A DNA stretch of 63,121 bases, the filler included, from Atractiella rhizophila (Eukaryota): the NCBI GenBank assembly GCA_021432655.1. It is 5 parts of 5 records of this genome, joined end to end, with 100 filler letters (N's around TTAATTAATTAA, not from the genome) between each part and the next. Parts side by side here need not be neighbours in the genome. Positions count along the whole stretch, not along the records: positions 1 to 30,684 come from MU271210.1; 4 more parts are not named here. One strand, written 5' to 3'. A model generated the notes under the pieces. The model saw only the letters and a list, made by a program, of their open reading frames with translations, made no database searches and was not told the origin of the DNA. A program made the position numbers and the translations under genes. Shown in pieces: positions 1 to 63,121 of this stretch (position 1 is its first letter; every line of letters begins with the position of its first letter).

Positions 1-1570
1 GTACCACGGTCTGTTTGGACGAATCAGTGTCAGATTATCTGCGTCCTCGTACTCCATAACGTGATCGTCAAGTCGTGGCCTATGTCGCAAGCAGAAAGTG
101 ACGTTCAGTCGATCCTCCTCAGCCTCTTTTGACACCTCGACCTTCTCGACATCTTCGACATGCCATTCCAAAAGTCTTTCGTCGACCGCATCTTCTTCTT
201 CATCCCTAGGATCGTTGGATACGCGAACAGAAAAAGAAGAGTGGTTGATGGAGAGCCAAAGCGTAGGAAGGGCGATTTGTGATTCTGCGCAAGTATAAAC
301 GTCGTTGTTAAAATCTAGAGATGGGAGAAATTTGAGTGCTTGGAGAGGATAGATTTGGAATCTGTTGTCGACAAAGTCAGTATTGTGAACTGGGGCGAAA
401 CACAGAATAGCAACTTGGAATGATGCATAGTCGAGATCTGCTGAAGAATGTGGTTCTCGAGCTGGAATGGCCAATAAAATCAGAAAAGGTTCGTAAAAGC
501 CGAGAGCACGCACATTCAACAGCTTCTCTGGCTTAAGACCAGTCATCAACTGACTTAATTCCTTACCCTTCGTTTTTCCAAAATAGTTGGCAGAAAAGAC
601 ATAGTTTAAGAACTTTTCTTCGTCGGCTTTCTTCACATGAGTTCGGTTGAGTCGAGAAGCGAGCTCGACCGCGAGCAGAGTGGTGTGACAATCTACCGAA
701 ACGGTTGGGAGACAATATTTTCTGATCAAGCAGACACACCTTGCGCGTACGCAATTAAACACCCCAGAGCCTTGCTGTTGCCGGACAAAATTAGTCTGAC
801 TCGTGAAACTTCACAAAGGAAGACTGACCCTCCCAGGACTGTCTTTTGAAGAAGCTTGGATTTGTTTGCCTTATGCTTGGAGATCGACAGATTCAAAATT
901 TCCATAATCTTTAGCTATTCTCAGGTCGTTTCACAGTCTGAGAATGGAGACAAACCTTCCTCCTGATCCCGCACCCTATTGCATCTTCGCCCGTCTGAAC
1001 CTCCAGCATGGGACAAATGGCTTGAAAAAGCACTTCTCCCGTGAGATTTCTCACTGGAATGATAGAGGGGTAGTATTTTGCTTTATCGATAGTCAAGTGA
1101 CATACCCTCCTCGACATTTGGTGCGTCGTCGTCCGCCATCAAAGCCTTTACCGTCTCTGAACCCCATCCTTATGGAATCAAAGAGAACACACACCTTCAC
1201 CCGGCCCAAAGCTTCATCTAACGCGTTTCTAATATCCTCGCTACTGATATCTCTGGCTGTTCCGCCTATCAACTTGGCAAGGATCGGAAAAGAGATGGCA
1301 GGTTGGAGCTGGTGAAGGGTCCGGAGATATGCATCCGATTTGATCAATTCCGCGCATCTCTGTCCCCAAAAGGTTGGAATACGTCGTCAGTTATAGAGAA
1401 CTCACAGCTGGACGCGTGCCAGTTTCACAATTCTCGATTGTGGTAAGCTCATCAATCAACTTCTGGACTGAATGCTGGATTGGCTGTTCTGACGCGTCAG
1501 AGAGTTCGAGCAACGCCTTTTTACTGCTCGCAAAGTCGATTGTGGCTTTTGATCTGGGTTTGGGTGGCAT
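1..1570 (-). CDS. Probable meiotic chromosome-axis core protein (SYCP2/Red1/Rec10-like N-terminal ARM-like + PH-like region); runs off the window start
   Basis: ATG at 1570 (MPPKPRSK). Hand-spliced through about 7 short introns: ...LGGKALGCLIAYAQDCHTTLLAVELASRL...EKFLNYVFSANYFG...ILQQISTMHHSKFQIYPLQALKF...TLWLSINHSSFSVRV...VEKVEV...LNVTFCL. The pattern resembles recalled SYCP2 motifs (LG..I..AGDYDLQ..I.EAL.R; RVFTFP; FWIDFN). The gene is well supported; the family call is an inference. Confidence 0.5.
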
Positions 1571-1775
1571 TTTGGCGTGGTAAAATGTTGCAGAAAGGAA
1601 AGAAGGTGGTTTCTTTTTGTCGGACGAGACGCGCGTAACGCGGCGAGAAATCACGTGCTATTTAATGAGACGCCGCCGCAAGCGTACGCCGACAATTACG
1701 ATTGAAGGACACAAGCATGGATTATGAGATAGAAGATACGAACAGGATAAGCAAACAAAAACCACTCTGTACAAA

Positions 1776-2563
1776 CTACACCGCGTTGCTTGCATTCTTT
1801 CTCGCTTCCTCTCTGACCTTCTTCCTGCAAACTTGGATGAGCTTAATCCAATGTAGTAAGAGCAGAGAAACAAACGTGTAGGCGTTCTTGTCTTTCTTGT
1901 ACATCGTATACGCTTCTAATTGGGCGGGATCGTCGGGGTTTGGTGTGTCCAGGAGGTCTTGGATGCCCAATAGAATCTATAACATACGGATCAGTGGGTC
2001 AAAAGGAGGCGCAAGATAAACCAACTTGTTTGACTGTTATAGCGGGCTTCCAAGATTTCTCCTCGTTCAATATGCTGAGACAGACAGTTCCGGAGGGATA
2101 GACGTTGGGGTGGAATAGAGGAGGGACGAATTTACCTGCCACAAGAGGAATCAAGGTTTGGTCCATCTGAAAAGTAATACTCACATTTCGGGGGCTTTGA
2201 AGGGTAGTCTTCTGGAAAGTACATGACAAGTTTGTACACTCCGGCCTCCCAAGGCGTATCCTTCTTCCCAGGGATTAAGCAATCCCTTGAGAACCGATGT
2301 CAGCGAATAATGTAGGTATATCGTGACCAAATACGAACCAAACCATCATGTTCTGACCTTTATCATTCTTGCTCGGTCGTGCAGAGAATCCCTTTATCCC
2401 AAACAAGTCAGAGAAGGCCATGAAACTCGCTAAAGGGATACATACGTAGGGATGGTCTTTGCGCCACTGCTTCCTCTCCTCCTGCATTCAGTGTCAACGG
2501 CTGTGCTTGAGATTCGACTACGTGGATGCGCACCTGAAGTCTTAGCAAACAAATCCCTGACAT
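1776..2563 (-). CDS. UBC9: SUMO-conjugating E2 enzyme Ubc9
   Basis: Spliced product [24 protein letters not shown]...[20 protein letters not shown]...[63 protein letters not shown]; diagnostic RKQWRKDHP and [15 protein letters not shown] motifs. Confidence 0.97.
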
Positions 2564-2666
2564 TATTCGTGATACTTTGGTTGTGTAAGAGGTTGAAAAC
2601 TGACAAGTTCAAGTTGGCCGTCGAGTTCTTGCTTGTTTGCGAGATGATTCATCAACTCTCATCATC

Positions 2667-5600
2667 ATGCTCCAAAGAGAGGAGGAAAGGCAACCTCGAA
2701 GGCAATCGCAGTCGATGCATCCAGCGCGAATACGATCGGGAGAATCGTGTGAACAGCTAGAAAGCAGGGCGTATTCGGCTTTGAAGTTTAAAGAAGAGAA
2801 TAGGATTACCTTAGAGCAACTTAACACAGCAGGCAGCGTTGTGAGTCTCTCTTCTTGCAAGCAAAGTGTGGGTGCCCATGAGCATTGTGATGCTGCTTAA
2901 GGATTCTGTGAACGATTCTGAGCGACGTAGAATTAGTATCAAGGGTATTTCGAAAGCAAGAGAGGTAGAACAGCATTCATCAGAAGACGACGTTCAGTTC
3001 GTTGCGAGCACCGAGACCATTACGGTCCCTACTACTCTCGATAGGTTCGAAACAGCTCCGAAGCCGTCTGAACTCAACAAACCTCCTGTGGAAATAAAAG
3101 GCAGGGCCATTAAGGCAAAGAATAGTGGTATATTTCTTCATTTCTTTGTGCTCGCTTGCCGCTTAACTTCTGGTGGCCAGGTATTCAAGTCAAAGGCAGA
3201 GCAAACAACCTTGCTGGTGCATTCCACTTGCATAAATAATTGAGAAAAAGAGCTGACCCGTAGTCTTAGCCGACCAACAGACTTTGGACGGCTGGACGAG
3301 AAGTAGCATTGGGATGGGTAATCCCCTTCCGCGTCAAGTCTTGACAAAAGAGCAAACCGGCTTGTAATTGCTTTCTCTCTCTCTCTACCTTTTGTTCTCG
3401 CATTGATTTCACAATAGCCCTCTGCGAAGAAAGATCCCCACTCCGCAAGATGGCGACCGTCAGGTGTGCATCCCCTTGCCTTTCTTGCTCCTCATCCTTA
3501 CTGGCAAAAGTTACCACCTTTCCTCAACACCCCGCCAAAATCCCTTCCAAAACGCAACTCGGCAGTGGCGGCACCATTCAAACCGCCTACCCGTGCAAGC
3601 GCTCGTGCTTCTGGTTCGAACGAGTTTTCGCACATTCGACAGAAGGAAACTGCGACCAAGTCTTCCATTTCCCTAAGATCGATACCTTCTGTCAAGAAGT
3701 CGGGAAGTTCTTCGCTTTCCGCAGGTAGTTCTCAAACTCCTCCTTTCCTTCTGGCTGAATTTTGGGTCAGGTGTTCTTGCTTACTCGGGACATGAAGTAT
3801 CGAAGCCAATGACCACGGACACATTCTACGGTACGGAATACGAGCAGGCGGGCCCATCTCAGCGGCGAATCACTGTTCCCTCGAAGCTGGATGGCAATTC
3901 TTCAAATGGCCAAACCAGCAAGTACTTCGGGCGGAACCAGGGTCTTCAAGAAGCTCGAAAACACCAACCTAGCGAATCTAGCTCGATGTCGAAAGGGAAA
4001 GGAAAGGGAAAGGCACCAGAGCGCAAGATCATCGAGATTGACGATTCGGCGGAAGGCGAGGATGACCCAATAGGCGAATTTGAGGATGCTCCTAACGGGA
4101 CAAGACTGCACCCATCAGCCCGTCAAACTCGTCCGCCAGCACACCTTACTATGCACGCCGATGACGATGACTCTTTCGATCAGCCACCTGGGGCGGACAC
4201 TCGAATTGGAGGGGAAGAATTTAACAGAAGGAAAGGCAAGTTCGAGTCTAGTACTGGTCCGGGTAAGAAAGGAGGGATAGTGGAGGGTCTGCGTAGAAGG
4301 CAGGTGCGTTCAAGTTCCACCGTACTATCGATGAAGTGACTGACAATATTTAGCTGAGAGGCGAAGACGAGGAGGAAGATGGAATGATTAAAGAAGCGAA
4401 TGCGATAAGGAACAACAAAATGTTGCACTTTTATGTCGACCAAGTTTGGGTTGGTGGCAAAAGCATGCCTGGTCGCAAGTCGCCGTTTCGCTTCATGGTG
4501 CATCCGAACAAAAAGATCACGTTGGGAGAAAGCGACATTCCTGAATCAACGATACGAAAAGCTTATGTACGCCTCCTTGATTGCTATATCATCACGAGAA
4601 CAAATCTTAACCTGGGAGGGGCAGGTCGTCCGGGACCGACCACTGATCTTCCTCGACTTAGATAGCCAAATCATTAAGAGGATAGTTCATAACTTATGGC
4701 CCGCAGAATCTCGTATCTTGTTCTCTTATCTGCTATATTACCGTGCGCTGAGGATGGATGCTTTACTGCAGACAAGCTTCTTACGACCTCATCGGCTGTC
4801 CTGAAGGTTCTGGGAGATAAAACCAAGGATTTTAGCGAGCCGGATTATGGCAGAATGTGTACCGTGTTGAAGGATGAATTGGACAAAACGCAGAAGGGAC
4901 GGGTTGAATACATTGAGTACGCTCTGCTCTCCCCTCACAGCAGGTTTTCAACCCGTTTTCTTTAGTTGTTCCGCAGCAAATGCCCTGGACACCGCTCTTC
5001 AAGACGACGTCTGGAAAGATGTGGATGTCGGGGTCGATCACTCACACGCCGGGCGATCACCAAAGATCGCTCAAACGACTGCAAGCAGGAGCAATGGACG
5101 CCCGCCGGACCACTATCGCGATGCAAATGTCCAGCAGAAGCCACCGCAAGCAAAAGCTAGGTATGCTATCATTGTTTCGTGCAAACGTAATGATAATCCA
5201 TCTTTCTTGAATAGACCGCAACCTGTTAAACCACCAACAGCACCTCCAGGTCCCGCCAAATCAAAAGCTAAGGCGGAGACTTTCCAAATCGAAGACGAGG
5301 ACTTAACAACTAATCCTTCCACCACGAAAGCAGCCAAGCCAATTAATGGCGGTCGACTTACTCGGAGTCAAGTTGTCGCTAAATCTGCTCAGGAGGCACG
5401 GAAAGAGGCTGCAAAGCTGGATGAAGTGTAAGTTATTTCCTCTTGCAAGTACAGCGATGAACTGCGGTAATGTCTTGCTATAGGATGGCGGTTTTTCCTC
5501 CTGAAGGGACTGGAAGCGTTTCGATCACTTACAGAGACTTCAATCGTCTTGTTCCAGAAGAATTTCTTAACGACACATTGATCGAGTATGGTCTCAGGTG

Positions 5601-7980
5601 TGAACGCGGTTGCAGAATGGATTCTCTGCTGACCAAAGACGTAGGAAAATCCAACACGACTTGAGGGCTGAAGGTCTAGACGTCGCTGACCAAGTCCACA
5701 TCTTTAACTCATTTTTCTACAAAAAGCTCACCCATAGGTGAGTGCACCATCAAACGTTACCTATCTAAAATTTGGCGCAGGAAAAAACCCCCCCGAGCAT
5801 TGAAGAAGGCTGACAACAGCGTTACTGAACCGCGCAAAAAGCCATCGAAAATTGACTATGAATCCGTTCGCAAATGGACCTCCAAAGTTGACATTTTTGA
5901 CAAGAAATACGTCATCATTCCGATAAACGAGCAGCACGTGCATTCATTCTTTGGTTGAATCTAACTGATTAATGGGAACCAGCTTGCACTGGTATGTTGC
6001 GATTATTGGCAACCCTGGGCTTGTCCTTCAGCCAGCTCCTCCTGAAGCACGGCAGCCCAAGGCTCCGCGACGGTCCGATCGTTTGGTACATGCACATGAT
6101 GCCGACGAGCCTGTCCCAACGGTTAAAGATGACGACGCAATGGATCTCGATAAAGTCGATGAAGCGGTACAAAACATGACAGTGGATGAGGACAGGAAGA
6201 TTGTCGAAATGGCTATGGATCTGGACAACGATGATTCAAGTGATTGTACGTTATGCATGATCACGAGCGCTAGCGCGAGGAAGTAGTGATATCAGGTTTA
6301 GCTCTAAAGAAGCACGACGAAGAGGCCAAGACAGAACAGGAGCAAGGGGATGAAGGAAAGAACGGCACCCCCGAGCTGAAACAGGATCGATGGTCGAAGT
6401 ATGTCCCCACCATGTGTCTGGTCAAATGCTGATGTTCGAGCAGACCTTTTGTCATCGTTCTGGACTCTATGGGCACAAAGCACAAGGCTGCTGTGGAACA
6501 TCTCATGTCTTACCTGGATGAGGAGGCGCGTGATAAAAAGCAGGTAGTCGACAATAATGCCCACAACCTTGAATCCAATCCACAAGCATCAGTGAGTACG
6601 GAGGGCATGCTTGATTTCCACTCATGACAAGCCACAGTGCCCGACACAAGACAACTATAGCGACTGCGGGCTTTTCGTTCTGCACTTCGTCGAACTGTTT
6701 CTGCGGGATCCGGACACAATTCTTCGTCTAACTTCAAAGGTTAGTTTACTACTTTGCCGACGCTTTCAACTATACTTACTCTGCATAGAAATACGGCAAT
6801 AAGACGGGTGAAGAACCGCAGAATGAGGCAGAATGGCATATGGAACGGATTGCAAACGATGCCAAACGGATTGAGATGCAGGAGGGCTTAAGGAAGTTGG
6901 AAGAGCAACACAAGGCTGCTCAAGACCGTCTGTCGACAGAGAAGAAGCGGAAGAAGGTGGGAGATGGGGATGACAGCTCGTCAACACTCCAAGGAGTTAA
7001 CAAGTCGACAGAGAGCAGCGACACAGAAGAGCGACCGTCAAAGCGCACGAGAACAGCAAGTCCCGACCGCACAGCTGAGCCTTCCGCGAGTATTCAGGTC
7101 CTTGAGCATGGCACAACAATGGCAAGCATTGGATCCATTGATTTGCCGCTTCCAAACAGTCCGACGTTCGACCTCCCTTCCGCTAGCATCCAAGAGATCC
7201 AGCCACCTTCCGCCCGCCCATCTCCACCACCTAGGACGCCGTCACCAGATCCCACAACTCTCTCGGGTGGAGCTCACGGCAACGAGAACCGAATGGAGGT
7301 GGACAGTCAGTCCGCGTCTTCTCCTACCCCATTGGTATGGGCTTCATCACCAGTTGCACTCGAGCTCAGGACTCCCCCTCCTTCGCTTGCCAAGTCTGGA
7401 CGAGCGAGCTCTCCCCGGAAATCCACACCTGTCGTGGACCACTTAGCCATCACCCAAGAAGCTACGGCTGACTCTCCTGCATCTAAGTTTACTACCGAAG
7501 CAGAACAGGGACCGGAAATGGAAGGAGAGTCGTCAGTCTTGAAAAAGAAAGAGGCGTCTCCAAACGTGGGCAGTCGAACAGAACAAGCTGCCATAGGTTC
7601 GTGTTCCCTTCGTTCCTCCTACGACTGCTATTGAGCACATGCTGCCGCAGAGGTATCGGACGACGACGGCGTAACGGGGAAAGATCCGGAATCCAGAAGG
7701 GTGCGAACCTCAAGAAAATCTGCCTTTCGAGTCATCGATTCTTCTGTTCAACTTGATCAAAAGCAGTCGGAATCCACAGCACTGAGGCGTTCCTCTCGAA
7801 AGTCTTCGTGCGTCTCTCCTTTCGTGCATCTTACTCGATTCTCATCCATATGCCATGTGGTGATACAGCCCGGTGAAAGAGCAAGTGAAAGAACAGGCTA
7901 GCCCTAGGAAGAGCGGTAGTGGGAGGAAGAGGAAGATCATTCAGCACCAGGACGATGTCAATGTCATTCCACTGGACTGA
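2667..7980 (+). CDS. ULP2: Ulp2/SENP6-7-type SUMO protease (peptidase C48) with long disordered N- and C-terminal regions; 5' end uncertain
   Basis: C48 motifs in order: EEFLNDTLIEYGLR, HIFNSFFYKKLT, VRKWTSKVDIFDKKYVIIPINEHLHWYVAII (His), VLDSMG (Asp), PTQDNYSDCGLFVLHFVELFLRDP (Cys). SIM-like motifs KIIEIDD and C-terminal DDVNVIPLD*. Exons from 2667 to about 3800 can be joined by plausible introns but might be a separate gene. Confidence 0.85.
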
Positions 7981-8290
7981 TGTTTTGGGTGCGAGTTATT
8001 TCGTTGCGGTATGTGTACACATGGTCTGCCTGCTCTGTTCGTTTCGTTTTTCACTCTGTTGTTCTGTTTACATCTGCATATCGCTTCAGTCCATTTACTT
8101 TTATCGTAATGTAGCATCTCCGCTATTACGCGTTTACCCCATGCATGCTTATTCTTTGTGTCGCTTCCATCAATGATCTTGCGCAACGAACTGGGAATCA
8201 GAGAGAATAGATGCATTAATAAACTTTTACGACATCCCACACATCCTCAACCCCGCTCAACACACTCCTCTCCAGCGCTTCCCGCTAAAC

Positions 8291-9714
8291 TCACTTATTA
8301 GCGAACTCGACACCCTTCTGGATGTTCTTCTTCAACTCGGGCAAGCAAGCATCCAAGAGTTCCTGCTCCTCCTTCGTGATCTGTCCAACCTCGTGGATCT
8401 TCGACACTCCTTCCTTGCCGAGCTCGACGTTGGACGCGAAGAATTCAATGCCCTCCTTCTCGAATAGAGGGGAGCGGACGAAGGTAGGCTCAACAATGCC
8501 AGTTTGGCCGTCGAGAGCGCGGAGGAGGGCATCGGCGAAGACGGCACCGGCTGTAACATCGACAACATGAACATTAATAATAAATTCTTTGTAGAAACGG
8601 GTGAAAAGGAACGTACCGTAAGCCATAGAAAGGGTAGCAGATCCAGCTCCATCCTTCGCCTTGACGACTTCGTCACCACCGTATTGGATGCGCTTCACGA
8701 CGTCGGCGTAGGTTGATCCACCGGAAGAAAGGACTTTCTGTCCCTCAGCGAGTTGAGAGAGGAGCGGAACGATGGTAGGTCCGCTGTGGCCTCCAACGAC
8801 GGTAACACGGGTCTTGGAGGGATCGGAGGATGCGAGACCGGAAACAAAGGTAGCGGCGCGGACGACGTCGAGGGTGGTCACTCCGAAAAGTCTGTGTGGT
8901 GGCACAATCAGAAAGGTGGAGGGAAGGAGAGAAGGAAACAAACCTCTTGGGGTCAAACACGCCGGCCTTCTTGTAGACTTCGGCAACGATGGGGACGGTG
9001 GAGTTGACGGGGTTGGAGATGATGAGCATGTGTGCTTTGGGTGCTGTCTCAGCGGCAGCTTTTGCGAGGTCGCGAACAATAGAAGCGTTGGTCTGTCATT
9101 CCATTCCATTCATTTCAGATACCCAAAGAATTGAACGGGAAACAGGAAGAAGGATACTCACGTTGAACAAGTCGTCACGGGTCATTCCGGGCTTCCTAGG
9201 TACACCAGCAGGGATGACAATGATGTCTGCTCCCTCGAGAGTGCTCTTCAATCCATCTCCGTCAGGCGCATAGCCCTTGGTCTAAGCACCACCAAACCAC
9301 GTCAACACCTTTTTACCCGAGACAGAAAGTAAAGAGACGCACGACAGCAGGCGAGTTGACATGCGACACGTCTGCTGCTACACCGGGTGCTCCACGGATA
9401 TCGTACAGGGCGAGGGAGGAGACAAGAGGGTTTTGTTTCAAGAGGAGAGAGAGAGGTTGTCCAATTCCACCTGTTCATTCATCAACCAGGCAACCAGTCA
9501 ACCTCTTTCTCATCCACGTGTAGATATGCGTGTAGATATGTAAGCGATTAATACATACCAGCGGCTCCCAAAACGGCAACCTGTTCCAGAGGACATCTCA
9601 TTAGCAGACACCAAAAAAAATTAAGAGCCAGCAGACCTTGTAAGGGTTGACACGGGAGGTAGAGAACGCGCGGCGGCTGAAGGCAGAGAGGCTGCGAGAG
9701 GAGACAGAAAGCAT
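8291..9714 (-). CDS. MDH1: Mitochondrial NAD-dependent malate dehydrogenase
   Basis: Presequence [109 protein letters not shown]. Includes a micro-exon of about 22 nt near 9558-9579. Confidence 0.97.
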
Positions 9715-9989
9715 CTTTTTAGGTGTGAGAGAGGAAAAAGAAAAGTAGCGAGTCTGAAAGTGGTCGTGGTTTTTTGGGGAGCAACTGAGGAAATCGCCGA
9801 GTTTGGCCGACAAACGGAAACAACCACGACTACCAAACTGCGACATTGTTACAGTACATATCACTGTCACCTGGAGAGCTGGAGGCACAGGAACTTCATT
9901 ACAGCAGGATTAGAGAGTTTTGGTGGAGATACTTAGCAACTGAAAAGATGGTAGGAACTGGGAGAGAGTCCGAGCGACAAGTTTGAGCT

Positions 9990-10800
9990 CGTCATGTTGC
10001 ACGCATGAGAGCGGACAGACGGGGTCGCTCTCTATGCACAGCGTACACAGTCGCTGAAAGACTTCTCTGAGGTTTAAACATAATAGCGAAGAGGAAGCAG
10101 CATGGGGACGTATGTGTGTATTCCTTACTAGCTTGCATCCAGCAGGAAGACCACACGCGTGTCCAATACCATTTAACGTCGTAGCACCTGTTTAAAGCAG
10201 TGGTTTCTTGCTCTGTCAAGAGTAAATTGGACCAGCATGATGAGAAAAAGGATTCGAAGCCCTTGGTTTAGGAGGTTTCACTCCAGTGCTTTTGTTTGCC
10301 AGGGTGCAGCCATTTATGCAGAATCGAGTCCTTTACTCCCGTCTTTCTTTCTCTGCGTGCTTCAACCTGCAAATTTGGTTGACAAGGAAGAGAGGAATAC
10401 TCAAACACTGCTGCTTGGTCATGTTCGCTTCCACTTTCTTTGTTGCCTTAATCCACGATTCCTTGTCTCCTTGGACCTTTCTGTCCAGTCCAATCCTTAT
10501 TGCTTTATCTCTTACAGTGGAATCCCTTCAATATGTTCCCTTGGAGGGAGGGAGGACGTAAATATGTCACACCTTCAGAGTGATAACGACGAGCGTCAAG
10601 CAAAAGAGTGAACGTTTGAGCTATACGAGCATCTCCTCCCCGAGGCTCACTGGCCCAACGCTAACGTATTTGATCCACTCAACTACATACTCTTTCAAAA
10701 CTGACTCCGGGATAATACAGGCTCCATTTAAGGGCAGTAGCGCAAGTCACAACACATCACGTGCTCAGCGGTCGCGCTGGAACGCGTTCCTTGATGCTTT
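9990..10800 (-). mobile_element. Possible degenerate transposase relic (En/Spm-CACTA-like)
   Basis: Broken minus-strand frames contain, in order, KTGVKDSILHKW, SNPFS and DVKWYW, reminiscent of the TG(V/I)KD...NPFL...GVVKY.W motif order recalled from basidiomycete transposase-like proteins. There is no intact ORF and no termini were seen. Confidence 0.25.
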
Positions 10801-11068
10801 GAACAAGGAGTCGCGACCTTGTTCCTCTTCCCCTTGAAGCTTGAAGCCTGGAGGGAGATCCGTTGATGCGCCGTTCAGGTTGTCAAGACGCACAGTGGCA
10901 CGACCTTGTTGTATAACGTGTGCTTTGACCCTCTCGTCCTTATCCCTCCAGAGCCCAAGGTACAAAACAACGACCTAGACTCTTTTGCTACTAGTTTCTC
11001 ACTCGTTCACTCGTTGTGCCTGCTACGCCGTTACAACCAAAGGTTGAGAACGGAAGAATAGACTCATA

Positions 11069-12825
11069 ATGGCTGGTCCTTCCTTCTTCCAAAGAGCGCT
11101 CAACGTCCCTCCATCGACGACGAAGACGACGACATTCCACCAGAATTGGGACCCATACGATTACGAAGAACAGCGCGATATGGTGTTCGCAAGCCTGTTT
11201 GGTCGCCCTCTCCCCATCCCTCGCCCTCCACCGTGGATAGAACCACCTCCAATGTTCGAGAGTGAAGAGCGACAGCAAATTATGAGGCCGAAGAACCCGC
11301 TTGCCAATCTTGCGACCCTTCCTCCGGAACTCCTCGTCTACCTTCTAGATACTTGTGTCTTCCTTGACACGTTCGAGTACGAGTCGACTCTGAATCATTC
11401 CCCCATGCGTTACCTCCATCGTGGGGAAACTGCCTGTCCAGTCGCTTGGGAAACTCCCTATGTCTTAGGAGAAGACATTTCGAGCGATAGCGTCAACTTT
11501 TTGGGTGTCGATAAGAGTGATAGTATCGTGTTGAGCGTGAAAAAGAGGTGGGAACGTGTCAAGGCGCTACAGAGATGTTGTAAACGTGTTGCTGGGCTTT
11601 GTTACGCCGTTCTCTGGAAGGTGAGTTGTCCATTTCCTCCCAGAGAGAGAGAAAGTGCTCAAAGTAGAAGTAGGACGTCGATTTATCTCACGCTTCTCTC
11701 TCTTCTCTCGAATCGTTCTTCAAGATGTCCCAAGAAAATGTCACTCAACACGTCCAGAACATCGCCTTCTCCTTGACGCCAACTTACTCCGCCTACGTCC
11801 AACATGAATCAGCCGGCTTCGCACCTCGAAGTTTACGATATGAACAAATCGGACGTATCCTTCGCTCCCTCCCAAACCTCAAAAACGTCTCCTGTCAAAT
11901 CCGCACCAACGTTTCCCACGGACTCTTCACCGACCTCGCCATCTACGGGACAAAATTAACCAAGTTCGTGCTCGAGCCTCATGAGCGTGTCTTGGCCAGC
12001 GATCTCGAGTGGCTGTTCATCCGTTCGCCCAATCTCAAGCACGTCGCTTTGTCAAAAGTCGATCCGTCTGGACCAGTGGGCAGAACATGGGATCAAGTCG
12101 GCGACACTTCTTTTCTCCTTCGCATCCTAGCAGACTTACGACACCTTGAAGTACTCGATCTTTGCGATTGTCTCTTCCTCACCGATGAATCCCTCACTCT
12201 GCTGCCTTCTGACCCGTTCCCGACACTTAAACGACTCCTTCTCCCTTACAACGTTAATTTTTCATGTTCAGCCTTTCATACTCTCGTTTGCTACCCGAAC
12301 ATCTCAAAGAACGTCGAGTGCCTGTCTGCAGGTCCGTTTTCGCAAGACGAGTACGAGTACTGTCTCAAACAACTCAGTGTCAAGAAAAGCGGGAAGATGA
12401 TCCTGTCAGATTTCAAGACCCAATTCGCCAACCTCCACTCGATCAGAATGATAGAGGACTACTCCTTCCTCTACTTCGCCACTATCCTACAAGATGAAGT
12501 TTGCGAACGGATAGAAAACATTTGCCTTTTTCGACCTCCAGGGAGTCTGAGTCCAGACATCGTTACGCGAAAGTTTGGAAAAGCGAAAAGGGTGTGGAGT
12601 TGTGGACAGTGGGGTTTGGAGGACGGTGAGTGGTGGGATAGAGACGAGGACGAAAAGGTGCTTTACAAACAGTTCCATCCAGAATCCAATGAAGAGGCGG
12701 AATGCTGTGGACATGGACAAGGCAGGAGGGCGTTGGGAGAAGGCGATCCAAATATTTTGGCAAAAAATGCAGGGACCAAAGCAGAGAAGAAGATAGTCAT
12801 GCTCAACGATTTTTTCCATATATAA
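11069..12825 (+). CDS. F-box / RNI-like LRR protein
   Basis: F-box-like LATLPPELLVYLLD...ALQRCCKRVAGLCYAVLWK; one intron (about 11621-11673); LRR-like units LPNLKNVS, SPNLKHVALS, LRHLEVLDLCDC, FPTLKRLLL. Confidence 0.7.
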
Positions 12826-12934
12826 ACCATTCTTTTCATTTTCCTTTCCAAACAATGTATTTAGGACTTTTGTGGATTCTGTTTCGATACTAGATTCATG
12901 AGATATTTTACTGATGAGGACATTTTGGACATTT

Positions 12935-14762
12935 TCAAGCATCCCATTCGTTGCTTTCCAACTCTCCACCTTCCCTCCATCTCCAAACTTCATACTTATG
13001 GTTTAACCCTCCATCCTCATGTACGCTCAGAACCGTCCCACAACCTCCACTCCCTACACTTTGTACTCGATATAGGAGGCATGAAATCCTTGAATGGAGA
13101 AGAGCCATCGAGCAATAGATGCACGGTTCGTGAGACGTGAAGACGGTGAGTGTGGTGAGGAGATAGGGTATTTTAGGTACGTCGGCGGTTGGTGTCGTAG
13201 CACCACTGCCATCCCCTTTTGCGCTCGTGCCAGCAAACGGCGTCGATGATCCCATCGGAGTGTTGGACTTGGATGGTGTGACCCGTAAGCCGTTACGGTC
13301 TAGAGCAGCAACGGCGTCGATGACATTGCTGAACGAGTGACAGAGCGTGTTTCCAGTTGATTTTCGGGTGTCCTTTCCAACGGCAACGATACTTGGTACG
13401 TTGTCAGGGAAGCAATGGATGCTGTCATCCCAGGGGTCCGTGACGAGACAGGCGATGGGAACCTGAACATTAACTCAGCTTCAGGAGGTGATACATGCCT
13501 AACATGAATCAACAGAACGAACCTCTCCTTCGTTTTCCGCCTCAACGGCAAGTTCCATAACACGCTTCATCATATCCCTACACCACTCGACTCTTCCCCT
13601 CTTCCAACCGAAGGTCCTATCCCTTTCTCTCTTTCTATCGAGAAAGCCCATTGGCCAAATTTTTCCCCAATCCACCCACTGTTCCTTGCTTCTAGCAGGT
13701 GCAGCTGGCACTTTTAGCTTATATACCGAATTTCCTACGAGAGGAGAAGCACTGATGGTTTCTTCCACGACAGAAAGATCTGTAGTGCACGGATGCAGGA
13801 GGATGGAAACGGTGTTGGCACTTTCGTTCTTGCGCACTCGCTTCAAGTGAGCAAATGGTGAAGCCGATTCTGATTCCCCTTCAACACTCGACGGGGCAGA
13901 AAGGGCGAAAGGGCGACTTCGGGTGAGCTTGAACGCCTCAGGTGTTAGAGGGGGCGGAATATCGATGGCCCAGAATTCCACTACGCCACCTTTAGCACAA
14001 TGAAGCGAGAAAGAGAGAAAGGTCTACCTAATGACAATGGTGGATCAACATCTGAGAATTGGGTAATCTTATGGAACGGCATAGACTCGAACAGGACCAA
14101 ATCATCATTTGTCTCTCCTGGAGCAAACACCTCATTCGACTGTTCTCGTAAGTTTGAACTGGACGCTTGGATGAGACTTTCTAAATCTCCAAAGTCGAGC
14201 AAGCCGTCGTCCTTCGGATTATCAACAGCTAGGCGCGGCGCCGGATCGTAGTTGACGTGCGCTCCGTAGAAAATACATAATTCTTCCCCTTTTTCTACAT
14301 CTTTACAAGTTGTGTATCGAATGACCTTCTTCTCTCTGAGCAGCTCATACGTGACATTAGGCGACGTGTCGTGGTTAAACAGACTCCCTTCATCACTTTT
14401 CAGCCATCTCATCACAAAACAAGAAAGAACGCACCTAGCCCAAGGGAAAGAGCCATCTCTCCCATCTTTCCCCAACTGAAGACGTAGTCTTTGAGGAGAT
14501 TGTCATCGGCCTTCATCTTTTGATAAGCGTCCTTCGAGAAGACGAGAACGGGTGCGAGCTCCACCACAGTTCCTTTCTTCAGTGCTTGACGAGCAAACAC
14601 TCCCCTGCCCTTTTTAGGGACTTCCAACACTCGCGACGCGAGGGGATTGACCCTCACGTCATCGAGCGCTCCATCGTCAGTAACGTCACCATCTTGGAGC
14701 AGTCCGTTTGCGGGCTCATCTTGAACATTGGTGGTGGTGTTGGTTGGATCGGTGGTGGACAT
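12935..14762 (-). CDS. TAD3: Fusion of an N-terminal SET domain and tRNA adenosine-34 deaminase non-catalytic subunit Tad3/ADAT3
   Basis: SET motifs: KGRGVFA, LGLGSLFNHDTSPNV, KGEELCIFYG. Tad3 motifs: AHLKRVRK, VPAAPARSKEQW..W..IWP, NTLCHSFSNVID (His without catalytic Glu), PYLLTTLTVFTSHEPCIYCSMALLHSRI, LNHKYEVWRW. The two parts join in frame across a 47-nt GT-AG intron at 13981-14027. Confidence 0.85.
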
Positions 14763-15093
14763 AGAGGTAGGGATAGAACCACTGGTGATGATGCTGATAC
14801 TACTGTTGATGCTGCTGAAACTGTCCCATTTCCTAATGTGAAAAGGTAGAAAAAAAAGGGGGAAAACGTACAGATCATTTTGAAGCTTCTGTATCATGTA
14901 AACCCTTTAAAACCAGCCTTATCGCGTTAAAATCGCCCCTCCAATAAGGAACGCAAGGACTGCTCTCGTTGAAATTCTCGCTTAGGCTTGCTGCGGAATC
15001 TGGGGCACAAACATCACCAAGCGAGCCTTGTTCCACCCACGAGCATCAGGTTCAGCTTAGGAGCAGCACAGGAACAGCAGAAACTCACTTAAA

Positions 15094-18004
15094 ATGACTA
15101 GCGACAAGCAAAAACACAAGGCGAGCAAGCTGGAACAATTCCAACTCCCGCAAGATCCAAACGCGCCGGACATAATTCGACTCGTACATAGATTCGCTGC
15201 AGTCGTGGATGCTTTCCCTTCAAATTTAATGAAGACACTGGGAGACCTTAAGGAGCTGGACGCTGTTCTTAATGGTGCGCTTTTTATTTGGTCTGGCGTG
15301 ATTTGGGTGTCCGGTGAATATTGGCAACGGAGAACTGGGGAGACACTTTTTGTCACGCAACAGGTGGAGGAGACGTGAGATCTCTTGCGGTCCCTTCTTA
15401 CTACTGCAGACATCGAGCGTCTCTGCCAGTTTGATTGAACTCGTGGACAAAAAATCGATTTTAAAGTAAAGTGATCGGTTCTGCAACATCTGCCTTCCTT
15501 CTCGAACCTTTTTACCCACGGAACAGGCGAGTTTGGAGCATATTTCCATGTACCTATGCCTAATAAACATGACACCGTCGAGTTTGGTCGATAGTTGATT
15601 TTAGAGCAATTGTCAGCTGTCTTGCGCAGCAATAATGCTCGCCTATTCACAGCCTGCCTTGATGCATTGTTGCAATATGGTGACATCAACACAATTTGTT
15701 TTGTGTCGACCTTTTATTGTGGAATGGTTAGAGCATCCTAAAACGTCTTGTGTGATTTTACACTTTGGGGCGAAGATTCCTCTTCCTACCATGCTCTAGG
15801 AATCCAAGGAGTACTCTTGTCCTGAAAACATGTTATCCAATGTTTTCGATGCAGATGGCGAGGTTCGAGATAGAGCTATCGAGTTGAACTGGCGGTACGA
15901 ACAAAATCTCTTCAACATTACCTTGTTTGGCGATTACGTAGTGGCCTAGTCATGTGCTCCTGTGGTAACCACGTCCCGGCATTCTGTCCACCTGGACTCT
16001 GCAGTCTGTCTTCACTATGTAGAGCGACAGCTAACTTGCTTGTAGTGTCCTTATCGAGTCTTACCGATAGTCTGCACGACTTTGAAGGAATCATAGACGC
16101 GTATGAAGCTGACCGTTTACTGCGGTTGAAAACGGCCGCCTCCGCTGCCTCTGCTTCAGCGACCGCACCAACATCAGTTTCACCAAAACCGGAAGTGGTA
16201 CCAGCACCAATCGCAGAACGGGAATCCGAGTTGCCTGCGATGGATGTTGACCCCATCTTGCCTACGCAACTCCATCAAGATGCGAATACTTTGCCCTCAG
16301 AGCAGTCCAACCCAACAAACGTAGAATCAAAGGTTGCCGAGACTGCGACGCCACAATTGGAAAGGCTCAAAAAATTGAGAGAGCTAGCGGACTTAGTGAG
16401 GAAGATCAGACCGACCGCTGACGAGCGAGGGCTTGTTGCTTTGCGTGGCGTTGAAGTGGTGCGTTTTCTTACATTTTTTAGTATTGGGTGTACATAGCGT
16501 GATGATTGTTTTTCAACTGCATAGGTTCGATCGCAAACCCACTCACTTGACGTGATCTCGACAATGCTGACGGCGCTCCTACCGCCGTCCATTTTGCCCA
16601 AGCTTCCCGCTCCATCCACTCCGCAAGGATACCCGCGGCTATTTGCGCCTTACAAGAGCTATTCGCACAACTCGACCCAACTCAAACTGCCCAGCGCCGT
16701 TGGGACGGAAGGCTTTCCTTTGAATATGGGTGAATTGAACAACGAGCTGTACAATCTCCCTCTTCCGCTCGTGCCGCAAGCTGCAGCACCTAACGGGAAA
16801 GGTGTGAACCTCAAAAACGCACCTGCGACGAGCAAAACGCCGGGTGCGAGTGGCGGTGGCGCCAAGAAACCTGCGACGGGAGCAAAGAGGACGACTAATA
16901 ATTCGAATGTCAACAATGCTACTTCTTCTCGAGGAATCAATGCGAATGGGACTGCTCAATCTCCTACCAGCTCCGCTTACGGCGCTGCGGCTGTCCCTCC
17001 TCCTTCGCGGCGAGGGGGAAGGACAACTCGCACTTCTACTGCTGACAGCAATCCGCCGTCGATTGCTCCGAAAGGGAGTAGCCAGCCCCATCGAAGTTCA
17101 AATCTGAATCCGAATTCTGAGAGGGGGGAGAGAGGAAGAGCAGCAAGCATTGGAGGTGCGAGTCCTGTCGTTGGAGGAGGGAAAGAAGAGGGTAGGAAAA
17201 GAACAAGGGGAAGAAGTCCGTTGCAGGAAAGGGAGGATGATGGATCGAATAAAAGGAAGAAGAAGAAGTATTTATTTTCTCCTCCATTCGCTATGGCTGA
17301 ATGAGCTTCTAAGTGGGGGCACTAGTTCGTCAGCCTCAGCTGACCCTCCAGATGTGCCGTCAACGGATTATACTCCTGCAACCACAGCGGCGCCTCAAGC
17401 GATTCCCGTATCGTATCCATTGACAAACGTTGTTCCAGTCACCCAACCTCCCCCACAATCAATCTGGAATATGGACATATCCATGCCACGAGGGCCTGAG
17501 GGCTATCCACCGCCAACTTACGACGACCCAGCTTGGGGCACTCCAGCAAATTGGCGGCCAGGGACCATTCCCGGGGGAATGTCACCCGTTGTTGGCATGG
17601 GGAGTATGTCTAACCAGACGAGCCCTACAAGTTATCCAATCCATCCGCCCCCCAGTACGCCAAAGCACACGGAAGATGAGGGAGAACGCAAGGAGTGGTG
17701 TTTTTGTGAGGGGAGAGGACACGGAGATGAGATGGTGGGGTGCGACAATGAGAAGAGCTGCGACATTGAATGGGTACGTTTAGTCCATCACCTTAACGCG
17801 TATAAACTAAGGATGCAACTGTAGTACCATCTTAGCTGTCTTGGTTTGAAAGCAGTACCACAGGGCCATTGGATTTGCCCAGAATGTATTCGCAAAGGAG
17901 TCGGAAAGAAGAGTGCGGCAGGAAACGGGAGGAGAAAGGCGCATCAAAGGAATGGGAATGGCACGAATGGGACAACCGCAGGAACCGTTGTTGCAGCAAA
18001 CTAG
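15094..18004 (+). CDS. ING-family PHD-finger chromatin protein (Pho23/Yng-like)
   Basis: N-terminal ING motif VDAFPSNLMKTLGDLKELDAVL; C-terminal PHD WCFCEGRGHGDEMVGCDNEKSCDIEWYHLSCLGLKAVPQGHWICPEC; first intron is 771 nt (15275-16045). Confidence 0.88.
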
Positions 18005-18571
18005 TGTTTGTCTCAACTCATATAAGTTAATAAAGTGCTGATGTGTGACTGCAGAATCGTCGCTTCAGTCACAATTTATTCCACTTATCACCTTCCATCA
18101 GTTGTTGTCGGGTACCGCAGTCTGCAATCTCATCTCTGTTACTTACTATTGGTTATGCGTAAAATACTGAAGTACGCCCGCAAGTTGGGTAGTCACACTA
18201 TATGCCCTGACCATGATCAGTGTGAAAGTCGGGTCACCGAGAAAATGTGATCCCTGTGCATTTAGGACGTCCTTGACACCCGCTCTAAACGAATGCTGCC
18301 TGACCACAACATCATGCTAATTGTGTTGGTTGACGAGAGAGGATGCCCAGGGACGCAACATATGAAGCAATGGTACGACAGCTTAAGAATCACTGATCAA
18401 AGATCAACATGCGTAACGTGTCCGTGCTACCTTGATTAGACGCTTATGCCGTGTCATCCGTTCTGGCACCCTATTGATAATTGTGTTCGGGACAGTTAGA
18501 TATAATTTATTAGCACTCTAGAATAATAAAATTAATTAGCCAAAGGTTCAAGACTTTATTTCAATCTACAA

Positions 18572-21273
18572 TTATCTTCTCAAGTAATACCCAGCCAATT
18601 GTCGTAGGTCTGATATCAGGGCTTCCGGATTGTCAATTCCTGCGTTATCGTTTGTTAATCATTCATAAGAGAAGCGTGTAGCATACCAGGGAAGTGTCCA
18701 CCTCGATCGTTTTCTACAGCAGAGTCTCAGAATCTGTCTTATTGGGGAATCAAGACTGCTTACCTGTGTAAAAAGTCAAGTTTCCAACTTTCGAAGCGTA
18801 CGCCTTTGGCCATCCACCGACATTATACTTATAATTTGACATGGCCATTGGGGTCGTTGGCACCTTTCCAATATCGTAGGAAGCGCGGAAACCATTTGGA
18901 TTGGCTCCGTAGATCCATTCAGCAGAAAAGAAACTTTCACTCAGATAATATAGGGATACCCAGGAGAGAATTGTATTGTTACTCCACGTTGACGGGGATA
19001 CGCCGAATTGGGGGTCCGACCAAGCGACGAGCTTCTCGCCTATCCAGGATAGTTGACCCATCGGGGAATCCTATCATTCCCCTCATGAGTTATGGAGGAA
19101 TATTGAAAGGTTTGGTGTACCTGGAGAGCGAGACCAATGGTGTTTGGCTAAAATTCTCCTCAGCATTTGATGAAATGAGAGTAAAAAGCAGGACAAACTT
19201 TCGTAGTTTGCTCCAAGAAATAAGCGTTTCCGGTCTTGCTCCACTCTTCCGCCCGAGAAAGAGCGAACTTTTCAAACTCGTCCAACGTGACATTCTCTGC
19301 CTTTGCCTGCGCCAGAGTAGGTGGATAGAAAGGGAGAAAACTGAAGAGTGAGGCTTTGACTGTGGACGAATAATCGGAGTATAAGTAATAAGCGGGATCA
19401 CACCCCCAATCCGTTCCATACGTCGTATACGTTTCATACCCCAGAACGTCAACCATTAAATTATTGAGGATTCGAGCAGTGTCCTTCGTCTGCCATGTAG
19501 GAGATGGAAGCGAAGAGAAGGCGAACCCCGGCAAAGAGGGAACGATAACGTCAAATGATACTGTAGTTGGGTCTTTAGTCAGAGTCACGGGAGGAAGACA
19601 GAACATTTATTTACCTTGGTCTCCTTGCGGATTTGAGCCCAGCTGTGTCAAAGGTTTGATGACGGGAAGAAATTCCAGAAATGACCCTGCGTGGAGTCAG
19701 GGACGAATTCAAGATGGGTAGGGCGAAAGGAACTTGCCTGGCCATCCATGCAAAAGGATGACAGGGATCGAGTTTGCATGCTTCGACCTTTCGTGAACGA
19801 AGTGGATAGTTACATTTTCGATCGTAGCAGTAAATTGGCGGTATCTGCACATCCCAGGGTCGGTGAAGGGGATGGCACAGGATTGAGATTGACGAACGAA
19901 TTAATCTCCTTCTCTTGCTCTTTCCAGTTGAAGTTAGAGAGCCACTCTTGTTTAAGCGCAGAGAGCCACGCAGTTGGCGCGCCAAATTCCCACCCTGAGC
20001 CAAGGAAGCCGGATTTGGGAAGCCTATAATTCTCAAAGAAACTTTCACTCAGATAATATAGGGATACCCAGGAGAGAATTGTATTGTTACTCCACGTTGA
20101 CGGGGATACGCCGAATTGGGGGTCCGACCAGGCGACGAGCTTCTCGCCTATCCAGGATAGTTGACCCATTGGGGAATCCTATCATCACCCTCATGAGTTA
20201 TGGAGGAATATTGAAAGGCTTGGTGTACCTGGAGAGCGAGACCAATGGTGTTTGGCTAAAATACTCCTCAGTATTTGATGAAATGAGAGTAAAAAGCGTA
20301 ACAAACTTTCGTAGTTTGCTCCAAGAAATAAGCGTTTCCAGTCTTGCTCCATTCTTCCGCCCGAGAAAGAGCGAACTTTTCAAACTCGTCCAAAGTGACA
20401 TTCTCTGCCTCTGCCTGCGCCAGAGTAGGGGGGTAGAAAGGGAGAAAACTGAAGAGTGAGGCTTTGACTGTGGAAGAATAATCGGAGTATAAGTAATAAG
20501 CCGGATCACACCCCCAATCCGTTCCATACGTCGTATACGTTTCATACCCCAGAACGTCAACCATTAAATTATTGAGGATTCGAGCAGTGTCCTTCGTCTG
20601 CCATGTAGGAGATGGAAGCGAAGAGAAGGCGAACCCCGGCAAAGAGGGAACGATAACGTCAAATGATACTGTTGTTGGGTCTTTAGTCAGAGTCACGGGA
20701 GGAAGACAGAACATTTATTTACCTTGGTCTCCTTGCGGATTTGAGCCTAGCTGTGTCAAAGGTTTGATGACGGGAAGAAATTCCAGAAATGACCCTGCGT
20801 GGAGTCAAGGATGAATTCAAGGTGGGTGGGGCGAAAGAACTTGCCTGGCCATCCATGCAAAAGGATGACAGGGATCGAGTTTGCATGCTTCGACTTTTCG
20901 TGAACGAAGTGGACTGTTACATTTTCGATCGTAGCAGTAAATTGGCGGTATCTGCACATACCGGGGTCAATGAAGGGACCAGCATAAGATTGAGATTGAC
21001 GAACGAATTAATCTCCCTCTCTTGCTCTTTCCAGTTGAAGTCAGAGAGCCACTCTTGTTTAAGCGCAGAGAGCCACGCAGTTGGCGCGCCAAATTCCCAC
21101 CCTGAGCCAAGGAAGCCGGATTTGGGAAGCCTATAATTCTCTACCAGCGACTTCATCCTCGCTATCGACTTCTGGGGAATGTCAATCTGAAAAGGCTTGA
21201 CATTGGCATTCTGTGAGCCAGTCGCAAGAGCCAAAGCGCTGGCGCCGAAAGTGAAAGGGAGGAAAGCTCTCAT
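18572..21273 (-). CDS. Secreted microsomal-type epoxide hydrolase-like protein with internal in-frame duplication
   Basis: Signal-like MRAFLPFTFGASALALA; EHN domain (VKPFQIDIP, FNWKEQEREINS); HFVHEKS, LLHGWPGSFLEF, VIVPSLPGFAFS, nucleophile GTDWG, C-terminal GGHFPGLDNP. Confidence 0.88.
18927..21141. repeat. Tandem direct duplication of about 1.1 kb (18927-20034 and 20035-21141)
   Basis: Near-identical sequence at offset 1107-1108. The paired ORFs 19160-19606 and 20268-20714 differ by only a few residues. Scattered substitutions lie mostly in introns and third codon positions. Confidence 0.97.
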
Positions 21274-21978
21274 TGTTAGGTAAACGTAGGAAACTGGGCT
21301 GATAGACTTGACGCTCTGCAGGAAGCCTCCTTCCGCTTTTAAAATCTTTCCCACCCCTGTACACACGATGCATGAACACTACCGGACAGCGGGCGAGAAG
21401 GAGTCCGTTTCCACGCATAACAAGTGTTTCTCAAAGTAGTCCCGATGCGGTGACCGCATCCCGGTGAGGTTCTCGTTGGATGTGTAAAACGTTCCGTAGC
21501 TCTCAGAGACGTACGAGATGAGAATAAAGCGAGGCGAAGTACTGGCATGTATCATCATCCTATGACACCATGATGGTGGAATTAGTCATCTTGAAGGCCA
21601 AAGACTAAGGCCATTACTTCAGCTGCGCTGCCGCGGTCGTGTCGTGCAGCCAGACGAGGAAACGGACTCTAACGTGAGGAGGGGTTGTCACTTCGTCCTC
21701 CCTGCTTAGTATTAGCGGCTGACTGTTGGCGGGCAAAGCGGTATGTAGGCTAAGTTTGAAGTTGGATGGATAATGCTTAGCTGACATGAGCTGGAGTCGG
21801 CTGGAGCACTCGTCATCACTGCTTGGTTTGATTTCTAAGTTCTCTTACGATTCTTGCACGTAACGTCAAGTCTTCATTCTAGCTTGGTGAAATCCATTTT
21901 TAATATTAATCCCCCAAAGTATTAGACTGATAGTGGCATTGATGGACAAACGCTCGAAATCCCAAACCAACCGTCAAA

Positions 21979-24133
21979 TCAGCATTTCCTCCAAACTCCC
22001 CTTCTCTGCTCCTCCGCTCTGTACTCCATCATGAGCTGAGCCGCGGAGAATAATGCTATGAACATCGCAATCAGAAACCTCACACCTTCACAATATATTG
22101 TCAGCCCTATGCAAGGTTTTGTGAGGAGAACGCACCCTCGACCGAGAAGATTTTGTAATAAAGGTATCCCACACCATCCACCCCCATCACGAAACCGATC
22201 ATATTGGCGGTCATCATCATCACAATGTTACCAACGGCCCCCAGCGCTGCCAGGTGACGATACCACCATTCTTCCCCATACTAGGTGGTTGTCAAATTTT
22301 CTCCACAATTTTGAGGAACAGCAGTACCTTTTTCTCTGGCAACAGACGCTTCGCTAAAAGCTCTGGCGCAATAAATAGTGTTACTACCCATCCCCAAGAG
22401 AGGAGAGTAAGTGAGAGGTCGTGCCACATCGCCACAAACGTGAACACTGTCAGTGTTGACAAAAGTGGTCGCTGTTTTCCTCCGAGAGCAACATATAAGT
22501 ACCTATGATAGTCTCAGAAGGGAAGAAGAGCTATGCGTGCGAATAGGGACGAACCGAATTAACCACTGATTGTAACTTCTGTGCCAACTACGCCAGAAAC
22601 CGAGAGTCGAATAATTATTGGCCATGCAACGTATCATATTTTCTGGTGGCTCGACACCATCCACCAAAGCCCAGAGACGGAAGAATCGCCAGGGGATGAG
22701 GAGCTACAAGTGACTATCAGAGACGGCTCTCAGATATCATGAGAAAAAAGAGCACTTTGAGCCAAACAATAATGAGGTTCCAGAACCCAATCATCGCTAA
22801 CTCAGCAGCTGTGTCCCCATTCCATGCTCGCGTCTTCCGTAGACTGTCCACACTGTCTTTAATCGCTACGACATACATGTAGTGTAGGATGACTTCCATC
22901 GTGAGAAAGGTGACGACGAAGCGTGACAGATAGGACAGCAGAGCGCGATTAGGGATGTGAGACGGAGATTTGAGCTGCCTGCCAGTCAGACTGCGAGGTT
23001 CCCACAAACGAAAAGAGTGACTGACTTGATACACGAAGTTGTTGAAGGTCATTATTGGACCAGCGATATAGAGAGGCGTGTATATAGTATATGCGAGATA
23101 GTTCGTAAAGCTGTACTCCTCCAAATCATGACTGTATTGCACGCGTTCCCTTTCTGAGAGACCGGAAGGCACCTGCTTTACCTGTAGCCGTTCAGCTCCC
23201 GTAAGTGGAAGAAAGAGGCGATACCAACATTAGCACGGCTGACACGCTCTCTGACTGCCCAGCAATAATCGAGATTGAAGGAAATCAGCCGCAGCATCGT
23301 GATATTGAAGTTGATGTGCCAACGCGGAAGTAGTCCTCTTATTGCACGGTTGGTATCCTATTCTGCAGCGTCACCTTTCAGTTTGCTGCTTAAAATAGCA
23401 AAGAAGGAACAGACCAAGAAATCGAGTGACGATAACAAGCTACCATACTTGTATCCATCAAAGTGCACGTTCATAAAGAGGAGAGCGATGTTGAACACCC
23501 ATGTCACGACAGGTGTGGAACGGCTCCCACCAAGGCGCTTTCCGATGAGGTAATTGAGGTACAGAATGAGTAGAAGCTTTGGAACATGGATCCCATGGAG
23601 GACGCAAAGAATGAGTAAAGAGGCGACCACAATAAATGAACGCCGGTTTATACGGGAGAAGAAACGTGACGCCGTGAGGTATAGAATCGAGAGAAGGGCA
23701 AGTGCTGGTATTGAATTACGAAATAGACGATATTGTACGTCTGAGTTGTCCTACACTCGAAAAGTCGTGAGCGGGTCAGCGCGATGGAAACGTCTGGAAC
23801 ACGTACCACTTTGCGACCAAGGATCCAGCCTCCTTTGAGGCGTCTTTGGTACAACGGGTAGTTCTCATGCGACTCTGAGACCGTCATTTTACCCAAAATT
23901 TCATAATATACCAGACGCAACGCACCTTGAGAGAGCCCAACAGCAATGCTGGCCATATTCCATACTGCCACTACCACAACTACTGAGTAAACCCAAAACT
24001 CCACAGTATTCCACCGTGGCTTCGACCTTTGCTTGTTGTGTGTGTACTGCCCATCAACCTCTACGGTAAAATCGGTTATTGAGCTACTTGCAGGCCTTCT
24101 GAGAGAAATAATGGATGGCATTGGCAGGGACAT
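21979..24133 (-). CDS. GUP1: MBOAT O-acyltransferase Gup1/HHAT-like
   Basis: [123 protein letters not shown]. Confidence 0.94.
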
Positions 24134-24232
24134 GGACGATTTTTTGCCTCGAAGGCTCGAATTTCAAACCTTGTTTACACCTTCAACTTGCGCGTCTGCA
24201 TTCAAAGCAACTTGAACGACGAGGCAACGACC

Positions 24233-25122
24233 ATGAACGCTACAGAAGTACCTGTTGGACACCAATTCGACCCTTATTCTGTGAGTTTGTGGTTGCTCGA
24301 ATTCATGATGTTTTGACACGATTGGAAGAACAATGGAGGAACAATCCTCGCGATTTCGTCCAAGGATTTCTGTGTCATTGCTTCTGATACTCGACAGTCT
24401 GAGGGGTACTCGATCCAGACGCGCTATGCCCCTAAATGTCACAAACTCACCGATAAGGTCGTTATGGCCGTTAACGGGTTCGCAGCGGATGGAAACATGC
24501 TTGTGAGGACGGTCAAGCAAAGGCTTGAGGTCAGTATCTTCCTTCGCTTCGTCTTGGACTTCTGAGTAAAGTCGAAGATAGTGGTACCAACACACACACA
24601 ACTCTCTCCCTTCGCTAGCGTCGATAGCTAGGATGGTACAAACTATACTTTATGGCAAACGCTTCTTCCCTTACTATTCCTATGTCATTCGTTAGCCTTT
24701 CCTCTTTCAATATGCCGCTCTGAATTCCCTTCGTCAGTTGGAGGTATCGATCGAGATGGAACCGGGGGAGTTTATTCCTTCGATCCAGTCGGCTCCTACG
24801 AGCGAGAATCATGTCGATCAGCAGGAGCAGCCCAATCCCTCATCCAGCCCTTCCTTGATGCACTTGTGCGCTTTCCCTCTTGTGAACTGTCCCGTAATCT
24901 GACGCGACATGAAAGGTGATGGGAAAGAACCAATCCGATCCTTCCCTCGTGGTGAAGAATGGTGAACGCGCCAACCTGCCACTTGAGAGAGTGCTCGCCA
25001 TCGTCACTGACGCGTTCACTGGTGCGACCGAGAGACATATTGAGGTTGGTGATGGCTTAGAGATTTACGTTGTTAAAACGGATGGAGTTGAAGTGATTAG
25101 GAAGGAGCTGAAGAGAGATTAG
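24233..25122 (+). CDS. PRE7: 20S proteasome subunit beta-6 (Pre7/PSMB1)
   Basis: HQFDPY..NGGTILAI, ASDTRQSEGYSIQTRYAPK, LYGKRFFPYY, GVYSFDPVGSYERESCRSAGAAQSLIQPFLD, DAFTGATERHIEVGDGLEI, ELKRD*. Confidence 0.97.
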
Positions 25123-25514
25123 TTCTGTGCAAGGCAAGGCTTTTAAATCCTCAAAGTACGCTAATTGTTCCACTTGGATTGCACAAAACTCCTGAGATAC
25201 CATCAAGCATTGTTATCTCGTGCCATCCGCCTTCCAAAGCAACATCGTGGTGCTGGTCCTTCTTTTCTACCATTTTGTGCAAGCAGAACAAGTCAATATA
25301 GGAACTAGTTACATGGGATTCCGGGGTTCAGTCTACCTTGTGTGATGTAAATGTGCTATTAAGGTGTTACAGTCATTATACTGATTTTGCGAGGAAAAGA
25401 CAAATATACAGCATGAGGACAACGAATGGAGACGACCAATGGGGAGGAACACAAATATTGAGCGATGGAAGCGACTGAATGTTCGTTCGCGAACCGTACA
25501 CAAAAAGGATGTGA

Positions 25515-26510
25515 TTAGGGATCATATACATGAGGTTTCCTCAAAGAAGGTGAAGTATGATGCTGTCTATGAAATGCGGCCACAACGGCTGGAGAAGACT
25601 GGGAATGATTCAAAGGCGCTGGAAAGCGATAAGCGGAATGCTGTGGCTTTGCCGATGGCCTCCATTGAGCATGAGGTTGAACGGTAGGCGACCTATTTAT
25701 TCGATAATCTATCGGCGCGAGATTTCTAGCTTCCATCGGGGAGGTGTTGAGGGATCGGCCAGCGAGTGGAGCAAGGTGTGGACGCGTTGGCGACATTGGT
25801 GACGAATGGTTATAGGTTTGGAGACGACTGGATTTTACGGGACTGAGAGACTCTCCTCGACGTTGCTGTGGCTGATGACTTCCTAAGCGAGAAGGGGAAG
25901 AGAACGTGGAATCGTCAAACCCATCCGCGTTTGCCACTTTCACTTGTCGCTGCCAAGACTTGATGCGGTTTCGCGGGTCCTGGTTTCGATTGCCCTGGTA
26001 TTGGAAACGCTCTTTATACGGTCGAAATGGCGGTGGATAGGGCTCAAACCTCCAAGCTGGGAGCTGTTTCCGTTTCTCGTTTCAGCCCGAGCACGAAGAG
26101 GTGAGAGATAAGGAGAGGGACGAACCGGATTGGGATTCCGTCGAACCCATTCAGCAACAATCTATGAGACCATAAATGAGTATTTGGCTTGGTGAACGCG
26201 AAAAAATGGGACGGACGCGCTCTGCAATTTTCAGGGTGTGTATTGAAATGTCGTCAGGCTGATCTCCAACGCCGGGTGATGGACGAGTCCACCGGAACCC
26301 CTGAGTCTCTCTCATGAGCGATATTACAATGGTCTGATATCGGCGCACCAGCTGTTTGGCGTAGATTTCAGCGGATTCTACCAGACTGACGGCGGCGTAG
26401 AAATCCATGATTTCCTCCAGCTCTTCTAGGAGCACAGCCGACGTCTCAGCGACCCAGTTTCCTCGAAAGTTGTTGGTGCCATTAGTGTCCAAATGTCGGG
26501 GTGTGCTCAT
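25515..26510 (-). CDS. Hypothetical protein
   Basis: Protein-like minus-strand ORFs 26151-26510 and 25515-25943 with short intron-like breaks between them; no recognised domain. Confidence 0.45.
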
Positions 26511-26857
26511 TGTTAATCAAAATTTGGCGAGGTGGAAAGGAGGCAAGCAAGGGATCGACGACAAGGACAAGGCAGAATGACCAATGTTCCTTTTGCGGGC
26601 ATAAGAGTCGTTGCCGCCGTAAGGACTGCGCTGGAGATGTGTCACTCGATGACTTGGTCGTTGATGTGTCGTTGAGGTCTCGTGCGTCCTTTGTGTTTGG
26701 CAAGTGGCAAATAGGACACGATGCATAATCCACAAGTTCGGAACTCGGAGCTTTTAAGTTTACAGATGCCTTGTTCATCCGCAGCAAAGCCTAATTTAAC
26801 AACCCACCTTAAAATATTTGCAGTGAATCAGCAGTGAAGGGCGCAATCCCGGGAAAT

Positions 26858-27840
26858 ATGCCTTTGCCATACGACAAAGTCACGCTCAGCCTTCTGGGAA
26901 CTTTTTCCGTGGCTTCCCTCTTGTTTGCGCTCACCTCCACGCAATACCACCTCCGTTTGCCCCTCGCATACTTCCTCGCCGATCCCACCTACCAATGGTA
27001 TCGTCTCATCACACACCAGCTCGGATTCACGCAGTCCTCGGAACTTTTTATTGCCGCCATTCTTCTATCACAAATGAGCGGCGTCGAACGCATTCTGGGA
27101 ACAAGACGTTTCGCAAGACTCGTTGTTCAAACTATCTTGTTTTATCCAATTTTCCTGATCGCCATCTTGGTCGCTTTACAGAAACTCGGCTGGAGTGAGA
27201 AGGGGAAAGTGATTGAAGCTGGCGGTTGGGCAATCGTAGGAGCCGTCGGGTCCGTCTTTCCTATTTCTGCAAAATTCATACAACTGAAGCAAGAGCGGAA
27301 CAGATATCAATATCATGAACTCATTCCCGCTACCCTCAATGCCAGAGTGTTCTCTCTACCTCTGACAAATAAGTCTATATCACATCTCCTTTTTCTTCAA
27401 GTGAGCAGCCTAAAGACCTTGAACATATGCCCTGACTGACCTTTCTCTCCTAGGTTATCGTCCTCCATCCACTGCCAACGACGCTCGGGATCTTAATCTC
27501 CCTTCTTTTCCGGCACACAAGACTACACCACCTCTCACTCCCCACCCTTCCTATCGCTCCACTCTTCCGCACCCTCTCTCCCTCCACGTCCGCGTCAATT
27601 TCCGCGTCCCAAACGAGCACAACAGCAATCCCTGCGGCCTTTGGCAGCGGCTACTCCCCCGCGGCTCCTTCGACAGCGGATGGAGAAGCAAATGACAGTG
27701 TACTCGACAGATTCATAAGACGCACTCCAAACGTCACCGTCACTGCAGGAAGGATCGGGCTGTTGGGATCTCTAACCAGGAGAGGCAATGCACCTTCACA
27801 GACGGAGGGGACGACTGCAGTTGCGGCTGGCGCGACTTGA
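26858..27840 (+). CDS. Dsc2/UBAC2-like rhomboid pseudoprotease
   Basis: YQWYRLITHQLGFTQSSELFIAAILL...VERILGTRRFA and YQYHELIP...FSLPLTNKS match the recalled Dsc2/UBAC2 pattern; multiple hydrophobic segments; no C-terminal UBA seen. Confidence 0.72.
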
Positions 27841-28101
27841 AGCGACGCTTGGGGATGAGGGGTTGGAATGGATTGAGATGTTCGCTCTGTTTATACATCA
27901 GTCTGCTAGTTATTGTCTCATATGTGCTACAATGGATCGCAGAGCTTTCACGTCAAGCATTGCAGTTGTATCCACCAGGTGTTGTGGCCACATTGGAGTA
28001 AATGATAGTGGTTTTGATACAGTGCTGCTACTGCTAAATCTACACGAATCGGATCTCTACAACAGGACACTTTTTACTCCCGCTACAACCAAACCTCTCC
28101 C

Positions 28102-30684
28102 TCAGGAGAAACCGAAACCCGAGTTCGAATTTATGGCGTATAAGATTTTCCTGGCGGACAGATAATCATGAGTCGAAGTTTGGCCAGAAGAGATGGGATG
28201 AGATTGGACGCACTGCTTGAGTTGCTTCTCGTCCTTGTACAAAGGCAACTTCAACAAGTTGACGCAAGTTGAACTTGTCGGGAGTCTCTCCGTATCATTT
28301 CCGTTCGCCCTTATCGCGAACTTTGGCTTGAGCTCAGAGAATCCTACATCGAAACGAACCAACTTCTATCAGCAAGGAGGAGGAGGAGGGTGGAAGGACA
28401 TACCTAGGAGGGGTGGCCTGGGACACGAAGTCACAAACTTGATGAGGTTCTTCTTTTCCTCGTTCGAGAACCGTTTCACCACGCTCCAAAACAACCTCAC
28501 AGTCTCATGCGCTTCGTCGAATCCGTCAGCTCCGGAATAGACCGTGTTGTTCCTCAGATCGTCGACGTCTATCTCTTCCCCTTCTACCCCTCCCACTAGA
28601 ATCTTGAGCTCGGACTGATTGAACATCTGCAACCAGCGGTTGTCTATGAGATCGGAAAGGCCAGCGAAGAAGGCAGAGCATTGAGCGTCGATTTGACGGT
28701 TCAGTCGGTAGTGCGAGGTGAGGTAGATGTATTGTAAACGGTTCTCTTTGGTCACCGGTATATTCTATCCATCATTTATATCATGAATAGGCCTCCATTC
28801 AGACATAATGCGACTTACGCTTCCATTGGGAATCAATTCATGGGTCACGGTTTCCCCAAATTCGATGTCAGAAACTGTGAAGTTTAGGACCAGATCACCC
28901 TCTACATCTCCGTCGTAATTCTTGAGGAAGATGAGGCCTTGATAGAGTTCTGGATCAAGGCTTGCGAGGTCGTCCACTATTCATGCCATTTCCACATCTT
29001 AGCGTCAGCTCATCTCTCTTAGAACAACACAGCAACATACAATGAGATTGCTTCCCCAACCACTTCGCGAGGAAGAAATTTGCAAAGTTCACATCGACGA
29101 GGATGCCATCGTAGAGCGCTTTTCCGAGCATGCGTCCTAGGAAGGTGTACCAGCTAAGCTGAAAATCCTCCCTGGCATACCTGTGAGGGTTCGGATAGAC
29201 CTCTCTTTCCTTCGTCTCCAACCACAGTCCCCGATTAGTGTCGAACGCCTCCTTACTTAAGCTAGTGAGAAACTCCTTATACAATCCACCCCCGTCGATT
29301 CCAGCCTCTTCGTTCCCAAATTGGTCATAGAAAACGATCTGGATACGGCCCTTCAAAGCACTGCCGAGGGTGTTTAGGTGAGCGTAGCCGTCCTCTGCGA
29401 CATGATTTCGACGAATTGTGACCCGATGTCCAGAGAGGAAGGTGTAATCGCTGATGTTGTTTCGTCGTTGATCAAGGAAGACGAATTCGCGAAAGATCGC
29501 GACTCGTAACTCAAAAGGGATAACAAAAGGGACTGTCCACCACCCATGCTCACTCAGTTCATATTTCTCAAAAAAAACAAGGGGGGAGGGGGCATACTGT
29601 TATTTAACACTGCTAGCCTGGGACTAAAAACGCTTTTCGCCCCTCTAGAACTGACTTCCCTTTTCCCACCCCATTTCAACCTCCTAAAGCCAGCTCCACC
29701 AAGTCGGCCCCACCTCCCCCTGGCAACATCTCTCAAATCATCGACATCCATGGCCTCTCCATCATCGCCAGCCTCGGCCTCCTTCTCCGCTTCATATAGC
29801 ACCGACTGGATGAACGCTCCTCCTTCGCTCATTGGCACCAACGTCCATCCATCTTCGTCGACAAAAGGCCTTCTCGAGTCTCGCGCGTGCAGAGCACGCA
29901 GAAGGCGGGTCGAAAGGTCCCGGAGGGAGCTGAGCGTCCATCCGCCTGCCCGTCTACCCGAGATTGGGAGGTCGACGTCCACTTGCTCCCACCACAAAGC
30001 GAACGCGACATTTCTCAGCCTAGTGCACAGGTCGCGGACCTCGTCCATGTTCAATGGGTTTGAGGGAGAGTGAAATTCGTCGTCTGCCATGGTCAATAAC
30101 AGCTTTGAATAGCCTTCGCATAGTAGGATGAAGGCGCTCCAGTCCTCTCCTCCTCCTGAGAGCTGACGAATAACCTTCCCCTTCTCAATCCCGACAGGTG
30201 TTCCTCGTACCCCTTCACGCCATAGGAGTCGGAGTAGTCCGGCTTTTGGGAGAGAGTAGAGGACGGCATTGAGGACTTCAGTCTTTTGCTGAGGTGTCGA
30301 ATAGAGGAAGAGGATAGATAGCGCACGGGACATGGGGGGAAGGAGGGTCGGACGCTTGATTGATTGGGTTAGGAGGGGAGCGACGAAGGTGGGTATTCGG
30401 TTGAGGACGGCCTGTGTTGTCTTTGGTAGCATAAATTGTTGTGAGTTAGAAGCGTCCACCATCTCGACGTCTTCCTCTGAAGAATCTTCCCCTTTTTCAT
30501 GTACAAACGCGGATACGGTAGAGGATGCTCCGACGGTCATTCCCAGTCCTTCGAGGAGGGAGAAAGCGTCCCAAAGCCCTTTGAGCACCTGAGGGTTTGC
30601 GCTTCCACCACCTGGGGGCGAAAAATGAGGGGTGGAGAGGAGCAGAACATTCGCCAGCTGGTTCGCACGCGATTCTCTTTGTTC
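28102..30684 (-). CDS. HUL5: HECT E3 ubiquitin ligase, Hul5/UBE3C-like (5' end lost in gap)
   Basis: LHARDSRRPF, PFVIPFELRVAIFREF, FYDQFGNEEAGIDGGGLYKEFLTSL, DDLASLDPELYQGLIFLKNY, KFVTSCPRPPLLGF, RLPTSSTCVNLLKLP (catalytic Cys), NSNSGFGFS*. Confidence 0.92.
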
Positions 30685-30784
30685 NNNNNNNNNNNNNNNN
30701 NNNNNNNNNNNNNNNNNNNNNNNNNNNNTTAATTAATTAANNNNNNNNNNNNNNNNNNNNNNNNNNNNNNNNNNNNNNNNNNNN
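30685..30784. other. Assembly gap with artificial TTAATTAATTAA six-frame-stop spacer (same at 54396-54495, 59130-59229, 61859-61958; plain N gap at 56403-56427)
   Basis: 100-nt blocks of N with an identical 12-mer in the centre. Confidence 0.97.
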
Positions 30785-31470
30785 CTCGCGGCTTTGCACA
30801 AGCCAACAAGGAATTCAGGTTTCAACGCGTCCTCGAGGATACCCGTTTTCCGTCCGTGTAGAAAGTTCAGGATGGCTAGCACAACGTCTGAGGGGTAAGG
30901 AATTTCTATTGCAGCCTTTCCCTTCGACAGTTCGCTCAAAGGTCTTGAGGGATGAAAAATAAGGGTGTTGCAAATGAATTCCCTGCCATCGGTAGCGACA
31001 ATCCCTACTACTTCCTCGTGAACCCAAGATTTCTGGTCGAGTGGAAAGTAAACGGCGTCGTTTTCCCGAACCGTTCCAACGCTATCGGTCCTCTTATGGG
31101 CAGTTTGAAGCTGAGGTGAAGCCAGAGCATCACTTTGATGTTTCTGCTGCTCAGTCATTTCTGTCACATTTGCACTCGCAGCTATAGTCAGGCTCTGCTT
31201 CTGAATGTTCGAGGTGCTAAAACGAAATGGGTCCTCTCCCGCGTCGGCTGGGGTAGGAAATGGTGGTGCTACGCTCGCTGCACTAGCTGGAGTTGAAGGA
31301 GAGCTAGCGGGTGGAGCAATGGATTCAGAGGAAGAAGAACTGAGGCGAGGAAGTGTTCGATGTGGGAGGATGGTCTCTGTCAAATCATTGGACGATGGAG
31401 ATTCTGTGTATGAATCAGAGAACTCGATGAGAGGAGCGAAATCTCTATGCTTTGACTTGTCGTCCTCCAT
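30785..31470 (-). CDS. Ser/Pro-rich protein with BTB/POZ-like domain (3' end lost in gap)
   Basis: Open frame running into the gap; VGIVATDGREFIC...IEIPYPSDVVLAILNFLH...LVGLCKAA has a BTB-like pattern. Start codon uncertain. Confidence 0.55.
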
Positions 31471-32462
31471 ACCTAGTGAGACGGTCTTGATGCGACCATC
31501 AGGTGGCAGATGTTCGCTCCAGCCACTTAAGCCTTCACTCAGGCACCACCGGGATCTACTGGTCGATTGACCGCGATGACAAGTTGACATTGCGATCGCT
31601 GGAAATTTCACCAACTCTGCATGATGCAAGATTGCCCAACCGTTGTTTGGTGGAGTTTGACAAACAGATCCACTGGTTCATTGAAATTTCTATAATAACA
31701 CCAGTTATGCACGCTCTAATTGGTTGCCTCCCTGCGAGAGGGTCGCTTCCGTGGCCGTCAGAAGAGGCAGCTTTGCAGGACGGCTGTTCTACGAGCAGTG
31801 AGCAACAATACCAAAGCTCTTATCCAAATTCAAAGGTATACCCAAGTGCTCAATGACCCAACAATGATGTGACATTCTGAATGACAACCAAGACCAGCAT
31901 ATGCCAGCCCCACATCTCAGGGTGATTGTCCACTTCGTTAGCATTCAATCTCGCAGAGGGTTGTATGTGAATGCCTTGCACCAGACCAAAAAAATAATCT
32001 GAACCCTTGGATAGGGAGTAAGTAACGTGACAGTCAAGGGGTCAGTCTGGTACTGTAGGAGATCGAAAATGCACAAAATACAACTTGTTGCCCAGCTACT
32101 CAACAGACTGCAACAGAGCTCACACTTTAGGCCATCAGTTCCCTCAATCCCCCATTAAGTCACTCTTCCCAGGTAGGGCAGCTAAACAGCACTTGAACGC
32201 ATGCTTGACAAGACAGCTTATCATGCGTCCAGATGGTGGATGGAGACTGGAAGACCAAGCGGTCGGAAAACAAGAGGAAACTAAAGGGAGAACTAGAGGA
32301 TGTGAACATGGTTGAACGCAAGGTGGAAACGAGTAGTGGATGATTTTTGTGAGCTGTTGTATATTATCACTGGAACGTCTGTAGGAGCTACCGGCGCCTC
32401 TGGTTACTGCTGCACATATTTGCTCGAGAAAACACACCACGTGACCTTTATGATAGTGCAGG

Positions 32463-33863
32463 ATGGGTTTCTCTGTTGTCCTCAGGTAAATATTTCTGCA
32501 TTCATATGGATTGAAAGTTTATTTTTAATGTTCCAGTCTACTTTTTATCACATTTTACGCCTTCATCCTCTCTCTTCACCTCCTTGCTCTGCCACTCGCC
32601 CAGCGCTATGCGACACCTCCCAATGACCCAATGCCGCACAGCAGCTCCAAAGAAGAAGAAGAAGAGCTTCCAGGGGTCTCTATCCTGCGTCCCCTTTCAG
32701 GTGTTGACCACAATCTTTATGCGAACCTGGAGAGCTGCTTACAACTTCAATACCCGAAGCACAAGATCGAAGTGCTTTTTTGTATCTCTTCGAAAGACGA
32801 TGCGGCTGTCAGTGTGGTGAAAACTCTTCTAGAGAGACACCCGGGGTCAAACGCACGCATAGTATTTTCCGGTTCGCCGTATCTACTTCTTTCTAAGAAA
32901 ATCTGACCAGTGACGATAGAGAAAAATATCTGCCTCAACCCAAAAGTTTCTAACCTACTTCCGGCGTATGATCAAGCGAAAAATCCTCTTATATGGATCC
33001 TCGATTCTAACGTCCTCATACACCCTCTGTCACTCCTAAAAAGCGTACGATACCTCCCATCTCCCCACTCTTCCCGACCGAAGCATGCTATTGGGCTGGT
33101 TCACCATCTCCCGTATGGTCTTCACGCAAGTGGAATTGGCGGGAAGTTGGATGCTACCTTTCTCAACACTGCACACGCGAAGATGTACCTTGCTATCAAC
33201 TGGTACCGGATTGACAGCTGTCTGAATGGGAAGAGCAACATGTTCTGGAAGAGCGATCTTCAAACCGTGCTTGGGGAAGGCAAGGGATTGGAAACATTTG
33301 GAGATTTTTTGGGAGAGGATCATATGATTGGACATGGGCTTTGGCATAGACATCCTCTCAAGTTACGGCACCAGCTCATCGATGGTATAGCGGCGTTGAA
33401 TGTGGTAGGAGAGATGGGGGTGCGAGAATATTGGAATAGGAGGCTGAGGTGGATAAGAGCCAGGAAGTACATGGTTACCGCGTCTACTCTTGTGGAACCA
33501 TTTACCGAGTCTTTGGTTGCTGGTCTTTGCCTTTTACTCTCTCTGTCCTCGATCTTCCCGGGCTCCTTCTCTGCTAGTCAGCTTATTTTCGTTTTCTTCC
33601 TCCATCTCACAGGTTGGTACATGATCGATAAATCGATGTTCGGTACCCTCAGTCGGTTGGAAGAAGAGCGAGGTACTCCAAAGCGGAATCAAGCTCGCCT
33701 CGAGTGGCATATCTGGATGATGAGGGAATTGTTGGCGTTCCCCATCTGGAGCGTAGGGTGGTTCGGAGGGAACGGGGTACAATGGAGGGACGGGGAGGAG
33801 TTGACTGTTGGTTGGGGCGGAAGAGTTTCCAGAAGAAACAGTCGGTCCTCCGGAGTGCGATAG
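32463..33863 (+). CDS. GCS1: Ceramide glucosyltransferase (GT21, glucosylceramide synthase)
   Basis: N-terminal TM segment MGFSVVLSLLFITFYAFILSLH; PGVSILRPLSGVD, LNPKVSNL, WILDSNV, HAKMYLAIN, CLNGKSNMF, LGEDHMIG, RRLRWIRARKYMV, LVEPFTES. Confidence 0.93.
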
Positions 33864-33932
33864 CGGTCGTAGAGGTTATTAGTACAGTAATGTAAACGGT
33901 GCATAATTACTTGGACAATAAAGCATATCTAC

Positions 33933-34430
33933 TCAACTTGGACCACTCAACAAGTCTACAATTCGTATCGCGAGATCGTCCTGGCTCCTTGTTATGCTTC
34001 GTCGTACGAATGGTCGTAGAAATAGAGAGCAAGTTATTGTAGCCACTTGTACCAGCACGAGTTCCTCGTGTTCTCCCGCCGCTCCATTTTCGACCACCCA
34101 GGTCGCATCACTGATAAAGCCCATAGACGCGTGCACCAGCATCCTTACTCCTCTCCGTTCGTCCCAAAACAACACTTTATGTTTGACCGTTCCAAAATTC
34201 TGTTTGTTCGTAACCTCGTAGGCTTTCCTTCCATCATGAGCTTCCTCCTGAGGGAGAAGACGTAGGTCAACGACTAGGGGGTTGAGGCGGATCATGGTGT
34301 CATGGTCATGTAAAATGTGGAGGATGTCTGAAAATCTGCATGAAGGAGGCAGCGGTGTACGAATTTCAAGTTTGAATGTGCTGTGAGTTAGACCTACGAC
34401 AAGTTGAATGTTAGGAAGGATTTGAGCCAT
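33933..34430 (-). CDS. Small conserved fungal protein, probable START/SRPBCC-like fold
   Basis: Intronless ORF; TPLPPS...ILHDHDTMIRLNPLV...YEVT...GVRMLVHASMG...W.V...CSLFLRPFVRRSITRSQ resembles a common uncharacterised fungal family (from recollection only). Confidence 0.6.
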   Translation of the reverse strand: MAQILPNIQLVVGLTHSTFKLEIRTPLPPSCRFSDILHILHDHDTMIRLNPLVVDLRLLPQEEAHDGRKAYEVTNKQNFGTVKHKVLFWDERRGVRMLVHASMGFISDATWVVENGAAGEHEELVLVQVATITCSLFLRPFVRRSITRSQDDLAIRIVDLLSGPS

Positions 34431-35177
34431 ATCCAGTATCAGACCCACGATTGCCCATTCCTGCAAAAGTTGAGCAGAACTTGTCGATTATCTGGAGATG
34501 CCGATATGTAACAAACGAAAGACACGCTGAACTGAACAATAATCGAAGGAAGAGAAGACCAGCTCCTATTTTCACTACTACACCGACGGTTTGTCAGTCC
34601 GTCATATGAATATCCAATCAATGTCCTCATTACTGTCTATTGCAACTGGTATCATCATGGCAGTGAAGTAAACGTTTCGTGTGCAGTTTTTGTACTCTTG
34701 ACAGGGACCAATCACATTGGCCATCTTTCTTGCCAATATGTCGAGAAGTAGCGATGTAATCACCAACGTCTGGCTTGCTTTCCAACTGCCTCCTCTGCCA
34801 CGTCACGAATGAACTGTCCACAGATGTTCAATTCAAACCAAATAAGGAAGAGATACTATCAGCTCGTCAGTGAATACTGCCGGTATTCAATAGTGAATAT
34901 TGATTTGACGCTGAATTGCAGCAGATTGGATACACGTCGTTGCAATTTGCGAAGACCATGAATAGATACTGAGATCAACATATTCCAGCAAGAGCACATT
35001 GACGGACAGCACAGAATAGAATAGACTCGAAGGAGGAAAAAGAAGGAATACATACGTATTGCCACGTTCGCAACGTGTACTGTATGCAGGAAGAGAGGTG
35101 TCATTTTCACTTTCAGGCTTGGCGAGCCGAAACTATTAGTGCTACAAACAAGTGGACTATAGTGCGACATTATTGTC

Positions 35178-35249
35178 GGGGAGCTAGTTTAGTGGTATAA
35201 CATTCGTTTCGCATACGAAAGGTCTGGGGTTCGATTCCCCAGTTCTCCA
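35178..35249 (+). tRNA. tRNA-Ala(CGC)
   Basis: Cloverleaf with acceptor stem GGGGAGC/GTTCTCC and a G3:U70 pair; anticodon arm TTCGT-TT-CGC-AT-ACGAA; T arm CTGGG-GTTCGATT-CCCAG region; followed by a T5 Pol III terminator. Confidence 0.95.
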
Positions 35250-35681
35250 ATTTTTAACCCTGCATTTCTCTTCTCCTCACGCTGCTACAATATTATTTTA
35301 GAGATCCTGTTGCTGTTGCTGGCAAATACAATGGTTGCATTTCTGAAAGAATGAGGCATGGTCATTGTGCATGTATCAATAGGCATAAGTGTATTGTGCT
35401 GACGCTGATATTCTCACCAAGTCGGACGCTCTTCTTGACATTCCATAAGTCCGTAACTCAACATCATCACGAACTCTCGTTCGTCCTGGGGGTGTCCATT
35501 CGAGTCTATGACGTAGGAGAAAGCTTTGTTGGCCAAATCATGGACAGCATGGCTGTCTTCAGTATAGTCTCGACTTGGGACGAGTAGCGTTGGTGACAGG
35601 TTGAGCTGTGGTATTGCCTGTTAGATCACCCGGTATCGTGGGCAAGGCAGCGAGAGGCGTGAGGTCCAGGGGCAAGGCAAG

Positions 35682-38600
35682 TTAGAAATCGGTAACGTTG
35701 CTATGGCTGGAGACGGGGTAAATGCTGCTTCGTCCATCGTCGTCGTCATCCAAACCACTCTTGTACTCCTCCCTGCCACTCCTCCCAATCTCTGCAAAAG
35801 TCGCCTTTTTGGCTCCAGCACCTCGCCTCACTCCTCCTCCAGCAGCACCGTTCGTCAATCTATCCGCCTGGCTTTCCGAGAACGCGACGACGCTTTCTGC
35901 TCCATCCACATCTGGATCTTGGGAGAGCAGATCTTGCGACAGGGTCGATGCAGCGTACGAAACGTTCGACTTTTTGCTGATTCCATTCAGATACGCACTG
36001 GACGACATCGAGAAAGTTGAGGCAGCCGAGGAAAAGGATGGAATACCAGTAGAGCGGTAGGTGGCCTGAGAACGGAGCGATTGGACATCAGAAGGTATTT
36101 GCCCAACTGCATCGTGAGCTTTGTAGAATGACTGATCGAAGCGGTTGGGAGGAGCTTGTTGTTGTCGCACGGCTAAGGGCATTTAAGTTGCATGTCAAGC
36201 ATCATCGAAAAGGCTCTCACAGCTGACACCATTAGTGGGAACCAACGCTTCCCTCGCACTGCTTTCAAACCTGGTGATGCCATCGTGGCGACCGTAGTTA
36301 GTTCTAGGTTTACTGAAATGTATCACGGACGGTTGAAGATTGCTCAAAGGGCCTTCCACAAGGCACTTCCTTTCTCGATAGTGAGTGAGGAGATGATGCC
36401 ATAGAGCATGCTACAATACGTCGTTTAGACGGTGATGAATCAAAAGGGAAAGTATTCGCACCTTCGACAGCACCTTCGGATTGCCTAGGATAACCAAGCC
36501 GTACTTCGCGCGTGTCAGAGCGACATTCAATCTCCTCGGGTCGTTTAAGAAACCGATGCCTTGATGTTCATTGCTCCTGACGCAGCTCAATATGATGTAA
36601 TCCTTCTCTCTTCCTTGAAAGGCATCCACACTGGCAACTTCGATTTCTTTGTATAGCTCCTTCTTCAGTGTTCCATTGAACTGCATATAGGAAACAATGT
36701 ATGAGCGTTGGCCTTCATACGGCGTGACTATGCCAATCTGATTTGGCATAACGCCGGATTTGAAGAAACGGGTGACGATCTTTTCGACATTTGCCGCTTC
36801 AGTCCTGCGCCGTATCATTAGCAAACCTCAAAGACCCAAGATGGACCTGCCTGTTCAAGAACGACGTCCCACTGGAGCTGATTTCTTCTTGGCCAAGATT
36901 ACAGTGGAAGTACATTGGTGTTGCTGGCTGTGGCCAAGGAAAGTCGACGTTCTTCTTCAAGCGCTCTGGAGCGGTCACGCCATTTTGAAGAGTGCCTTCG
37001 TAGAACATGTTCGAGGGGAACTCGGACAAGCAAGGGTGCATTCGGTACTGAACTTGAAGACGGATGGGTCGATTGCCCAAAATGACAAGGCGCTCAAACA
37101 GAGATTGGGTGAGACCTGCACGAGCTGCTTTCTTGTTCATGATGGTTGGACCCAACTGCGAATGATCTAAAGAATGGTGAGGAACACGCGCAAACTTATT
37201 AAAGACTTGCCTCCGACCATGACCAATTGTTTCACACCGAATGTCAAAGGAATCATACATTCCGGCTCAGTCTGAGCATCCCTCAGATCGTGTTTTAGTC
37301 TGAAAGAGAGGAACGCACTGCCTGAGTAGCCTCATCAATAAGGACTGTTCTGAATTTGAGTTTACTGAGCCTCGGGTCTCCACAGCCGACGCAGGTGCAG
37401 CAAATGACTTGAGCGTTATTGAGAATTTCCCGCTCGCAAGCCCTTGTCAAAGCCTTGAACTTCCTCTCATCCCCTGAAGACAGTTCGCCTTGTTCGTTCT
37501 TCAGCTGGATAAGTTTCTGAAGCTCCGGGTAGGCATCGTTGTTTGCAACCTGGACACAGCGTTTACAAACAACACTTTAACTTGAGAGATATTGACCTGT
37601 TCATGCAGGGTTAAGGCAGACACACTGCTTTCTAACGCCTCACGACTTTTCGCAGTCAGTCGAACTACTCGAAGTCCTGTTTGGTGTATCTTCTCCGTCA
37701 ACTGATCTACGGCTACATTACTCGGTGCACACACTAGGACTTGACCGCCATTGATCTTCGACAAATTGTAGACGATCGAAGCGGATGTTACTGTCTTGCC
37801 CGTCCCTGGAGGACCCTGTAATAGCGTCAAATCTGCGGTTGACGAGGATTCTATTACATACCTGGATCAAACTTAACGGTTTTTGGAGCACCGACTTGAC
37901 AGCATAGACCTGGCTATGATTGAGATCCGGGAGATTCGGAGCTGACACTCGCTTGGGCATGATGTTGCGTCCCATCATCGCCATTACATTGTTCTGATCG
38001 TCGTGCCCCATCAGCTTATGATAGATAAATCCCGATACAGATTGTTCATCCACAGCAAACGTTTTCATAGCCAGCTGCATCCGATCAAAGGAAGTGGACT
38101 TCCAGACAAACTCGGCGCTGAATGGAGATGTGTGCTCTACGGGAATGTTGTGCGCAGGATTTAAATGGGAGGAAGTGGATGTAGGGTTGTCGGAACGACG
38201 CAGCTCCACGCAGATCTCATCGGAAACATCTGTGAAATGTTAGCAATTAAGGCAGGCCAGATGGATGCTTACTGTTAGGAACCTTGATAACGTGTCCAAC
38301 TCCCTCCCACTTTCGACCCTCTCCATTAAAACGAAGTCGCATTTCATCTCCCACCGCCAAACGAACCTCGCCAGATTCGAGCTTAGGAAGTACAAAATAC
38401 GCTAGTCGTTTCTGATTGAGACCCATATCCCACCGAATCTACTTTTCTCATCAATGGGATAATCGATCGCAAATCAAGAAGGAGCGCACCACTATATTTT
38501 CTTCCCCCTGACTTTCCTTCAATTTCTTATCGTAATCAGCTTCGATTTTGACGAGTGGCCCGAAAATGTTCTGATACTGGTATGCGTCTTCATATCTCAA

Positions 38601-40546
38601 AAGGACGGTCTGCAGTTCTTCCTCTTCCTCGTCTCCATCCTTCCTCTTTCCCTTGCCAGTCAATGGTGTGATCCTTTCACCTGCTTCATGCTCAGCATGC
38701 AGATGTGGCAAAGGCAGAACCAAACCTTTTGAATCGATGTCTGTAATTCTGACTTTCGTATCACCATCCTTCCACATTTCTTCAAGCTTCGTCACTTGTT
38801 GAAAGGTAAAGCTCCTTAGAGTAGGCGGCAACGGATTCGGGACCTAGAGGTGAAGGTCAACAAAAAGGCTGCAAGTAAAATTGATTGATCTGTACCTTGA
38901 CAAGCCAGGAGAGGAACTGTCGGTCCTCGATCAAAGGAGACCACTGAGAGGTATCCCAAACAATGTCTCTGCTCGATTGAAGGCTCGCGCAGGGTTGACT
39001 GCATCCAATGAGCAACAGCTTGCTACTGAAATTAAGCTTACCGGCACAGCAGAACCACAACTGTTTCGCTCTTTGCGGGAATGAATCCCAAAACAAAAAC
39101 ATTTTTCTGCCCGCAAGAGTAACATTCCGGCGTTGTTTCCCCTAGAGGACTTTCGCTGTGCAAGGTGACTTCTTTATGCTTGGACCGCACCAAATGATTG
39201 ATGATGTGGGAGGAATTCGTAGAGCTCGATGGAGTCTTTGAGTTGCAGAACCACTTGTTGCAGATGAGACACTTCAAGACGGCGGAAGGTGACGACAAGC
39301 CGCAATAGCTAATGGTGTGGTCAGCAAACGCTTTGGTAGTGTTATTATGTGATAACAATGATATTCTCGTGAGGCTTAATGTGCCTACACAGTTGAGGAA
39401 GTCGCCGTCACCTCGTTCCTTCATACGGTAGACCCAAGATTTCAGCAATGAATGAATAGTAATTCCCCCATGAAGTCCAATGCGCATGCATAATATGTCA
39501 AAGTATTCACATGAAGCTAAATGCTGCCATATCAAAGACCCTACAGAGATTCGCAGGTTGCACGAGGACTTCTTGCAAGCCATTACCGATATTGTTTCAC
39601 GACGTTGAAAGTGTCTTCGAGCGAAACAGAGACATTTGTCCGATTCTGATATGCATGAGGAGATTATGCACAACTCTCGAAGGGAGAGAAATGCTGTGGT
39701 AAGGAAAAGCAGGTTGGGCCACAATTGCCTAATGCATGACATAAATTCAAGCAATCGTATATCCTCTCAAACTTGCTCTAATGGTGGCACATCTCCTTTC
39801 CGTCAACGCGACAGATGCTTCATTACAACGTTCTATCACCTTGCATTGTGGGACAGCGAAGGATCATCCAGAGTCTTTCAGTTTGACCATGATGCTCATC
39901 GCATCATGTCCTCATTCTGTCATGGGCGCAGATCCAGAAGTGCTTTATAACCAGCTGAATAATTAGCACATAGGACACCAGTGCTTGAAGACTGGCTAAA
40001 TGGTATGAGTGGCTCAATCTGCAGCTCATGATACAGTTTCGATAAAAGAGCACTCAACAACTATGTACCGCAAGTCAAAACAAAGGCTGATACCACAAGA
40101 GGTGAACAGCTACCTCAACGGTCACGCTTCAAAATAAGAGGGAAGGCTGTCTTGATGGTGAAGGTCTGATGCTCGAACTGCCAGCTTTAAGTGAAGCTCA
40201 TCGCCAGGAAAAACGCTTTCATGTTCAACGCATTCCTCCGAGCGTTATCACTAACCTCTCTGCTGACAGACAGGGAAATCAAACGCAAAAAGGAAAGAAC
40301 GTACGAACAAGCCCATTCCTTTTCCTCCTCCACCTCTCTCACCCGACTCAAGTCTTCCAAAATTCTCTCATACTCCTCCTCTCCTTCCGCCTCCTCATCC
40401 AATTTGGCGTTCACAACGGATGCGGAAGTGCTTGTTCCTGGATGAAGGTGGGAATGCTGGGTTTCGACCTCGAGCGCGCTGAACGAGTATTGTGATGCTC
40501 CCTCGAGATGAGTATCAAAGGGATCGTGAGGTTGCGCGAAGGCCAT
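35682..40546 (-). CDS. UPF1: Nonsense-mediated decay RNA helicase Upf1/Nam7
   Basis: CH domain ([58 protein letters not shown]), [72 protein letters not shown]; first intron is 996 nt (39309-40304). Confidence 0.98.
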
Positions 40547-40952
40547 CCTGTAGAGCTGTTTCTGTCTGTTTGCAATTTGGTTTCGTTGTTTGTGGCTGGG
40601 CGCTTGTTTAACGAGTCAGTGACACTATAGTCTCTGATCAAACGTGCAAGCCGCAAACGTCGTCACGTCTTGTTTTTCTTTTCGTTGCCGTTCGGAACCT
40701 CAATTTCTCGCAAATGACATTTGGGATCTTGGTTGATTAAGGTGAAAGCGTGACGATGTGATTGACAATGAGATGGGGCAGAAATTGAACAACAAGTAAA
40801 AATCCAAGCGGGTATAAGATCGAACATCGAATATTATCGTTCACTTCCTTGCTTCCATGAAGAAGACCGGACAGGCAATAAACCACGGAACGTCAGATAA
40901 CACTTTTCTTGCCTCCCCCAATTCAATCCGACGAGAAGGATCATGACGATCA

Positions 40953-43716
40953 TCAATCGTGGATATCTTCATCTTTATCTCCAAACAACCGATCCAACGC
41001 CCGCCCAAAACGTCCAAAGTAACCGGTCTTCGTCTTGATTCCCTCTTTGATCTTCTCTTTCCTCGTCCTCTTCGGACGAGCCATTTTCTCCTCGAAATCC
41101 ATCATCTCTTCCAGCTCTCTCCGTCCCGTATCAAAGTCCATTTGGGGGATCGAAACGAATTTCGTTTTCATGTACAGTTTGTAGAAGGCGTAGAAGCCGA
41201 TGAAGATTGGGAGAGAGATGTAGGCGGCGATAAAGTCTGAAGCGTTGAAATTGCCTTTTAGGAAGACGTCGAAGCCGTTTAGAAACTATGGAAAGATTCA
41301 TGACAGGAAGTGGCCAACTCAAGAGAAACCCACAATGACTAGTGTGATAAAGTAGATGGAAAAGTAAGTGCCCCAAGGTTGGAATGGAGCTTTATAAGGG
41401 AATGTATCTCGATCCATCTGCGAGACTAGTTCAGATCTTGCCCTACATCAGCGAAGTACGAAACCAAATGCTGACCTTCCGTTGTTTTAGTCCGACATAA
41501 AAGCGCTATCCTCCCTCTCAGTGTCTCTTCCCTTAACTGTCAGCAAGGAGGTTACTCACGAGGTAAGTAAGGAGGATACACCACCATGTGATTAATCCTG
41601 TAATACTAGAGATATTGTACAGCCAACCAAACACAGAGTTACCTCCGCTACTAAGTGTGATGTAGGCAAGAGGTCCAAAAGCAGCAGAGAGGAGGATGCA
41701 GAACACTGGCAGTCCTCCGTCCGTGCAATATCTAAATATCTTCGGTGCCATGCCGATGGTGGCGAGACCGTATAACGTTCGACTGGCGATGTAAATGTCT
41801 GAGTTTCCCGCTGACCAGGCAGAAAGGAGGATGACTGTCCATCATCGCTCGGTCAAACCAGTTCGCTGGAGGAGATGCACAAAGTCATACCGGTATTGAC
41901 CACGCTCGGTAAACCGCTGATGCCCGCTCTCTGTTTCATTTCTTCGTTACTTTTCACTTCAAGTCTGAGGGAAGAAGAACGCACTCGAACAGCGATGACG
42001 AAGGGACTAGCATTCCCGTCACTCATTCCCGAACTTAGCAAAAGGTTCTCATCGTTGCTCGGTACGAGCAGACCAATGACCCAGACCGATCCGATGTAGA
42101 AGAGGGCGATTCGGAAGAAGACTCCCTTGATAGCTTTCGGGACATTCCGTCTCGGATTCGCCGCTTCTCCAACCGTCAAAGCTACAGTTTCCGTCCCTGA
42201 CCACCATAAGTATTAGATTGTAGTCTTGAGAAAATAAAAAGAGGAGCAACCATTGTAGGAGAAGGCCGCTTGGACGAACACGCTCCAGAATCCCAAGAAG
42301 CGACCCCATGCACCTCCAATCTCGTTGAATTGAACGAATGGGCCTGGATCATCCCAATATCTAAACCCAATGCGATCTTTCGTCGGTCCCTAGCCATCCC
42401 AGTCACGTTTGAGCTTGTCCTCTCAGGGGCAATGAAGTAGACACACTCCACCCAAATCCAGGATGATCCCTAGGAGAATAAGAGCGACAACAGCAGTGAT
42501 TTTAGTAACAGAGAACCAGAACTCGAGCTCTACGACCCAGTTCAGCATGCCATTGCTGCAGATGATGAGGAAGTAGACAGGTTACCTCCGTAAAAGCGGA
42601 CGCCAAGGAAGTTGAAGAAGAAGGCGGGGATGAAAGCGACGGTAATCCAGACCCCTGAGTTGATTGAGGTGGTCCAATAACGTATGACGAGGGCACAAGC
42701 CACGAGTTCGGTTGGTAGAGTTCTGGACCCACGATCAGTCTCCTAAGGCACTTCAAACAACAATCAGGAGAAGAAACACACATGGCATAGCTGTAAACTG
42801 TCCCACCACACACCACCATCACCCACAAGACGCGCCACCACCGTCAGCACAGCAGATTGAGAGATGAATAGGTGGAGACACTGACAGTATGTCCATCCCA
42901 AGGCGAAACCAAGTGCTGGGTCGACGAAGCGTGTGGCGTAGACTGTGAACGCACCGGAGACTGGGTACAACGCTGCAATCTCTCCTAGCGCCGTTAGGAT
43001 GTTGAAGACTACCACTCCCATGATGCTGTAACCAAGGAGAAGACCCAAAGGGCCACCGTTTGAAAGCGCATCACCTGTCCCAATGAAGAGACCGGTCCCC
43101 TATAGTCCCATGCATGAGGTTTAAGTGGTTTGGGCGAAGATGGGAGACGCACGATGGTGCCTCCAATAGCAATCATGACCAGATGCCGAGCCTTCAAATT
43201 TCTCCTCAGAACCGCATTGCTCGGCTGATTAGTGAAGTCGAGGAACCTGAACCGATTCCTGTGTCGAATGCTACCCTTGTTCCCACCCCCCATGATATCC
43301 TCTCCCGAAAGCGTTCTCTCATCCTCTCCCCCTCCCACAAAACTCCTAGCCTCATCGTCCTCGTCCGCAGTCTCGAAACTCCTCCTATAATTGTCATCCG
43401 CCAGTCCATTCCCATCCTCCCTCTGCGAATTCGAAATCACCGTCGCTGAATCGCTCGAGTTCGTCCGATGGAGTGCCAATCCTGCTCCTCCTGATCGGGA
43501 AAGGTCGTCGGTGGATGGAACGAAGGTCCTATATCCTCCCTCGTAGACGTAGGTCCCATTCTGACCGTCTTCGTTGAATGTCGGATATGCTGAACTGGTC
43601 GACGCTCCATTCGACGTAGACGGTCCAGAAATGTTGGCTTCCTCGTCAGAATCGTCGTCGAAAGGTCGACGCTCCTCGTCGTCGGTAGGCACAGGTCGAT
43701 AGCTGGTGGATGCCAT
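40953..43716 (-). CDS. Amino-acid permease (APC superfamily, YAT family; Dip5/Put4-like)
   Basis: [115 protein letters not shown]; long acidic N-terminal tail. Confidence 0.93.
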
Positions 43717-44552
43717 GCTAGCGGAGGAAGGGGTGGAGGAGAATCGGAGGGACAGAAAGGGAAGCAGAAAAGGAGGATGGGCGGGCGGGAGGAGGGATGG
43801 GAGTGATAAAGGAGTCTGAGGCGGAAGGAAGGAAGAGGGCGATGCTTCTCAAGGATTGCAGTGCTAAAACGTACAAGAGATCTCCTCAAAATACACGTGG
43901 ACAAACGTAGACCATCAATCAACCGAGATCAATCTCACGTACAGGTTGACATGAAGACTGGCGTGGGTCGTGCTGGAGATGATGTGGGTTATTGCTTCTA
44001 TCGTTGGGGCGTGGATAATGGCATTAATGACACTTGAATCACTCATTATCTACACTTTCAGGATGCTCCGACACGGAGCCGCCGCGCAGTTGACATGCTA
44101 TAACAGCGCAAGGAACGGAGAATTGCGTTGGAGGACAAGCATGCGAACCCGATTGTCCTCCAAATCCTTATCGCAGGGTTCAGTCCGACTGCAGGGCACT
44201 CAAAAGAAGCCGACAAGATTTCAAGGAGTCGTGACATAAGGCCGAGAAATAGTGAACAAGCACGTAAGTATCTCGAAGTAACAAGTCGTAACGCTGGGTA
44301 ACGTCAACAATTTTGTTCGCTGGTTTCCTGTTCTCCCGCTTGTATGTCTGTAGTTTTGCTGTAGTTTACTCCCTTGTACACGGACATAAATCTCGGAATC
44401 TAAATTTATTTCAATCTTAGTGAAATCTTAGTGAAAATGCCAAGCCTGAATCAAGTTCTCACTCCGACGTCATCACAACCAAATTGCGCAGACCAGCGCA
44501 AACTGTCACAGGTTTGTTCTACCTGTTGGTTGCAGTATTGGGTGCAATCACG

Positions 44553-47069
44553 ATGCGTTTCTTGCTCCGTCCAAGCAATGAGCTCTACCGAAGAGTTTTC
44601 TGCCGTTCAAATCCCTACCGTTGGTCTGTTCGACGTGCTTCTCTGCTCCAGGTGAACCCCTCCCAACCTCCTGGCGCGAATCTACAGCCTGGAGGTCCAC
44701 CACAGACGCCGAACGATTTCTCTCAAGCTGGCGGAGGGGGAGGGGGAGAGGGGAAGAGTGGCGGAAGTGGGAGGTGGGAAGGAATGGTGGATATTTCCGT
44801 TCAAACCATTGCTGGATTACTCATGGTCGCTGTTGGAGGGGTCGGTTCTTTCTTTACCTTCTCATTTGCCATCCTTGTATTTGATATTCTGCATGTGCGA
44901 ACAGGTTTCTTATATTAGTTGGTACAAATATAACATTCTTCGAAAGATTTGGAATGCATTTGAGAAAGGCTGGGATCCAGTGCTCGGTTCGTTCTTCTCC
45001 CGTGTTCAGTCCTCTCAAGGTTCTGACCCGAATTACCTGAGAAGAGCTCGCGAATGCATCCCGTCCGATCACTCACGAAGAGGACACCTTCCACTTTCGT
45101 CGGGAAGAGGAGGAGCTGATCGAACGCATAATGAACGGAAAGGCGGTAGGGAACTACTTTCTTATGCTTGGTCCTAAGGCATGTCTGTCACTCTTGTCCG
45201 TCGTCCTTACTTAGACTGAGAATACGTTGTGAGTGAAGGGAGTAGGAAAGACATCGCTGCTCATTGACGCCATGCGCAAAAACCAGGCGGATGGGGTTGC
45301 GGTCTGTGAAGCACCCGAAGGTTTGCATCCAATTCCTCGACTTCCCTCGTCATAAACTAGAAACCAATACCAATATACTGATATATTCGTAGGACAGATC
45401 CAGAGGTTTTTCGGCTGCGTCTGGGCAAAGCTCTCGATTTCGAATTTTATGAGGACTCGATTGTGCGTGCTCTTTCCGTCACTGCGTCGACTGTGCCTGA
45501 AATCGGAAGTCAGAACGGACTGTTCCAACGACGGGATCCGCGCGAGGCAGGTCCGATACTCGACATCGAAAGAGCGTTAAACAAACTCGAAAAGGTATAC
45601 TAGACATTTTATAGTAGAAACAACTGCATGGATCATTGAAATGTTTCTAGGTTGCCATAAAATTCCGAAAGCAGAGAGGCCGTCCGCTCGTTCTCATTTT
45701 CAACAACATCCACTTTCTACGCCACGTACGTCTCCATCACATCCCTGGCTGAGGCAAACTTGACTGTGGCTGAACGGACAGGAGGAAGATGGTCAAGGCC
45801 GAGCAATCCTTCACCTGCTTCAACAGAAGGCGGAGAGCTGGTACGTCTCATGCCGTACCTGTGACAATCCTGAATCGCAAAGAACAAAGGGCACAAGCTG
45901 GAGTGGTCACGTTCATCTTCAATAGCGATGATTCCTGGCCTTTCGACATGCTGAGTAACCATGTTCTATTTGTAAAGAAATAACCCAGAACTGACTGCAT
46001 TATCGAATGGACAGAAAAGACGGCTCATCGAATGCGCGTCATCTCTGTCACCGATTTAGATTACAGTTCGACGATGACGCTCATCAAGAAGAATCGAAAG
46101 AAACACTTCAACGAAGATCTGAGCGATGCTGATGCCGAACGGATTTGGGACCTCATCGGTGGTACGTTCATTTTTTGGACTGACACTACAACTAGACCAA
46201 CCTCTCGGTGGACAGGGCGGCCCAGTAAACTCGCACAAGTACTTTCGAGGAGGAACATGCTCGCTGCAGCGGAGGCAATGGTGCAATTTGAAGCGGACTG
46301 GTTGAATGCTAAGCTGGGTAAGCCTTCTTTGCTAGCCTCGCCTCTGCACTTACAACTCTCACCATTGTTCTATTCAGGCCTAATACCCGATCATGATGAT
46401 GACGTGACAAGTTCCCCTTTCGAATAATCCTAAAGTTAAGAAATGTGGATGCAGGTAATGGATGAACAAAAATTGAGTTCCTCCTCGTTCCTGCTCTTTC
46501 AGGAGCTTGTCAAACGAGCAGATGAGGCTGAGAAAGCCGCTCTAAAGGAGGGAAGAAGACTAGATGGTCAACAGTGTGGGTCTATCGCCTATGGGGAAGC
46601 GAGAGTGGTTATGACGCGTGCCGATTTCCTACCAATCCTGTATGTCCTTTCCTTCTCCATCCTGTCCCACATGAGGAATATTTTGAGACAGGGACCGAGT
46701 ACGTGATTTATATTGTTGGGATCTCTGTCTGACGTCGAGAAGGATTGTATAATCACTATCGACGAGAATCATAACGTACGAGCCGATGGTAGACTTATCC
46801 TAAACGTTCGTTTGCCGTTTTCCTTGTGTGACATTGTGTCTAATTGCAATCTGCAGGCAATGCGGAAGCTAGTCTACAGGGACAACTTTCAAGAGCACCT
46901 CAACAATGTTCGAGAACGCGTCGACGAGATTGAGAGGTATGCTCTGTCCTAAAAGGAAAGAGAGTCACTGATAGCAGTAATTAGCCTGCATCGCACTGCT
47001 GAGCTCACCTGGAAAGATAAGAGTATAATGCGAATAAGAGTTGCCAGAGATGACGATCGATTATGTTAG
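44553..47069 (+). CDS. Conserved fungal P-loop (ATPase-like) protein, probably mitochondrial and membrane-anchored
   Basis: Arg-rich N-terminus MRFLLRPSNELYRRVFCRS; one TM segment; Walker A YFLMLGPKGVGKTSLL; DPEVFRLRLGKALDFEFYED, DIERALNKLEKVA, RPLVLIFNNIH; many short introns. Confidence 0.78.
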
Positions 47070-47331
47070 CTTTACACTTGAATTTATGGACTGGACTGAT
47101 GAGCGGATTTGTTCTATGCTGGGGTTATCGTTCTTCAACTTTCTTCTCGTCATGTTCATAACTCAACAACATCATCTGCATGGATTAAATATTTTACGCG
47201 TCAAACATGGCAGTGCGGACACTCCACTATCTAACAGCGACAGCGAATGCTCCAAAGAAACATCCCAATGTAATGACGGTGTTGTGACAAAATTGTTTAT
47301 AACGGTATACTAGGCCTTACGTTGCAAGTCC

Positions 47332-47416
47332 CTCTCCTTAGCTCAGTTGGAAGAGCATCAGACTGTAATTGGCTTGTGGTATCTGGGTGTCCTCGGTTCG
47401 ATCCCGAGAGGGGAGA
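47332..47416 (+). tRNA. tRNA-Tyr(GTA) with 12-nt intron (47369-47380)
   Basis: Acceptor stem CTCTCCT/AGGGGAG; D arm GCTC-AGTTGGAA-GAGC; anticodon TCAGA-CT-GTA-A|intron|A-TCTGG; T arm CTCGG-TTCGATC-CCGAG; T6 terminator. Confidence 0.95.
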
Positions 47417-47618
47417 TTTTTTGCTTTTCTGTTACCTCCTTCTTTGGCGTTTGAACCCTGGTGCCATAAATCATCCGACCAGACGTCCCTTTGCCCCAAC
47501 AGCCTCATTTCTCATTTCTATTCCTCCTGCGCCTCTACTCCACTTTAGGACAAGTGTTCTCTTGTGGTGTTGCTTCGCCTGCTGCGGTTTAACCACAACA
47601 TTGGCTAACTTGAAACCC

Positions 47619-48982
47619 ATGTCGTCCCTTCTCGGTGCATCTCTCTGGACACTCCTCTTTCTTCCCACCCTCGCTCGCTCGTTCACAGTCCCCGTGGTCA
47701 TATGGCACGGACTGGGAGATAGGCATGATGCAGAGGGAATGTTAAGCCTCAAGGCGTCCATCGAGGACGAGTTTGGCGGAGACGTGTTTGTACATTTGGT
47801 GAAGATTGAGGAAGATGGGGAGAAGGACCAGTGAGTTCCCTCTGTGGCCTTTGTTTGAGAATGTCAACAAAGGGTTCTGGTCAATGAGCTGTCTCCTACC
47901 CCTTTGCACTTTGGACCGTTTCTTTTCCCTTCATTTCTCAGGCGGCGCCAGCATGATTTTTCTTTCAATTTGAATGATCTTCCATTCAATCCCTCCATTG
48001 TCTGCGAATTGCAGCTTAGTTCTTGTTCTTCAGACGTGCAACATTCTTCGGGTCGGCCAACGCTCAAGTCGAGCTGGTCTGCTCGCAACTACACTCCATT
48101 CCCGAGCTCGTCTCGCCCTCCCTAAACCCCAATCTGACCTTCGACGCCATTGGCTTCTCTCAAGGTGGCCAACTCCTGCGAGCTGTCGTCGAGCGTTGCA
48201 CTTCCCCCAAACTGCGAGTGCGCAATCTCATCACCGTCGGGTCTCAACACATGGGAGTCAATGCCCTCCCTCCTTGTGAATCTGGACCCAACTATGCATT
48301 GTGCAAGTTGATGAGCTGGCTTGCGAGGAGCGGCGTGTATAGCTCTTATGCCCAACGCGAAATTTTGCCCGCTCAGTATTTTCGAAATGAAGCGGAGCTC
48401 GAAAAGTATTGGGCTGCAAACCACTTCTTGAAGGTCCGTCCTTTAACCAGATTTACATAATGTTCTCATTCTTATTAGGATATAAACAATGAGCGAGAAG
48501 GAGACGGACATGTGGAGTCCTTTGGGTCCGCGGATGAGAAGAGAAATGAGACGTATAAAGAGAACCTCTTAACACTCAACAATTTTGTCATGTTTAATTT
48601 CACGTAAGGCATCCCTTCACTCTCACGTTCTGAAGCTGAACGTACGACCGATAACAGAAAGGATCAAACAGTCTCTCCTCCAGCATCGTCCTTCTTCACC
48701 CTTCCAGATCCCTCTGCTCCGTTTCTGCCTCTCCCACTTGCACGACTGCCGCTGTATTCCGAAGATTACATAGGGTTGAAACAGCTGCATGAGCGCGACG
48801 CTCTCTGGTTTGGCACATGTGATGGCTTCCACATGCAAATCGATGAAGCGTGTTGGAACCAAATACTCAGCTGGTTAGGTCCGCAAGGAGCAAAGAGAGG
48901 GCGAAGTGATGGGACTTGGGACGGAGGGAGGAAGAGTGTGATGCCGGAAGAGGAACGGCTAGTTTTTCAAGCTTGGAAATAG
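47619..48982 (+). CDS. Palmitoyl-protein thioesterase 1-like
   Basis: Signal peptide; PVVIWHGLGD, DAIGFSQGGQLLRAVVERC (Ser), NLITVGSQHMGV, PAQYFR, FLKDINNER, KDQTVSP (Asp), LYSEDYIGLKQL, CDGFHMQI (His). Confidence 0.92.
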
Positions 48983-49159
48983 CTTCTTGGTGTATTGTGC
49001 CGCTCTTTCAGATACGAATCCGTTCTGTAGCTCAACGAAGCAGGGTTCCACAAGAACGGCAAACATTGATCCGCCATCTTTCAGACTTGGCTGCAGAAGT
49101 GTAATGGCAGCCAGGACAGATACGTGGCGTATATTCCATAAAATCGATATAGCAATATA

Positions 49160-50936
49160 TTACAGCAAACCTTGGCGACGTAGATCTTCGAACGTCTATA
49201 TCTCCGGTTAGCGAGTAAATAGAGAACGAGAGAGAACCTACTTTGCGGTTATATACGTTGCCCTCCTCATCCTCAAGCTCTTCCATCGTCTCAGTTGATA
49301 ACACTTCTTGCTTGCCTTCAGCCTTTAGCTTCTCAGCCACTATATCCATCAAATATCAGGACGTGACGCCGAGGGACAAAACAACAACGTACGGGCAATG
49401 GCATCCTCAATTCGAGTAATTTCATGGAAGTGTCTCGTATTGGGTAGACCCAACGCACGCATTCCGAAAGCATGACGAGATTCCTGGAAATGCCGCTCGA
49501 AGTTTTTCCTAATTACTTGTTAGCCGGCGCCGCAAGAAGTACCTGGAAATGGTGCTTACCGACCCATGTAGACGTGGTCTGAGCAGATCTCACAACGGTA
49601 CTCCACACCCAACCCATGCAACTTGTAAAGCCAATATGGGATAGGCTTCCCATCCCATCCCAATGGCAATTTGAGAGGATTGTAAATTCGCTCATCGTCG
49701 TCATCCTCATCCTCCTTCTCTTCCTTCTTTCCTTTATCCTTATCTTCCTCCACCTCAAGATCTGAATCCTCCTCCTCCTCAATCTCAGCCTGACGTTCAC
49801 GATCCGTCAGCGCCATCCGCCGTTCGACGTTCGCTTTCGTTTCGGAGCGAATCTTTTGGAGAGGAATAGGAGAGGACAAGAGGGAGCGGATGAGAGACTC
49901 GTATTTTGCGGCTTGTAGGTGGACGGATTTTGCGGCAGCACCATTTGAAACAGGCGTATTGCGAGATGATGTCGATGGGTTGGATTGAAGCGCTGCTGAC
50001 GCCTTAAGGTGCTTCTTGGAAGTCAAATGTGCATCGTAAACGGTGCGTTTCGAGTAATGTTTCTGACCTACAGACAACCTTAACCATCATTTGTGACAAT
50101 CGAAAAAAGGACATACAAGCTTCACACCAAACGCCTGCGTCGTCACCACCCCTTTCCCATCCTGGCAGCGTACCCTCAGCCCACTTCTCCTCAAACTCTT
50201 TCTCAGCTTTAGACACCACTGTGTCCACATCTTCAAGAGGAAAACCACGCTTGGAGAAACCCAAGAGTTCCTCATACAATTGCTTAACGTAGGCGACGTA
50301 GGTTTCGTTTTTATTGTTCTTCGCCACCGTTTCGAATTTTTCAAAGCCGTCAAGCCACTGGAGATAAGTAAACTTCTTTCCTGGTCGATTCGCCTTCTCT
50401 TCAACATCCCAAGTACCCATAATCGATCCGCCTTGGAGATTGAGGAACTTGTCTTGAAAGACGGCATTCAGGTCGATATAAGCACCATATTTTTCTTCTC
50501 CACTGAATAACCCGCCAACGTCCACCTCTCCAATCAACTTCCGCACAAGCTCATCATCCGTCTGCGGCTGCTCGAATGAAGATGGCGCATTCGGATACCT
50601 TCGATGATACTCTTTCAGTTTCCCCAGACGCTCATAGAATTCTCCAAGGTCACCACCGGCTACTCCTTGTCCTCCCAGTCGAAAAATCTCGTCCTTCATC
50701 AAGCCTTGTGGGTCCTGGTACAGTTGATGGAGTTGAGAGGACTGGGCACCCATCAGATTGATGAGCTGCGAGACTTTGTGCGCTGAAGTAAGAGCAGACT
50801 TCTGTTGGCGCTTAGTGAGTTGAGTGCCAGCTTCAGGGAGGGATATAAGGAGATTGGTCGCTGTCTGCTCGATCGTGTCCAGAGACAGATGGAGAAGAAG
50901 CGTCTGGTCGACAATGGAGAGCTGAGAGCCGGACAT
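49160..50936 (-). CDS. PRP9: Splicing factor 3a subunit 3 (Prp9/SF3A3)
   Basis: [40 protein letters not shown]...[78 protein letters not shown]. Confidence 0.97.
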
Positions 50937-51893
50937 CGCGAGAGAACGGTGGTAGGCGGTGAGGATACTAAGTGGAGAGAGATATTACAAGGCTACAACC
51001 TAGTCCTAGAGAACGTCACAGAGAGTTCAGTGTGTGTTGCTTCACAAAAGTATGAGGTTGTGAAAAGGAATGTTCAGCGCGCTAGCCGCCTCCAACAACG
51101 ACAGACTCGATACAATGGCGCAGTCTACACTGTCCAAACAGACGAGATGGAGCCAACGAGACAACCGCTCGCGTGAGACGCTAACAAGTTCACTCTGGCT
51201 CATCGTGCGCAAAGCCTTTCCCACCCCCAGGAACAGAAACTTACGGTAAATATATGAACTGCTGTCTTTTTTATCCCTACCAGCTCGACGTTCCACACTT
51301 GGCACTGCTCCTATCCTCAGCAATGTCGTTTTACTTGTTGGCGTTTTGGTGTTCTGTCCAGACGTTCTCAGCCCTGACCCTATATCAAGCAACCACACTG
51401 GAGCAAGAAAAGACCCAGCTGAGCACGGTTGACAACGACAGATAGTGCTTTGTTCTTCATAAATACGCAAGATAGGACAGCTCTAGCGAAGCAGCTAGGA
51501 CCACGCCGGGACATTGTTTGAGTTGAAGGTGCAGCATTGGCAATCACCCGTCGCGGGTAAGTACACTTTGTCACTTGATGTGGGAGTGAGGCTTTTGAAG
51601 CCTGTTACGCCTTGCCGAAACTGTAGGATGAAAGTCCTAGACTCTCATCAATACTCGGGGGTGGAGTGCTTCCGAAGCTACTACAGTTATCTCTTAGACA
51701 CTCTTTGCTGTCATCCCTCTGGCTCTTGAACTCAGAATGCTTCTATGTCGCGTAGGACCGCACTGATCCATGACTCCTCTCAGATAAAGAGCAGATCTTT
51801 CTCTAGACATCCTCTGTGTCGCCCACGGTTTTGGATTATTGCTGCGAACCAGGACCTCACGGAAATCTGCCAAGCACCCGACCCGAATCCACA

Positions 51894-53904
51894 ATGTCTC
51901 TCCCAGTCCTCACGCCGTCTAATGAACCCTACCTCCCACCTTTGACATTCCCTGATTCCATCGTTCGGCGAATGGTGCTCGATTACTTGGTCTATGAAGG
52001 CTATGTAGACACCGCAAAATCCTTTGCGCAAGAAGCCATTGCTGTAGAATCCGAAGACGCGATAGAGCCTGCAGAAGCGTCGACTTCTGCTCTGCCCGCA
52101 GAATACAAAGAAGATGGAAGCGATGATGACGAAGTAGAAGCGGAAGGAGAGGAGGAGGAGATGTATCATGATGCTGAGATGGCTGATGATGCTGATGTAG
52201 AGCGGTGGGAGGATGGGGATGATGACGCTGGGGAGGATCAAGAAGAACAGGTGGAGCATGATATTGGCATGCTTTCCAAAGAAGAAATCTTGAACATGAA
52301 ACGGAGAATTAGTAGGTCTCACCTTTCTTCCAGTGCACACACCTGACGTGTCTACCAGAGATCTCATCGTTGATTTCTGATGGATATCCAAATCGAGCGC
52401 TCCGAATGCTTCGATCACATTTCCCTGGTGCAATATCGGCTGTCACTCCCGTTCCTCTGCCGCTTCCACCCCTCCCTCTTCAGTTTCCCAACTTAGCATC
52501 TCCGCACTCTCAAACCATGGTCCGGTTACATGATGCTCAGACTCGAGCGTTCTATCACGGCCTGTACGATCTGGCCAAGTACAATGAATACCTCAATCAG
52601 CCGTTTGATTATTCCACAACCGAACTGGCGCTTATCATCAATCATTTTCTGCCTCCTAGCTTCCCAGCTGCCCGTGAAGACGAGCGAGATTTTCAGTTGA
52701 CTATTCAGGTTTTCGAGCGCGAGGTGTTCTTTCGGAACGTAAAGGCACGGGAGTTAAATTTTCATCTCAAAGGCGATGGCTTGAGCCCTTTTGATAAAGC
52801 GTTCATCAATATCACGAATCCGCAGATGCTCAATTGGTTCTACTGGACTGCGAACGAGGAGATGAAGAACAAGTTGAAGGAGTTCGTTGCAGAGAAAGTC
52901 AGGGAAGAGAAGACGAGAAGGAAGGAGGAGATGGAGACTGGGCCGATTTGGACGAGTGAAGAAATGTTGATTACCTACATTGACAAGCAGACAGAGAAAA
53001 TGCTCAGGACGGGATTAGAAGGGACAGGTACGTGCCACTGTTGTCATCTATCTTGACTGATGAAAAGATAGATACGAACCCTCAGACGCCAACTCCTCAG
53101 CTATTTCCGAATGATCCTCTCCCACTCCTCCGTCGTACAGCTACGCATCTGGCCTACCTATCTCGCGTCACACCAGACAAAACTCTTCTCAAGAAGCATG
53201 GACCTGGTTTTATCGGTCAAGGCAAGCCACCATCAGAGGAGGTGGATGACCGTGGGCGGGTGATTCGTTATCTTTGGGAAAAAGGCACCTGGCTGCGGCT
53301 GCGATCGGTATTCTTTGAATCCCCGATTGAAGAAGATGGGGAATCAAGGCGAAGGAAAGAGAAGAGGTGGTACAATCTCGAATTGGAGCTTAAGATCCAA
53401 TCCTTTATCGAACGTATACGGAGAATATCCCTATCTTCAGCTTCTCCTACCCAATCTCCCGCCTCCTCCCTGATCCTTTCCAACCCCGCTTCCGCCACAG
53501 CTTCTAACGCCCCTTCGCCTTCAGCCGTTACTGGTGTTGTCCCCTCTAGGCCATCCGGTGCACCGCTACTCCAAGCTTTATCACATGCCAGAACCCTGCA
53601 CCACGAAACGCAGTTGCTTCCCTCCCCTAGTGCTAGAGCAGCGGCCCTCAAGACGTATCAGAGCGTCTGGGGATTGTTAGCTTACAGCGATCTGTCCCAT
53701 GCCCCAGACGAAGTGACAAGTTGGATGGGCGAGGCAAGGAGGGAAGATGTGAGAAAGAAGGTGTGGAAGGCCACTGCATATGACGGTGCTGATTGGAGCG
53801 TCCTTGAAGCTGTCGCAAGACAGGCAGTTGGAGTGTGGGAGGTTGTGGGTGCAGGGAAAGTGCCAGGGGAGAGAGTGATGCTTGATGAATGGCTTAGGCG
53901 CTGA
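51894..53904 (+). CDS. LisH-CTLH-CRA domain protein (GID/CTLH E3 complex subunit-like)
   Basis: LisH VRRMVLDYLVYEGYVDTAKSFAQE; CTLH RIKISSLISDGYPNRALRMLRSHFPG; CRA-like LELELKIQSFIERIR...VWGLLAYSD...RREDVRKKV. Confidence 0.8.
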
Positions 53905-54627
53905 TGTTTTCGGTTCACGTCGAAGTCAATCTCATGATTTCTCTGTGTAACATTCATCAAATCATAACGATATCCACCGTATGTATACAGTCTGTATCCA
54001 TTTGTACACCATTCACAATAGAACGCTGTTGTTCAGCACTCCCTAATTAAGACAGCTCGTCTACCTTCAGCCCTGGTGAGTTTTCACGAATACGAACATC
54101 CGACTCGTTATCATGATTTGCAAGCATCCAAAAAGAAAAGGTCATGTACTCGACTAATTAAGAGAACGTCAAAATGAAACCAGGTAGCTTGACTCATCAG
54201 TCAGGTTCAAGTGTTCAAGTTGCTTGGTGCCTTCAAGTTGTTGGGGCATTGCTTGATATTGCATTATCGTGGTTGGGGCAAAATATTATTACTGGAGGAA
54301 ATCACCAGACTCCGTCAAATTCTACTTCAACTTGAAGTTAGCTATCAGTCCATCGGCCGCGCGACCCACTTCCAAACAAAATCAATAGATATGAANNNNN
54401 NNNNNNNNNNNNNNNNNNNNNNNNNNNNNNNNNNNNNNNTTAATTAATTAANNNNNNNNNNNNNNNNNNNNNNNNNNNNNNNNNNNNNNNNNNNNGGCGA
54501 CATGGACTGCTTTTCGGGTTTCATTAATTTTGGTTTTGGTTTCGTATTGTTGGCTCTTACAATTCCTGCGCAATGATGATGATGATTTGACGCTCTACAC
54601 AGCGACATTGCATTTGGTCATTGATAG

Positions 54628-55994
54628 TTACAACTTAGGCTTTTCGCCCTCCGGTCCTTTATACCACTCTACTCTCCCGACCTTATCTCGAACTTTCCCC
54701 TCCGCCAAATACTCACGATAATACTCCCACGGGCCTCCTTTGTAACTGTGCTCCTTGCGAAACGTGTCAACATGGCCGCAGCTCTCCCAGCCTATCGATT
54801 TCGCATCAATCCATCGTCCCTGGAATCTAGCGAGTGGGCAGCGGTTCATCTGATCTGTTCATGCAATGAGTATTTCAGACGGTGATGGGAAAGAGACGAA
54901 CCCCTCATAGGTTCTGTGGAACTAATCAACCTGTCATCGTTATAGCAAACCATTAAGGTATCGGTTGAATATGTCGTCTTGCCGTCAGGCGAACCTGTCC
55001 GTTCCCAGATGTAATCTTTCCGAAGCATGCCTCCCCACCAATCTTCAGCTATTCCCAACGTCATGTCCTCCCCAACGTTTGACTCCGCACCGGATAGGTA
55101 GCCAAGTTCTCTTGACAGCGCCAAAGCAGAAGATAGCCTCTTGTGAGCGGCTTCGATAGATGTAGGCGGATTCTGGTTACCTTCTTCTCGCATCTCGCAG
55201 AAGTGAACGGAGGGATTGAAGGAGCTGACAAGTAGAGCACGGGAGAAGCGGGAGGTATAAACGAGGGGAAGGAGGGTGAAGAGGGTTCCTGAGCACGCCT
55301 TTGTTAGTCTATGCATTCCTCTGCTTGAAATGCGACGGGAACTCTTACCTCCATTGCTATGTCCACACCACACTAGCTCTTCTCCTCGAAAGCGGGTAAA
55401 GATGAATTCGATGGCAGCTTTCATGTCGTTTGCCCAAGAGTGAATCATGTCCACTTGCGGAGCTGCCTTCAGAGCTTCGATCATCGATTCGCGCGATTTG
55501 AGATTCACGCCTGGCGGGTAGGATTCACCGACATATCTGAAGGAGAAGACAAAGGTGGCATGACCGTGATTTGCTAGATACCTGTGTTTATCACTGTTAT
55601 TGTTCCTTCTCGGAGGGAAAGAAGTGAGAGCTGACGTTGCAAAGTCGAAATAGAACCGAGCTGGTACGCCTGATGCCGGAGCAATGACCACGACGTTCTA
55701 CCAGACATCCGATCAGTTTCTGCGGGAGGCAGAATGCATATCAATCTACCTTCAATGGCACTTCTGCCCTGACGAATAAATAGCCCCTGGTGGGAAACGA
55801 GCCGTCTTCCGTCTTCAAAGCAACACGCTCCGGGAAAGCCTGATCTGTGTTATGCATACTTCTAGCTGTTGCTTTGCTTCGAACATTCGGGAGTGGGGAT
55901 TATAAACACGAAAGAAGGGAGACGCGATGGTGATGCTCGAGGTTGCCGGTTGAGATAACGGATCAACCGGAGGTGCTCGCGCAGCATCAGGCAT
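54628..55994 (-). CDS. Alpha/beta hydrolase, COG4757-like
   Basis: VVIAPASGVPARFYFDFA, FSFRYVGES, W.NDMKAAIEF, GHSNGG (Ser), YNDDRL (Asp), IGWESCGHVDTFR (His); several short introns; start probably MPDAARAPP. Confidence 0.75.
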
Positions 55995-56599
55995 CCCTTC
56001 TGCCCATCTAAAGGCGGCGGACTCAACTGCCACTTTTGTTACCTTAACCGTTAAGGACAGCAAGTTGACGTTTCTCTGTCCATTACTGGTTCTGCACAGC
56101 CATCATTCATTGTCATCAATTCAATTCAACAGGAGCAGCATGGAGAAGCAATGATTCGAATATTAATCAATGATGCTTGTCTCCTCAGGACCCCTAAAGC
56201 ATTGTAAAACAATTCATGAACAACATGGTTTCTCCTGGGCCTGCATCGATACAACACTCGCAGCTTCCGAATGGGCGCAGTTGTACATGTCCCCATTGCG
56301 TTTTCACACGCAAAGCGACAAAATCGACAAAAATTTCAGCTTTACACCCGAACAAACTATCTTCGTACGCCTGAGATGACCAGACCTTCATATGCTCATC
56401 GANNNNNNNNNNNNNNNNNNNNNNNNNGATCTGTTAACCCTCCATCCAGCAGGCGAAAGTACTCCTATCCTTATTTGTTGCGAACAGACGCTGCAGGTCA
56501 AAGCACGTAATACGCTGCCTTCCGCCAGCTCTTTACTCCTGCCAGGCCCTCAGCGCAAAGACCTATGTCCCGCCCTGCATCAACCCAAGTCAGCCTATA

Positions 56600-57950
56600 C
56601 AGCAGCACCATAACCACGGCCTTCGCCTCCTTATATTAGTTCTAGAAGTCGCTAGCTCCTTCGCTGTCGTAGTGACAAAACTCAAAACCCAAAGAAGAAA
56701 AACTCTTTTCTAAGCCTATCCAGCAGTAGACGTGGTGCGGAGGAGGAAGAGGAGGTCGAGACAACAACTAGGGAGGCGTTCCGGCTGTCCAGGTTTGAAG
56801 AGGAGTACAGGTTTCGTTAGGGCAGAGATAGACCCGACGTGGAGCAAAGTGTTAGATCTCGCCGCGTGACTACATTTCGGGGCAGTACGGGTTGTACCGA
56901 CGCGGTAACACGGCACTAGCCCCAATTCTTCCGTAGACTCCGCCGAACAACGCAACCCAGTCAGTTCGCGTCTCATACAACCTATCCGTAACACCCAACC
57001 GCGCCGTTTCTTCTTGACCACACTTCCAACAGCATTAATGACCGACGAAGCAGTTAACGAGCTCAGCGACTTACTAGAACTTTTAACCTCAGTCAAACCT
57101 CAGATCCCTGCTTGTTTTCCTTCGACTCCTTGGCTGGATACAAAGAAACGGGTAGAAACTGCATCACACGCTCCAGCTTCTCCTTTACCTTCTCGACCTA
57201 TACTAGCGAGGATTCGACAACCCCCTATACTCTCTACTAGACCAGCTTATCGGCTACTACGTACATTTTATAACTCCTAGTGTCATACGCCTAACACAAA
57301 TCCGCATACAGACAATCCCGTCTCGAGCACTTCCTCTAACTACGAACTTACGCTACATTCGATTTACTCTTAATACAACAATGCTACCTTACCCGAGAAG
57401 TCACGAAAAGTCACAGTCAGAATTTCGTTGCCACTTACAAAGCAGCAAAGAAAGTACGCCGTGTTACAGGGAACAGCTGAACAAGCGCAAGATACAAGGG
57501 TTGTTACAGTGCTTTGGTTTGTCTTCCGCTTTCCCGGTGCACGCGCATTTCCCCTGTTTCCCTAGAGCACAGGCACGTGTGAGATTACGGACGTTCACCC
57601 TACGCTTCTCTTGAAGCGTTCCTTTCACACCGGTAAGTTCCACCAGTCACTTTTTCGAAATGTTCTTTAAACTCGACTCTTGTGATTGTCTTATGCAACT
57701 TTGGCATATCACAAGTTCGAAGGTTGTTACTTCATGTTCGGTCCTTACCGGAGACTCGTGTAGGTCCAAAAAAGTCAGGAGACGTCACAGAGTATCACGG
57801 ACAGGCAGAAGCGTTCGGCGGAGATTGCTCGGGTTGAAGTAAAGTGAGCGAGTAACCCGACGCGAGATGCGGGAGCCATGTTGCGATGCGCGTAAACCGC
57901 CTACCCAGCTCTTCTTGGGTTAGGCTACCGAGTATGAGCGTTAGACGTTC
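56600..57950 (-). pseudogene. Hypermutated (CpA->TpA on minus strand) gene or repeat relic
   Basis: Plus-strand TpA excess and TpG loss. A minus-strand frame at about 57093-57371 has seven TAA/TAG stops and reads as protein-like when they are restored to Gln. Boundaries are approximate. Confidence 0.6.
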
Positions 57951-57969
57951 TTAGAGAGGTTGCCTAAGC

Positions 57970-59100
57970 TTGTCGGTGGAGGTGCCTGTGCTAACTGTGA
58001 CCACCTTGCTGGTACCCGTTGACCAAGCCTCCTGGTCGTCACAGATTCTACAGAATGGTCTCCTATATCGTCCGTTTGGAGCAAAGAAGAAGTTTCAGAT
58101 GGAGTTTTCGATTCCTAACCCTCCTTCACCACAACAGAGCTGTTCGCATGACATCACTTCTTCCCTCAGAGGAACATACCCTCCCGAAACTTGCCCTCCA
58201 ATATTACTGTCCACACACCTCCTGGAAACGTCTAAGGCGACTCCTCCGCCTCCGGAACTTCAGGAACCTCCTGTACGACTGCCTCACGAGCCCCCGTTCA
58301 GGGACATCTATCCCCGGCGGAATCTCCCTCCTGCATGTGAGGAGCCTACAACGTCTTCCGAACACGGTAATGCGTGGTGGGATACAACTAAAAAGGAATC
58401 ATTCGGATCCAGTCCGAATCATACTCACGTCCACAATGTCACTTTTCTACCCGAGTTGTCCTTACATGATGGTGGACGTCTCGAAGACAGACCAAATGAA
58501 GGAGACTGGCGTGTCACGGGCTGTTGCCGCGTAGGAGGAAATGGAGAGGAACAGTGCAATTATATTGCACAACCGCCGCCGTACTTTGGAACGAAAATGG
58601 GGCATGGTGAAGGAGAAGAGCGGGACCAGGTCCGAATGAGGTTGCAGAGGAAAGACAATGCTCTCAACGCAGGACAAAATCCTGAAGCAAAAGAGCAACC
58701 TGAGGCTGCTGACAACAATTTGACGCAGGGCACTGGTCCGAGATGCCGAGGAGGAGTTGATGCAAGAGTTGGGGAACATGATCGAATCGAGAACGAGGCG
58801 ATCTACGTTCCAGGGAGAACGCTAGATTATCGATACCTGCTTCCTCATACCGAGCAGCGTAGGGCATTGAGCTTCATTGAGTCCGAGGTTTGGGAGGAGC
58901 CTGATCCTGATTCCGAAGAAGGCGATGGGAGCCACAAATCCCAGGCCGAGGAAGAGCTTCGCGATGTTGGTGGTGAGGAGGGACATGCCCAGGACGACGC
59001 AGATGTTGAGGAGAAGGGAGGCAAAGCTGAGGTGGAAGACGATGCAAGTGAAGAGTGGGATTGCGATCTCTATCCCGACGACTCAGACGAGGAGGTTTAA
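57970..59100 (+). CDS. Hypothetical Pro-rich/acidic protein
   Basis: 376-codon open frame (first Met at about 58099); no recognised domain; lies between the hypermutated segment and a gap. Confidence 0.5.
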   Translation: MSVEVPVLTVTTLLVPVDQASWSSQILQNGLLYRPFGAKKKFQMEFSIPNPPSPQQSCSHDITSSLRGTYPPETCPPILLSTHLLETSKATPPPPELQEPPVRLPHEPPFRDIYPRRNLPPACEEPTTSSEHGNAWWDTTKKESFGSSPNHTHVHNVTFLPELSLHDGGRLEDRPNEGDWRVTGCCRVGGNGEEQCNYIAQPPPYFGTKMGHGEGEERDQVRMRLQRKDNALNAGQNPEAKEQPEAADNNLTQGTGPRCRGGVDARVGEHDRIENEAIYVPGRTLDYRYLLPHTEQRRALSFIESEVWEEPDPDSEEGDGSHKSQAEEELRDVGGEEGHAQDDADVEEKGGKAEVEDDASEEWDCDLYPDDSDEEV

Positions 59101-59229
59101 CGAGTGTTGATGCTGATGAACAGGTTTCTNNNNNNNNNNNNNNNNNNNNNNNNNNNNNNNNNNNNNNNNNNNNTTAATTAATTAANNNNNNNNNNNNNNN
59201 NNNNNNNNNNNNNNNNNNNNNNNNNNNNN

Positions 59230-61724
59230 CTCGTTCACCACTTTTCCTTCTTCACCATCTTCACCTTTCACTCCGCCTTTTCCCTAACATGACCAATCCC
59301 ATCGCATATCCTGCAGCTTCACCAGCCACTGCGTCATCAGAGAAAAGGACGACTTTAAGATCTTCGTAGACCTCCCACGATCCCGAAGAGAGGTGTGCAA
59401 CCCCAGTCCAAGTGCGGCACCATGTTTGAATCGTTGGTGAAGCGCCAAAAGAACGGAGGACGCGAAGAAGGAATCCGGTGACTTCAGCTTCTGGATGATT
59501 GGCGTGGACGAGTCCGAGAGCGAAGCAGGCGACCTCCTTCGCTATACTCCGACCCACCTGAACCACCAGGTGCGCTTCCGTCTGCAGATGGAAGGTACGG
59601 TCGAAGGACGCTCATCGCACCTTGGAGATTTCCTCGATGAATGACCCCCAAAGCGGTGGTAGCGGTGAACTTTGACCAGTTCGACGCACGGGCGAGCCAG
59701 TCCAGATTCTCTCTCAGGAACTGATCTGAGGTCGTTCCGGAATGAGCAAAGGCATTCGCGAACGACATCGCAGAGTGGTAAACCGAGTTGCGCAGTTCTA
59801 ACGATTCCTTGATATTCTTCAATATCAGCAAGTCCGCCTTGTTATTTCGGACCAGGAACTCGAGCTGAAATCGTGTCGACACTTCACCAGTCAGAATCTT
59901 CATTACTCGTTCCATGTCTTCTGGATCAGCTGAGTAGGACGATTCGGAGGTGAGACAGGTACGGATATCAGCGATAAAGTCTTGTGACCCTGTGGACGAG
60001 AGGTCGAACGCTATTTGATAAGCCATGAGGACGTCCGAAGGAGTTGGGGAGGACAAGAGCTTGAGCAGAAGCTGAGAGGAGGATCCGCTGGCTGATAGGA
60101 GGACGAAGCAACGAGTGATGGAAAAATAATCCGGAGTCGCGAGGGTCGAGAAAAGCGAAATCAAAAGGTTCAAGACCTAACCACGAGTCCGCTATTACTG
60201 CTAGCAATAAAGAAAGAAAGGCGTACCTGTTCTCTCCACTCCGCTTCTCTCTTACCTCCCCCTTCTCCTCCCATAGCTATGGCGTCGAGGACGTACTCCA
60301 GCAAACTAGAATCCTTGGAAAGTTTGAAAGCTTTCTGTAAGACATCCAGCCGCTTCGAATCCAGAGCGAGGCCGATCGCCTGTTTGTACTCCCCGTCGTC
60401 TAAGCAGGTCTGAAAGATGGTCTCGATAATGTTCAGCAGCCGGGTATCCTCTTCTTTAGGCGGTTCTTTGGCATTGCGGATGGAGATATATTGGTCGATA
60501 CAGGTAGCTGGAGGGATACATTAGCCTTTCTTCGGCATAGAGAGAAGGGAGGTCAAAGATGCAATGCACAATTGCTTGTGGTATGCATTGCATTTAATGG
60601 TGACTGTAAAAGTTCACGACGTCAGACGTAGACATCGTCAACCGAGAAAAGCACAAAGCAGCTTTATAGACCATCACCATAGTGCACACAGGAAACTCGA
60701 GGTGAGATTTGTCTCCCAGCTTGACTGGGGTTAAAATTTGTAACAGCATCCTTCAAGGGTCCTTTTCCGTCACCTCTGGAACGACATCTTCCCCTGACCA
60801 TGAGAATTTAGACGCTGACAGGCACACCTTCTGGTGAGGACGATGGCAAAACGTCCTTGTCCATCCTCCATCGACAGGTAAAGCAGAAAGAATAGTGGAT
60901 TGTATCTATTCTCGCTTGCTTAGAAAGAAAAGAAGAAAAACACCAATTGACTCGGGACAAAGCATCTTTGTCATCGAAGTCTCACAACTCCTGGAGTCTC
61001 ACAGACGATGGAGTAGCTTCATGACGTGCGTCTTCAACAGCCAAAGAGTCTATCCTGCTGCCGCAGCATCTCTGACCAACGGGCAAGTGGAAGGACAGAG
61101 TGTTTCTCTCCCAATTTCCTCTCGAAACATTAAGGGAGAAATATGGCCAGGCAACTTCCTAGTTATCATTTCCCTCAGGCAGATTTACCTTTTGTCTGCT
61201 CTTATGCAGGGATTCGAATTCTCTCTTCAGCACAACATCTCATCAAACCCTCTCACTCTCCAAAAAGTAGAAAAGAGAGGTAATGGAAAGGAAAAAGGAA
61301 GAACGCACCGACGACAGCCTCGACCCATTCGTCACCTCCACTCTGAAACTTTGCCTTTCCAAACCCCCAAATCTCCTCCCCAGCCCCCAGTGCGAACTCA
61401 AGCGCCTCCGTCTGGTTCCCCAGATGCCAATGTACGCGGGAGAGGATGGTAGCAGCGAGGCGACGGTCTTTTTCTGACGGGCTGCTCTCGTATATGATTT
61501 CCAACTGTCCACCAACCACTCCAGTCAGCAGGAACTCCACAAGGACATGTGGTTAGGAGGGAGGAAATGGCTCCGCTTACGCGTGAGAGGGAGTTGGAGA
61601 TCTCGAACCAGAAGAGGTCGACAACGGTGGAGAGCGTCGTGAGCGCGTGGGTGACGAGTGTTGGCGTTGGTTCGTCGAGGAGAGAGAGAAGGCCGAGGGA
61701 AGAGGTCAGCGCTGGTGGCGACAT
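59230..61724 (-). CDS. RPN2: 26S proteasome regulatory subunit Rpn2/PSMD1 (3' half lost in gap)
   Basis: LTSSLGLLSLLDEP, VVDLFWFEIS, ALEFALGAG, EYKQAIGLALDSKRLD, MAYQIAFDL, AFAHSGTTSDQFLRENLDWLARASNWSKFTATTALGVIHRG, AVAGEAAGYAMGLVMLG; 801-nt second intron (60508-61308); three apparent 1-nt indels near the contig end. Confidence 0.96.
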
Positions 61725-61958
61725 GTTATGCTTCGTGTGGAGCGTGTTGAGGATATGCTGGTGCTGGACAATGGAATGAGAAGAGTTAGTCGTTCAAAGT
61801 TGCTGTGAGATTTGGAGACGCGTAACTATTCGTGAAATCTCCCTTCTTCTTTCACACANNNNNNNNNNNNNNNNNNNNNNNNNNNNNNNNNNNNNNNNNN
61901 NNTTAATTAATTAANNNNNNNNNNNNNNNNNNNNNNNNNNNNNNNNNNNNNNNNNNNN

Positions 61959-62674
61959 GGGCTAACAAGTATGCCTCCTTCAGTGTTGCCCTGCTTAGTT
62001 TTGCTGACATTTCTGTCGTGAAGGAGCACAATGGCCTGGGGACTTGAAGCTCGTGTACCTTTCCTCGATAAAGAGTTCCTATCGGTTTCGATGGATATTC
62101 GACCCGAGGAGAAGATGTTTGGTTCGAAGGAGGTGGATGCTCAGGGACGACCGAAGATGGAGAAGGTGCATTTTTCTTTATTTCCATCTTAGGAGGAGCC
62201 TTATCCATCACCGTCAGTACATTTTGCGCAAAGCCTTCGACATCTCTCCTGGAGGACGACCGTACCTTCCAGACTCCATTCTCTGGCGACAAAAGGAACA
62301 ATTTTCGGACGGTTTGAGCTTTCTTCCATCGCATATTCTGTCTGTCTTAAAACCAGCGTAGGCGTAGGCTACTCTTGGATCGACGGCATGAAGGAACATG
62401 CCTCAAAGGTCGTCACCGACGAGCAGCTGTCATCCGCCAAAGATCGCTGGCCGCTCGCTACGCCTGACACAAAAGAAGCATACATGATCAGGGAGATGTT
62501 CGAAAGCCATTTCCCTGGTGAAACAGCCGCAGGAACCGCTGTCAGGTGAGCTCCATCCTTCCGTGGGCTGCGTACATTCTGATTTTGCGACACAGATGGG
62601 TGCCGAGAACAGATTGGGGTTGTAGCTCTGATCCCTCAGGACGAGCTCAGGCTGTTCATGAGAAAGCTTACTGA
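61959..62674 (+). CDS. ASN1: Asparagine synthetase (glutamine-hydrolysing), 3' part only
   Basis: [92 protein letters not shown]. Confidence 0.95.
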
Positions 62675-62979
62675 ATGTACCCGCAGGCCGTCTGACTCTG
62701 TGGGAACAATCGTGGTCTACGACACCACATTATAGATTTAATTTTGTGTTCATTGGGTTTGACTTGCTCATCGTAGCAATACAGGAATCCTTTTTAAGTA
62801 GAAGCTTAGTGCAGAGCGCTCTTACTCATTAGGGAACCTGATGTGTACTTACCATGTTCTAGAACTACTTTCGGATGTTAGAGGAATTGCATGCTTCCGC
62901 TTGCAGCATGGTGCACAATACGTTGCCTTGTTCCTACACTCCATCTATTCGATCCCACGTGGTGATTGGCGCTTCTTGT

Positions 62980-63121
62980 TTAACCTCGTCTCCCTGCAAG
63001 CTCTGCTGGCACCCTGAGCCTAGTCTTCAGCGAATCTTCTTCCAAGATCCTTGTTTTGAATTTATCGCTATTGAGTTCGTCCAGGTCCCAGTTAACGCTA
63101 AAGTATCGTCCACTAAGCCAA
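62980..63121 (-). CDS. 3' end of a short-chain dehydrogenase/reductase
   Basis: WLSGRYFSVNWDLDEL...ILEEDSLKTRL is typical of the C-terminus of a fungal SDR subfamily; only about 46 codons are visible. Confidence 0.6.
   Translation of the reverse strand, partial: WLSGRYFSVNWDLDELNSDKFKTRILEEDSLKTRLRVPAELAGRRG

Follow-up and report, generated by a model that had tools for sequence, protein, structure and literature searches.

Tad3/ADAT3 is the catalytically dead, tRNA-positioning partner of Tad2 in the conversion of A34 of the anticodon to inosine, and the wobble inosine made by Tad2/Tad3 is a requirement of eukaryotic decoding. In T. brucei, ADAT2/3 reportedly functions with the tRNA methyltransferase Trm140, so that this deaminase complex is likewise coupled to a methyltransferase; Trm140, however, is a protein of its own with a different fold that methylates RNA (m3C), whereas in the protein described here a putative lysine methyltransferase domain of the SET type is fused to the editing subunit itself. 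In the case of fission yeast, the title of a 2019 paper by Shen et al. presents Set7 as an H3K37 methyltransferase. S. pombe Set7 (PDB 5h6z and 5ww0) consists of a SET domain only, like the N-terminal half of our protein, but it is a standalone chain of 169 residues, and the likeness is that of the closest solved relative. The solved Tad3/ADAT3 chains of yeast, mouse and T. brucei (7bv5, 7nz7 and 8aw3) share with the Atractiella protein an N-domain followed by a deaminase-like domain with H..PCxxC and no catalytic Glu, and the HLKRVR motif of mouse ADAT3 aligns with it; those chains are standalone, about 317-369 residues long, and have no methyltransferase module.

The SET-Tad3 architecture has been known since 2011, when Iyer, Zhang, Rogozin and Aravind (NAR; PMC3239186) described, in the part of their text available to us, basidiomycete Tad3 with an N-terminal SET domain, giving Cryptococcus CNBC2910 as an example and proposing that the fused SET domain serves either the methylation of editing proteins or the production of a modified base. 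The order is the one seen here, an N-terminal SET domain and then a Tad3 without the HxE Glu, and the phylum is the same; their study is computational only and that part of it names no Atractiellomycete. To what is available of that description the present analysis adds evidence of splicing, the kinship with Set7, the domain boundary, conservation statistics, and a 5' intron with an upstream ATG. A phylogeny of fungal SET proteins (PMC9692433) places S. pombe SET7 in 'Group 19'; the word 'deaminase' has 0 occurrences in its available text, which accordingly does not discuss a SET-Tad3 fusion. Variation at the N-terminus of Tad3 has also been reported for the ascomycete Fusarium graminearum, whose TAD3, an orthologue with no SET domain, occurs as long and short stage-specific isoforms of altered function linked to sexual-stage mRNA editing (PMC11156358, available excerpt). 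The same excerpt treats the mRNA editing reported in basidiomycetes as an artefact, which weakens the connection to mRNA editing that an earlier, sequence-only reading of this locus had drawn.

The gene lies on the minus strand, at 14762-12935 of the window (the whole stretch of 63,121 nucleotides that was analysed), and its coding part comprises four exons, from an ATG at 14762 to a TGA at 12937-12935. The joined CDS of 1674 nt encodes 557 residues plus the stop, and the product (P0001) is identical to the NCBI entry 'cytidine deaminase-like protein [Atractiella rhizophila]'. RNA evidence comes from Logan contigs of four public runs (X18, X1, X2 and X3), in which transcript starts, ends and abundance are invisible; X3 is on record as an RNA library, the kind of X18 and X1 is unrecorded, and X18 possibly stems from the genome-annotation project and would then not be independent of the gene model. 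The features, in the direction of transcription, are:

14872 to 14974, minus strand: 5' exon of the mRNA, from spliced contigs; the true 5' end lies at or beyond 14974.
14821 to 14871, minus strand: 51-nt intron 5' of the annotated ATG (GTACGT..CAG), from the joint of 14820 to 14872 (CT..AC when read on the plus strand) in X18, X1 and X2.
14435 to 14820, minus strand: exon with the annotated ATG, encoding aa 1-109 and base 1 of the G110 codon (contig record 12 of X18, over 14434-14820); its product is a disordered N-terminus followed by the front half of SET, with GRGVFA.
14388 to 14434, minus strand: 47-nt intron (GTGCGT..AAG) that interrupts SET within codon G110, from a 47-nt skip in X18.
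14028 to 14387, minus strand: exon with the second SET half (SLFNHD and EELCIFYG, to aa 151), the linker (aa 152 to about 194) and, over aa ~200-229, the opening strands of the Tad3 N-domain, from reading frames, AF2 pLDDT and secondary structure.
13981 to 14027, minus strand: 47-nt intron at the SET-Tad3 junction (GTAGAC..TAG), in phase 1 and interrupting codon V230, from the joint of 13980 to 14028.
13523 to 13980, minus strand: exon with the Tad3/ADAT3 N-terminal domain, aa 230-382, from ADAT3 alignments and the fold match.
13463 to 13522, minus strand: 60-nt intron (GTTCGT..CAG), phase 0, from a 60-nt skip in X18 and X1.
12935 to 13462, minus strand: last exon, with the Tad3 deaminase-like domain, aa 383-557, to the stop TGA, from translation and PDB sequence matches.

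The neighbouring open reading frames, at 11674-12822 and with a first exon from 15094 (both on the plus strand), matched no Pfam family. At its 5' end the gene may be slightly longer than annotated. Contigs spliced over 14871-14821 reach 87 nt (X1) and 103 nt (X2) past the joint, and an analysis of the spliced mRNA found two ATGs in this 5' exon, one in frame at 14897-14895 and the other out of frame at 14878-14876. The splicing of the 5' intron brings the former into play, with a possible product of 585 residues; the gene model is otherwise correct, this candidate N-terminal extension of 28 codons being the one possible exception.

The N-terminal half scores 56.1 bits with the Pfam SET family (PF00856), whose cut-off is 22.4, and aa 52-151 cover the whole profile (1-105). 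GxG, NH and ELxxxY are the cofactor and catalytic motifs of SET domains, and the corresponding residues G52-R-G54, N114-H115, E145 and Y150 are present, with GRGVFA at aa 52-57 and GEELCIFYG at aa 143-151; the intervening LGSLFNH can be read only once the intron at 14434-14388 has been removed. The closest sequence match in the PDB is S. pombe Set7 (5h6z_A, E 6e-24, over aa 41-159), and a Foldseek search with the AF2 model places the same chain at a TM of 0.85 of the target, with an rmsd of 2.2 Å over 119 columns. There is neither a pre-SET nor a post-SET domain, and a disordered linker follows directly. By sequence and by modelled fold, the N-terminal module of about 110 residues belongs to the compact Set7 type of SET domain and retains every catalytic motif.

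On similar grounds, the C-terminal ~350 residues are assigned as the Tad3/ADAT3 of A. rhizophila. PDB matches to the ADAT3/Tad3 chains of T. brucei, mouse and yeast have E values from 2.8e-15 to 1.8e-9, whereas those to ADAT2 chains are weaker (1.5e-5 for 8aw3_2, 1.7e-4 for 3dh1 and 8e-4 for 7nz7_A), which places this half nearer to ADAT3 than to ADAT2/TadA. The Tad3/ADAT3 chains also head the Foldseek ranking, in which yeast Tad3 (7bv5_D) comes first, over 350 columns that take in both the N-domain and the deaminase-like domain. The N-domain bears the invariant H274-L275-K-R motif, and an HMMER alignment of aa 273-400 with the N-terminal part of mouse ADAT3, weak in itself (i-E 0.94), includes HLKRVR. 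In the deaminase-like domain, H424-S-F (13339-13331) replaces HAE and the catalytic Glu is missing; the zinc-ligand motif is intact (E-P-C-I-Y-C at 13129-13112, with P-C-I-Y-C at 13126-13112; P495-C496 and C499). The Pfam family dCMP_cyt_deam_1 scores 21.0 bits, under its cut-off of 25, but it is a generic deaminase profile that does not define Tad3, and its place is taken here by the PDB and fold matches. No second Atractiella protein was found among the Tad3-like matches of 308-2000 aa or of 306-975 aa. Both domains had been read from the sequence beforehand, as a complete compact SET domain with GRGVFA, LGSLFNH and GEELCIFYG and as a full Tad3 with HSF for HAE and an intact PCIYC, and the profile, PDB and fold matches bear this out.

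The fusion is not a peculiarity of Atractiella. Both SET and Tad3 parts are present in 25 of 37 matches of one search for Tad3-like proteins (308-2000 aa) and in 60 of 62 of another (306-975 aa), across Pucciniomycotina (including Microbotryomycetes), Ustilaginomycotina (Jaminaea) and Agaricomycetes, and a further search returned the fused form in 39 unnamed representatives out of 150. The earlier suggestion that other basidiomycetes have the fusion thus holds, but not the suggestion that it had gone uncharacterised, given the 2011 description (PMC3239186, as available), in which the functional idea of that earlier reading is also put forward. All seven SET motif residues tested are retained in 64 of 66 aligned fused proteins, and the H..C..C zinc ligands are kept in every one (66/66). 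The column of the HxE Glu holds Glu in 0 of the 66, with A in 26, V in 25, I in 11 and other residues in 4. Across Basidiomycota the SET half is conserved more strongly than the Tad3 half, with mean pairwise identities of 61% and 44%, respectively, and a correlation of r = 0.89. Tad3-only annotations of 321-377 aa exist in some basidiomycetes (P0022, P0029, P0035 and P0036); the first residue of P0035 and of P0036 falls within the conserved linker, which suggests that these two models are truncated.

With regard to function, the motifs suggest that the SET module would be an active SAM-dependent lysine methyltransferase, which its tether would hold beside the Tad2/Tad3 complex, so that a nearby protein gets methylated. 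We infer from this arrangement that lysine methylation may be coupled to deamination. It is conceivable, although we hold it only tentatively, that a lysine in the editing complex, or in a protein associated with tRNA or translation, serves as the substrate. A complex prediction between SET (aa 36-165) and Tad3 (aa 198-557), run without an alignment, gave a score of 0.02 and a mark of 0.34, values that favour neither docking of the two halves nor its absence. A competing and equally tentative explanation accepts the fusion as real and takes the SET domain to methylate histone H3 (at K37) in the manner of S. pombe Set7, the fusion doing no more than co-expressing or co-localising two nuclear activities. 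Set7 is indeed the closest solved relative by both sequence and fold, and its PDB entry is titled as a histone methyltransferase. A search for short SET-only proteins returned 34 matches from 61 candidates, mostly fragments, the named ones being basidiomycete pieces, two of them labelled 'tRNA-specific adenosine deaminase 3' by JGI; a separate Set7-like protein of Atractiella was not among these 34, which agrees with a histone role but weakly, as there were only 61 candidates and S. pombe Set7 was also absent from the matches. On the other hand, persistence across three subphyla, together with a conserved linker motif, is not what an incidental fusion would lead one to expect.

Where the two halves meet bears on whether a single product is made. 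In the AF2 model the linker (aa 152-194, ~45 residues) is acidic and disordered, with pLDDT below 50, and the Tad3 N-domain becomes confident from about aa 200, some 30 codons before codon 230, where the intron falls. As the Tad3 fold begins upstream of the junction intron, the locus cannot be divided cleanly into one gene for each half. The gene might nevertheless give two products, the long SET-Tad3 protein and a Tad3-only form from an internal start, for instance M212 (14082-14080), with the short form doing the essential editing. M212 is the sole in-frame Met between the start of the Tad3 N-domain fold and the intron and sits right at that start, the Botryobasidium model P0029 begins with a Met at the aligned position, the Fusarium TAD3 isoforms (PMC11156358, available excerpt) offer a precedent for short stage-specific forms, and an internal transcript start would escape the contigs. 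In the 66 fused proteins, however, the M212 column contains Leu in 55, Phe in 9 and Met in just 1, and the rarity of Met there means that no internal start is conserved; moreover, there is no intergenic space between the halves, and the SET half is conserved above the Tad3 half. We therefore regard two products as improbable.

The SET reading frame is free of stops up to the donor at 14027; removal of the junction intron yields the sequence PPLSL followed by VEFWAIDIP, and its retention leads to a stop at the TAG at 13983-13981. The joint of 13980 to 14028 is found in three of the four runs, with one contig each (X18, side 160; X1, 112; X3, 118), while X2 has no contig at this intron, and no contig covering 14027-13981 was found in the runs examined. 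The depth bins of X18 across the three introns of the coding region show, by bin arithmetic, no more depth than their exonic parts explain. A chain of X18 contigs with 30-nt overlaps runs from 13821 to 14820 and links the Tad3 N-domain, the SET half and the 5' leader, although the chain alone is not proof of one molecule.

These observations leave little room for the notion that adjacent SET and Tad3 genes are bridged by a chance intron or by read-through. The donor GTAGAC does not, in our judgement, look strong, and two strains of Lentinus tigrinus are annotated differently (549 aa and 338 aa). Against this stand the joint itself and the intron without contig cover, the beginning of the Tad3 fold upstream of it, the annotation of the fused form by different pipelines in dozens of species, and fused open reading frames derived from Logan on short contigs, such as P0211, of 490 aa, whose longest contig of 1593 nt would fit an intron-free cDNA. 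We consider such an artefact largely refuted and extremely improbable. The sequence-only reading had predicted the 47-nt GT-AG intron at 13981-14027 exactly; it had also named, as the outcome that would undo the fusion, a SET product ending at the unspliced stop and a Tad3 with its own start, and the intron without contig cover, the Tad3 fold from about aa 200 and the single Met at the M212 column speak otherwise. The proposal that the SET domain builds, close to the wobble position, a modified RNA base with a lysine-like amine, put forward in the available text of PMC3239186, is hardly credible here, as the nearest relatives of this domain in both sequence and fold methylate protein lysines.

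The identity with the annotated protein, the spliced contigs, the sequence and fold matches of each half, and the conservation of the fusion and of its SET motifs across Basidiomycota uphold the fusion first read from the sequence: very probably, one Atractiella gene gives one spliced mRNA and one SET-Tad3 polypeptide, of 557 or 585 residues, in which the SET domain is tethered to the editing subunit. A methyltransferase permanently tethered, phylum-wide, to a non-catalytic subunit implies a candidate regulatory or modification step; the fusion was first noticed 15 years ago. A SET half that is Set7-like, seemingly intact and the more constrained of the two sharpens the choice between the standing hypotheses. 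In this regard, the fusion may serve as a 'Rosetta stone' for the Set7 family, as befits a SET half held tighter (61%) than an essential Tad3 half (44%); that the physiological substrate of the family is the Tad2/Tad3 complex or an adjacent protein, and not (or not only) histone H3, is rather unlikely in our estimation. If the editing complex were nonetheless that substrate, lysine methylation would tune wobble inosine and hence codon-biased translation, and the role in gametogenesis reported for the standalone Set7 of fission yeast would be recast.

The reverse complement of 15000-12800, read with a stop-to-stop frame listing, resolves the SET-Tad3 locus into four coding exons and three coding introns; aligned contigs add an intron in the leader.

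14821-14871, minus strand, leader intron, 51 nt, GTACGT..CAG, 5' of the annotated start
14762-14435, minus strand, coding exon 1
14434-14388, minus strand, coding intron 1, 47 nt, GTGCGT..AAG, splits codon G110
14387-14028, minus strand, coding exon 2
14027-13981, minus strand, junction intron, 47 nt, GTAGAC..TAG, splits codon V230
13980-13523, minus strand, coding exon 3
13522-13463, minus strand, coding intron 3, 60 nt, GTTCGT..CAG
13462-12935, minus strand, coding exon 4

The joined exons amount to 1674 nt, 557 codons followed by a TGA stop. Its product carries every motif on which a fusion of a SET domain to Tad3 had been proposed, namely GRGVFA (aa 52-57), LGSLFNH, read across coding intron 1 at the split codon G110, GEELCIFYG (aa 143-151), PPLSL and VEFWAIDIP, joined over the junction intron at the split codon V230, HSF in place of HAE in the Tad3 half (H424-S-F), and an intact PCIYC (E-P-C-I-Y-C, aa 494-499). 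As predicted, retention of the junction intron closes the frame, at TAG 13983-13981. The observation is confirmed exactly as the sequence-only reading described it, and its interpretation as a fusion is supported. A protein search with the last exon retrieved P0001, a 557-aa entry named by NCBI 'cytidine deaminase-like protein [Atractiella rhizophila]' and 100% identical over that exon; since its full sequence equals the joined model in length and in all motifs, the annotation deposited for this gene is already the fused one.

Splicing was assessed with Logan contigs from four public sequencing runs (labelled X18, X1, X2 and X3) aligned to 12600-15100. In three of the four, contigs skip exactly 13981-14027, as had been claimed, with a shorter side of 160 nt in X18, 112 nt in X1 and 118 nt in X3; the CT..AC found there on the plus strand becomes GT..AG on the strand of the gene. 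X2 has no contig at this intron. Public records list X3 as metatranscriptomic RNA and give no library kind for X18 and X1. X18 names no study and may stem from the annotation project itself; X1 and X3 belong to different studies. Coding intron 1 is skipped in X18 and coding intron 3 in X18 and X1, no contig of the four runs over 12600-15100 covers the inside of any coding intron, and arithmetic on depth bins places the X18 depth of intron-containing bins at that expected from their exonic parts alone. Contigs reveal neither transcript ends nor single molecules; those of X18 chain by 30-nt overlaps from 13821 to 14820, broken solely at 14167-14290, where a two-allele bubble lies. The two variants of this bubble (depths 59.7 and 39.6) differ at 5 positions, and several further half-depth differences occur elsewhere, a pattern suggesting two alleles, two nuclei or a sample of mixed origin.

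Contigs of X18, X1 and X2 skip the leader intron, and those spliced over it reach at least 14958-14974. In the spliced leader the first ATG, 14897, shares its frame with the annotated ATG 14762 and follows an in-frame stop (14909-14907); as a candidate start it opens a 585-aa frame, versus 557 aa from the annotated ATG. An out-of-frame ATG at 14878 begins a frame of 57 codons that extends over the annotated start. This region is unconserved, and annotated aa 1-34 are predicted to be disordered by AlphaFold2. This model, built on an alignment of 66 fused relatives (mean pLDDT 74.2, pTM 0.58), divides the protein as follows.

aa 42-151, confident SET domain
aa 152-194, linker, pLDDT <50
from about aa 200, confident two-domain Tad3 body

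The predicted Tad3 fold already begins about 30 codons before the junction intron, which therefore lies within the Tad3 N-domain and not between two genes. The Pfam SET profile matches aa 52-151 (56.1 bits, cut-off 22.4), and aa 41-159 find, in a PDB sequence search, the S. pombe 'SET domain-containing protein 7' (Set7, 5h6z; E 6e-24) and the viral vSET (E 1e-12). The generic Pfam deaminase profile stays just below its cut-off (21.0 bits against 25). In the PDB sequence search the C-terminal part matches ADAT3 of T. brucei (8aw3_3, E 2.8e-15) and mouse (9hmm_B, E 2.6e-13; 7nz7_B, E 7.4e-13) and yeast Tad3 (7bv5_C, E 1.8e-9), the catalytic ADAT2 chains being weaker (E 1.5e-5 to 8e-4). Foldseek returns yeast Tad3 first (7bv5_D, 350 aligned columns), followed by mouse and T. 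brucei ADAT3; its match to Set7 (5h6z_A) reaches TM 0.85 of target.

That the fusion may exist in other basidiomycetes proved correct. A. rhizophila belongs to the Atractiellomycetes (Pucciniomycotina, Basidiomycota), and named fused relatives occur in Microbotryomycetes (Microbotryum, Rhodotorula, Sporobolomyces, Rhodosporidiobolus, Meredithblackwellia, Phenoliferia), in many Agaricomycetes (e.g., Schizophyllum, Mycena, Suillus, Russula, Ganoderma, Gloeophyllum) and in the ustilaginomycotine Jaminaea rosea. With match classes assigned by local phmmer, 25 of 37 last-exon matches (308-2000 aa) contain SET and both Tad3 parts and 12 Tad3 parts only; with the whole protein (E <= 1e-10; 306-975 aa), 60 of 62 contain both halves and two SET only. 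An exhaustive representative search gave 4457 proteins at E <= 0.001 (49 at 1e-30), and 39 among the 150 representative matches listed combine SET with at least one Tad3 part. Where Tad3 is annotated alone, the gene model seems truncated or split, judging from where it begins: P0035 (Amanita) and P0036 (Crassisporium) start within the linker, at or just past a conserved DDxWGGL motif, and P0029 (Botryobasidium) just past it, at an LPF motif. Two strains of Lentinus tigrinus (P0034, P0037) have a 549-aa fused model versus one of 338 aa, the latter made up of just the deaminase part and a tail that looks unrelated, a discrepancy of gene model or assembly.

All seven SET motif residues (G52, R53, G54, N114, H115, E145, Y150) are kept in 64 of the 66 aligned fused proteins, and H424, C496 and C499 in all 66, none of which has Glu at the HxE position. 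Between the SET domain and the junction intron the frame contains a single Met, M212, whose column is Leu in 55 proteins, Phe in 9 and Met in 1, so an internal start is not conserved. The SET half averages 61% pairwise identity and the Tad3 half 44%, and the two values correlate over 2145 pairs (r = 0.89); part of this correlation stems from common ancestry, and it does not test co-evolution.

Side observations concern the surroundings. A converging plus-strand ORF (11674-12825, 383 aa, no Pfam family matched) stops about 110 nt from the Tad3 stop (12935; gap 12826-12934), and since a single X18 contig (12600-13455) spans both 3' ends, these probably overlap. A divergent plus-strand gene, whose 63-aa first exon matched no Pfam family, begins at ATG 15094. 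About 120 nt separate it from the outermost 5' contig end of the SET-Tad3 mRNA (14974), and a very short promoter region would serve both genes. The window holds 377 N letters (assembly gaps) in 30685-61958, and ARAGORN finds two tRNA genes, both without A34 and therefore neither an ADAT substrate.

35178-35249, plus strand, tRNA-Ala(CGC)
47332-47416, plus strand, tRNA-Leu(TAA)

The locus is one spliced gene for a Set7-like SET module, a flexible acidic linker and a complete Tad3 without the catalytic Glu, an arrangement conserved over three basidiomycete subphyla. By analogy with ADAT2/3, the Tad3 body would pair with Tad2 and position tRNA for A34 deamination. The matches of the last-exon (308-2000 aa) and whole-protein (306-975 aa) searches include no second Tad3 from Atractiella, so SET-Tad3 is probably the only Tad3 of the cell. 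In trypanosomes, ADAT2/3 is linked to a methyltransferase. The SET module may be an active lysine methyltransferase kept within reach of the editing complex, and we tentatively consider a substrate in or beside that complex; mouse ADAT3 also carries the HLKRVR motif of the Tad3 half but lacks a SET domain, so this motif is no specific signature of a SET target. Histone H3, as with Set7 of fission yeast, is a possible substrate, likewise considered tentatively. RNA has little in its favor. Iyer et al. 2011 (PMC3239186), where the basidiomycete architecture is already in print, suggest that SET methylates RNA-editing proteins or synthesizes an unrecognized modified base. Coupling to mRNA deamination had also been suggested: a 2024 review (PMC11156358) does attribute sexual-stage mRNA editing in Fusarium to Tad2/Tad3, via short isoforms, but it calls the reported basidiomycete editing artefactual, which weakens this side of the proposal. 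A limited full-text search on Tad3/ADAT3 and SET domain found no further paper treating the fusion and no experimental study of it; the 'Tad3' of one 2026 review naming both is something else. The A. rhizophila gene is one more member of an architecture already described, widely annotated and functionally unexplored.

Follow-up and report, generated by a model that had tools for sequence, protein, structure and literature searches.

A 268-bp tract in which TpG is nearly absent and TpA is strongly raised was found in the window, the whole stretch of 63,121 nucleotides analysed here, in which scaffolds are chained by N44-TTAATTAATTAA-N44 linkers. The tract has sharp edges and a strand asymmetry, spares CpG and lies in an island of unusual composition whose right end coincides with a break in homology at ~58045. 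In the reading preferred here, tentatively and with somewhat less than even confidence, this core tract and, more weakly, a mirror-image tract nearby may be the outcome of strand-coordinated C-to-T change at CpA. The contig that carries both tracts spans 56428-59129, and the features referred to first are the following.

56403-56427, no strand: 25-N assembly gap, the left limit of the island
56428-58045, no strand: compositional island of 1.6 kb, apparently non-coding, running from the 25-N gap to the start of homology
57161-57428, minus strand: core tract, 268 bp, with 2 TG and 27 TA
57806-58002, plus strand: weaker mirror-image tract, CpA depleted and TpA raised, with polarity opposite to that of the core

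On the plus strand, positions 57181-57420 hold 27 TpA, 2 TpG, 17 CpA and 14 CpG, which agrees exactly with a hand count given in an earlier note on this DNA; the base counts of the same segment are C75 A71 T64 G30, and the means of 240-bp windows across the 63 kb are 9.5 TA, 15.6 TG, 16.3 CA and 12.8 CG. Both extremes of the 63 kb, most TA and fewest TG, fall on the 240-bp window that starts at 57161. Observed counts and the window-wide expectation, applied to 57160-57430, compare as follows.

57160-57430, TG: 4 observed, 17.6 expected
57160-57430, TA: 27 observed, 10.7 expected
57160-57430, CG: 16 observed, 14.4 expected
57160-57430, CA: 21 observed, 18.5 expected
57160-57430, GG: 2 observed, 15.0 expected
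57160-57430, AC: 32 observed, 15.7 expected (2.0x)
57160-57430, CT: 30 observed, 17.7 expected (1.7x)

TpG is nearly gone from the plus strand of the core and TpA is 2.5-fold above expectation, with CpG and CpA unaffected; in minus-strand terms, CpA is lost and TpA gained. As evidence this amounts to a single 270-bp anomaly of composition, located in a draft contig next to a gap. The strand-asymmetric loss of TpG with retention of CpA and CpG, as the earlier note had described it, is real, and fits C-to-T change at CpA on the minus strand. The edges of the tract are sharp, with TG/TA counts of 7/13 in 56900-57160 (261 bp), 2/27 in 57161-57428 and 17/11 in 57429-57700 (272 bp). Stretches with just two TpG reach their greatest length for the whole window in the core, at 269 bp; outside the island, the longest one free of gaps measures 208 bp. 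Its log2(TA/TG) is 3.03 against a mean of -0.73 (sd 0.71; 2036 windows of 270 bp), corresponding to a z of 5.3, and the maximum outside this half of the contig is 1.53. After correction for base composition, the core has a rho(TA) of 1.29, equalled by none of 1981 outside windows, and a rho(TG) of 0.42, below which none of the 1981 falls. Few TpG also occur in the G-poor 240-bp windows at 27441 and 40881. A TpA-rich, TpG-poor spot at ~49111 was considered as a second case and set aside, as it is plain AT-rich sequence and not comparable.

The same figures leave room for a quite plausible, if somewhat doubtful, alternative in which nothing was mutated and the tract is simply odd non-coding DNA, pyrimidine-rich, poor in G and full of YTAC words. 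The enriched dinucleotides AC, CT and TA are exactly those making up the words ACT, CTA and TAC, all three of which are among the commonest trinucleotides of the core, and 16 of the 27 core TpA lie in TAC, which is not predicted by a simple change of TpG to TpA. G-poverty and low TpG moreover reach past the TpA-rich core, across 56880-57160, and the imbalance between TG and CA is marginal once local base counts are allowed for (binomial p 0.12 for the core and 0.03 for 56428-57430). Values of rho(TG) down to 0.46 are found in other G-poor windows; with the imbalance marginal and G-poor windows also poor in TpG, the TpA excess is therefore the sole strongly unusual element. Since the tract came out of a very extensive scan, being extreme in one window is no proof of mutational origin. 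Unmutated native sequence does not, however, readily account for the TpA excess itself: the 90 other G-poor windows have a mean rho(TA) of 0.57 and reach 1.04 at most, against 1.29 in the core, which is the joint extreme in rho(TA) and rho(TG) among ~2000 windows. The sharp edges and the presence of a mirror-image tract nearby also count against it, as does the lack of any tandem or cryptic repeat structure. The k-mer repeats of the core are no more frequent than in dinucleotide-preserving shuffles, and its TpA sites are dispersed in the manner of point changes, with no strong codon phase. A decayed microsatellite was ruled out as the origin of the core on the same absence of tandem or cryptic repeats. 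The search for a hairpin or structured DNA at the tract was negative (z = +1.1).

Reversion of the presumed changes gave information on their direction. Changing TA to TG brought the dinucleotide distance of the core nearer to normal, from 83.0 to 57.8, whereas changing TA to CA worsened it to 147.6, so that G-to-A change on the plus strand is favoured, if anything happened. Full TA-to-TG reversion overshoots, giving 31 TG where 17.6 are expected and 27 GC where 14.6 are expected, and leaves the core near the 95th percentile of oddity. The failure of full reversion to restore normal sequence speaks for native composition; given the overshoot, at most about 17-20 changes would fit, and by simple arithmetic ~17-20 reversions from TpA to TpG would bring the G content up from 13% to ~19%, the value in the flanks. 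A minus-strand frame with seven TAA or TAG stops and no TGA, pointed out in the earlier note, was recovered from 57371 down to 57096. All seven vanish on reversion of TpA and no TGA is left, which shows them to be TAA or TAG throughout. The use of this reopened frame as support for hypermutation is circular: no TAA or TAG in any frame survives reversion of TpA, so that an open frame is expected and carries zero evidential weight. In line with this, the same treatment opens a stop-free frame in 67% of 1898 random windows, and the codon score of the reverted frame, 0.00, lies below the null mean of 0.05 for the best of six frames.

The mirror-image tract is less pronounced. Nowhere else does the window run for as long (196 bp) on just two CpA, the closest ungapped contender measuring 170 bp; 57830-57990 holds 2 CA against 10.9 expected and 10 TA against 6.4 expected, and the log2(TA/CA) of the tract tops the 2036 windows narrowly (1.05 vs 0.96). 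Both tracts are inside the island, 380 bp apart. The nearby second tract of opposite polarity was counted in favour of the deamination reading.

Opposite polarities in neighbouring tracts could also arise if a deaminase unrelated to RIP had acted on single-stranded DNA, either coupled to transcription on the non-template strands of two diverging units or by editing of a cDNA that was then inserted. The switch of polarity would fit the non-template strands of divergent units, the strand that leads outwards from a centre at ~57430-57800 being rich in G and poor in CpA in each tract, and having one strand near saturation with the other untouched is typical of single-strand substrates. A perfect direct repeat of 8 bp at the edges of the core resembles a target-site duplication.

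57141-57148 and 57446-57453, plus strand: 8-bp perfect direct repeat CAAAGAAA, the copies flanking the core

Such pairs are, however, near chance expectation (~1 in 381 bp), and the placement of CAAAGAAA at both core edges is suggestive only (rough p about 0.03-0.05); no inverted or terminal inverted repeats were found around the core. Further points against a single-strand deaminase are that the island has no transcript evidence, that neither a retroelement domain nor a poly-A tail nor a terminal repeat was found in it, and that the mirror tract is just a marginal outlier. AID/APOBEC enzymes take their specificity from the base 5' of the C, whereas the apparent specificity in the tract lies in the base 3' of it. 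To our knowledge, no AID/APOBEC-type enzyme has been characterised in fungi, where there are only predicted OTT_1508-like deaminases. In PMC3239186, the OTT_1508-like clade is described as expanded in basidiomycetes and is proposed, on prediction, as a mutator of selfish DNA, which makes it a conceivable agent. An origin by such a deaminase appears quite improbable.

Beyond the two tracts, the island as a whole differs from its surroundings. By strand-symmetric dinucleotide distance it supplies the top 4 of 290 windows of 800 bp (167-192), the median being 80, the 95th percentile 137 and the next best value 166; the remainder of the contig, 58046-59129, is typical at 80. The main cause of this oddity is a two-fold deficit of ApT, with rho(ApT) of 0.41-0.53 in the island vs 0.91 in the window and 53 ApT where ~96 are expected. 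Depleted trinucleotides are AAT/ATT, ATG/CAT and ATC/GAT, and enriched ones AAC/GTT, TAC/GTA and ACC/GGT. An ApT deficit is unrelated to C-to-T change and cannot be made by it, so that the island may simply be unusual sequence, a further point for native composition. The GC content of the island is 0.50 (0.44 in the core), similar to that found elsewhere in the window. AT enrichment is thus lacking, and GC has not been lowered as in typical RIPped DNA.

Searches with the island were negative throughout. Its six read-through frames gave only noise in Pfam (best E 0.008 and 0.02, failing the family cut-offs), Rfam returned nothing beyond noise, and a HMMER search of the earlier note's frame, with stops as X, against 1.84 billion representative proteins gave 0 matches. 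Word-indexed protein searches, which covered proteins of near length only, found nothing at E <= 0.1 for the plus-frame ORF 56909-57277 or for the minus frame 56719-57249. A 28-letter degenerate pattern of the core had 0 matches in metagenome contigs, and the island had none in plasmid and phage collections. Pfam domains and repeat finders disclosed no transposable-element feature in the island, and no coding frame was apparent in it by a codon-usage score that separates only weakly in this genome. Protein, metagenome, plasmid and phage searches gave no homologous DNA or protein for the tract.

Immediately to the right of the island, the sequence can be placed.

58051-58428, plus strand: conserved exon of a lineage-restricted gene, by similarity to P0001
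58429-58490, plus strand: possible 62-nt GT..AG intron of the same gene, skipped by one contig of sequencing run X1

The sole match of the exon (E 1.3e-50) is the hypothetical protein P0001 from Atractiella rhizophila (Pucciniomycotina, Atractiellomycetes, a basidiomycete), and the two share 74% identity over 126-127 residues (260-386 in P0001). By this similarity the exon assigns the right half of the contig to an Atractiella-like fungus, and since it matches a protein of this Pucciniomycotina species, the label of apparent basidiomycete attached to the DNA in the earlier note holds for that half. Upstream of the exon, neither tblastn nor six-frame Smith-Waterman alignment located the N-terminal part of P0001 (259 residues), the scores being no better than for shuffles. 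Peptides of the exon gave no confirmed match in metagenome contigs. The intron is seen in a single low-depth contig (depth 5.4) whose short side measures 27 letters.

The left end of the exon is also where related sequences part from the window. Public sequencing runs X1-X3, with no RNA run listed beside them, contain about one third of the words of the window, and contigs from the three runs are ~99% identical to both flanks, 54496-56402 and 58050-59129. With contigs placed at 80% likeness, 56511-58050 is uncovered, and this hole was not used as evidence. X2 and X3 contigs that reach 56402 proceed into letters absent from the window, and before 58050 the contigs of the relatives encode SGRPTSQLS, close to SGRPTTQLS of P0001, where the window reads SWSSQIL. 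Even with as many as 3 mismatches allowed, the run-on letters have no match in the window, nor have they one as purine/pyrimidine patterns (best 23-25 of 30, vs window-wide chance maxima of 25-27). Close relatives thus carry other sequence to the left of ~58045. The position of the island beside an assembly gap, interrupting homology with relatives, was counted in favour of the deamination reading.

This arrangement would also be expected if the island were foreign or chimeric, that is, a contaminant, a horizontally acquired segment such as a RIP-mutated ascomycete repeat, or the result of a misjoin at ~58045. The boundaries of composition and homology coincide at ~58045, the relatives' contigs diverge from the window at both 56402 and 58050 into letters that are unlike the island even as purine/pyrimidine patterns, the island occupies the end of a contig beside a gap, and the only positive composite RIP indices of the window fall within it. 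Yet the island shares a single gap-free contig with the Atractiella-specific exon, it matches neither plasmids (vector-like DNA) nor phages, its window-like GC is unlike that of heavily RIPped ascomycete DNA, and neither Pfam nor three protein searches assigned it to another taxon. A foreign or chimeric origin is considered unlikely; should it apply, the signature would be uninformative on any basidiomycete mechanism. The earlier note had offered a wholly ascomycete contig as an alternative, which the Atractiella-specific gene fragment contradicts for the right half, while it may still apply to the 1.6-kb left half, which is without a known relative and stops where homology with relatives starts.

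Strand-coordinated change at CpA, the reading preferred here, was further compared with the properties of RIP. Using thresholds for 1-kb windows of product > 1.1, substrate <= 0.75 and composite > 0 (PMC6963459), none of 117 windows passed all three. The composite index was positive in three windows, all of them in the contig of the tract (1.19, 0.96 and 0.14; the next value is -0.05). Island windows have product indices of 1.74-1.94, composite indices of 0.96-1.19 and substrate indices of 0.76-0.78, and the high TpA/ApT ratio behind the product index owes much to the ApT deficit. The core by itself gives 1.69 (product), 0.62 (substrate) and 1.06 (composite), and the pattern of substrate lost and product gained is confined to these 270 bp and, weakly, the mirror tract. 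In terms of composition, the core displays the preference for CpA typical of RIP (CpA/TpG lost, TpA gained, CpG spared) and clustering on one strand; conditioning on base composition leaves this asymmetry weak (p 0.12).

The earlier note had further supposed that the process acted on a duplicated sequence. Within the 63-kb window, blastn found no second copy of the tract or island, and after collapse of G/A or C/T it returned low-complexity matches only. As neither a second nor an unmutated copy turned up, no substitution in the tract was observed as such. The sole real duplicate of the window served as an internal control.

18927-21141, no strand: tandem duplication, 2 x 1.1 kb, within an epoxide-hydrolase-like gene, 96.4% identity

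The 1108-bp copies differ by 39 substitutions, 28 of them transitions (G>A 8, C>T 7, T>C 7, A>G 6), with ~4 of the CpA/TpA type and ~5 at CpG. This is an ordinary spectrum with no polarity, no preference for CpA and no RIP-type bias, and action on duplicated DNA is unsupported in the window. Among its 54 long ORFs, which encode malate dehydrogenase, GT21, SF3A3, RPN2, UPF1, HECT, MBOAT and other ordinary eukaryotic proteins, Pfam detected neither a transposable-element protein nor a DNA methyltransferase, RID/Masc1/DIM-2 included.

RIP aimed at CpA is viewed as a feature of ascomycetes that is linked with RID. The tract resembles classical RIP of Neurospora and other Pezizomycotina in the apparent change of CpA to TpA with CpG relatively spared, and in its sharp-edged clusters of one strand each; in Neurospora, a RIP cluster carries either C>T alone or G>A alone on a given strand in ~92% of cases (PMC7296669). 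It differs in having no duplicate partner within 63 kb, in not being enriched in AT and in its length of ~270 bp, set against the linked repeats over ~400 bp with over 80% identity that form the Neurospora substrate according to PMC3318451. A further difference is that the 1.1-kb tandem duplicate of the window, which would qualify, is not mutated likewise. The host, moreover, is a basidiomycete, and PMC13297926 reports RID and DIM-2 from Ascomycota and DIM-2 as absent in Basidiomycota, a group for which neither is reported.

A second system for comparison comes from Pucciniomycotina, where transposable elements show RIP-like hypermutation at TpCpG (Horns et al. 2012, PMC3318451). Judged by the neighbouring Atractiella-type gene the subphylum is the same, and both would be C-to-T hypermutation of presumed defensive function. 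In the tract, however, CpG is spared or enriched, and neither TCG nor CGA is depleted: the core holds 6 TCG vs 4.4 expected and 8 CGA vs 4.8, and the flanks 10 TCG vs 11.9 and 9 CGA vs 10.0. The core has no excess of TTG (1 vs 5.2 expected), and the island is devoid of any detected transposable-element feature, unlike the elements that this process is described from. Clusters of the AID/APOBEC type and G-to-A hypermutated retroelement copies are like the tract in being short, restricted to a single strand and near-saturated at preferred sites. They differ from it in that the visible determinant of the tract is the 3' base (A), and, for the retroelement copies, in that no retroelement parts were found in the island. 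The base 5' of the presumed minus-strand C would be G at 16 of 27 sites, which local composition could equally give. On these comparisons the tract is not the TpCpG process of Pucciniomycotina, and resembles classical CpA-type RIP in its working, although defining points of RIP, such as a duplicate partner in the 63 kb, observed substitutions and AT enrichment, did not turn up.

If the deamination reading is right, C would have been converted to T on one strand in each tract, preferentially where the next base was A, with CpG spared. The core would then stem from a burst of such changes at minus-strand CpA, and the mirror tract from a smaller burst on the plus strand, possibly made by one enzyme moving along a single strand of an inserted or rearranged segment. 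The substrate would be the 1.6-kb non-coding segment found where close relatives have the 5' part of a gene; because it replaces this part, it is probably inserted or rearranged and possibly repeated DNA. What we infer here beyond the counts is an ancestral TpG at the TpA sites, past or present repetition of the segment, the action of the process in this fungus, and the enzyme involved.

A literature search that was not specific to this question found no prior report of CpA-type hypermutation in Atractiellomycetes. The present value of the tract is as a pointer to the full assembly and not as a result in itself. A true CpA-directed, strand-exclusive tract in a relative of Atractiella would mean either a second basidiomycete system, mechanistically different from the TpCpG process, or the uptake of RIP-mutated foreign DNA. 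It is conceivable, though improbable on the sequence evidence, that Atractiellomycetes have a CpA-directed, strand-processive deamination defence that would mark new or repeated DNA in short tracts, independently of TpCpG and of RID, and that may perhaps draw on an expanded deaminase family.

Across the entire island of odd composition (56428–58045), the trinucleotides AAC/GTT, ACC/GGT and TAC/GTA were over-represented and ApT showed a two-fold deficit (53 observed vs about 96 expected), and no C-to-T process, such as the strand-coordinated, RIP-like CpA to TpA change proposed for the core tract, accounts for these features. This pattern is similar to that produced by strongly C-ending codon usage in the malate dehydrogenase gene, with its low ApT at 8701–8851; however, none of the frames of the island scored as coding. 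Within the island, the TpA-rich core tract (57161–57428) was flanked almost exactly by the two copies of a short repeat:

57141–57148 and 57446–57453, 8-bp perfect direct repeat, CAAAGAAA

The pair brackets the tract in the manner of a target-site duplication, with neither inverted ends nor a poly-A tail found at the bracketed tract, and about one 8-bp repeat pair is expected by chance in this region.

The ORF at 57955–59100 had a sole match (one hit), to the Atractiella rhizophila hypothetical protein P0001. No counterpart of residues 1–259 of P0001 was found for it in the window and no ATG was present upstream of its conserved part; the gene copy at this locus may be 5′-truncated. A 62-nt segment with GT..AG ends (58429–58490) was skipped by one low-depth contig from X1, one of three public sequencing runs of related organisms (X1, X2 and X3), and skipping it would change the frame of the long ORF. 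For the alpha/beta-hydrolase gene region at 54678–55699, each of the three runs also contained, in addition to a near-identical version, another one with about 85–90% identity and diverged introns. In these organisms, the additional version may represent a paralogue, another haplotype or another subgenome.

Elsewhere in the window, the following were identified:

30685–30784, 54396–54495, 59130–59229 and 61859–61958, four identical linkers, N44-TTAATTAATTAA-N44
35178–35249, tRNA-Ala(CGC) gene
47332–47416, tRNA-Leu(TAA) gene, 85 nt, within the stop-to-stop ORF 47277–47834
18927–21141, tandem duplication of a 1108-bp unit, copies perfectly adjacent with 96.4% identity

Given the four linkers, the window consists of separate scaffolds (about 30.7, 23.6, 4.6, 2.6 kb, and more) that were concatenated, and sequences on either side of a linker need not be adjacent in the genome. 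The ORF containing the tRNA-Leu gene has the start of a palmitoyl-protein thioesterase domain at its C-terminal end. The gene containing the tandem duplication is epoxide-hydrolase-like and lies on the minus strand, with one Abhydrolase_1 domain per copy of the unit and an EHN domain just past them. The duplication may be genuine, either intragenic or of a gene in tandem, or it may reflect two haplotypes that the assembly placed one after the other.
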